A stretch of DNA of 32,000 nucleotides from Acaryochloris thomasi RCC1774. Lineage in GTDB: Bacteria; Cyanobacteriota; Cyanobacteriia; Thermosynechococcales; Thermosynechococcaceae. The stretch is from positions 1 to 32,000 of the forward strand of contig NZ_PQWO01000027.1 of the NCBI RefSeq assembly GCF_003231495.1. Reading direction: 5' to 3'. Made by a program: the position numbers and the translations under genes. Under the pieces are notes generated by a model. The model was given only the letters and a program-made list of their open reading frames with translations. It was not told where the DNA came from and made no database searches. This document shows, one piece after another, positions 1-32,000 of the stretch. Numbering within the stretch: the first letter of the stretch is position 1; each line of letters starts with the position of its first letter.

Positions 1-91
1 TTGCTTGCCGTTATGGATGCGACCGTTTTTGACGACCTTTTGAGACCCGCAGCTAGGACAGATTAGGGGTGACATTGTTGAGCATGAACGA

Positions 92-406
92 TTGAGCTAC
101 CTCTATCCTTACATCTGGCGGACTACCAAGCTTTCGATTCAGGCTGCCCAGCTCACTTTCCCGGCCCTACATTACGCGGGTCGTCTGCTTAGCGAAAGCG
201 CAACGATAGATGACTGTCATCTGCAGCTTATCGCTCGTGATGAGGCCGGTCATCAGTTGCCAGAGTGGACACTTAACCTTGAGTTTTATACCGCTGGCAC
301 TCAGATGTCGCTGATGATTGAACGTCAGGAGCAACCCGAGCATCCGATTCTCTGGCAGGGGCAGAACTCCGTTTGGATGGATGCTGAAACTGGCGTCAAG
401 GTATAG
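92..406 (+). CDS. hypothetical protein (TTG start)
   Basis: 104-codon ORF from the track. An in-frame TGA at 41-43 shows it does not continue from outside the window. No motifs recognised. Its stop codon abuts the left TIR of the 406-611 repeat, so the 3' end may have been altered. Confidence 0.3.
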   Translation: MSYLYPYIWRTTKLSIQAAQLTFPALHYAGRLLSESATIDDCHLQLIARDEAGHQLPEWTLNLEFYTAGTQMSLMIERQEQPEHPILWQGQNSVWMDAETGVKV

Positions 407-611
407 GAGAGTGATCAAAGCTGGGGGAAAGCTTGTTAGATAAGGACTTGCACCTCCCAAAACACTTTCCTCAGTAGGTAGTTCTCATACCAAAGGATCT
501 TTCTGCACAGCAAGAGTTCTGGAGGTTTTGGGTATCAGCTAACATCTATGTTTGACTAGGGCTGTTCTATTCACGAAATATCAGCGTTTCCCCCGGTTTT
601 GATCACTCTCC
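406..611. repeat. MITE-like element with 25-bp terminal inverted repeats
   Basis: GGAGAGTGATCAAAGCTGGGGGAAA at 406-430 matches the reverse complement of 587-611 (GGAGAGTGATCAAAACCGGGGGAAA) at 23/25 positions. The 156-bp interior is non-coding. Confidence 0.45.
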
Positions 612-730
612 CCATTCGGTTGACATCGCATATGATAGTATTTATGTACTATATTGTGTTGCCATATCTTTTTTGATGATTTCCGGTAGAAATTATTCTC
701 AGTTAAACCGTTACAGGAAAGGAGAATTCC

Positions 731-1531
731 ATGAGTTTGACAGATCAGATCGGCACTTTTTGCTGGTGGAGTTTAATGACGAAGGATGTCGAGAAGGCAA
801 ATGCGTTCTATCAAAAACTGTTCGATTGGAAGCTCAGTGAAATAGAAATTCCAGGGCATGATGATTCCATCATCTACACGGCCAGTAAAGGGGGATTTGC
901 GAACCCAGTTGAGCTGGAAGAGGAATTTCCCGGACCAAGTCATTGGATTGCCTATATCACGGTAGAGAACGTGGATGAGGCTTGTCAGCAGGCGGAGTCG
1001 CTCGGCGGAAAAGTCTGTGTTCCGGCTTTTGATATCCCTACCATCGGTCGAACTGCAGTACTGACTGATCCGGCTGGAACGGCATTTCATGTTTTTACCC
1101 CCGCGACGGATGAGGGCAACCTGAATATGATCGGCAATGGACCGGGTGAAATCTGCTGGATGGAGCTAATTGTTGATGATCCTGATCCCCTCCTGCCTTT
1201 CTATGCTGAACTAGTGGGCTGGAAGTTTACAGATCCTATGCCCATGAATGGCGGCGAGTACATAAGCTTTAAAGCTTCCGGTGAACAAGTGGCTGATGAG
1301 ATGATCGGCGGTATCTTGAAGCGGCCTCCTAACGTACCGCATATGCCGCCTGTATGGATGAGCTACTTCTCCGTGAGTTCTGTGGATGTCTGGTCAGAGA
1401 AGGTAGCGTCTTTGGGCGGCAAGACTGTCATGCCAAAAACGGAGATACCTGAGACTGGCTTTTTTGCCTGCATGGAAGATCCGACGGGCGCACACTTTTA
1501 TCTTTTTGAGTGGTTTAAGACCAATGAGTGA
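731..1531 (+). CDS. VOC (glyoxalase/bleomycin-resistance/dioxygenase) superfamily protein, two tandem VOC domains
   Basis: ATG preceded by AGGAAAGGAG. Two repeated halves each show a pattern of the type F(C)WxEL...A..FY..L.GWK. The end of each half (GG.v..P....P..G..A...DP.G..F) is typical of VOC-fold proteins. Confidence 0.8.
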   Translation: MSLTDQIGTFCWWSLMTKDVEKANAFYQKLFDWKLSEIEIPGHDDSIIYTASKGGFANPVELEEEFPGPSHWIAYITVENVDEACQQAESLGGKVCVPAFDIPTIGRTAVLTDPAGTAFHVFTPATDEGNLNMIGNGPGEICWMELIVDDPDPLLPFYAELVGWKFTDPMPMNGGEYISFKASGEQVADEMIGGILKRPPNVPHMPPVWMSYFSVSSVDVWSEKVASLGGKTVMPKTEIPETGFFACMEDPTGAHFYLFEWFKTNE

Positions 1532-1572
1532 AATGTAAAACGGAGGAAGTCTTAGCCCAGACTTTCTAGTCG

Positions 1573-1713
1573 CTAACTAGCTTCTTTGAAGGGTTCCATG
1601 TGTTTATATATGGATGAGAGTAGTTCCTCGTCACCCTTTTCATCGGCAACGGTTTGGTAGACCTCGGTGTCTATCTGTTGGGCAAGTTGTTCACGCTTTC
1701 TGGGAGAGGACAT
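1573..1713 (-). CDS. possible 46-aa acidic small protein (below the ORF-track cutoff)
   Basis: Hand translation of the minus strand gives MSSPRKREQLAQQIDTEVYQTVADEKGDEELLSSIYKHMEPFKEAS. It lies on the same strand as, and just downstream of, the HNH gene. No other support. Confidence 0.2.
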   Translation of the reverse strand: MSSPRKREQLAQQIDTEVYQTVADEKGDEELLSSIYKHMEPFKEAS

Positions 1714-1764
1714 AGTGAACTTAGCTTTAATATCGACTGATGCAGAGTATCGTTCTCATCCTTC

Positions 1765-2118
1765 CTAGATGCAGTTAGGTATTCTCATCTGCCCCGCTCT
1801 CTCTAGCCTCCGCATCATGTTCATGCCGATCCATTTGCGATCGTAGTTCAGATGGCAGACCCGGCAGAGTGCTCTGAGATTACTGCGATCGCTATTGTCT
1901 GGATTCTGGTCGAGGTGAGCGCCATCGAGGGTATAGCGCTGGCGGTGCAGCAGTACTTCTACTGCAGGATACTGGCTACGCTTAATATAGTCCTGCAGGC
2001 TCTCTCCTGTCCTGCGGCAGACCTTACCGCAATTCTCGCATACCCAACCTGCCTCCTCTTTGATCGAGGTTGCGATCTCTTCCCAGTTGTCAGGGTATCG
2101 GTAGCGTTCAGTGGGCAT
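1765..2118 (-). CDS. HNH endonuclease
   Basis: Two Cys pairs (CENCGKVC ... CRVCH) flank GAHLDQNPDNSDRSNLRALC, the classic HNH zinc-finger nuclease pattern. The ATG overlaps the upstream gene by 11 nt. Confidence 0.8.
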   Translation of the reverse strand: MPTERYRYPDNWEEIATSIKEEAGWVCENCGKVCRRTGESLQDYIKRSQYPAVEVLLHRQRYTLDGAHLDQNPDNSDRSNLRALCRVCHLNYDRKWIGMNMMRRLERAGQMRIPNCI

Positions 2119-2638
2119 GGGCTGATCCTGCTTCAGATAGCTGACGGTTTGGACTACTCCTGGGCATTGCCTTGTAGAATTCTAAGGCGATCTTTTCCGT
2201 ATCACTGAGTTCATCGACAGGTTGTTCTTTCTCTCCATCGAAAGAAGGTGAGGGTAGGTTGCGAACTGAGTAGGCCGTCGCCGCAGCTTCCAGAACCTTA
2301 GCTAGTTCTTTCCGGTGGTGATCGTATAGAAACTCCATCTCCACAGCTTGAGCTGGAGTAATGCCAATGAATCGGTACTTGTTTTTCTTAGATTTATCGT
2401 ACTTATGGTTTCCGGCTTTCAGAACGTACCAAGCGACATCAATGGTTAGATCCCGTTCATGTCTGTTTCTAAAGGTTAGAGTACAGTCAACAGAAGCCTC
2501 TCTTTCAATCTGATCAAGTGCGAGATCGTATTTGTTTAGTAGCTTTTCGAGCAACCTTTGAGCGTTTTCAGCTTCTCCCGGTGCGCCCTGTTCAGATAGA
2601 GTCAGAAGTTTCCGTAAGCGTTCCTCGATATCCACCAT
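2108..2638 (-). CDS. DUF2786-like protein
   Basis: The N-terminus IEERLRKLLTLSEQGAPGEAENAQRLLEKLLNKYDL matches the DUF2786 signature helix pair (R..KLLaLae...n..EAe.A...a..Ll.ky.i). It is translationally coupled to both neighbours. Confidence 0.6.
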   Translation of the reverse strand: MVDIEERLRKLLTLSEQGAPGEAENAQRLLEKLLNKYDLALDQIEREASVDCTLTFRNRHERDLTIDVAWYVLKAGNHKYDKSKKNKYRFIGITPAQAVEMEFLYDHHRKELAKVLEAAATAYSVRNLPSPSFDGEKEQPVDELSDTEKIALEFYKAMPRSSPNRQLSEAGSAHAH

Positions 2639-2925
2639 TAGACCCTTTCTACGGACTCATTTGTCTCATTTTTAGTTGCTGATGGGCGATGCGATTGCTC
2701 TGATGGTAGGACTTCTGCCGAGATTTTGATCCGTCTGCCCTCCAATAGCTTTAGATCGAGACTGGAATCTACCCAGTCGAACAAAGACCCTTTGATATGC
2801 CCTGGAGAAAACGAGGGGTAGTCATCCAAGACGAGTGATGTATTGAAAACATGCTGACCATCGCAGCAGATGCACTCGCTGCTGTCGCTTCGTTGTACTT
2901 CTACCGTTCCTGTAATGGTAGGCAT
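2638..2925 (-). CDS. hypothetical protein, first gene of the HNH/DUF2786 operon
   Basis: 95-aa ORF whose stop overlaps the start of the next gene at 2638. ATG with GGAGGTAAGG upstream on the minus strand. CICCDG cysteine cluster. Confidence 0.45.
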   Translation of the reverse strand: MPTITGTVEVQRSDSSECICCDGQHVFNTSLVLDDYPSFSPGHIKGSLFDWVDSSLDLKLLEGRRIKISAEVLPSEQSHRPSATKNETNESVERV

Positions 2926-2970
2926 GAGCCTTACCTCCTTTGCTCCAGATAGGAAGAATCTGACAGTGCT

Positions 2971-3188
2971 TGTACCCTAAACAATAATACTCTGACCGTC
3001 AGTAGTCGCACTTGAAACTCACTTCAGTAATGGATTTGAGTGATTTGTAAGTTATTTTAGGGTACAAGTACTAGATTATCATGTACCCTAAAATGCGACA
3101 AGTCATCTATTGTGTACATCTGAGCGATCTCAACTGGTGTTTTTTGCGTAAAGCTTAGGGTACAGTTGTGATCTGTTTTGTACCCTAA
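2971..3188. promoter_or_regulatory. divergent-promoter operator array built from the 10-mer TTAGGGTACA
   Basis: Orphan half-site TGTACCCTAA at 2971-2980. Perfect IR ATTTTAGGGTACA (3054-3066) / TGTACCCTAAAAT (3082-3094) with a 15-nt spacer. Second IR TTAGGGTACA (3155-3164) / TGTACCCTAA (3179-3188) with a 14-nt spacer, overlapping the start of the + strand ORF. Confidence 0.55.
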
Positions 3189-3486
3189 ATTAGTGCCGCG
3201 AAACCCCCGTCCCCGAAAGCCGACTGTGCCTCAGTTGCTCAAGAGTGCTGCGTTGCTCTCTGATGCCGAGTTGCGATCTCTGATCTCAGGGCTTGCAGCG
3301 ATGGAGTGCGAGCGGGGTAAAGAAGTCGATCGAGATGAGCATGGTAAGCCTCTCGATCAAGAGGGCCATATCGAGAAGCGGATGGTTAATGGCTGCGGTC
3401 CCTACAAATACCTTCGTTGGTGGGAAGGCGGCAAACATCGTGCAGTTTATCTAGGGAAGGCTGATGACGAGAAGAGATCGGTGTGA
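3178..3486 (+). CDS. hypothetical small protein (TTG at 3178 or GTG at 3193 as start)
   Basis: 102-codon ORF divergent from the HNH operon. The C-terminal motif GCGPYKYLRWWEGGKHRAVYLGK resembles a GPYWYLYW..GGK..YIGK tail I recall from small mobile-element proteins. The family is not assignable without a search. Confidence 0.5.
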   Translation: MYPKLVPRNPRPRKPTVPQLLKSAALLSDAELRSLISGLAAMECERGKEVDRDEHGKPLDQEGHIEKRMVNGCGPYKYLRWWEGGKHRAVYLGKADDEKRSV

Positions 3487-3531
3487 GATCGCTCGGGGTA
3501 TTGGTGGCGGTCGGTGGGCATGGGTTTGCTG

Positions 3532-3575
3532 GGGGTGATCTTTAGGGTGCAAGAACGCACCCTAAAGATCACCCC
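3532..3575. repeat. perfect 19-bp-stem hairpin carrying an operator-like motif (terminator or protein-binding site)
   Basis: GGGGTGATCTTTAGGGTGC (3532-3550), loop AAGAAC, GCACCCTAAAGATCACCCC (3557-3575). It lies 46 nt after the 3178-3486 stop. No T-tract follows. It contains TTAGGGTGC, a one-base variant of the upstream operator core. Confidence 0.5.
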
Positions 3576-3687
3576 TTGCTAATTCCCCTGACCGTAGGTC
3601 ATAGATGCCTGTTGAGTGCTTGCTGTAGTTCTCGTTTTGCATCGGTGGGCACGAGGTAGTTACATCAATGGTCGTGAGGTTTCACGG

Positions 3688-4065
3688 CTAACCTCCGAGG
3701 TTTTCTAGTTGAGTGCGAAGTCTTTGTAAGTGAGCTGATTGCTTGCGTTCTTCCTTGATACGGTCTGCTCTCGCCTTAGCTTCTTCTAGTTGCCCAGCTT
3801 CCCTCACGAGTTCGTACAATGCCTCGATATAAACTGGAAGTCCCATCTTTCCACATTGTTTCTGTACCTCCTCATCAATGTCTTCGGAAAAAGCAATGTA
3901 CCGCCGTGGCCCTAGTTCGGTATTTTTCTCTGGCAGTGCCTTAACAGAGGGTACTGGTGCTTCTTCAGCCTCAATTGGCCTCTGGCCCATCAGTGATGTG
4001 TCACGAGCAGGGACTGCTTTTTTCTGTTGACGCTTTTCTCGCTGCCTTTCTAACGCATCACTCAT
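3688..4065 (-). CDS. hypothetical protein, possible ribbon-helix-helix partition or regulatory protein
   Basis: 125-aa ORF. RRYIAFSEDIDEEVQKQCGKMGLPVYIEALYELV has a strand-helix-helix (RHH-like) pattern, followed by a charged coiled-coil tail. The ATG overlaps (ATGA) the end of a parA-like remnant. Confidence 0.5.
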   Translation of the reverse strand: MSDALERQREKRQQKKAVPARDTSLMGQRPIEAEEAPVPSVKALPEKNTELGPRRYIAFSEDIDEEVQKQCGKMGLPVYIEALYELVREAGQLEEAKARADRIKEERKQSAHLQRLRTQLENLGG

Positions 4066-4199
4066 GCTAAATGGCCTCCAATTCGCTTCAATAGTGCTTC
4101 AAACGGGTAAGCTAAATCCTCCTCACCCAGCTCGTGTAGAGTTTTCCCTTCACTGATCGCTTTCTTGTATTTCTCAGATCTTCTTGATCCTTCACCCGC
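4062..4199 (-). pseudogene. 3' remnant of a ParA-like ATPase gene
   Basis: Hand translation of the minus strand gives AGEGSRRSEKYKKAISEGKTLHELGEEDLAYPFEALLKRIGGHLA*. It resembles ParA/Soj C-termini (R..k...A...Gktv.e.....a...f.aL..ei). A stop lies just upstream in frame and there is no Walker-A region. The remnant ends next to the 4218-4399 TIR element. Confidence 0.35.
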
Positions 4200-4217
4200 T
4201 CACCAAAGCGAGGTACT

Positions 4218-4399
4218 TGAAGGGTTGCTGACACCAGGCGCAATCAAGCACTTTTTGAAGCCTATAACGACGCAAATACGTTCGAGCAAAACTCAAATCA
4301 TCACGTAAGGCCTAAAATTCACGAAGAAATATTGAGCCATAGAAGCCTTTCACTGCCGGGTGTCTAGCCATCGTTGCGCCTGGTGTCAGCACCCCTTCA
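4218..4399. repeat. MITE-like element with 26-bp terminal inverted repeats
   Basis: TGAAGGGTTGCTGACACCAGGCGCAA (4218-4243) matches the reverse complement of 4374-4399 (TTGCGCCTGGTGTCAGCACCCCTTCA) at 25/26 positions. The 130-bp interior is non-coding. Confidence 0.45.
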
Positions 4400-4464
4400 G
4401 TTCCCCATACTTGTTACACTCGGAGCAATTGGTCAAAGATGAACCCTTATTTCGGCTATAGTCC

Positions 4465-5682
4465 ATGCGAACTCGCTCCATTGCTACGGTTGCTGGCCTG
4501 CTTTCCGGAATTTGTGCAATTATGGGCTGCGCTCCAGCTATTCCTGTTCCCAGTGATCGCCTGAGTCCCCAAGCTGATCAGCTGCCGATTGCTGCGGTCA
4601 AACTCGTGCCGATCGTTACTGGTCTGGAACATCCTTGGGGTATGGCGTGGTTGCCGGATGATCAAATATTAATCACTGAGCGTCCGGGTCGGCTACGCCT
4701 CGTAAAAAATGGCAAACTCGCCCCCGAACCGATCAAAGGCGTGACAGCCGTTTCCACCATTACCGCGCAACAATTATTTGCGACTCAACAGGGTGGGCTG
4801 ATGGATATTGCCATCCATCCCCGCTTTGCCGACAATCGCTGGGTCTATTTCACCTACTCCCACGGCACCCGCGACGCCAATCGGACCCGCGTCGCCCGCG
4901 CTCAGTTTGACGGTCAGCAGCTTGATGGCTGGCAAGTGATATTCGAGGTTGCCCAAACCAAGCGTGGTGGTCAACACTTTGGTTCGCGTCTGACTTGGCT
5001 GCCGGACGAGACCCTATTGATTTCTATTGGTGATGGTGGCAATCCGCCCGTCAAACTTGATGGTGATCTAATCCGTAAACAAGCCCAAAACCGCGCTAGC
5101 CACCTTGGTAAAGTCATTCGCATCAAAGATGATGGCACTATTCCAGCGGATAATCCCTATGTATCCACCGAGGGGGCCGCGCCTGCCGTCTGGAGTTATG
5201 GCCATCGCAATATTCAGGGGCTGACCTATGATCCAATGCGGAAAAGAGTTTGGGCGACCGAACATGGCTCACGCGGCGGCGATGAACTGAACTGGGTGCA
5301 ATCCGGCAAAAACTATGGCTGGCCCGTTGTTTCATTCAGTCAGGAGTACACTAGTAATCGCGCCGTTGCCCCGGCAACCACTGGCCCTGAGATGGTAGAT
5401 CCAAAGCGCGTATGGACCCCTTCCATTGCGCCCTCGGGGTTAGCCATTTATACGGGAGATCAGATTCCGCAGTGGCGCGGCAATTTGTTCGCTGGCGGAC
5501 TTGTCTCCCGTAGCATTCGACGGCTCGAACTAGATGAATCAGGGAGCGTGACAGCGGAGTCCCAAATCACTATCGGCCAGCGGGTGCGTGATATCCGCCA
5601 GGGGCCAGATGGGTATCTATATGTGCTAACTGATGCTAACTCGGGTCAGCTTTTGCGCCTGGAAGTTGACCCAAACAACTAA
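4465..5682 (+). CDS. PQQ-dependent sugar dehydrogenase (soluble aldose/sorbosone dehydrogenase family), lipoprotein
   Basis: Signal peptide with lipobox (LSGICAIMGC). GLEHPWGMAWLPDDQILITERPGRLRLV, GGLMDIAIHP, GSRL, GDGG, HRNIQGL, HGSRGGDELN and GKNYGWP are the characteristic beta-propeller motifs of this family. Confidence 0.9.
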   Translation: MRTRSIATVAGLLSGICAIMGCAPAIPVPSDRLSPQADQLPIAAVKLVPIVTGLEHPWGMAWLPDDQILITERPGRLRLVKNGKLAPEPIKGVTAVSTITAQQLFATQQGGLMDIAIHPRFADNRWVYFTYSHGTRDANRTRVARAQFDGQQLDGWQVIFEVAQTKRGGQHFGSRLTWLPDETLLISIGDGGNPPVKLDGDLIRKQAQNRASHLGKVIRIKDDGTIPADNPYVSTEGAAPAVWSYGHRNIQGLTYDPMRKRVWATEHGSRGGDELNWVQSGKNYGWPVVSFSQEYTSNRAVAPATTGPEMVDPKRVWTPSIAPSGLAIYTGDQIPQWRGNLFAGGLVSRSIRRLELDESGSVTAESQITIGQRVRDIRQGPDGYLYVLTDANSGQLLRLEVDPNN

Positions 5683-5753
5683 ATTGAGCCGTTTTATCCG
5701 ACGCTCATAATATCGGTCGAGAGTTTAGTTATACTCAGTCCACGTAAGCTATT

Positions 5754-5945
5754 CTAGATCCGGTGCTCTGCCGGAATCTGTGCGATCGCATCCCGTTGTT
5801 TTTGATCTCGCTCAGCTCTGTGCTTGGCAGCGAGTCTAGCTTGAGCATTCTTGGCCCGCATCCGTTGGGCGTCGCTCTTGTAGGACTTCTGGATACCTTC
5901 GACATTGCGAGCGGCGGGAACGGCGTACTGTTCTTGTTCTTGCAT
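5754..5945 (-). CDS. possible small basic protein
   Basis: 63-aa ORF (MQEQEQYAVPAARNVEG...RAERDQKQRD). It is highly charged and helical-looking and competes with two overlapping ORFs in other frames. No homology recognised. Confidence 0.3.
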   Translation of the reverse strand: MQEQEQYAVPAARNVEGIQKSYKSDAQRMRAKNAQARLAAKHRAERDQKQRDAIAQIPAEHRI

Positions 5946-6019
5946 GGATGTCTCAACTGCAGAAAATCATCAGGTATCAATCATTACAAATTATCGATGA
6001 CAGAACAGTGGTGAAATCA

Positions 6020-6481
6020 CTACGCGGATAGTTCGGTGAGGCTGTTCTTTAATTTCAGAAGCGGTGCTTTTACTGGCGAGATTGCAGGTGCTCCCTCATA
6101 GTTCTGCAGCAGTTGATAGATCATATTCTGGTCAGTGGTCCGTAGGCTCACCTCTCGTTCCTGAGAGCCATCATCCGATGTCAGGAAGTTGTGGGTTCCA
6201 ATCGTGGCAAAAGTGCGATGGTCTCCGACCGGCCTTCGGCCATCGCAAACCAAGATTTTCTCGTGGGTTCCGATAGGCTTCAATCGTAATTTTGGGTGCT
6301 ATCGGGCGAGTTGTTCCACCAAGGGCAGCGCATCATAGTAGAGGCTGTTCTTGTACTCGCCGGTCTGCAGATCTCGTAACCGTCCCCAACCGATGTCGAT
6401 TGCAACCTCTCGTTCCAGGGCGGACTGTACGTGGTGCATGGGCACGCTATCGATTGCAGACTTCTTGAGCCAAAGGCACAC
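6020..6481 (-). pseudogene. PLD-superfamily (HKD-motif) protein gene interrupted by an in-frame TAG
   Basis: ORFs 6299-6481 and 6020-6283 are in the same frame, separated by a single TAG (6299-6301): ...LVEQLAR*HPKLRLKPIGTHEKILVCDG.... HEKILVCD is an HxK(x)4D motif and GTHNF the associated G(S/T)xN. The N-terminal part appears to be missing. Confidence 0.55.
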
Positions 6482-6487
6482 TATGAT

Positions 6488-7651
6488 TTAGAGCTGTGTT
6501 GCCCGAGTTTGAACCATTGCATTTAACTGCATCACAATAGATTGACTCGTTTGGTTAAGCCAGTGGATGATCTCAGTTTTATTGATGCTTCTAGGCGGCG
6601 TAACAGAAAAAACAATAAAATACTTCTGGCCTTGGTCTGTTTTGAGAAAGCTGGTGTCTGAGAATGTATGGGAGAACAAGCCAATTCCGCACTTGCTCAG
6701 CAGTCTGCCGGATTGGCTGGCTAACTTCTTGCCCAAAGGATCCAAGAAGCGACAGAAAGTATTTTCAAAGCTCAGCCCTGATTCCTGGGGGGTTTTAGAC
6801 ATCACCTGTTGCATCCATTCACGATCTTCGAGCCGCAGGTCGAAGCGCTGCTCAGGAGGAAATGCTTGAGGAAAAACCAATCGCATCAAAATCCCGGCTA
6901 GGTCATGAGCGCTAGCGCAATTTCCGCTTTTTTCGCCTACTTCATAGCAGTCAAATTGATCTGTCACGGTTTGTTTTGGAATTTGGCTAAGTCTGCCTTG
7001 ATATCGAATCTCCATAGCGGGGGAGTCAATGAGTGTCCCCTGATCAAGCATCAGACGGGTAACCGCGTACTGTTCGAGACCTTTGGCTCTCATAGTTTCG
7101 TTAAGAGACTCAAATCCCAATAGTAAAATCAGGCGGTTGGCTGCATCATTGTCAGAAATAACCAGCATTCTCTCAAGATCGTCCTCAATTGAGAACCAGG
7201 GTGATGTCCCTGCAACCCGATACTCTGCTGCTTTGCCGATCTTTTTCTGCTTGAGTAGCTCCAGAACTAAAGCTGAGATTGCAACCTTAACAGTAGAAGC
7301 CGGATTGAAAAATCCCTCATCCTCAATATCCTGTTTTTGATTTTGGTTTGTATCTTCGTACTGAGCGCGAAAACTAAAGGACTGAAACCGAGGTGGATCT
7401 TGAGCGTCATCAACCTTGATAAACAGAGCCTTACCGTTCCAAGCTTGCATCTGAGCGAGAAGGTCGTCCTGTTCCAAAATGTCTCGCAATGTTTTTGTGT
7501 CTTCTTGAGCTGGCCTCGCCTGAACCGCACTCTTTCTCTGAACCTGCTGCGACGACTGTTGCCCCTCCGTTGTCGTTCGCACACAGGCCGTTTGCCCAAC
7601 AAGCAGCAATCCACAGAGGAGCGAGAGCATTTGCATCATAACTGAATACAT
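6488..7651 (-). CDS. secreted serine hydrolase, class A beta-lactamase-related
   Basis: N-terminal signal peptide. SxxK motif (ASTVK), SDN motif (VISDNDAAN), and KCG at the position of the KTG box. Confidence 0.8.
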   Translation of the reverse strand: MYSVMMQMLSLLCGLLLVGQTACVRTTTEGQQSSQQVQRKSAVQARPAQEDTKTLRDILEQDDLLAQMQAWNGKALFIKVDDAQDPPRFQSFSFRAQYEDTNQNQKQDIEDEGFFNPASTVKVAISALVLELLKQKKIGKAAEYRVAGTSPWFSIEDDLERMLVISDNDAANRLILLLGFESLNETMRAKGLEQYAVTRLMLDQGTLIDSPAMEIRYQGRLSQIPKQTVTDQFDCYEVGEKSGNCASAHDLAGILMRLVFPQAFPPEQRFDLRLEDREWMQQVMSKTPQESGLSFENTFCRFLDPLGKKLASQSGRLLSKCGIGLFSHTFSDTSFLKTDQGQKYFIVFSVTPPRSINKTEIIHWLNQTSQSIVMQLNAMVQTRATQL

Positions 7652-7876
7652 TTCCAGAGCCTAAGCTGATGACGGATGAGCGGTCGACACTATCTTAAAT
7701 TGATAACAACCCTATTGTTCGGAGTAGATCAAATGAAATCTACCACTCTCAAAGTACGCAGCTTGATGATGCTGACTCCATAAGTACTGCACGTTTCCCA
7801 AACCCGTCCCAAATAATCTTCTTCGTGCAGTCACTCATCCAACAACTTTTAGAGTTGTTCAGTGAAGCGGTCGCAA

Positions 7877-9475
7877 CTAAAGCGCCACTGGGTAGGTGTT
7901 GATTTCCCAGTAGTTGGTTGTTGCGGGACAACTGGGGCCGACATTGCCAATATCCCAGGCAATAAAGGCATCCTCGTTACTTTGCCATGTGACGGTAATC
8001 GTCCCACTACAACGACCTGCACTGCCATTGAGGTTAAAGCTTCCTTGGAGCGTATCGCCACCTTTGCATCCGCCTGTTTTCGGCCTCGGGAAAGAGAGCG
8101 CGCCTGTCAGCGGCGTGTTCTCATAGCCAAACACCGTTTGGGCTGTATTAATGACTTCATTTCCCAAGCAAATTTGCTTGAGGTTCACCAGTCGAGTGAG
8201 ATTACTTTCAGATCGCCACACCTGAGGCGGCTCGGTACGAGAGGCTTCAAGCTGCCGTTGTCTTTCAAGTTCTTCCTGTCTACGAGCTTCCGCTTGACGG
8301 CGCTCCTCTTCGAGATCCTGCTGAGGCTCCGTTTCCAGAAGTTCGTCCTGAGAATTTTGGGAGTCACGTGTTTCTGTCGCAACCGGCTCTAGAACGGCAG
8401 GTTCCTCTGCAGGAATATTTGAGATCTGCTTCTGGTGTGCAGCTTGCTGCTGGAGATAGAATGCGGTGGAAGCAATTGCAACCACGCCCCCCACCAATCC
8501 GCCCCATAGCATTTTTTGCGATCCCGAGGGCTTCTGCTGACCCAAAGTTTTACCCCCAGCTCCCTGAACACTCCCCACCCCCGTATCAACTTCGGTTGCG
8601 GGAACCTGAGGAACGCGGACCTGAACCACTTCAGTTTCGGGAAAATCTGGAGACGATTGCAAGGCCGTCTTCATCAGGGTCGCCGTCATAAACCGCTGAC
8701 TGGCGTGGGACTGAATCGCCCTATCAATAACACTCGCTAAAATCGGATTTGTTAGAACAAAACCTTGCTTCCAGATAATTTCACCCGTCATCGGATCTGT
8801 ATCTAGCTCCTGAGGTGCCTTGCCTCGCAGCGCGTGAACTGCAGTCAGTCCCAACGCATAAAGATCACTAGCGTAAACCGGACGCCCAGTAGCCTGCTCC
8901 GGAGGCATGTACCCAGGCGTACCAATCACAATCGAGCTTTTAGCATTTTCCGTACTGTTCATGACTGTGCCCATTGACTCTCTGACCGCACCAAAGTCGA
9001 TCAAAACCGGCATCTGATCCGTACGGCGAATAATGATGTTGTCAGGTTTAATATCTCGATGAATAATTCGCTTCTGCTGAATGTAGTCCAGAACGTCAAG
9101 CACCTTCAGCAGAATTGTCTCGACTCGCTCTTCCGAGAGGTATCCTTCAACTTTGACAAGCTCAGCTAGAGTATCGCCTTCAATAAATTCCTGAACAAGA
9201 TAAAACTGACCCTGATCTTCGAAATAGGCATACAGACATGGAATTTGAGGATGACCATTGCCCAACTCTTCTAGTAAAACGGCCTCTCGAAGGAAGCGCT
9301 CTTTGACTATCTGATAGACTGCTGGATTATCGTCGATGGGTTTAAGCTGCTTCACAACGCAGATGCGTTTTTGAGGCCAATGGATATCTTTTGCTAAGAA
9401 AACATCTCCAAACCCACCACTGCCTAAAGTTTTCAGGACTTCAAAGCGGCTTACTAATAGTTGGTTTTGTCTCAT
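7877..9475 (-). CDS. Hanks-type Ser/Thr protein kinase with TM helix and Cys-containing C-terminal ectodomain
   Basis: GSGGFGDV glycine loop, VVK lysine, HRDIKPDN, DFG and GTPGYMPPE. One TM segment (LWGGLVGGVVAIASTAFYL). E/R/Q-rich coiled region. The roughly 100-aa terminal domain has 4 Cys. Confidence 0.92.
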   Translation of the reverse strand: MRQNQLLVSRFEVLKTLGSGGFGDVFLAKDIHWPQKRICVVKQLKPIDDNPAVYQIVKERFLREAVLLEELGNGHPQIPCLYAYFEDQGQFYLVQEFIEGDTLAELVKVEGYLSEERVETILLKVLDVLDYIQQKRIIHRDIKPDNIIIRRTDQMPVLIDFGAVRESMGTVMNSTENAKSSIVIGTPGYMPPEQATGRPVYASDLYALGLTAVHALRGKAPQELDTDPMTGEIIWKQGFVLTNPILASVIDRAIQSHASQRFMTATLMKTALQSSPDFPETEVVQVRVPQVPATEVDTGVGSVQGAGGKTLGQQKPSGSQKMLWGGLVGGVVAIASTAFYLQQQAAHQKQISNIPAEEPAVLEPVATETRDSQNSQDELLETEPQQDLEEERRQAEARRQEELERQRQLEASRTEPPQVWRSESNLTRLVNLKQICLGNEVINTAQTVFGYENTPLTGALSFPRPKTGGCKGGDTLQGSFNLNGSAGRCSGTITVTWQSNEDAFIAWDIGNVGPSCPATTNYWEINTYPVAL

Positions 9476-9737
9476 AGTTTTGTCGCGTCAATGGTTTCAG
9501 ATGGTATTGATGTCTATTTCAGCCGGTAGACGGGCTTGATACTGGGTAGCCCGTTCATAGCTTAATCGCCGCTATAGCCGGTGTCTATGACTACACCACT
9601 GACCTCGGCGCTACGACATAGACTGTCTGCTGAGTTACGGCAGTTGCAATAGTCTTCGACCGGTCTTATGAGATCGCACCCACTGCTGAAGTTGCGATTG
9701 CTGTGATTTTTGCTGTTTTGGCGACGGAGGGTGTAAA

Positions 9738-9787
9738 AGCGCGGGGAGAGGTTCAAGCTCAGGATACCCTGAACCTCTCCCCGCGCT
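9738..9787. repeat. perfect 18-bp-stem hairpin in the kinase upstream region
   Basis: AGCGCGGGGAGAGGTTCA (9738-9755), 14-nt loop, TGAACCTCTCCCCGCGCT (9770-9787). The GGGGAGAGG/CCTCTCCCC core resembles small dispersed cyanobacterial hairpin repeats. Confidence 0.45.
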
Positions 9788-10177
9788 CCCTCACAAGCGA
9801 TCATTCAAGACCTCTCGAGCCAAGCCAGAATCAACGCTAACTGCACAGAGACTATTGAAGTTGTCGAAACAGCAGACGATTCCATCGATTAGCAGCTCCC
9901 GCCCTGAAACCTTTCCGTTACCTTTGTATCGCTACTCAAAGCTGATGAGATCGCTATCTAGTGACTGTTGCACTTCTTTTGGTATGGTCATCGTCTATCG
10001 CTGTTTAGAACGGTGTATCAATGAGCGTTTGGGTCGGTATCAGCGTTTTGTTTGACTATATTTAGACGATCGCAATGCTTTTGGCTTTGCGATCGGCCTC
10101 TAACCAAACGAATCAGTTTGAGTTGAGGTGCAGGCCTTCAGGTTTTACAGAAAACTAGAAACAGGACGCTAAAGTTA

Positions 10178-13100
10178 ATGAACGAAACTGCCCTGGGGCG
10201 ATTTTGGGAGCTGCTGGGCTGGGTGCTGGCATTCAATGTTGATGCTTTTAGACAGCTTGAAACGATGCCGAAAGGATCGATCATTGTGCTGATTGTGGTT
10301 CTTTCAGCAGGGCTTTCGCAGGCGATTGCACACAGCGTGATTCTGTTTGCCAACCGCGTCAAGCCAGTCCGCCTCTTTTTCAGCTTGCTCATCAGCGCCA
10401 TATTGTTTGTGTTCGGCTACCTGTTTCTCGTATGCAGCACCTGGCTAATTAGCTTTGCTCCATTCACCGTTAAAGCGACTTTCAGCGATCTGGCGCGCAC
10501 CTTGGGCTTTAGCTATGCGCCGCTTGTGTTTAGTGCGTTTGGGGCCATGCCCTATTTTGGTGAACCCATTCTGGCAGCCTTATCACTGTGGCAATTATTA
10601 GCAATGGTCGTAGGCTTCGCGGCGATTAGCGGTGCTAGCCTATGGCAGTCTTTCGGCACCGTAGCTTTGGGCTGGGTAACGCTTTGGGTGCTGCAGCGTA
10701 CACTAGGGCAACCGATTGTTCGCTTAGGTTATTGGATTGCTTCTAAAGCAGCAGGTGTCGAACTCATTACTGACACCCAAAAGCTCAAAGATTTCTTTCA
10801 AGAGTTTCAACTATTTTCAACAGCGAAACCCACGTCAGCAAAAGTGGTAAAGCTCAAACGAAAACCATCTTCTGACCGCTACAGCTTACGCAATATTATC
10901 AGCGTTTCGATTGGCCTTCTAGCTCTCGCTGTGAGTACCCTCACTGCAGCGATTCTCTTGTCTCCGATCCGGCATTGGTGGTTTGCTTGGCATAATAGCC
11001 TGACTAACATCTTTGGACTCGCGTTCGACTTAGGCTGGATTGCCGTGACTGCTGTTGTGACCACCGCACTCCTATCGCCTTTAGAAGCGCTGCGCTGGTG
11101 GGCAGGTTGGGGCGATGTGTCCGATGTCTCCGCCGATACGAAAGCGCTCTCAGGTGTTCTCTCAGAGACACAGTTCCTGACCTCTGCCCAGTCTGCCGAG
11201 ACTCATGCTGCCCAAACTCAAAGAACGGCTGCCCGCTATATCGTTTTTCTGGACGGCATCAACCAATCGGAGTTTGAACATACGCCCGATGTTGAAGACT
11301 TTTTCGATGCGCTGGAGTCTGTTTTGTCAGAGGATGTGGTTCTAATCAAGGGCATCATGTCCTATTCAGTGCGGAACCGTCCGCTCACCATAAATCGTCC
11401 CTTATCATTTGTTTGGCGCTGGATTAACGCGTTTAGAATCAACCATCCTTCAAGCCTGTTCAGTTACTTCGTCAATATTCGCAACGCCTGGATTGTCGCA
11501 GTTTCTGCCGACAAGCGTTATGGGCCAATCTACAATCGGGGAATCGCAAAAGTGGTTTGTCAGACCTTGCTACAGCGGGGCTACCGTCCCGATAGTGGCC
11601 TTCCCATTACCTTGATTGGCTTCAGCGGCGGTGGACAAATGGCGATCGCAACGGCTTCACTCCTGCAGGGTGTATTGAAAGCGCCCATTGACGTGATTTC
11701 GCTAGGCGGAGTGATGAGCGGCAACATCAATATTCTTGAACTCGAACACCTCTATCACCTATCGGGTGAGAAAGATGCAGTTGAGCGCATCGGGCCGGTC
11801 ATGTTTCCAAAACGCTGGGCTATCTATTCTCTGTCTTACTGGAATCGGGCGAAGCGATTAGGAAAAGTAAGTCTCATTTCACTTGGCCCCGTTGGACATC
11901 AGGTCCCTGGAGGCATTATGGACCCCGATCAGAAATTGCCGGATGGTCGCACCCATTTGCAGCAAACAGTTGATCTAGTGACGGCCATTTTGCTAGAAGA
12001 TTCTGAGAGTCAGCGTAAAGGCCACTCAATACCGGAGCCTAAGCTGAGCGACTATGAGCGATACCGGGCGATCGCAGCTAATCGAGCAGAATCTTATCCG
12101 ATTCACCAGTCACTGCCGTCGGAATATTACCGAGAGATCGCACCCTGGATGGGACGGTTAATCTTACCGGCTCCAGAACGGCGGCAGCCCCACGGCGTTC
12201 TGTTTGAAGTGCATCATGCGCCTGATCGGTTTCAGCATCTAGTCAGCAAAATCGTGACGCTACAGCTAGATGACGAACCCGAAACGCGCTCATATGTCCA
12301 CGCCGTGAACAAAGACATACACTTCAGCCCCCAAGCCGAAGCCAGCGTCAGGGACGGTAACATTCATCCGACTCGGCTTAACCACTGGCGCTTGGTTAAC
12401 CCTTTAGAATCGCTCGCAGGTGCTCATCCGGTCGACGATGTAACGGTGATGTTGCCACGGTCAGTGACAGTTCAGCAGCATGGTGCTGAGCGAGAAGGGA
12501 AAAGCGCCCTATCACCGATTCTCGTGATCCAGCGTGAGCCAGTACAAATCACCGGACGCTACTACGGGCTAGTGCAATTCATCGGGCCAGTCGCAAATCC
12601 ACCAGAGCCGGAAAATGATGGTTTCAGAGTGATTCATTTCAACCGAGCCACAGGGCAATTTGACGGTCTTAAAGAGACGGTAAAGGTTCCTCAGACCCCT
12701 GTGAACTACAACGATACGAAGCCTTCCACCCGTAGAGGTCTCGAGAATTCGCCTTTAAATGAATTAGGGTGGTACATCTATGGTGCGCAGGACGACTCAG
12801 GACTGTTTGTCGTTCAGGCAATAGCGCCGCGCAAGCTGCTACAGGCCAAACCGGATCGGGTCTTGACTGGCAAGAAAGCCGCTCGAGAGTACGTTAAGAA
12901 AAAGGCCTGGAGGCACATAGAAGATAACAAAGGAACCGCGCGTTCTGCTTTGCTAAAGCCAGCATTTTCAGTTCAGACCCAAGGAACAACCTGGGCTGAA
13001 GGCCAGCGGGCCTTATTGATTCATGTATACGGCGGTATCGGTGGCAACAAAACTGAACCTGCCGCCAAAACACCGCTTTATTTTGGGCATTTTGTCTACG

Positions 13101-13837
13101 GTACGGCTGAGGTCGTTCGCGAACCGTTAACTGGCGAGCTGAGATTTGAGATCGTTTATCACCAAATTTATACTCAAAATTCTGAGGGGTTAACTGCCGG
13201 TAGCCTGCACTGGTCTCGCTATATGGGCGATCGCGCCTTTGGCTTTTTGGGACTGCGCCCGGTGGCTGATACTTTAATCAAGCTAGACGAGTTTGTCAGC
13301 GACTATCGTGGCGAAGGATGGCAGCGATCGCCCTTAGATTGCGTGATGTATGAACTCGAAATTATGGCGGCTCGCTATCGGATTGGCGACGGCACTGGCG
13401 CGACCTTCGTCGGGCCAGCCAACAATTGCGCCCAAGATGCCAATCAAGCTTTATATGCTGCGCTGCGCTATATCTCTGAATCGATTCGTACCCATCCAAA
13501 TATCGAGCAGTGGAAGCAGCAGCAGCCCGACCAGGCTCGCAGGCTTGATCGGTTAGAGCAATTTACCGAAGACTTTAAGCAGATCCTGCTCCCGTGGGGA
13601 ACAGCCCGCGCCGACTGGGAAAAAAGCGCAAACGTATTGGGCAGCACGTTAGGAGATCATCCTGTCCAAAATCTAATTCGCGGCTTAGTTACCTGGCGAA
13701 CGCTGCTGCCGCGTTTGGCCAGCGATAAAGTAACCGAAGCCTTTCTAAAAAGGGGAGGAGAAGTGTGGATACTTCAAACCATTCAGGTTGGTGGCGTTAA
13801 TCCTGACATTGAACCCGTAGCTCCCATGACGCTGTAA
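10178..13837 (+). CDS. 1219-aa multidomain membrane protein: Yip1-like polytopic N-terminus, alpha/beta-hydrolase-like middle, unknown ~600-aa C-terminus
   Basis: Single uninterrupted ORF with an ATG start. About 5 hydrophobic helices in aa 30-190 and 2 more around aa 235-300. Nucleophile-elbow G-F-S-G-G lies at nt 11618-11632, preceded by YIVFLDGINQ. The C-terminal half has no motif I recognise. Confidence 0.75.
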   Translation: MNETALGRFWELLGWVLAFNVDAFRQLETMPKGSIIVLIVVLSAGLSQAIAHSVILFANRVKPVRLFFSLLISAILFVFGYLFLVCSTWLISFAPFTVKATFSDLARTLGFSYAPLVFSAFGAMPYFGEPILAALSLWQLLAMVVGFAAISGASLWQSFGTVALGWVTLWVLQRTLGQPIVRLGYWIASKAAGVELITDTQKLKDFFQEFQLFSTAKPTSAKVVKLKRKPSSDRYSLRNIISVSIGLLALAVSTLTAAILLSPIRHWWFAWHNSLTNIFGLAFDLGWIAVTAVVTTALLSPLEALRWWAGWGDVSDVSADTKALSGVLSETQFLTSAQSAETHAAQTQRTAARYIVFLDGINQSEFEHTPDVEDFFDALESVLSEDVVLIKGIMSYSVRNRPLTINRPLSFVWRWINAFRINHPSSLFSYFVNIRNAWIVAVSADKRYGPIYNRGIAKVVCQTLLQRGYRPDSGLPITLIGFSGGGQMAIATASLLQGVLKAPIDVISLGGVMSGNINILELEHLYHLSGEKDAVERIGPVMFPKRWAIYSLSYWNRAKRLGKVSLISLGPVGHQVPGGIMDPDQKLPDGRTHLQQTVDLVTAILLEDSESQRKGHSIPEPKLSDYERYRAIAANRAESYPIHQSLPSEYYREIAPWMGRLILPAPERRQPHGVLFEVHHAPDRFQHLVSKIVTLQLDDEPETRSYVHAVNKDIHFSPQAEASVRDGNIHPTRLNHWRLVNPLESLAGAHPVDDVTVMLPRSVTVQQHGAEREGKSALSPILVIQREPVQITGRYYGLVQFIGPVANPPEPENDGFRVIHFNRATGQFDGLKETVKVPQTPVNYNDTKPSTRRGLENSPLNELGWYIYGAQDDSGLFVVQAIAPRKLLQAKPDRVLTGKKAAREYVKKKAWRHIEDNKGTARSALLKPAFSVQTQGTTWAEGQRALLIHVYGGIGGNKTEPAAKTPLYFGHFVYGTAEVVREPLTGELRFEIVYHQIYTQNSEGLTAGSLHWSRYMGDRAFGFLGLRPVADTLIKLDEFVSDYRGEGWQRSPLDCVMYELEIMAARYRIGDGTGATFVGPANNCAQDANQALYAALRYISESIRTHPNIEQWKQQQPDQARRLDRLEQFTEDFKQILLPWGTARADWEKSANVLGSTLGDHPVQNLIRGLVTWRTLLPRLASDKVTEAFLKRGGEVWILQTIQVGGVNPDIEPVAPMTL

Positions 13838-14163
13838 CGAAACGAAGCTATAGATCAAGACCGTTCGTTGCTAGGTACCCGTCGCTCTTTTCGGCAAGAT
13901 GGCCGGTACGTTCTCTGGTCAACCAGACGCAACGGGAGGGGCGATAGCGATACACCGTATGCGAAGCAAGAACTTCAGAACACAATGGATTGCAAGGATA
14001 CTTTTGCGATGCGATCTCCTTCAGCAATATCTCTTGTCTAGACTAAGCGCCGGAAGAGAGCGCCCAACTGCCGCTCTGGCCACTAGATCAACTTCTTACA
14101 TCTAGATGTCTAATTCTAGAGGCTGATTCAAAATAGCGCCTTAGCCAAATCTGGCTGATACAG

Positions 14164-14907
14164 CTAGCGTTCTTGCGTCCAACGTTCTTTGTCCCATAAC
14201 TCGCTAAGCGTTACAACCTTATAACCTTGCTGATGGAGTTCAGAAAGGATTGATGGCAAGGCTTTAGCTGTTTGCTGACAGCGCTCAAGCGAACCACCAT
14301 GCAGGACTAAAATTGAACCTGGAAAGAAGTGCTGGCTAACGTACCAGGCTGTAAAAGCAGCATCGTGAGTGGGTTTGAAAGTATCTACCGGAAGCATTGA
14401 AGCGAGGGCAAACCGGGGCACATAGTCCGGCATCTGCTGTAGAGTGCTCAGCATCGCTTTTTTGTACAGTCCTCGCCCTGGGCGATACCATCGCAGTGGC
14501 GGATGAGGTGTCGCTGTAATTTGCTGAGTGATTCGTCGATGGGCTGCTTTGAACTGCGTATTGAACGATTCAGACTCCAGCATCGCAGCTGTCTCGTCTG
14601 CTGTTCCATGATTCCCAATCTCATGTCCCTGTCCAACGATGTCATTTAAAAGAGTGTCTCGGTTGCTTAAGTGACCGCTGATAATGAAAAAAGTTGCGTG
14701 CACATGATCGCTCGAATTTTTAATACTTTGATTGTGGGTTGCGATCGCATCCAAAATCATCCGAGATGAAGCATCATCAATCTCATTTGGCGTCGGCAGA
14801 TCATCAATGGTCAAAGCAATGACTTTCTCAGCCGTCCGCTTATAGAACACCCCCTCTGGAAAAAAGCGAGCAACCTGCACAACTAGCCGCTGTTGAGACG
14901 TTTCCAT
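14164..14907 (-). CDS. polysaccharide deacetylase (NodB homology domain) family protein
   Basis: NodB motifs in order: LTIDDLP (TFDD-like), GHEIGNHG (HxxxH), RWYRPGRG (RPP.G-like) and ILVLHGG (LxH). Confidence 0.85.
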   Translation of the reverse strand: METSQQRLVVQVARFFPEGVFYKRTAEKVIALTIDDLPTPNEIDDASSRMILDAIATHNQSIKNSSDHVHATFFIISGHLSNRDTLLNDIVGQGHEIGNHGTADETAAMLESESFNTQFKAAHRRITQQITATPHPPLRWYRPGRGLYKKAMLSTLQQMPDYVPRFALASMLPVDTFKPTHDAAFTAWYVSQHFFPGSILVLHGGSLERCQQTAKALPSILSELHQQGYKVVTLSELWDKERWTQER

Positions 14908-14955
14908 AAAGGGGCTACCGTTTTAATCAGAAGAAAAATATTTTACTACTACTAA

Positions 14956-15792
14956 GGGTTCTGTTGCGTTAACGTTCCAGGGCGCAAGAATGGGAGCCTA
15001 ACCCTGATTTTTAGACAGCAATCCCAAAGATCTCTGAAATGAAGTGATTCTGAGAAAGAAGACATTCTTTCTCAATACCGACAATCTGACCCTTGCGAAT
15101 CGCATTCATCGTCTCATATCCCCGAATCGTTAGCTTGGCACTCCAGAAGTTTTGAAATTCAAGCCCTGCCTTCACTTTGAGTTTTATAAATCTGTGATCT
15201 TGTTCCAATATATTATGGAGGTACTTCACGGGCAGATGTTCCGTTTCTTCGGGTAACTCACCTGACTCCTGAAGATCCTCAATTACACCTGGATAGACGG
15301 CGTATTTATCCGTATTGATGACTCTGGGCATCTGCTCTACATGTTCTCTCTGCAAGACCTTACTCAGAAACCGTTTGGCAGCTTTTGTGTCTCGCTTAGC
15401 TGTCAGCAAGAAGTCGAGCATGAAGCCCGACGAGTCGATGGCTCTCCAGAGATAATAGAACTGCTCTTGAATATCGATGTATGTCTCATCGATTCTCCAT
15501 GAGTCGTTGGTTGGCCGGAAGTGTGGACGGCAGCGCTCATCGAGTTCAGGTCCATATCGCTGAACCCACTGATAGATAGTGGTATGGTCTACTTCAACGC
15601 CACGCTCAGCTAGCATTTCAGCAACATCCCGACAACTCAGTCGATAGCAAAGATACCAGCGCACTGCCCACAGAATAATGCAGGGTGGGTACTGACGATG
15701 TTTGAACGGGCGGTCAACAAGCATAACTGAAAGCTAGCAGTGGCAAAGATCTCGACCTACCATCTCCAGATCCAATCCCTGCAGCAGAACCC
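14956..15792. mobile_element. IS6-family insertion sequence (837 bp)
   Basis: Terminal IRs GGGTTCTGTTGC (14956-14967) and the reverse complement of 15781-15792 (GGGTTCTGCTGC), similar to the IS26 end GGCACTGTTGC. One transposase ORF fills the element. The flanking 8-mers differ (ACTACTAA vs TGAGATTT). Confidence 0.85.
15011..15724 (-). CDS. IS6-family DDE transposase
   Basis: Collinear with IS26 Tnp as I recall it: IILWAVRWY..Y.LS.RD..EMLAERGV.VDHTTIY.WVQRY.PE, RIDETYI, YLWRAIDS.G...DF.L...R...AAKRFL, INTDK, and H....KYL.N..EQDHR.IK. Confidence 0.92.
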   Translation of the reverse strand: MLVDRPFKHRQYPPCIILWAVRWYLCYRLSCRDVAEMLAERGVEVDHTTIYQWVQRYGPELDERCRPHFRPTNDSWRIDETYIDIQEQFYYLWRAIDSSGFMLDFLLTAKRDTKAAKRFLSKVLQREHVEQMPRVINTDKYAVYPGVIEDLQESGELPEETEHLPVKYLHNILEQDHRFIKLKVKAGLEFQNFWSAKLTIRGYETMNAIRKGQIVGIEKECLLSQNHFISEIFGIAV

Positions 15793-15862
15793 TGAGATTT
15801 ACATGCCGAAGTTGTAGTAATACAGCAAATCCGTTAGAACGAGACTTGAGCGATGGCCTCAG

Positions 15863-16378
15863 CTACTGCCTTAGCTTTTTACGCAGCAGCAACATCAGTC
15901 CCAGAACCGCTGTTGAACCCAGAACGCCGTTGGGTTCAGGAACTTCTGAATAACGAACATCTCCAGTTCCGTCACCTACACTGAGTGTGCTGTAAGTGAA
16001 CTGTGATCCATCAATACTGGATGGACCTGGCGCAAAGGAAAGGAAGATTAGATCCGTTGGACTTGTTTGTTCTCCTACATAACTTAGCCCCAGAAATTTA
16101 TTGTCAGAAAAAACAACTTCTGGACCTGACACAGCATCTGCTTCTGTAAATACGGTGTTGAAAAACTCTAGGCTTAGGCTAGAGACGGGTGCAAACTCGT
16201 TACCCGTACCAGTTAGGCCAGAGTCATCAAACTCGAATGAACCTGATAGGTCTTCACCAGCTAAATTTCCTGTAAAATTGTCAACATCGAAGTTAAGGGA
16301 AACTGCGTGGGATGGCTGAATTACGATAGCTGTCATGCCTAGAGCTAGGCCAAAAGCTATGGGAAAAGTATAATTCAT
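15863..16378 (-). CDS. PEP-CTERM sorting-domain secreted protein
   Basis: N-terminal signal peptide. The C-terminal VPEP followed by a hydrophobic helix and an RKKLRQ basic tail is the canonical PEP-CTERM anchor. Confidence 0.85.
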   Translation of the reverse strand: MNYTFPIAFGLALGMTAIVIQPSHAVSLNFDVDNFTGNLAGEDLSGSFEFDDSGLTGTGNEFAPVSSLSLEFFNTVFTEADAVSGPEVVFSDNKFLGLSYVGEQTSPTDLIFLSFAPGPSSIDGSQFTYSTLSVGDGTGDVRYSEVPEPNGVLGSTAVLGLMLLLRKKLRQ

Positions 16379-16753
16379 TACAATTGAATTCCTAATATGA
16401 TGGGTTCATAGGGTTGCATATTCGCGTAACCTCGGCAGCAGTGATGTTGACTTCGGTATTCCTCAGCAAAGAAGTCCAGTAGGTGGCCATAAGGTCTGCT
16501 GGGCTAAACGTAAATTCTTCTAGCTATCTTATATTGATTTATTAATGCTGGGGAAATTACCATCGCATATCAAACTGCCAACACGCTTGTACTTGGGTAT
16601 TTTAGTAATTTACTATGGCAGGTAAATAATGACCAAAATTCAATACTTGTTAAGTTGCTTATCTCAGACCTTATAGCCGCCTACAGAGAGCATTGCGGAG
16701 AGCTACTTTCGCAGCTTGCCGATTCTGTGTGTTTGTATTCATTATGATTCACC

Positions 16754-17818
16754 TCAAAATGGCAGCAACAACTGCATTCCCTTTGGCTTTCTGGCGGTAT
16801 CGGGTATCGGCTCCGGCACTTCTGCTGTTACAGAGCAATAGCGCTGATAACTACAGCGATCGCACTGTTCTCCTTTCTTCGGTCGCCATTCATCCTCTTT
16901 CTGTAGACTAACCGCTAGTTTTTCGATGAGTCGCTTTGACTCTTTTCGGTGCTCTGGAGTGACTTCATAGGTGACTTTCTCACCCGTCCGTAGGTAGATG
17001 AGACTGAGCTTGTGGAGAGCCTGCTGATAAGCCTGTTTGAGAAGTAAATCGTAGAGGCCCAACTGAATATCTACAGCATCCGGTGGGCTAACCAATTTTG
17101 TGGTCTTATAACCTACATTCCGCAGGTTAGTGAATTCTTGTAAGCCTTTTCCAGTAAAGGCTTTGAGCTTTATCCCGAAATTCAAGAATACCTCCCTCAG
17201 AGCGTTGAGATACAGGTGGCCGATTAACCTGTATTGCTTTTCCAATCTGGCTTCTAGAGAGTCTGTGATCTGTTTTTTCAGGTGATGCAACCTGGATTGA
17301 TGGAACAGAGCCGATTCTTGATAGGCCCTGTAACCCTTCTCTAGTATGGCTCCTAGAAAAGTGTACTACCTGCGGAATGTAGGTTATAATCAATCAGCTC
17401 TAATCCATCATCGACATAATCCAGACGATCGTATTGGCCCCGAATGACAAACTCGTAGTAGCCAACTCGAAAAGACCCCTTGATTGACTGCTCTACTCCA
17501 AGGGGTTTTCTCATCATCGGCATTGGCTCTACGTATCTCTCGTAGTACTCCTGCAGCATCCGCCAGCCGTCGTTTACTTGATTTGCCCAGGTCAACAGTG
17601 TGCGATTGCCAACACTGTGAGAACCACTCTAGGTTGGGGATGGGGTATGCATAGTTCCACTGCTCGTAGATATCTTTGAGTGCTGCGTGAACAGCTTTAC
17701 CCAGTGCAGGAGAACCAAAGACAGACTGTTCCTTCAATCCTCGTTCATAGCGGAAGTAGTAGGACTGGGGGCAGCTTTTGTATAGCTTTAGCCGAGTTGC
17801 TGAGATGGGGTAAGCCAT
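16754..17818 (-). pseudogene. PD-(D/E)XK (Cas4/RecB-like, Fe-S cluster) nuclease gene, disrupted by a frameshift and a MITE
   Basis: Three ORF pieces. The N-terminus has LYKSCPQSYYF (first Cys). The middle has GQYDRLDYVDDGLELIDY. The C-terminus has CDRCSYQRYC. The frame changes near 17590. The 17112-17383 insertion splits ELIDY|KTTK. Confidence 0.75.
17112..17383. mobile_element. 272-bp MITE with 15-bp perfect TIRs and a palindromic TTATAA target duplication
   Basis: CCTACATTCCGCAGG (17112-17126) and CCTGCGGAATGTAGG (17369-17383) are perfect reverse complements. They are flanked by TTATAA at 17106-17111 and 17384-17389. Removing the element plus one TTATAA joins the two ORF pieces in frame. 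Confidence 0.75.
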
Positions 17819-17844
17819 AGACGATTTTCGGTTCGGAGATCAGC

Positions 17845-18828
17845 CTAAGCACTAGATTCTGATTCAAGAATTAGTGATTCTAGTTGGTTTGTTAGCGATT
17901 CTACTTTCCTTCTTATTCTCTTGTCCTTCAGCAATTTTGGGCTAGTTGCCTTCTTGAGAATAGATCGTGCACGATCGCGCAGCACTACACTGTTATTGTT
18001 GGCGTTGTTTTTTGTGGAGGTGATGATTAGATTCTGAATCTCTTTGACCGTAAGCTTTTCATCAACTGCACTTTTGAGCAGAGCCTTACGTTCTGCCTCA
18101 TTTTTAACTCTGGCGATACGGATCGCTTTGGTGTACGACAGCTTTCCTGCCTCCAGAAAAGCAATTACATCATTTGGTAGGTTGATAAGCTGAAGCTTGT
18201 TTGCTACGAATGACTTCCAGTTCAATCCCAACTCCTCAAATACTGAGATGATGAATTCTCTCTGCTTGGCAGTGATAATAACGTTATTGTCACCACCTCG
18301 ATTCTCTGCATTAAATAATGAAGTGAGGGCATGAGCGACTTCATCGGTGTCCTTGTCTAAACCGACGGACAGTAACTGAATAATTCCGCGAGTACGTTCG
18401 AAAGGATTGATGTCTGAACGGGCTTCATTTTCGATAATTGCTATCTTTAGGGCTGTAAAGTCATCTACTTCATCAACTTTTACAGGGACAGTAGTAAGCC
18501 CTAGTTCTGCTGCCGCTAATCGTCTTTGCGAGCCAGCAATCAACTCAAAATGGTCTGAGGCTTCACTTGTTGGTCTTAAAAGCAGTGGTTCTTTTATCCC
18601 TACTGCTTGAATTGTTGCCTTAATTTGTTCAATTTTGATGCGGTCATAGTAGAGCCTGAGTTGGAAATCAGGTAGAAGAATTTTCTCTAATTCTATTTCA
18701 AGAGTAGGGGACTGGCTCCATGCCGGTAGCCCGTCACGATTTAGAAAGCCATCGTTGAGGACAAAATTTTCTAAGGCTTCCTCCGTATGTTTTTCTCTTT
18801 GCAACGTTAACGAACGACGCTTAGCCAT
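17845..18828 (-). CDS. parB: ParB/Spo0J-like partition protein
   Basis: ParB N-terminal box IKEPLLLRP...FELIAGSQRRLAAAELGL..VPV, plus an HTH-like middle region. I prefer the ATG at 18828 (ATGGCTAA, an 8-nt overlap with the parA stop) over the track start at 18885, which would overlap parA by 65 nt. Confidence 0.85.
   Translation of the reverse strand: MAKRRSLTLQREKHTEEALENFVLNDGFLNRDGLPAWSQSPTLEIELEKILLPDFQLRLYYDRIKIEQIKATIQAVGIKEPLLLRPTSEASDHFELIAGSQRRLAAAELGLTTVPVKVDEVDDFTALKIAIIENEARSDINPFERTRGIIQLLSVGLDKDTDEVAHALTSLFNAENRGGDNNVIITAKQREFIISVFEELGLNWKSFVANKLQLINLPNDVIAFLEAGKLSYTKAIRIARVKNEAERKALLKSAVDEKLTVKEIQNLIITSTKNNANNNSVVLRDRARSILKKATSPKLLKDKRIRRKVESLTNQLESLILESESSA
18272..18293. promoter_or_regulatory. 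second copy of the candidate parS motif, inside the parB coding sequence
   Basis: GTGATAATAACGTTATTGTCAC is 20/22 palindromic with a perfect 12-bp core AATAACGTTATT. It shares an exact 15-mer with the site at 19636-19650. Confidence 0.45.
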
Positions 18829-19591
18829 TGATGATCTCCGTAATCTCTTCAAAAAGCTGACAGTACTCATTACGAGCGATTTCAATCGACGTGAGTTTTT
18901 TGACTTTCTTCACGCCTCTTTTCTTACGGCTTTTCTCTAAACGTTGGGATTCTCTCAGTGCAGTAGTTCTTTGCCCCGGAACGTCCATGATGCACGTCCG
19001 ATGATAGATGACTGTATCAAGTGGAAACACATGCTGTCTTACCTTATTGTCTTCATCTGTTGCTTCAAGGGCTTCGCGTAGGAGGATAGTGCCCTCTTGC
19101 GCCCGATTGAAAAACATGACTGCTTTTGGCAATCCACCCCGGATGTCTTGAGCAACTTCAACCATCTCGATAGTGTCATCATTGCTATCCAAGTCAAGCT
19201 GGGAAGTTTGGCAGGGGATAACTACGATATCGCATCGGCTCAAGATGGCTCTTGAGACTTCCTCCATGCTGCCTGGAGCATCAACGATCACGTAATCGTA
19301 CTGCTGTTTGACATTCGGAAGTTCTCTAAGAAGTGTTCTTGCATCACCCATAACAGAGCACTGAATGTCTGCGCTAATAGCAGAGAGCCATCTCGAACTG
19401 CTTCTCTGGGCATCTGCATCTACAAATCCTACGGAACCAAACTGTTCAAACCAGTCCCTAGCATGTGCAGCTGTTGTTGTCTTTCCTACACCTCCCTTCT
19501 GACTGAGAAAGGCAATGACGATCTTTTTGGTAGGTGGAGTAAACTTCTTTCGTCTGGGAGCACGAGGCTTCTCTCGTGTGGCAGTAGCCAT
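18821..19591 (-). CDS. parA: ParA-family partition ATPase
   Basis: Deviant Walker A (SQKGGVGKTT), Walker A' (FVDAD) and Walker B (YVIVDAPG). Followed by parB. Confidence 0.9.
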   Translation of the reverse strand: MATATREKPRAPRRKKFTPPTKKIVIAFLSQKGGVGKTTTAAHARDWFEQFGSVGFVDADAQRSSSRWLSAISADIQCSVMGDARTLLRELPNVKQQYDYVIVDAPGSMEEVSRAILSRCDIVVIPCQTSQLDLDSNDDTIEMVEVAQDIRGGLPKAVMFFNRAQEGTILLREALEATDEDNKVRQHVFPLDTVIYHRTCIMDVPGQRTTALRESQRLEKSRKKRGVKKVKKLTSIEIARNEYCQLFEEITEIING

Positions 19592-19635
19592 TCAGGCACC
19601 TCAATGTAATTCTAAAACTATATAAATCCTGCCAG

Positions 19636-19652
19636 GATAATAACGTTATTAT
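19636..19652. promoter_or_regulatory. 16-bp perfect palindrome upstream of parA, candidate parS or operator
   Basis: ATAATAACGTTATTAT at 19637-19652, 45 bp upstream of the parA ATG. It is nested in a CAGGATA...TATCCTG outer IR (19633-19672). The 15-mer GATAATAACGTTATT recurs at 18274-18288. Confidence 0.5.
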
Positions 19653-19676
19653 CAATTTTGTCAAGATATCCTGAAT

Positions 19677-19877
19677 CTAAATGAAGCAATTTATCTTGTT
19701 GTTACTTGATCCCATCGGTCTACTGCAGGTTCTGTAGTACTTCTCATTCCACCTCGCCGAACACTCATCCAACTCCGAGATCGCCTCAATCTGCCAGAGT
19801 ATGTCAGCGAAGGTCATAGGGATCTTGCTCTTGTCGCTATCGGAAAGGGTGAGCACATAATCCTTACGAATACTCAA
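19677..19877 (-). CDS. small protein paralogous to an internal module of the upstream recombinase
   Basis: 66-aa ORF whose ATG overlaps the recombinase stop by 14 nt. DYVLTLSDSDKSKIPMTFADILWQIEAISELDECSARW aligns with recombinase aa 509-548, EYLLTLTYHEKDEISQIIGDMFWRMEMIAELDNCKVNCEW, with about 15 identities. Confidence 0.5.
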   Translation of the reverse strand: MSIRKDYVLTLSDSDKSKIPMTFADILWQIEAISELDECSARWNEKYYRTCSRPMGSSNNKINCFI

Positions 19878-22074
19878 GCTCCCTTAGGGCTTGATTCACC
19901 TCTTGTAGGTCAAAGGCTTTCGGGTCAAACTCGCTCCCAACCCATTCTTTCCGTTCCCTGTGATCACTATGTCGGGGATTTTTCAGCACCTTCAACAAAT
20001 GGGCATACCCCCAGTCCCCGCCACAGTCTTCCGGTGGACAAGCCTGCTTTCCGGCCAGACACACTGGATAGGTTTTCTCAGGCTCACTTGCTAGCCTTTT
20101 TTCTACCTCGATTTCGTGCTGCCACATATCACCAAGGTTGTATAGGTAGGAGAATGAAAACAACTCATTCCCAATTAACTCCGCTAAGGTAAGAGTCTCA
20201 TCCTCCTCGTCCTCATTGACCGAGAACTTGTGAAGATGGTAGCCCTCCCACCCCATCGCAGCTTGTACCACTGGATGAAGTTGGGCCAGCGTCATGACCT
20301 CTGACACTTGAAGCCGCCGCCAGACCTTAGGCTGGACTCCCAAAAGCGTAATTTTCAATTGATAGACGCTGGTTACATGGACTGCATCTAAAGAATCTTC
20401 TACAGCCGTAATTTTTGGACAGTCTAGCGGTTCCTCAGTAGAGGCCAGCTCCAGTACTTGATCCACCATCTCCCACTCACAATTCACTTTGCAATTATCC
20501 AGCTCTGCGATCATCTCCATCCGCCAGAACATATCACCAATAATTTGCGATATTTCATCCTTCTCGTGATAGGTCAGAGTTAGCAAGTACTCATTACCCC
20601 GAGGTTTCGTCTTCTGGCCTTGAACATCGCTGAACACCTGCCGCTCAATCTCCTTGCGGACCTTCGATTTTTTACGGCCTTCGACCCAGAGCTTGAAGCG
20701 CACCTGGGCCTGATGCTCAACGGCGGTGTCCCCATACCTTAAAGGCATCTGTAGCTTAAGCCCAGACTCCAGATCAACTAGTGCAGTCTCAGGAGAATTA
20801 ACCTCTTCCCTCTCCTGAGACTGTATATCTGGCGATTGTCCTTCTTCAGCAACCTTCACACCAAACATTTCCGGCATACCGTAGGCCAGCTCAAGCATTT
20901 GCTCCAGCGCCTCAATGTTCTCCTGCCAAAGCTCTGCGAAAGTAATGTCCCCATCATCAAACTCCACTTGGCCCAACGGTTCCTTTCCTGTCAACTGCAC
21001 CAATCCCCCCAGCAGCTTCCGCTGCTTCCTATCTAAAGACTTTGCATACACCAACTCCTTAGACTCTTCAATGGAGCGGTAATACGCCTCCACCGCAGCT
21101 TCCTGCTCCGCCCCCATCGTGTAGCGCCGAAACGATCTCTCGTCCGTGTGCCCCGTCAACCGCATCGCATGGGCCGGGTCCATGCCCTTCCGCAGCATCT
21201 CAGAAGCCCCCGTGTGCCGCAGCCGGTGGGGATGAATATCAGGAACCCCCGAGATCTCCCCAATCGCCTCCACCATCTGATAGACCCCCTGGTAGGACAA
21301 TCGCTGGCCGCCCCACCCGCGATGCTGAGAGAGAAACAGAGGAAAGTCAGGCTGCAGCTCCTCTCCCTGGTCTCGCCGCCAGTCTAAATACTCCGCTACC
21401 GCCTTCTGGCCCGCAGGGCTGAGGGGCACCAAGCGAGGCTGTTTATTCTTCGATATCGGAATCGAGATCAGACGCCCATCAAACGATCCGACATTGGTGG
21501 CCACCACCTCTCCGGATCGCATCCCACTGGCCAGCAAGTGCAGCAATGCCAGATCTCTCACTTGAGTACGCCCCCGCTGGACCACCGCCGCCCACACCTT
21601 CTCCATATTCTCAGCCGAGATATCCTGTGGCATCGGCACCGGCAACCGCTCGAATTTGACCCCCTCAGTCGGGTTCTCCGGGCACAGCTCAGGATGAAAC
21701 GTATTCAACCACCGAAAGAACGACTTGAGGGCCGTCAAAGCCGCATTGACGCTGCTCTTCGAGAGCGTTTTCCCCGGCTTAACCTCATGCTCCATCAAAT
21801 AGGCTTTGTACTGCCCCAACTGCCGGAGCTTCAGCTCAGACCAAGCAGAGTGGGTCCAGCCCAAAAAACGCTTCAATTCACGCTCATAGAGCTTCCGAGA
21901 GTTGGCTGCTAGATTGCTCGCTCTCAGAAACTCCTGCACCACCGGCCAGCGGATATCAGCAGGGGTCTCAATTTGCCGGGGCCGTCCCTGCCGTTGCCTC
22001 GATTCGGGCCTCTCCTCCGCCACCGGGATGGCCACCACCATTACTGGGGGAATTGACTTCGGAGCGATCGCCAT
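19864..22074 (-). CDS. tyrosine recombinase/integrase fused to a C-terminal PRiA4_ORF3 (plasmid pRiA4b ORF-3-like) domain
   Basis: SAM-like N-domain (track aa 60-140). Catalytic R200 (GMRSGE), H297xxR300 (HPHRLRHTGAS), H323 (LTGH) and Y332 (FRRY). The C-terminus has YQLKITLLGVQPKVWRRLQV...LAQLH.VVQAAMGWEGYHLHKF and PVCLAGKQACPPEDCGGDWGY...FDP.AFDL, the PRiA4_ORF3 hallmarks. The track start at 22116 is TTG. I prefer the ATG at 22074, which has GAGG 8 nt upstream. Confidence 0.9.
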   Translation of the reverse strand: MAIAPKSIPPVMVVAIPVAEERPESRQRQGRPRQIETPADIRWPVVQEFLRASNLAANSRKLYERELKRFLGWTHSAWSELKLRQLGQYKAYLMEHEVKPGKTLSKSSVNAALTALKSFFRWLNTFHPELCPENPTEGVKFERLPVPMPQDISAENMEKVWAAVVQRGRTQVRDLALLHLLASGMRSGEVVATNVGSFDGRLISIPISKNKQPRLVPLSPAGQKAVAEYLDWRRDQGEELQPDFPLFLSQHRGWGGQRLSYQGVYQMVEAIGEISGVPDIHPHRLRHTGASEMLRKGMDPAHAMRLTGHTDERSFRRYTMGAEQEAAVEAYYRSIEESKELVYAKSLDRKQRKLLGGLVQLTGKEPLGQVEFDDGDITFAELWQENIEALEQMLELAYGMPEMFGVKVAEEGQSPDIQSQEREEVNSPETALVDLESGLKLQMPLRYGDTAVEHQAQVRFKLWVEGRKKSKVRKEIERQVFSDVQGQKTKPRGNEYLLTLTYHEKDEISQIIGDMFWRMEMIAELDNCKVNCEWEMVDQVLELASTEEPLDCPKITAVEDSLDAVHVTSVYQLKITLLGVQPKVWRRLQVSEVMTLAQLHPVVQAAMGWEGYHLHKFSVNEDEEDETLTLAELIGNELFSFSYLYNLGDMWQHEIEVEKRLASEPEKTYPVCLAGKQACPPEDCGGDWGYAHLLKVLKNPRHSDHRERKEWVGSEFDPKAFDLQEVNQALRELEYS

Positions 22075-22217
22075 CTCGTTACCTCGCGGACCTTCTATAA
22101 TAGTGGCATATTTCAATAATAAATATTGGGCTAATATCTTAGCTATGACTAAACTATGACGAATAAGAGATGGTAAGATGATCTGAGAATCTAAAATCTA
22201 AGCAGCGAGAGGATTCG

Positions 22218-22433
22218 ATGCCCAAGAAGATTCGAGAGATCAAGGCTATGCTCAAGGAGGCTGGCTTCATTGTCCGGTCGGGAAAAGGGTCACACAATAA
22301 CTGGAAGCATCCCCGGTTGCCCCAGGTGATCACGGTGGCTCGTAAGGATGGAGCCGATGCCCCCCGCTATCTGGAACGAAAGGTTTCTCAAGCCCTGCAG
22401 CAGTTGAAGGAGTTACCCGATGACGCAGACTAA
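22218..22433 (+). CDS. hicA: HicA-family type II toxin (mRNA interferase)
   Basis: K.REI.A.L.EAGF...SGKGSHNNWKHP pattern, 71 aa, GAGG RBS. Overlaps the downstream hicB by 14 nt. Confidence 0.85.
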   Translation: MPKKIREIKAMLKEAGFIVRSGKGSHNNWKHPRLPQVITVARKDGADAPRYLERKVSQALQQLKELPDDAD

Positions 22434-22641
22434 GTATCGAATGATCATTGAATGGTCAGATGAGGATTCTTGCTTTGTGGTGTCTCTGCCGGACTTTGAG
22501 CGGGTGACGCAGCCGGTGACGGATGGCACCACCTATGAAGCGGCAGCTCGGCAAGGGCAAGAAGCGATTGAGTCCTTAGTGGATTTCTATGAAGCTGAGG
22601 GGTGGACTTTGCCCGTCCCGCAGACGTTGCAGGTGGCCTAG
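22420..22641 (+). CDS. hicB: HicB-family antitoxin (short form, no obvious DNA-binding extension)
   Basis: YRMIIEWSDEDSCFVVSLPDF....TDGTTYEAA...QEAIE......EAEGWTLPVP is the HicB/UPF0150 fold signature. Gene order is hicA then hicB. Confidence 0.85.
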   Translation: MTQTKYRMIIEWSDEDSCFVVSLPDFERVTQPVTDGTTYEAAARQGQEAIESLVDFYEAEGWTLPVPQTLQVA

Positions 22642-22645
22642 GACA

Positions 22646-23128
22646 ATGGCTCGGCCCCTGGCAGAGAAATGTCGGCGGTGTGCCAAGCTGTCGGTGACTG
22701 AAGCGAAGGAGAAGGACTGCTGGGCAGGGCAAGTCTGTCATGTTCGTCGTCATGGGTACCGGAATCGCGATCGCTACAACAAGCAGAAGAAAAAGCAGTA
22801 TGCCATTGCAACCGGCAAGATCATTCCAGAGATCACGGTGGCTGTACCTGCGACTCCGGCTGCGATTCTGCATCTGTATCGAGTGAGGGTGGATGCACCC
22901 CTCCATGCGATCGCCGCTGAACTGTGGATCGGGCAACAGCAGGTTGCGAAAGTTGAACCTGTGCATTGCCTGGGGTGGACAGGAATGCAAGTGAAACAGT
23001 ATTCGCGGGAGGTACTGAAAGGCTTTTCAGGTCAGCTTGAGGATGTTGTGCTGGACCGCTTTGAAACAACGGTGGAGTTGAATCCAAACCAGTGCCCGAT
23101 CCGTCCATGTCCTCTCCACCCTGAGTAA
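22646..23128 (+). CDS. hypothetical protein with an N-terminal Cys4 zinc-ribbon-like motif and a basic tract
   Basis: The ATG at 22646 lies 5 nt after the hicB stop; the track's 22589 start would overlap hicB. CRRC-x12-C-x5-CH is followed by RRHGYRNRDRYNKQKKKQ. The C-terminus has CPIRPCP. No family recognised. Confidence 0.6.
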   Translation: MARPLAEKCRRCAKLSVTEAKEKDCWAGQVCHVRRHGYRNRDRYNKQKKKQYAIATGKIIPEITVAVPATPAAILHLYRVRVDAPLHAIAAELWIGQQQVAKVEPVHCLGWTGMQVKQYSREVLKGFSGQLEDVVLDRFETTVELNPNQCPIRPCPLHPE

Positions 23129-23133
23129 TATTA

Positions 23134-23775
23134 ATGAGTGTTATTCAGCTAGAACTCGATCTTTGGCAGCAGCTTGCCGTAGCTGAGGAATACCCTGAGC
23201 AGACTAACGTTGAGCAGTTGTGCTTAGGGTTAGATCTGATGCTGACTCAGGTGTCTCCTAAGCGGCAGTTAGAGATGGCTGGGGAAGCCTTTCTACAGAT
23301 TGCTGAAGTCTTCAATCGTCGAGCGGATATGCTGCTCAATGATTGGAAGCAGGCTCACAGTGAGGAGGGGCCGGTGCTGGACTTGGGAGAGCTAGAGGTG
23401 CTGGTCCGTCAGTCGATGGTGTTTGATCTCGATGAATTGTTCGCTGAGCCTGAGCTTGTCACTAGGCGCACTTTCCCAAAAGAGGAAGGGGACTCTGTGG
23501 TTGCGATCGTGGAGAAAGAGGTGTTGCTTCAGGAGCTGGAGTTGCAGCAGCCGGAAGAGGTATTTGCTGTGATTGAGGAGGAAAACGTGGCGGCTTGGGT
23601 GGATGCGATCGCACAACGATTGCGGGCCAGGGGAGGTAGTGACTCTGCGATCGCACTGCAGCAGCACCTAGAGTTGTCTTGGGGACGGTTATGGCTGGGA
23701 CTGCTGCTTGGTGGGTTCGAGTTGGAGAGCGATCGCTTTTACAGTCGGGAAATTGAAGTGAGCTGTGTACGTTGA
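23134..23775 (+). CDS. hypothetical acidic protein with a conserved C-terminal SWGRLWLGLLLGGFELE module
   Basis: ATG 5 nt after the previous stop. 213 aa, very E/D/L-rich. The C-terminal 57 aa are paralogous to ORF 24154-24339. Any resemblance of this tail to kleisin (ScpA-type) winged-helix C-termini is pattern-level only. Confidence 0.6.
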   Translation: MSVIQLELDLWQQLAVAEEYPEQTNVEQLCLGLDLMLTQVSPKRQLEMAGEAFLQIAEVFNRRADMLLNDWKQAHSEEGPVLDLGELEVLVRQSMVFDLDELFAEPELVTRRTFPKEEGDSVVAIVEKEVLLQELELQQPEEVFAVIEEENVAAWVDAIAQRLRARGGSDSAIALQQHLELSWGRLWLGLLLGGFELESDRFYSREIEVSCVR

Positions 23776-24152
23776 CAAATCTCAAAAAAATCGAAGCATT
23801 GCTCAATCCTCTGGATACATCATCTACCGAGTGCGATGGTATGACTCGCTTATGCCATACTGTTCTCTCCAGAGAGTCGATAGAACACAGTGTTTACATC
23901 GGTTCATGTCGGGTAGAAAGCCAGGAAATTCCGCTTCACTTCTGGATAGAGCTGCTGGGGGAACACAAGGGGTACATCGTTGATTATCGTTTAGGGATGT
24001 GGATGCGCGATGTTGTGATTCAGGTTCCTCACGGGATATTCAAGGCCGACACATTCCGTCACGTCAGTTACCAGGGTGAGGCAATCGACATTCCCTATTT
24101 GCCAGAGCCACTCTTTCAGATTTTGTCGATGAGCGCTCCGCTTATCCAGTGA
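23772..24152 (+). CDS. hypothetical protein with transglutaminase/papain-like Cys-His-Asp spacing
   Basis: The TTG start overlaps the previous stop (GTTGA). C21 is followed by a helix (ECDGMTRLCHTVLSRESIEHSVYIG), then H56 in LHFWIEL and D71 in GYIVDY. This mimics C...GIPAR.V.G...HaWvE...GW..fD of transglutaminase-like cysteine peptidases. Confidence 0.5.
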   Translation: MTNLKKIEALLNPLDTSSTECDGMTRLCHTVLSRESIEHSVYIGSCRVESQEIPLHFWIELLGEHKGYIVDYRLGMWMRDVVIQVPHGIFKADTFRHVSYQGEAIDIPYLPEPLFQILSMSAPLIQ

Positions 24153-24153
24153 T

Positions 24154-24339
24154 GTGGGAGGAGATGCGATCGCACAAAGGCTAGCAGCCACCGAGAATGG
24201 TAGTGACTCTCTCGTCGCATTGCAGAAGCACCTAAAGCTATCCTGGGGGCGGCTGTGGTTGGGGCTATTGCTAGGGGGCTTTGTGTTGGAGTCGGATGGT
24301 GAGCACTTTTATGGTGGTGGGATCACTATCCGTTTCTGA
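24154..24339 (+). CDS. 61-aa protein paralogous to the C-terminus of the 213-aa protein (GTG start)
   Basis: Starts 1 nt after the previous stop. About 65% aa identity to aa 157-213 of ORF 23134-23775. The 15-aa core LSWGRLWLGLLLGGF is identical although 12 of its 15 codons differ synonymously. Confidence 0.55.
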   Translation: MGGDAIAQRLAATENGSDSLVALQKHLKLSWGRLWLGLLLGGFVLESDGEHFYGGGITIRF

Positions 24340-24886
24340 ATATCGCTGAAGTTGAGAGGGAAAGTTCAATACAACCAGACGCAGTAGGAGATGATCGCGT
24401 GTAGGAATCGATTGTCGTTTGTTGGCAATGCTCATCACCTAAACCTGGCATAGGCATGGTTAGGGTGCCATACCGAATTCCTTGAACAGTTCGGCACTGT
24501 ATCAGATGCATTGCTTAGATGATCGCTTCAGCCACCCTGGCCAACATTGCAGATCAACAAAACTGGAAACCCGTAATCAGTTGAGGGTTCTCATCTTTCT
24601 AAATACCTGCCCGCCTTTCTCATACTTTACAAGGCCACGATTTAGCATCTATATTTCAGCCTAAAGCATACTAAGCAGGCAACACAGGTAGGGCAAATCA
24701 CCACGAAATGACTTCAGCTTAATAAATATATCACTAAGAAATGTAACAGAAAGTTGCCTTAGTTAAGAATTTATGCAGATCCCTGATCCCGGTGCTAGCT
24801 TAGATGCTGATACCTAGTCAAAATCAATGTTCGCATCAAGGAGGCACCTACCTATGCTCTACATCTATCTAGTCTGAGGCTATCTC

Positions 24887-24910
24887 ATTCAAGTATGGCC
24901 ATACTTGAAT
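24887..24910. repeat. 24-bp perfect palindrome in a long non-coding stretch
   Basis: ATTCAAGTATGGCCATACTTGAAT, flanked by GTCTGAGG (24872-24879) and GTCTGAGC (24912-24919). Confidence 0.3.
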
Positions 24911-25197
24911 GGTCTGAGCAGTCTTTCTGGTTTAGCCCTTCTTCACTTTTGTTGGGAGTTTTCCTCAAGCTCATCTCAAGTCAATTGCCCATTGTCTCTT
25001 AGCCGTAACGTCCCATGCGTAATCCTGGGCGTATATGTACTAAAGACGATCTGAGTCCAAGATTTTTTTAATTTAAGTTTTTTAATCCTGATAGACCTGT
25101 TGTTTTCCGTCTGATGGGAGTGTGTGCTGTTGCCTATGTTGATTCTATGGCAGGGATGACAGCTTGATAATCCATTGGACTTTGTGGGAGGAGAAGC

Positions 25198-25992
25198 ATG
25201 AAACTGATTGGAAAAACAGCTCTGGTGACGGGCGCTTCCCGTGGGATTGGTCGGGAGATTGCCCTGGAGTTAGCCCGTGAAGGAATTGCTCGCCTAGTCT
25301 TGGTCGCCCGTGATCGGCAGCGATTAGCAGCGGTGGCTGAGGAAATTAAACAGATGGGCGTAGAGGCCATCTTGGTCCCTTTGGATTTAACGCAGATCGG
25401 GGAGGTCCGAATTGCGATGGCTCGCGTTTGGCAGCATCAAGGCCCCATTCATCTATTGATTAATTGCGCTGGAGTGGCCCATCAACTGCCTTTTTTGCAA
25501 GCCCGTCTTCCCGACGTTCAGGAAGAGATTGCCCTCAATCTAATGGGCACTTATACGGTGACTCATTTAATTGCTCGTCGGATGGCCCGGAAGCGGGAAG
25601 GACGAATCGTCAATGTGTCGAGCTTGATGGGTAAGGTGGCTGCACCGACAATGGCGACCTATTCAGCGACTAAGTTTGCTCTTGTGGGCTTTACCCATGC
25701 ACTTCGGGGAGAACTAGCTCCCTACAACATCCGGGTCTCGGCTCTGTTACCGTCTTTGACTGAAACGGATATGGTGCGGAACCTAGAACGGTTCCGATGG
25801 GTGGTGCCAACGTCTCCCCAGAAGGTGGCTCAGGTTTTGGTTGCCAGTCTGGAAAAAGAGTCGGCTGAAATCCTGGTGGGATGGCAGAGTCATTTGGCCG
25901 TGTGGTGCAACCGAATCGCACCGGGCATCCTGGAGCAAGTGCTAAGGATGACGGCCCCCAAGACTCGGTTTGCTCCTGCTCTACGACTATAG
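25198..25992 (+). CDS. SDR-family oxidoreductase (classical short-chain dehydrogenase)
   Basis: GGAGGAG RBS. TGASRGIG cofactor loop, NCAG, the S...YSATK catalytic tetrad region, and PS..TE. Confidence 0.9.
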   Translation: MKLIGKTALVTGASRGIGREIALELAREGIARLVLVARDRQRLAAVAEEIKQMGVEAILVPLDLTQIGEVRIAMARVWQHQGPIHLLINCAGVAHQLPFLQARLPDVQEEIALNLMGTYTVTHLIARRMARKREGRIVNVSSLMGKVAAPTMATYSATKFALVGFTHALRGELAPYNIRVSALLPSLTETDMVRNLERFRWVVPTSPQKVAQVLVASLEKESAEILVGWQSHLAVWCNRIAPGILEQVLRMTAPKTRFAPALRL

Positions 25993-26346
25993 TCACCTCG
26001 GCTCTTACCTTGGTTGGTTGTTGGACAATTGGGTCAGAAGGAGGTCTGAATGCTCAATACAAAGAGTTTCAATCCAAGACTTGAGCGACTCGCTCATGGG
26101 CCAAATCGTCCATCTCTAGGAGTATGGCTCGGATGAAGGACAGTATCTGCCATCATCAACACCACATCATCCAGGTCAATGATGGTACGACACTGTCCTT
26201 ATCTTGAATTAGCTTTAGTGAGGATAACTTACTAATTAGTAGATAAGACTACAAAATCTAACAAATTTAATCTATATTGCTATTTTTTAATTGCATTCTT
26301 AAATGTTTGCGTTATATTAAGGACTCATTCACAAAGCAACAGACCT

Positions 26347-27114
26347 ATGATTGCTAACCTATCAATTCCAATGGAATCTAAACGTCAGGGTGGCGATCAA
26401 CTCGTCAGCAAGGTTGTGACCACTGCCATTTCTGCGTTGCTGAGGCAAACAGAGTTATTAGAGGTCAACGTCAGGGCTGAGCCAGTGGCAAAGCTGCTTC
26501 AGGGCAGCGTCGATGGCTTTGACTGTGTGGGGCAGGGACTGCTGATGCACAGCGGCCTTCAAGTTGACCAGATGGAGTTTCATCTACAGGCGCTCTCCAT
26601 TGACTTTGGTGCTCTTTTTCGAGGGCAAGTCCAACTTCGACAGCCGACGCAGGCTTCCATGCGGATTGCGCTAACCGAGGATAACTTAACGGAATCCTTC
26701 AATACACCCTTTCTCAAGGAGAAGCTCCAGCAGCTCTCATGGGAGGGACAGTCTCTGATGTTTGAGAGGACTCGGATTAGTGTTAACGAAGATCAGTCGC
26801 TGCGGATGCAAAGCTGGGTTCGCCAAGGTGAGGCTGAACAACTGTTTGAAATTGATATTACGGCTCGGGTTGAGGTTGAAAACCGACGCAAACTGAAATT
26901 TGTAGAGGTGACCTACGGTGGTGATCCGACGGCTGTAGCGTTAGGTCAAATGCTGACTGAACATGTAAATCAGTTACTGGATTTAGATCAGTTTGCCTTG
27001 GACGGGATGCAGCTTCGTGTAGATCAGCTACGGCTACGTAACAAGCAGCTCACGCTATATGGTGTTGCCCTTATCGAGAAGTTTCCACAGCGAAATAGAG
27101 GGTGGCAACCATAG
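26347..27114 (+). CDS. DUF2993 (LmeA-like) family protein
   Basis: LLQGSVDGFDCVGQGLLMHSGLQVDQMEFHLQALSIDFGALFRGQVQLRQPTQASMRIALTEDNLTESF matches the cyanobacterial DUF2993 pattern I recall (LLQG.iDsf.m.GrGL......v.em.f.tdav.iD..s.l.G.i.LkqPtqA). Confidence 0.7.
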   Translation: MIANLSIPMESKRQGGDQLVSKVVTTAISALLRQTELLEVNVRAEPVAKLLQGSVDGFDCVGQGLLMHSGLQVDQMEFHLQALSIDFGALFRGQVQLRQPTQASMRIALTEDNLTESFNTPFLKEKLQQLSWEGQSLMFERTRISVNEDQSLRMQSWVRQGEAEQLFEIDITARVEVENRRKLKFVEVTYGGDPTAVALGQMLTEHVNQLLDLDQFALDGMQLRVDQLRLRNKQLTLYGVALIEKFPQRNRGWQP

Positions 27115-27142
27115 AGAGTCTTTCACGCTCTATGTCGCTCTC

Positions 27143-27832
27143 TCAGGAGTTTACCTTAAGTGGCTCAGTCATAGCTCCATTAGGACTTTGTATAACTTTG
27201 TATGCGGCTGATCCATCATGGCCGGATATAACGTGTTTCAACTGACCGTCAACGAAATGGGCTGCAGCACCATCATCAATGGCGATGCCAGGGGAGATAT
27301 CTCCATTCCTAACGAGTTTTTCGAAGGTTGGTTTACGCTCCGCTTCCAATGAATAGTGGGGACAGCAACTGCCTGAAATGAAGTTGAGGCACTTTAATGG
27401 CATTAGTGTTCCAGCTCTGGCATCTGTTAGAGCAGACTCAAACCAGCATACGGCTCCCGCGCTGACGCCTGCTAAAATAGTGCCATTTCTTGCTGCCTCT
27501 TTAAGCAATGGAGGCAAGTTCCAGGCTTCCCAAATGGCTAAAAGGCTTAGAGTATTGCCACCGCCAACATAAATAGCATCCTGTTGCATAACCCAATCAG
27601 CTAGGTCGGGAGTACGGCGAAAGAATGTGAGGTGAGCTGGTAGACAGTTTAGTTGAGAAAAGCGTGCATAGAACTTCTGTCGATAACTTTCGGCATCTCC
27701 ACTGGCGGTTCCCAAAAAGCCAATCTTCGGTTTACTAGTTGGGCACTGCTCCAGGATATAGGTATCGAGTCTCGGCTCGGAACCTTCTGAAAAGCCCCCG
27801 CCGCCAATGGCAATGATTTGACCTTGAATCAT
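27143..27832 (-). CDS. peptidase S51 (dipeptidase E / cyanophycinase-like) family protein
   Basis: N-terminal IIAIGGGGF, Y.GGGNT, and the nucleophile box AGVSAGAVCWF. Confidence 0.8.
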   Translation of the reverse strand: MIQGQIIAIGGGGFSEGSEPRLDTYILEQCPTSKPKIGFLGTASGDAESYRQKFYARFSQLNCLPAHLTFFRRTPDLADWVMQQDAIYVGGGNTLSLLAIWEAWNLPPLLKEAARNGTILAGVSAGAVCWFESALTDARAGTLMPLKCLNFISGSCCPHYSLEAERKPTFEKLVRNGDISPGIAIDDGAAAHFVDGQLKHVISGHDGSAAYKVIQSPNGAMTEPLKVNS

Positions 27833-28572
27833 AATTTAGGACTCAATTTTTTGATTGTAGGCCATAAATGAACCAAACTGTGATTTTGAATACCATAGAG
27901 GTGAACAAAGTTTTACCCAAGGTTTTTATACTACTAAGTAATTTCAAGCAAAAGAGCAGAACTTTTAACCTACAATTCAGTAATTTGATGGGTTAACTGG
28001 ATGTGATGCTTTTCTCATTTACATGCACTATAAAAATGAAGTCTTAGCATAGAAGTATTTTTGGCGATTTCCATTAATGTCTTCTTATATAAGAATTCAA
28101 CTATCCATTGAACGTTGAAATGACTAAACTTGGTAGTTGAATTAAGCACTTGTATAGAGAATGGCGCGATATCGCAGATTGGGTGGTCTATGGCCGCTAC
28201 CTGGAAAACCTGAAACTCTCTTTGGATAAAGGGTATAGGCTATTGCTAAAAAGTGTGGTCTCGATTGAATAATCCCTAAAAAAGTAATACATGTTACACT
28301 TAGAGCACGCATAAGTTCCAACAGAAGTTCAGCTAGGATCTGAGCTTTTCGCTTCAATACACACATTACTTTCGCTAACCAAAGAATTTACTAGATTGTG
28401 CAGTCTTGACTGCGTGACTTCTCGGAAATCATACGAAGACTAAATTTCAGGCAGCGCAGTGCCTGTGAGTTTATTTCGAGAAAAATGTAAATCAACTCTA
28501 AATCGTATCGAGGCTTAGCAAGCTCAACAAGTCTCTTGAGAATTTAAAAGACAATTGTAAAGGTTTAATTGC

Positions 28573-29694
28573 ATGCCATTCGTTAAAGAAACGGCTTTAG
28601 TTTATTGCGAGAATCAGTTTGGCTTAGTAGACGGGAAAACGGCTTCAGGGTTAGTTCGGCACTCTGACACGTATACCATCGTTGGCGTTATTGATAGTAC
28701 TTTGGCGGGAAGAGACGCTGGGGAAGAGTTAGGCGATCGCGAAAACGGCATTCCTATTTTTGCCAACTTAGATGAAGCTTTGGGCCAGCTACGAGACGTT
28801 CCGAACTGCTATATCTATGGGAAAGCCCCCTTAGATGCCTGTATCTCAATGGTGGAAAGGTTCTTGATTTTTGAAGCGATGTCCAAGGGCATGAATATCA
28901 TCAACGGTTTGCACCAGTTTTTCTCTGAAGATCCTGAGTTTGTTCGTATGGCTGAGCAACACGGTATTCAAATTAAAGATATTAGAAAACCACCTCAGCT
29001 TCAAGATCTGCACGTCTTCACTGGTCAAATCTTTAGAGTCAATGTGCCTGTGATTGCTGTCCTCGGTACAGATTGCGCCTGCGGGAAAATGACCACTGCA
29101 GTGGAGCTGAATCAAGCCTTAAACAGGCTAGGAATAAAGTCTGTTATGGTGGCGACCGGGCAAACAGGTTTGATGCAGGGGGCAAAATATGGGGCCTCCA
29201 TTGATGCGCTCGTATCTCAATTTGTGATTGGTGAAATAGAAAATGCTGTGGTGCAGACGTTTGATCATGAAGACCCCGATATTATTCTCGTGGAAGGTCA
29301 AAGTGCCGTCGGTCATCCTGCTTTTATGAGTTCCGTCGGTATTTTGAAGGGCTGTATGCCCGATGGTGTGATTCTCCAGCATCCACCAGCCCGAAAGTTT
29401 CGGTGCGATTTTCCCCACCTAGCGATGCCCACCCTAGAGAGTGAAATTCAACTGATCGAATCGATCTCTCAATCTCAGGTGCTCGCCATCACGATCAGCC
29501 ATGAAAACATGAACGAGATAGAAACTCAGAGCGTGATTGCAGAGTATGAAAACCACTTTCGATTACCCACGACAGATGTGCTCAATGATGGGTGTCAAAA
29601 ACTGATTCAGGCTTTAGGCCAGCATTTTCCACAACTGAATCAAAAAATTAAGCTGGAGGGGTTAGAAAAGGTTTTGCAGTTGGCAATGGGGTAA
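28573..29694 (+). CDS. DUF1611 domain protein (DgcN-type family)
   Basis: VLGTDCACGKMTTAVELNQAL...G......ATGQTG.M........IDA..SQF..GE.E........D....VEGQSAVGHPA.....GILKG..PD.VILQH is the conserved DUF1611 core, including a P-loop-like GTDCxxGK. Confidence 0.8.
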   Translation: MPFVKETALVYCENQFGLVDGKTASGLVRHSDTYTIVGVIDSTLAGRDAGEELGDRENGIPIFANLDEALGQLRDVPNCYIYGKAPLDACISMVERFLIFEAMSKGMNIINGLHQFFSEDPEFVRMAEQHGIQIKDIRKPPQLQDLHVFTGQIFRVNVPVIAVLGTDCACGKMTTAVELNQALNRLGIKSVMVATGQTGLMQGAKYGASIDALVSQFVIGEIENAVVQTFDHEDPDIILVEGQSAVGHPAFMSSVGILKGCMPDGVILQHPPARKFRCDFPHLAMPTLESEIQLIESISQSQVLAITISHENMNEIETQSVIAEYENHFRLPTTDVLNDGCQKLIQALGQHFPQLNQKIKLEGLEKVLQLAMG

Positions 29695-29712
29695 GTATTT
29701 GGATTGAGAGAG

Positions 29713-30783
29713 ATGCCAGCCTTTTTGCCAAGGATAGAAATCTCCTTACCGAAGATACAGCATAATGCTCAGATCTTATCGGAGCTGTATGGGCAGAAAG
29801 GTATTTCTTTAATGGGTGTCACTAAAGCAACATTAGGGGAGCCTGCGATCGCATCTGCCATGCTGCGAGGTGGCGTCCAGTTTATTGCTGACTCGCGCAT
29901 TGAAAACATTCTCAGAATGAAGCAGGCGGGAATCATTGCTCAGTTCGTGTTGCTGCGTACAGCGCTCAGCCAAGCCAAATCGGTGATTGAGAGTGTGAAC
30001 GTCAGTCTAAACACAGAACTGAAAACGATTCAGGCCCTGTCTCACTATGCGAAGGAACAAAATAAAACCCATCAAATCATCCTGATGGTGGAGTTAGGCG
30101 ATTTGCGGGAAGGTATCCTTCCGGGAGATTTGTCTCTCTTCGTGCAAGAAGTCTTGGGCCTACCCAACATTGAAATCATGGGCATTGGCTGCAATTTGGC
30201 TTGTTATGGTGGCATCAAGCCAGACACACAAAATATGGACGAGCTATCTGAATTAGTGACTGCAATTGAAGCAAAATTTCAGATAGGCTTCACGGTTATT
30301 TCGGGCGGCAACTCGGCTAACTATGAATGGTGTAAATCGACCCAGAAGGCAGGAAGAATCAACAATCTCCGCATTGGGGAATCTATTCTTCTCGGTTGTG
30401 AAACAGTCAGCGGCAAGGGGATTCCAGCATTATATCGTAATGCCTTCAAGCTGATTGCGGAAGTGATTGAGGCCAAGGTAAAACCTTCTTTACCCTTTGG
30501 TGTGATCTGTCAGGATGCCTTTGGGAATATTCCAGTTATTATGGATCAGGGAATTCAAGCAAGAGCCATTATTGCTTTGGGAAGACAGGATGTTCTGATA
30601 TCTGGATTAAGTGCTGATAGCGATGTAGAGATACTCGGCTCTAGCAGCGATCACATCGTCCTCAATAGCAAGGGTTGCGATCTGGAAATTGGCAGCGAAG
30701 TTGAATTTAGTCTAGATTACGGTGGGGTTCTATCGGCAATGACATCACCCCATATTCAGAAAAAGATTATTGAATCTTTTTGA
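29713..30783 (+). CDS. alanine/ornithine racemase-family PLP-dependent enzyme (YhfX-like)
   Basis: The PLP lysine context GVTKA lies near the N-terminus. There is a TIM-barrel N-domain and a C-terminal beta domain, with GGNSAN in the position typical of this family. I prefer the ATG at 29713 to the track's TTG at 29704. Confidence 0.8.
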   Translation: MPAFLPRIEISLPKIQHNAQILSELYGQKGISLMGVTKATLGEPAIASAMLRGGVQFIADSRIENILRMKQAGIIAQFVLLRTALSQAKSVIESVNVSLNTELKTIQALSHYAKEQNKTHQIILMVELGDLREGILPGDLSLFVQEVLGLPNIEIMGIGCNLACYGGIKPDTQNMDELSELVTAIEAKFQIGFTVISGGNSANYEWCKSTQKAGRINNLRIGESILLGCETVSGKGIPALYRNAFKLIAEVIEAKVKPSLPFGVICQDAFGNIPVIMDQGIQARAIIALGRQDVLISGLSADSDVEILGSSSDHIVLNSKGCDLEIGSEVEFSLDYGGVLSAMTSPHIQKKIIESF

Positions 30784-30938
30784 ACATTTCCCAGGATTCT
30801 TTTCTCGATGTCATTTCACCTGTCTGTTAAGGAGCCGGTATGGGTAGGGATTTAAAGCTTGTCCAGCTTAGATTGAGAGCAGACAGTCTCCTGTGACAAA
30901 GTCCCAAACAATCAACAAATATTATTGAGGTTCAATAG

Positions 30939-31124
30939 ATGAGAGCTAATTCTAGTATTGGGAAATACAGCCACAAGAAGTTTTCGCCACCTGCAACCCG
31001 TAGCATTGATAAAACTTGCCAGCAGTGGAAACAAAAAAATGCTGAAGCTCGTGTCGCAGAGGCACAGATACGAATTCTGGAAAAGCAGCAAGCCCAAAGA
31101 AATGAAGGAGGCAAGAATAAATAG
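30939..31124 (+). CDS. possible small basic protein
   Basis: 61-aa ORF with ATG and GAGG 9 nt upstream. K/Q/R-rich helical tail. It lies in an AT-rich region where four ORFs overlap, so support is weak. Confidence 0.25.
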   Translation: MRANSSIGKYSHKKFSPPATRSIDKTCQQWKQKNAEARVAEAQIRILEKQQAQRNEGGKNK

Positions 31125-31366
31125 TAGCAAAATACGTCTAAGGCAAATTCTTGCATACAATATTTGAAAATTGTGATACCTATCGTCTATTAATAAGAGT
31201 TATGTTCATATGGTTTTGGCAAGAATTATTTAGCTATACTAGAAGCGGGGAAAGAGTAATTCTTCTTCTGGTATATAAACGCTATTTGAGTTATTTCTCT
31301 AAAAGCTCAATATTTTTATTTATTGGTAGTTGATGACCGGTGTGTTGAAAGCTCTAGCTTTTATTA

Positions 31367-31924
31367 ATGAATTTACTAAATCATTCTGAGAATCAAGATG
31401 TGAACGCTCAAGAAATGTTACGCCTGTATAGTGAAGGAAAACGAGATTTTAGCCACGTAAGTCTTGTTAAAGTATGTCTGACAAATGCCAATCTAATTGG
31501 TGCACACTTGACTGGAGCACACTTGGTTGAAGCAAATCTACAAGGGTCAAACCTCACCAAAGCGCATCTGGCTCAAGCCAAGATGAATCAGTCCAAGCTT
31601 TCCGATACAGAAATGATCAACGCATGCTTGATTGATGCAGAAATGATTGATTCTGACCTGAGTGGAGCAGATTTGAGGCAAGCTGATCTCAGTGGAGCAG
31701 ACTTGAGTGGTGCTAATTTAGGAGGAGCAGACTTGAGAGGAAGCATCTTGCGGGATGTAAATTTAAGTGGTGCAGACTTGAGAGGAGCCGATCTGACAGG
31801 GGTTAGTTTAAGCAAAACTAATCTCAGGGGTGCAGACTTAAAGGGAGCCTATATAGATGAGTCAGAATTTCAAGAAGTAGAACGAAGGGAATTAGGTAAC
31901 TCCAACTTGTCTATATCCGTATAG
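31367..31924 (+). CDS. pentapeptide-repeat protein
   Basis: About 25 consecutive A(D/N)LxG-type pentapeptides (ANLIGAHLTGAHLVEANLQGSNLTKAHL...GADLSGANLGGADLRG). Confidence 0.92.
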   Translation: MNLLNHSENQDVNAQEMLRLYSEGKRDFSHVSLVKVCLTNANLIGAHLTGAHLVEANLQGSNLTKAHLAQAKMNQSKLSDTEMINACLIDAEMIDSDLSGADLRQADLSGADLSGANLGGADLRGSILRDVNLSGADLRGADLTGVSLSKTNLRGADLKGAYIDESEFQEVERRELGNSNLSISV

Positions 31925-32000
31925 ATACCAAAGAGCCTAATGTCTATCTTAATAGAAAAAATCTCATTTATGCTAATCCTGCCGATGCAATTTTAGTCGG

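Follow-up and report, generated by a model that had tools for sequence, protein, structure and literature searches.

ORF1 and ORF2 form a conserved gene pair in the maintenance backbone of a cyanobacterial plasmid family

In the window analysed here, a stretch of 32,000 nucleotides from Acaryochloris thomasi RCC1774, the functional unit downstream of hicAB is the gene pair ORF1-ORF2 and not a group of four genes. The pair makes up a core operon of the backbone by which cyanobacterial plasmids of a widespread family are maintained. Its two genes are conserved together and occur naturally as a fusion, they are linked to recombinase and partition genes and to a common cis element, and ORF3, the gene which follows them in the window, occurs independently. 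No published description of the pair was found in the literature. We tentatively propose that ORF1 and ORF2 form a DNA-binding/adaptor complex for plasmid maintenance which works together with the recombinase, and not a defence or peptidase system; we regard this as possible rather than probable.

The initial annotation described four tightly packed ORFs on the + strand with lengths of 160, 213, 126 and 61 aa. Coordinates, lengths and strand were all reproduced, and the tight packing is real. ORF2 starts 5 nt after ORF1, ORF3 overlaps ORF2 by 4 nt and ORF4 begins 1 nt after ORF3, as described; only the distance between hicB and ORF1 was corrected from 5 nt to 4 nt. From hicA to ORF4 no convincing internal promoter or terminator was found, and an Rfam scan of the window revealed no RNA families at threshold. 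ORF1, ORF2 and ORF3 are real genes, with 63, 105 and 18 clusters of homologues, respectively. None of the four proteins had been assigned to a characterised family, and this agrees with our searches against Pfam, NCBIfam, PADLOC and PHROGs, which gave no significant match for ORF1 to ORF4. Among the defence-system models of PADLOC-DB, no family was hit at E≤1. Of the module type suggested before (cargo, defence or maintenance), plasmid maintenance is the part that stands; defence is without a matching model. All neighbours named earlier were found again: an integrase with a fused PRiA4_ORF3 domain, ParA, ParB and a split PD-(D/E)XK gene.

ORF1 (22646..23128, + strand) is the first core gene and encodes a basic, Cys/His-rich protein of 160 aa. 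Its pI is 9.35, that of the first 60 residues 10.2. Conserved residues are C9, C12, C25, C31, H32, H87, H107, C150 and C155. The basic pI and the first five of these residues (C9, C12, C25, C31 and H32) match the earlier description of ORF1 as a Cys4 zinc-ribbon-like basic protein. In the AlphaFold2 model (pLDDT 90.5), N-terminal helices and a long basic helix are predicted to precede a beta-beta-beta-alpha-beta domain, and according to this model ORF1 is not a winged-helix protein. A Foldseek search with the model against PDB and BFVD gave no fold match at E<0.001, nor any below E=0.01; the weak matches have an RNase H-like topology in common.

The second core gene, ORF2 (23134..23775, + strand), encodes an acidic protein of 213 aa. 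Its 105 clusters were obtained at 90% identity, and the family comprises 786 representatives at 50% identity. With a pI of 4.27 and 42 Asp and Glu residues, the term “very acidic” used before is justified. AlphaFold2 predicts a helical bundle at the N-terminus (residues 6-75), which an acidic, disordered linker joins to a winged helix at the C-terminus (residues 152-210). The model has a pLDDT of 79.9, with values above 90 for both domains and low confidence between residues 95 and 150. Short motifs in the linker are conserved. The third helix of the winged helix is hydrophobic (WLGLLLGG) and is followed by a beta-hairpin. A Pfam scan of the ORF2 members one by one gave no match, the ORF2 profile found only chance matches in PDB, and the best 150 matches of a profile search with ORF2 were close family members only. 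No described family includes either protein, and the fold of ORF1, although predicted with confidence, is without a counterpart in PDB or BFVD. The view of the two proteins as a nucleic-acid binder and an acidic scaffold can be kept, ORF1 being basic and Zn-binding-like and ORF2 acidic and scaffold-like.

In 66 of 68 loci ORF2 is located directly after ORF1. One protein (P0281) is a natural ORF1-ORF2 fusion, which contains two copies of the ORF1 C-domain together with ORF2. The pair was found in cyanobacteria only. ORF1 occurs on 79 sequenced cyanobacterial plasmids and at 93 places in all, so it is nearly always present in one copy per plasmid. These plasmids include all of A. marina pREB1-7 as well as pCC7120alpha of Nostoc PCC 7120, whose copies of the two genes are identified by WP_010999637 and WP_010999638, and the plasmids belong to Acaryochloris, Nostoc, Leptolyngbya, Pseudanabaena and others. 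ORF1 and ORF2 are among the few genes which are common to plasmids across cyanobacterial genera. When all neighbours within 8 kb were clustered, the only conserved partners were Int, DUF4058, ParA and ParB. In A. marina, the module from int to ORF2 shows a DNA identity of 94-98% between pREB1, pREB3, pREB4, pREB6 and the chromosome (about 91% for the integrase), and the flanks of these copies are unrelated. For the further A. thomasi paralogues P0004, P0005 and P0020, the look-up gave no record.

The gene upstream of the operon (19864..22116, - strand) encodes a tyrosine recombinase with a Phage_integrase domain (PF00589, E=1.5e-22) and a C-terminal PRiA4_ORF3 domain (E=4e-58). Judging from the ORF translation, the ATG near 22074 is probably its actual start. 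It is transcribed divergently from the hicAB/ORF1-ORF2 operon. On the same strand as the recombinase gene are located parA (18821..19591, - strand), encoding the partition ATPase with matches to Pfam AAA_31, MipZ and CbiA, and parB (17845..18885, - strand), which lies downstream of the integrase and matches Pfam ParB_N (E=4e-14) and HTH_ParB (E=6e-11). The order recombinase, ParA, ParB is repeated in more than 15 loci, and ParB keeps this relative position in 18 related loci. The flanks were long enough in 37 loci, and 18 of these have ParA or ParB at a distance of at most 6 kb from ORF1. A homologous integrase is located divergently and at most 2.5 kb upstream in 38 of 52 loci. The other 14 have no integrase near the pair, which therefore does not strictly depend on one. 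In Nostoc plasmids, int is co-directional with the pair at a gap of 3 nt, and the three genes are combined in a tight operon.

The space between promoter and ORF1 is a variable slot, and in the window it is occupied by an addiction cassette, hicAB. The toxin gene hicA (22218..22433, + strand) matches Pfam PF07927 with E=3e-11 and 43.7 bits, above the cut-off of 27 bits. The antitoxin gene hicB (22420..22641, + strand) reaches 22.1 bits with PF15919 (HicB_lk), below its cut-off of 27 bits. The two genes overlap by 14 nt, and in this overlap as well as in the HicA match the pair resembles type II toxin-antitoxin systems of the HicAB type. The PF07927 match, together with the RefSeq annotation of the homologous A. 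marina pair as HicA/HicB (HicB family), bears out the earlier assignment of hicAB as a toxin-antitoxin pair. Unlike the ORF1-ORF2 core, this occupant is exchangeable: on other plasmids the slot is filled by DUF4058 or by nothing (of 52 loci, 32 have DUF4058 and 4 have HicB, and in others the slot is empty). The identical slot contains hicAB in A. marina pREB1, pREB3 and the chromosome, and also in locus L015. Of the two companions considered in the initial annotation, the recombinase travels with ORF1-ORF2 in most loci, but hicAB is no fixed partner.

A short control region separates the divergent genes. It contains a direct-repeat element of 17 bp (TATGAC-TAAAC-TATGAC; 22144..22160, + strand), a candidate promoter or operator of the operon, which is present in one exact copy in the window compared to 0.10 expected. 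In about 45 related loci the element occurs singly on the + strand, 60-100 bp 5' of the first gene of the operon, and its position is independent of whether this gene is hicA, DUF4058 or ORF1. The consensus across loci is T[AT][CT]GAC-TAAAC-T[AT][CT]GAC; the element is absent from the Nostoc loci. Next to it lies a candidate imperfect inverted repeat (22118..22140), with the arms AATAAATAT and TAATATCTT around the centre TGGGC. It is possibly the core site of the recombinase, an operator or the integrase promoter. In core sites of this kind, a variable centre of 6-8 bp separates inverted arms. Comparison of 31 unique related sequences shows conserved arms and, between them, 5 hypervariable bases, and a third clade (L068) has a perfect 10-6-10 repeat at this position. 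The inverted repeat is AT-rich as well as imperfect and overlaps sequence that could be plain promoter -10 boxes. A generic inverted-repeat scan gave a weak result that did not separate loci with an integrase from those without, and it was underpowered, the latter numbering only four.

We infer that the pair binds DNA, forms a complex with the recombinase and has a role in resolution and regulation. The Zn-binding, arginine-rich N-terminal region of ORF1 would bind DNA, and the acidic adaptor ORF2 would hold ORF1, possibly two copies of it, by its linker and domains. The winged helix of ORF2, with its hydrophobic third helix, might contact another protein. Such a complex would act on the short control region which the operon shares with the divergent recombinase-parA-parB genes, i.e., on the direct repeats and the imperfect inverted repeat. 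There it could assist the recombinase or regulate it as its partner, and it would help in the resolution of plasmid multimers and set the expression of both operons. The locus has a Phage_integrase-domain recombinase adjoining partition genes, which is a feature of multimer-resolution modules. However, ORF1 and ORF2 show no homology that would link them with recombination or regulation, all profile and fold searches being negative, and plasmid-encoded tyrosine resolvases like Cre and ResD are not known to need plasmid accessory proteins; both points speak against a partner of the recombinase.

The layout is reminiscent of known systems. In RK2/RP4, the parCBA operon for multimer resolution is divergent from the parDE toxin-antitoxin pair, with the site in between, and in Tn3 the res site lies between tnpA and tnpR. 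In both, a short control region holds the recombination site and the promoters. Here as well, a recombinase operon and a second maintenance operon diverge from a short control region, and the second operon contains a toxin-antitoxin pair or a nuclease-like gene together with small proteins. In contrast to RK2/RP4 and Tn3, the enzyme is a tyrosine recombinase and not a serine resolvase, and the recombination site is a candidate only. ORF1 and ORF2 also differ from the RK2 system in having no similarity to ParB, ParC, ParD or ParE. Xer recombination at cer and psi uses a tyrosine recombinase core site with accessory sequences, where PepA, ArgR or ArcA restrict recombination to multimer resolution. 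Similarly, the candidate core in the window lies directly beside two direct repeats. Unlike in the Xer systems, such putative accessory proteins would here be encoded by the plasmid itself, and the fold of ORF1 is without a match. The large plasmids of cyanobacteria are still poorly understood, among other things in how they resolve multimers and control their maintenance genes. Once worked out, the role of the pair would fill a gap in replicon biology and could improve stable vectors for the engineering of cyanobacteria.

Apart from a recombinase partner, ORF1-ORF2 might be a new two-protein replication initiator similar to lambda O/P, with the origin in or next to the operon, in which a DNA binder and an acidic adaptor recruit host replication proteins. 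This would be consistent with the nearly constant single copy on 79 plasmids and with the position beside parAB, the usual place of basic replicons. Within 8 kb no other conserved gene is fit for a Rep, a recognisable Rep is absent from the window and from a 44-kb Leptolyngbya plasmid, and pCC7120alpha and the A. marina plasmids have no MOB-suite replicon type. In the Leptolyngbya plasmid the GC skew is uninformative, since the curve forms a flat plateau in which a CRISPR array dominates. A 1219-aa ORF is no Rep of the CyRep type. Nevertheless, an initiator seems improbable to us. One A. marina cell contains the nearly identical copies described above side by side, on four plasmids and on the chromosome, which is unexpected for an initiator that determines incompatibility. 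Searches of the window and of loci L024, L042 and L007 revealed neither iterons nor multi-copy direct or tandem repeats. ORF2 contains a single winged helix, whose hydrophobic third helix is unlike a DNA-reading helix, and neither protein has a Rep-family match in Pfam or NCBIfam. The replication proteins of large cyanobacterial plasmids were found only recently, and replication activity was shown for the CyRepA family (PMC10899382). Homologues of CyRepA are present on every checked plasmid with the pair (PMC10899382, Suppl. Data 1). Like CyRepA and CyRepX (PMC10899382), ORF1-ORF2 is a cyanobacteria-specific part of the plasmid backbone without Pfam domains and occurs on the same plasmids. The CyRep proteins, however, are large, helicase-related and shown to confer autonomous replication, whereas ORF1 and ORF2 are small proteins of a different kind which share their replicons with CyRepA. 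An addiction pair of toxin-antitoxin type, with ORF1 as the basic and ORF2 as the acidic partner, would fit the opposite charges, the translational coupling and the apparently autoregulated promoter; the pair also adjoins another toxin-antitoxin pair, and in A. marina the module is mobile between replicons. We consider it highly unlikely in view of sizes and folds that differ from known toxin-antitoxin families, the lack of a match in Pfam and PADLOC and the stable synteny with int and parAB across cyanobacterial orders, again with nearly always one copy per plasmid. A natural fusion such as P0281 would be odd for such a pair.

ORF2 could further be a cryptic, highly diverged kleisin-like adaptor encoded by the plasmid, with ORF1 as its Zn-binding partner. 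It would couple the plasmid to the SMC complex of the host by docking onto it, or block a complex of the Wadjet/MksBEF type and thereby shield the plasmid. If true, this would be a plasmid backbone function new to description. In its size and three-part layout (N-terminal helical domain, flexible acidic linker, C-terminal winged helix), and in a winged helix with hydrophobic third helix and beta-hairpin, ORF2 is similar to ScpA/kleisin proteins (PF02616). RAD21 (6wge_C), the ScpA C-domain (5h66_C, 5xg3_C) and Scc1 (6qpq_B) take ranks 1-4 of the Foldseek PDB search; with 1w1w_E lower in the list, kleisins are found at ranks 1-4 and 22. In UniRef, P0047 of the ORF2 family bears the name “Segregation/condensation protein A”, and the two ORF1 C-domains per ORF2 in P0281 recall the two kite subunits per kleisin. 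However, the Foldseek E-values are only 0.07-0.42, with winged helices of the MarR and Z-alpha type scoring alike, and Pfam SMC_ScpA (PF02616) matches none of the 67 ORF2 members. Comparison by hhalign with ScpA alignments of 3 and 10 sequences, rebuilt from PDB and plasmid records, gave probabilities of 0.3% and 0.2%. A linked SMC ATPase or kite-type gene is lacking among the neighbours within 8 kb, and ORF1 is no winged-helix protein, all of which makes a kleisin-like ORF2 very unlikely. Least credence is given to one cargo or defence system of all four ORFs, with or without hicAB, in which a binder, a scaffold and a cysteine peptidase act together as originally suggested. Tight coupling of the genes with no predicted internal terminator, renewed ORF2-ORF3 adjacency in L003 and L010 and the invariant Cys-His-Asp pattern of ORF3 fit this idea. 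The synteny survey has largely refuted it: conserved order across relatives holds for ORF1 and ORF2, but ORF3 directly follows ORF2 in three loci only (the window, L003 and L010) and has homologues which stand by themselves on about 2,050 plasmids, and ORF4 is a fragment. PADLOC and PHROGs gave no match, and one copy per plasmid beside int-parAB is the behaviour of a backbone and not of a defence island. Homologues scattered singly had been named beforehand as speaking against a single system, and for ORF3 this is what was found. ORF1-ORF2 as a maintenance complex working with the recombinase is the reading we prefer.

ORF3 (23772..24152, + strand) encodes 126 aa and is an accessory gene outside the core. 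It uses a TTG start inside the GTTGA stop context of ORF2; its gene model was corrected by the survey. C21, H56 and D71 are invariant in 20 homologues from cyanobacteria to IncC plasmids, within the motifs ECDGMT...HFWIE...DYR and at spacings of 35 and 15 residues, so the Cys-His-Asp spacing noted before is real. By this pattern ORF3 resembles the transglutaminase-like (papain-fold) cysteine peptidases, and from its sequence it is a putative transglutaminase-like Cys-His-Asp enzyme. In contrast to these peptidases it is much smaller and stays below every curated threshold. The ORF3 family gave nothing above the curated thresholds of Pfam: Transglut_core3 (PF13471) matches weakly in 2 of 20 members (E=0.04), and the match to the Transglut_core profile is not significant. 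A PDB search with the ORF3 profile returned chance matches only. The plasmids with ORF3 homologues are mostly from Enterobacteriaceae, IncC plasmids among them; in A. marina pREB2 and pREB5, the homologues are located 20-30 kb from ORF1. ORF3 is a small plasmid gene with a mobility of its own, which was gained at the 3' end of the operon. The family is very widespread and unstudied, and it has members on clinically important IncC plasmids, among them the homologue WP_000849071. ORF4 (24154..24339, + strand) is a relic, the 3' end of an ORF2-type gene. As had been observed, its 61 aa repeat the tail of ORF2, with 69.6% amino-acid and 76% nucleotide identity; the nucleotide match covers 23602-23760 and begins at GATGCGATCGCACAA. 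It spans only the last helix and the wing of the winged helix and is probably non-functional. By sequence, ORF4 appears to be the displaced tail of an old ORF2, which has diverged since. Similar relics are found 3' of ORF3 in L003.

The four + strand ORFs that the initial annotation had placed directly after hicAB all exist: ORF1 (22646-23128, 160 aa), ORF2 (23134-23775, 213 aa), ORF3 (23772-24152, 126 aa, TTG start) and ORF4 (24154-24339, 61 aa, GTG start). On a 51.8-kb contig of A. thomasi, C1752_08965, C1752_08966 and C1752_08967 are 100% identical to ORF1, ORF2 and ORF3, respectively. The junctions ORF1/ORF2 (5 nt), ORF2/ORF3 (4-nt overlap) and ORF3/ORF4 (1 nt) were found as described, only hicB and ORF1 are separated by 4 nt instead of 5 nt. 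ORF1 is indeed basic (pI 9.35, 10.2 over the first 60 residues) and ORF2 very acidic (pI 4.27), and Pfam, NCBIfam, PADLOC and PHROGs gave zero matches for ORF1-4, in line with the initial statement that they could not be matched to a characterised family. The neighbours were correctly recognised as well: hicA (PF07927, E=3e-11) and hicB (weak PF15919 match) lie directly upstream, and the other strand carries a tyrosine recombinase with PRiA4_ORF3 fusion (Int, 19864-22116), ParA, ParB and a split PD-(D/E)XK gene. These observations were largely right and their interpretation only partly right, as the four ORFs had been read as one system. Only ORF1 and ORF2 are conserved together, and ORF3 trails ORF2 solely in the window and two related loci (L003 and L010).

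For the synteny survey, an ORF1 profile was searched against one genome per species, which yielded 78 loci; in all of them ORFs were called and then searched with profiles and single queries. ORF1 is followed by ORF2 in 66 of the 68 loci with sufficient room, and the conserved unit consists of two genes rather than four. A homologous integrase was found within 2.5 kb upstream of ORF1 in 38 of 52 loci, always in divergent orientation, and 18 of 37 loci have ParA or ParB at a distance of at most 6 kb. Many Leptolyngbyaceae, Oculatellaceae and Scytonema show the canonical order, ParB<-ParA<-Int<- ->X->ORF1->ORF2, with X as the occupant of a variable slot. On the Nostoc plasmids pCC7120alpha and pNPUN02, Int, ORF1 and ORF2 are co-directional with 3-nt and overlapping junctions. 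When all neighbours within 8 kb were clustered without supervision, no further conserved gene emerged. One 466-aa family representative (P0281) combines ORF1, its C-terminal domain doubled, with a complete ORF2; the fusion provides good evidence for a joint action of both proteins as a complex. In the 44-kb plasmid of Leptolyngbya BL0902, which encodes a type I-D CRISPR-Cas system, the ORF1-ORF2 pair lies between transposase genes (region 19917-23489) without an adjoining integrase.

About 45 loci share the element T[AT][CT]GAC-TAAAC-T[AT][CT]GAC on the + strand, 60-100 bp before the first gene. The window contains one exact copy of this direct repeat (22144-22160; 0.10 expected). Just upstream, 31 unique canonical sequences share two conserved arms, GTAAAATAT on the left and CAATATCT on the right, around five hypervariable bases (window 22118-22140). 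In a third clade (L068), a 10-6-10 inverted repeat at the equivalent position is perfect. The arms with their hypervariable centre look like a candidate core site of the tyrosine recombinase, although an operator or promoter boxes arranged back to back could give the same appearance; a generic inverted-repeat scan did not distinguish loci with the integrase from the four lacking it. In the promoter and terminator scan, no internal promoter was found within the operon and one weak terminator-like hairpin was detected on the + strand within ORF2 (23406-23419), such sites being no more frequent than in shuffled sequence. The scan agrees with the proposed single transcript, and the ORF1-ORF2 module is predicted to be expressed from a conserved control region common to int-parAB. 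One locus (L025, 600-4300) carries two head-to-head ORF1 modules with the repeat element at 2064-2080 (-) and 2110-2126 (+), which makes this an inverted duplication with the control region at its centre.

The seeming 940-bp gap between int and ORF1 of canonical loci is a gene, whose alignment varies at the third codon position. It matches DUF4058 (E=1e-96), and its stop codon overlaps the ORF1 start. DUF4058 occupies the slot in 32 of 52 loci, hicAB in Acaryochloris and one other lineage, and some loci have an empty slot. The recombinase accompanies the pair, as had been considered for both neighbours, whereas hicAB is one of several slot occupants. Since the same control element leads the operon whichever gene is first, hicAB appears to be a passenger within an older operon. 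DUF4058, which we take to be a PD-(D/E)XK-like family, is the first gene in L024 (9189-10001) and 37 other loci, translationally coupled to ORF1; a literature search found no mention of it.

The families comprise 63 homologous clusters for ORF1 and 105 for ORF2 (786 representative clusters in the full profile search), and every named cluster is cyanobacterial. By tblastn, ORF1 was located on 79 plasmids, at 93 places altogether, all cyanobacterial, including A. marina pREB1-7, pCC7120alpha and pNPUN01/02. A locus binned as 'Chitinophagaceae bacterium' (L051) is colinear with a Leptolyngbya contig of the same study (L050) and is probably a binning error; the family therefore stays restricted to cyanobacteria. 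In the literature that was searchable, no publication on these families was found. ORF1-ORF2 is an uncharacterised conserved backbone module of cyanobacterial plasmids.

We tentatively favour the view that both proteins may form a DNA-protein complex of accessory or regulatory function that acts alongside the tyrosine recombinase, resolving multimers and controlling the two divergent operons. A replication initiator is unlikely: A. marina MBIC11017 carries the int-to-ORF2 module on pREB1, 3, 4, 6 and the chromosome (ORF1-ORF2 94-98% identical, integrase about 91%), iterons or tandem repeats are absent in and around the module, and CyRepA homologues are already present on all ORF1-bearing plasmids checked (Ohdate et al., 2024; PMC10899382). 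Because these near-identical copies share one cell and their flanks are unrelated, with homology stopping at the gene ends, a trans-compatible maintenance or recombination module seems to fit better than an incompatibility-setting initiator. The chromosomal int-hicAB-ORF1-ORF2 copy (NC_009925, 6.20-6.22 Mb) has an interrupted integrase, and its ORF1-ORF2 is 98% identical to that of pREB3.

The ORF1 model is confident (pLDDT 90.5), with N-terminal helices (C9, C12, C25, C31, H32), a long arginine-rich helix and a beta-beta-beta-alpha-beta domain in which H87, H107, C150 and C155 are conserved; nothing in PDB or BFVD matched the fold at E<0.001. In the ORF2 model, a well predicted bundle of helices (6-75) is joined by a disordered acidic linker, which contains conserved short motifs (GP, VRQSM), to a winged helix (152-210). 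The hydrophobic third helix of the latter (WLGLLLGG) suggests that it contacts protein and does not read DNA. This layout resembles kleisins, and RAD21, ScpA-C and Scc1-C lead the Foldseek list. However, membership is unsupported, since the E-values are 0.07-0.4 with generic winged helices alongside, profile-profile comparison to ScpA (alignments assembled from PDB and plasmid records) was negative (probability 0.2-0.3%) and no SMC gene is linked within 8 kb. A kleisin-like SMC adaptor is very improbable. A toxin-antitoxin-like pair is hardly more than a slight chance, and a four-gene defence or peptidase system formed by ORF1-4 would be the least probable.

ORF3 (18 clusters) is a real gene. 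E20-C21-D22-G23-M24-T25, H56, D71, R73, W77 and P86/G88 are invariant and H87 almost so; the Cys-His-Asp arrangement noted initially is thus C21, H56 and D71, with the same spacing as in transglutaminase-like enzymes. PF13471 is matched by only 2 of 20 members (E=0.04). The deposited model (C1752_08967, 103 aa) begins at Met24 and loses E20-C21-D22-G23 including the cysteine, and the homologues support the upstream TTG as the probable true start. About 2,050 plasmids carry a homologue, the majority from Klebsiella, Salmonella, E. coli and Citrobacter; the family is unstudied, although Klebsiella plasmids with a member number more than 1,000. In IncC plasmids, the homologous stretch forms the C-terminal part of a gene situated 4 kb from repA, and on A. 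marina pREB5 it lies amid small genes and nucleases, distant from ORF1. The family belongs to a conserved block, in the order small hypothetical genes, a PD-(D/E)XK gene, S49 peptidase, DsbA, on IncC-type plasmids (L087 3972-4580, pP10159-5) and unrelated metagenomic plasmid-like contigs (L004-L006). ORF3 is an unrelated widespread gene appended to ORF1-ORF2. ORF4, correctly described as repeating the ORF2 tail (76% nucleotide identity from the common GATGCGATCGCACAA), includes, of the winged helix, just the final helix and the wing, and is a relic; comparable tail relics lie downstream of ORF3 in L003. In the simplest account, a segment with a replacement ORF2 tail and ORF3 recombined into the ORF2 3' end and the old tail remained.

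In the window integrase, the PRiA4_ORF3 domain (PF07929, E=4e-58) is C-terminal, past a linker of about 200 aa; the fusion is absent from all other 44 loci with a homologous integrase. The split PD-(D/E)XK/Cas4-like nuclease gene (16754-17818, -) comprises ORFs 17408-17818 and 16754-17290, and an IS240-type transposase lies at 15011-15724. A rare 1219-aa ORF (10178-13837, +) has no Pfam domain and looks unlike a CyRepA/X replication protein. Its full length was found only in a 1.2-Mb record of Kovacikia minuta, with partial matches on a Stanieria plasmid (C-terminal half) and on Sinorhizobium and Microvirga megaplasmids (residues 354-615). Rfam gave zero family matches across the whole window. 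A perfect 13+13 palindrome, CATTCAAGTATGG|CCATACTTGAATG, is located at 24886-24911, in the 860 bp of non-coding sequence that separate ORF4 from a short-chain dehydrogenase gene.

Follow-up and report, generated by a model that had tools for sequence, protein, structure and literature searches.

Tail exchange at a recurrent junction in a cyanobacterial plasmid gene, and a short downstream ORF as its plausibly displaced winged-helix tail

The C-terminal module of p213, a 213-aa protein encoded at 23134-23775 on the + strand of the window (the whole 32 000-nt stretch of DNA analyzed here), recurs behind the following gene as a 61-aa ORF (24154-24339, +), and we think it somewhat probable that this ORF is the displaced, older winged-helix tail of p213. 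Recombination at the domain boundary would have put another tail, together with the cargo gene p126, between the body of p213 and its former end, and the former C-terminal tail would have been left downstream as an orphan. The boundary would be the core GATGCGATCGC, at the 3' edge of the block best conserved among the paralogues, and the event would be of the same kind as those found at two paralogous loci of the same genome. Displacement is favoured by the foreign in-frame tails at these loci, the decay of orphans, the loss of a conserved tryptophan from the 61-aa ORF and the lack of a gene call for it; opposed to it are the intact frame of the ORF, a pN that is not raised, a GTG one base past the cargo stop and the intact tail-only ORFs found elsewhere.

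The in-frame tail (copy 1, residues 157-213 of p213, 23602-23772, +) and the 61-aa ORF (copy 2) form an amino-acid repeat. The sequence-only reading had aligned the two over their full length at about 65% identity; the repeat itself was borne out, but BLASTP confined it to residues 157-209 of p213 and residues 4-59 of the ORF and raised the identity to 70% (39/56, E=2e-10). As that reading also stated, and as can be read directly, the 15-aa core LSWGRLWLGLLLGGF is identical in both copies while 12 of its 15 codons differ. Genome codon usage predicts 5.1 identical codons in this core against the 3 observed (P=0.14), and divergence beyond saturation, for example by selection against repeat identity, was rejected as not significant. 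Nei-Gojobori estimates over 55 aligned codons gave pS 0.72, pN 0.21 and a dN/dS of about 0.10, in keeping with the low ratio anticipated from the codons, and the nucleotide identity between the copies is 62-74%. Divergence is uneven, with pS 0.41 over the 5' 24 codons and 0.94 over the 3' 31 codons. The synonymous divergence of the copies is as deep as that between paralogous plasmid genes of this genome (gene-body pS of 0.61-0.73 for the window's locus vs two of its paralogues, C23 or C36, introduced below). Since dS is saturated, branch-specific tests are weak in power.

An AF2 model of p213, built on 44 homologues, predicts a helical N-domain, a disordered acidic linker and a C-terminal winged helix; pLDDT exceeds 90 for residues 1-75 and 152-210 and is low for the linker (80-150). 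Residues 152-210 have the modelled topology H1-S1-H2-H3-S2-S3, that of a winged helix-turn-helix (wHTH), and a VIA search of 48,161 solved chains matched residues 149-213 only, hitting many winged helices at Z 8-9.2, with alignments of 56-64 residues at an rmsd of 1.6-3 to Z-alpha, MarR and Rpa2-WH. On these models the repeated unit is one whole folded winged-helix domain, and what had been proposed as a functionally constrained motif is indeed a protein-level repeat of that domain. The p213 homologues (n=105) are cyanobacterial without exception and nearly all 205-255 aa long. In overall architecture (N-terminal helical domain, flexible linker, C-terminal winged helix) p213 is like the kleisin ScpA, and the top Foldseek rows for its model are kleisins (RAD21, Brn1, ScpA-C and Scc1-C, at E 0.016-0.4). 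However, these fold scores are weak and no better than those for many other winged helices: Scc1-C, with a VIA Z of 7.8, lies within about 1.4 of 40 unrelated winged helices. No ScpA match for p213 was found in Pfam (E up to 1), NCBIfam or a PDB profile search, and a PDB sequence search returned nothing relevant. No window ORF matches an SMC family, and a 1219-aa ORF (10178-13837) is without any match at all.

The coordinates confirm that a 126-aa ORF lies between the two tails, as the sequence-only reading had it. This longest ORF (23772-24152) starts at TTG 23772, but the conserved start is probably the ATG at 23841, giving a protein of 103 aa (23841-24152, +), because the homologue in a congener starts there, 66 nt past the p213 stop in both genomes. 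We found no match for p126 in Pfam or NCBIfam, and its Atlas structural matches are small transglutaminase/papain-like proteins (TM 0.79-0.82). The 61-aa ORF opens with a GTG 1 nt after the cargo stop (TGA-T-GTG). In p213 numbering it starts at Asp157, so that the opening turn of helix 1, where the family-invariant Glu150 and Trp155 lie, is missing. The stretch from p213 to the orphan showed neither a promoter nor a terminator. Because the frame of the orphan runs 20 nt into the end of p126, a cargo-tail fusion by +1 frameshift was considered; it was rejected, the overlap being absent at a paralogous locus (C36) and in the congener (G430).

The genome, a 5.9-Mb cyanobacterial assembly, holds five paralogous loci in which p213 is paired with an upstream gene, p160: one on the window's contig (C27) and four on other contigs (C36, C23, C31 and C37, the last truncated). 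Four of the five have the tail-cargo-tail layout, so that the cassette-like unit suspected earlier does recur with other cargo genes. Between the tails lie a 145-aa protein of unknown family at C36, a GUN4-domain protein at C31 (Pfam, 1.4e-31) and a 454-aa TPR protein at C37, while C23 has neither an insert nor a second tail. Among genomes of the same order, 25 of 48 contain the module, and partial downstream copies are frequent. In the Acaryochloris-type genome G403, the complete gene is followed at a distance of 3.4 kb by a nearly identical copy truncated at its 5' end, a sign that the process is ongoing; G415 has arrays of partial copies, and in both G419 and G415 tail fragments lie 57-66 nt beyond the complete gene. 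In Nostoc FACHB-152, two cargo ORFs are followed by a tail remnant with a stop at the invariant Trp codon and a broken frame, and in an Elainellales MAG (L039) a whole second p160-p213 copy, fragmented, follows two cargo ORFs. Single-protein scans of genome and metagenome contigs gave no hits, and a second metagenome scan yielded two loci only, neither with a second tail. Past the orphan tails there is no homology between loci, and the idea that orphans are the 5' end of a common downstream block was rejected on that ground.

Comparisons with related loci show, for C36 and C31, which tail is the native one (L below denotes the in-frame tail of a p213-type gene and o the downstream second tail). 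At C36, the downstream tail is as far from the tail of C23 (C36o vs C23L: pS 0.46, pN 0.10) as the gene bodies of the two loci are from each other (pS 0.42, pN 0.06), and it is therefore native. The in-frame tail, in contrast, has diverged from that of C23 much further (C36L vs C23L: pS 0.76, pN 0.51) and is nearest to the tail of another homologue, P0007; it is foreign. The same holds at C31, whose nearest backbone relative, P0019, has a tail like C31o and unlike C31L. In both loci a foreign tail and a gene have thus been placed in front of the native tail. For the window, the comparison singles out neither tail as native, both being of the same subtype and at equal distance from P0002. Hand counts of unique amino-acid changes relative to P0002 give about 4 for C27L and about 6 for C27o, with no clear acceleration.

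These sister loci also bear on what the codons can tell. The sequence-only reading took the codon pattern to argue that the 61-aa ORF is expressed and its motif functionally constrained; for present use of the ORF, the pattern alone is not enough. Low dN/dS between the copies does not show present selection on the ORF, because dN/dS does not date the downstream copy's loss of its gene body, and foreign in-frame tails beside native downstream ones imply that most of the divergence arose while both tails ended full-length genes. Such a codon signature can result when two long-separated functional lineages meet at one locus, and selection on the short ORF is not needed for it. In the window, the low ratio would be a legacy of the past of both tails as ends of complete genes, perhaps reinforced by gene conversion, at which the pS of 0.41 in the 5' half hints.

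Second tails decay in several loci, as seen in four or more orphans, one of them at the site orthologous to that of the window. C36o is broken by a 22-nt, SDR5-like insert located inside its HIP1 palindrome, and C37o is degenerate. The orthologous case is that of G430, which is collinear with the window: p160, p213 (=P0002), the spacer and a 104-aa p126 homologue follow one another, the last in the same position and with 69% amino-acid identity, and pS between the two genomes is 0.49-0.65 in every segment of p160-p213-p126. We conclude that p126 has been with this p213 lineage since before the species split. Eleven nt after the stop of the p126 homologue comes the same core, and then 125 nt left over from a tail of the other subtype, with internal deletions and a broken frame; over its first 38 nt this remnant matches the C36 orphan at 92% identity. 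Decay is thus possible for an orphan in exactly this place. Since the orphan of the window is of a different subtype from that of G430, it stems from a separate event or from later conversion; were it older than the split from G430, its intactness would need selection or repeated conversion. In a second congener, G431, an intact 67-aa orphan of the same subtype as that of the window comes after a 1154-aa ORF, and p213 is absent within 8.6 kb.

In line with the sequence-only reading, the 61-aa ORF could instead encode a functional protein made of the winged-helix tail alone. Its translation would be coupled to that of p126 across TGA-T-GTG, and it would compete with full-length p213 for the binding partner of the tail or keep the old binding specificity. 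We regard this as rather unlikely. C27o has an unbroken frame of 58 codons in which almost all conserved residues are retained, and it shows a pN of 0.22-0.29 to functional tails, not above the level among these; had it arisen before the split from G430, its frame would be expected to have been lost by neutral decay. Modelled alone, the ORF keeps the wHTH topology (mean pLDDT 78.5). Against this, the ortholog-site orphan in G430 and those of C36, C37 and Nostoc have decayed, and helix 1 of C27o begins without Glu150 and the invariant Trp155. The proximity of its start codon to the cargo stop has a parallel in C31o, where the distance is 8 nt, but no promoter-like site or clear ribosome-binding site was found before the 61-aa ORF, and it is not among the gene calls of the protein collection, while C31o and C36o are. 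Homologues of the short form, proposed as a check, do exist, and other genomes contain intact tail-only ORFs complete with start codons: a word-indexed search found none, a sensitivity artefact, as an exhaustive profile search recovered about 45 short proteins with the module. In 12 of these 45 homology starts at the junction (HMM positions 157-165; the others range over 123-187), and the short forms keep 94% of conserved positions vs 96% in full-length proteins. However, many of them may be contig-end fragments or split genes, and those detected are biased towards well-preserved ones. On balance, a displaced tail is our preferred reading of the 61-aa ORF.

Breakpoints cluster at the core. Core 1, GATGCGATCGCACAA (23602-23616, +), contains the HIP1 palindrome GCGATCGC and starts the in-frame tail; core 2 (24163-24177, +), by direct reading the identical 15-mer, lies 10 nt past the end of the cargo gene, and C36, C31 and G430 likewise have this core behind their cargo. 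Just 5' of core 1 is a block of DNA homogenised among the paralogues (23500-23601, +): in every pair the last 12 codons before the core show 75-97% nucleotide identity, even where the rest of the pair reaches only 50-65%. When the five loci are compared, backbone alignments end at 23613-23615, within the core, and right after it identity collapses to 24-50% (from 97% to 27% for the C36-C23 pair); alignments to the two congeners continue into the tail at lower identity. Most second tails in the genus (those of C27, C36, C31, G430 and G431) begin 0-24 nt before the HIP1-bearing core and come directly after the stop codon of the preceding gene. In Nostoc, the start of the remnant falls at roughly the residues where these orphans start. 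In distant relatives breakpoints occur also near HMM positions 28, 110 and 177-181, not all of them at the core.

HIP1 occurs 3324 times in the genome, and the cores of C36L, C23L and C31o hold an imperfect version. Across 57 non-redundant homologues the extra codon conservation around the junction is confined to the HIP1 codons; as nothing else stood out there in the wider family, a constraint at the DNA level was rejected. Their presence in the core may be due to codon bias alone, since HIP1 codes for Ala-Ile-Ala. We read the junction as a hotspot of homeologous or microhomology exchange that borders the best-conserved block, with HIP1 perhaps as a stimulus. On the displacement reading, paralogues on plasmids that share a cell would have crossed over by homeologous or microhomology recombination, possibly aided by HIP1.

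The surroundings of p213 are those of a plasmid module. Directly upstream lies its conserved partner p160 (22646-23128, +), a 160-aa Cys-rich, Zn-ribbon-like protein without a match in Pfam or NCBIfam, which has paralogues on C36, C23 and C31. Among 80 loci from other cyanobacterial genomes, several of them on named plasmids, a p160 homologue is directly upstream of p213 in 71. A tyrosine recombinase stands beside p160-p213 in 49 of the 80 and is about 50% identical to the N-part of a 750-aa protein of the window (19864-22116, - strand) in which a tyrosine recombinase is fused to a PRiA4_ORF3 domain (Pfam Phage_integrase 1.5e-22, PRiA4_ORF3 4e-58); in its recombinase portion Pfam showed the general Phage_integrase and SAM-like domains and no others. 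Between this gene and p160 lies a toxin-antitoxin pair, hicA-hicB (22218-22641, +; 22218-22433 and 22420-22641), which is also present at C36. Family matches and a 14-nt overlap identify it as HicAB, HicA_toxin (3.1e-11) scoring above its Pfam cut-off and HicB_lk_antitox, at 22.1 bits, under its cut-off of 27 bits. The window also contains adjacent parA and parB. The ORF after p213 is hypervariable, 43 such ORFs falling into 37 clusters. Given the conserved upstream context and the hypervariable downstream gene, the conserved plasmid module stops where p213 ends.

This setting raises the prospect of dedicated site-specific capture, in which the core would be the attachment site of the linked tyrosine recombinase, small circles of tail and gene would integrate there in an integron-like manner, and the orphans would be a by-product. 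The frequent linkage of the recombinase, the hypervariable region after p213, the compact and promoter-less inserts and the start of six orphans no more than 0-24 nt from a single 11-nt core, immediately behind the stop codon of the cargo, would all suit such a mechanism, which we nonetheless judge improbable. The C23 and C31 loci are without the related recombinase, and no attC-like hairpin was found: the DNA fold of 24140-24345 has a z of -1.31, and 20 of 200 shuffles fold as well. Inserts in this genome are single only, and the one array seen (G415, L105) consists of incomplete copies of the gene rather than of cassettes. The additional breakpoints in relatives, and the limitation of extra codon conservation in the wider family to HIP1 codons, also speak against capture at a dedicated site, and the homogenised 5' block, which extends over roughly 65-135 nt, fits homologous exchange better.

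We considered, too, that the orphan matters as DNA: serving as a silent cassette or a homology arm, it would allow recombination with other replicons to swap or delete the cargo and the in-frame tail. Direct repeats do flank the cargo, there are signs of conversion near the core, and orphans of different loci are closer to each other and to the unperturbed C23 tail than in-use tails are. But conservation between the copies is at the amino-acid level, with their nucleotide identity as low as given above, between-locus homology is lacking beyond the tail, and such exchange could come about passively, without any need for selection; we hold a DNA-level role to be very improbable. If tails are displaced by exchange, one possible benefit would be that co-resident replicons obtain more dissimilar tails, as mean pN is 0.38 among in-use tails vs 0.25 among native ones.

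A broader synthesis would make the recombinase-p160-p213 trio of cyanobacterial plasmids a gene-capture platform that uses a HIP1-bearing core at the start of the winged-helix domain as an attachment site, integrates units of replacement tail and gene there, exchanges them among co-resident replicons and keeps displaced tails for a time as free winged-helix proteins modulating the system; we put this forward as speculation with little chance of being right in full. Two points carry further. Two adjacent copies can bear a clean signature of purifying selection even when the short one is not itself selected, which is a caution against calling small ORFs from dN/dS alone. Moreover, a widespread, uncharacterized gene pair of cyanobacterial plasmids contains a recurrent recombination junction at which the tail is exchanged and unrelated genes are picked up. 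If this junction depends on HIP1 or on the linked recombinase, it would be a natural test case for the long-debated role of HIP1 in recombination and a handle on how large cyanobacterial plasmids acquire cargo.

Several known systems resemble parts of this arrangement. A Chi-like effect of HIP1 on recombination and integration has been reported (bioRxiv 10.1101/2024.09.10.611283), and plasmid recombination at HIP1 and the insertion of SDR5 into HIP1 are cited in published work (PMC4390886, PMC5861425). The p213 junction is alike in that its core holds HIP1 and in the SDR5-like 22-nt element within the HIP1 of C36o; it differs in that a role of HIP1 here is putative. With Xer-type plasmid resolution the locus shares a tyrosine recombinase and two small conserved partners, p160 and p213, on large plasmids and next to parAB, although any part of p160 and p213 in resolution would be hypothetical. 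Integrative elements that supply a replacement 3' end (to a tRNA, tmRNA or protein-gene attB) are similar in that the insert of the window restores an intact gene, a partial 3' direct repeat lies beyond it and a tyrosine recombinase is nearby. However, repeats of the kind seen in the window are 170-180 nt long with saturated synonymous sites, unlike near-identical att sites, and inserts at p213 loci measure 0.55-2 kb and have no integrase of their own, that of the window comprising only the tail and p126. In polymorphic toxin loci, such as the cdiA-CT/cdiI orphans and Rhs tips, an incoming module brings the gene that follows it and the former module decays downstream. The p213 module is a winged helix and not a toxin, the genes after it (transglutaminase-like, GUN4, TPR and unknown) are not cognate immunity genes, each locus has one orphan, and the host gene belongs to a recombinase-linked pair on plasmids; yet the p213 locus has the same plan, with a conserved body, a short junction motif, a variable tail and a 5'-truncated orphan downstream.

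Partial duplication of the gene for p213, the 213-aa protein with a C-terminal winged-helix tail, was also found beyond the window. At locus L104 of the Acaryochloris-type genome G403 (3693-8070), five unrelated ORFs (3.4 kb) lie downstream of a full p213, and after them the last 106 codons of the gene occur a second time, almost unchanged; this locus is a young case of the same kind of partial duplication. Two different intact tail-only ORFs of 58 and 68 aa (P0108 and P0112) were retrieved from the Logan assemblies. Both begin at the DAIA junction, the start of the tail, and each is recorded on a 1269-nt contig; this may be one and the same contig, in which case the two would form an array of orphan tails.

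Several p213 genes are split. In genome G234, two Nostoc-type p213 genes (L013:3436-3444 and L014:5469-5477) are interrupted precisely at the Ser-Ala-Ile junction by inserts of about 21 nt, each containing two stop codons in frame, which cut off the winged-helix tail as a separate 68-codon frame. The closest relative of p213 by identity, from a Thermosynechococcaceae MAG (L021:1463-2206), is frameshifted at the VAIVEKE block, resulting in two ORFs of 123 and 128 aa (P0010 and P0060).

The cargo gene between the two tails of the window, p126 (23841-24152, plus strand), is kept after p213 in a congener (G430); in the protein Atlas, its product resembles small proteins of transglutaminase/papain-like type, with TM values of 0.79-0.82. 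Besides p213 and its Cys-rich partner p160, the window encodes a tyrosine recombinase fused, through a linker of roughly 200 aa, to a PRiA4_ORF3 domain (19864-22116, minus strand), whereas the Nostocales homologues adjoining p160-p213 are about 340 aa long and lack this domain. Elsewhere in the window, two adjacent minus-strand ORFs (16754-17290 and 17408-17818), each matching half of a PD-(D/E)XK/Cas4-like nuclease, are probably two parts of a single gene that a frameshift or stop has interrupted, and searches of Pfam and NCBIfam gave no match for a 1219-aa ORF (10178-13837, plus strand).

A 22-nt element, GGCCGAAGGCCGGTCGGAGACC, is located within HIP1 sites (GCGAT^...^ATCGC), with a net gain of 24 nt. 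A. thomasi has 20 copies genome-wide, including one in the contig of the window at about 6,200 (minus-strand offset 45612) and one inside the core of the orphan tail at a paralogous locus (C36:20479-20500), where the insert breaks the frame. In L021 (about 2065-2090), by contrast, the p213 tail gains eight in-frame residues from it. The element is similar to the SDR5 elements reported from Nostocaceae, although its host here is a Thermosynechococcaceae-type genome.
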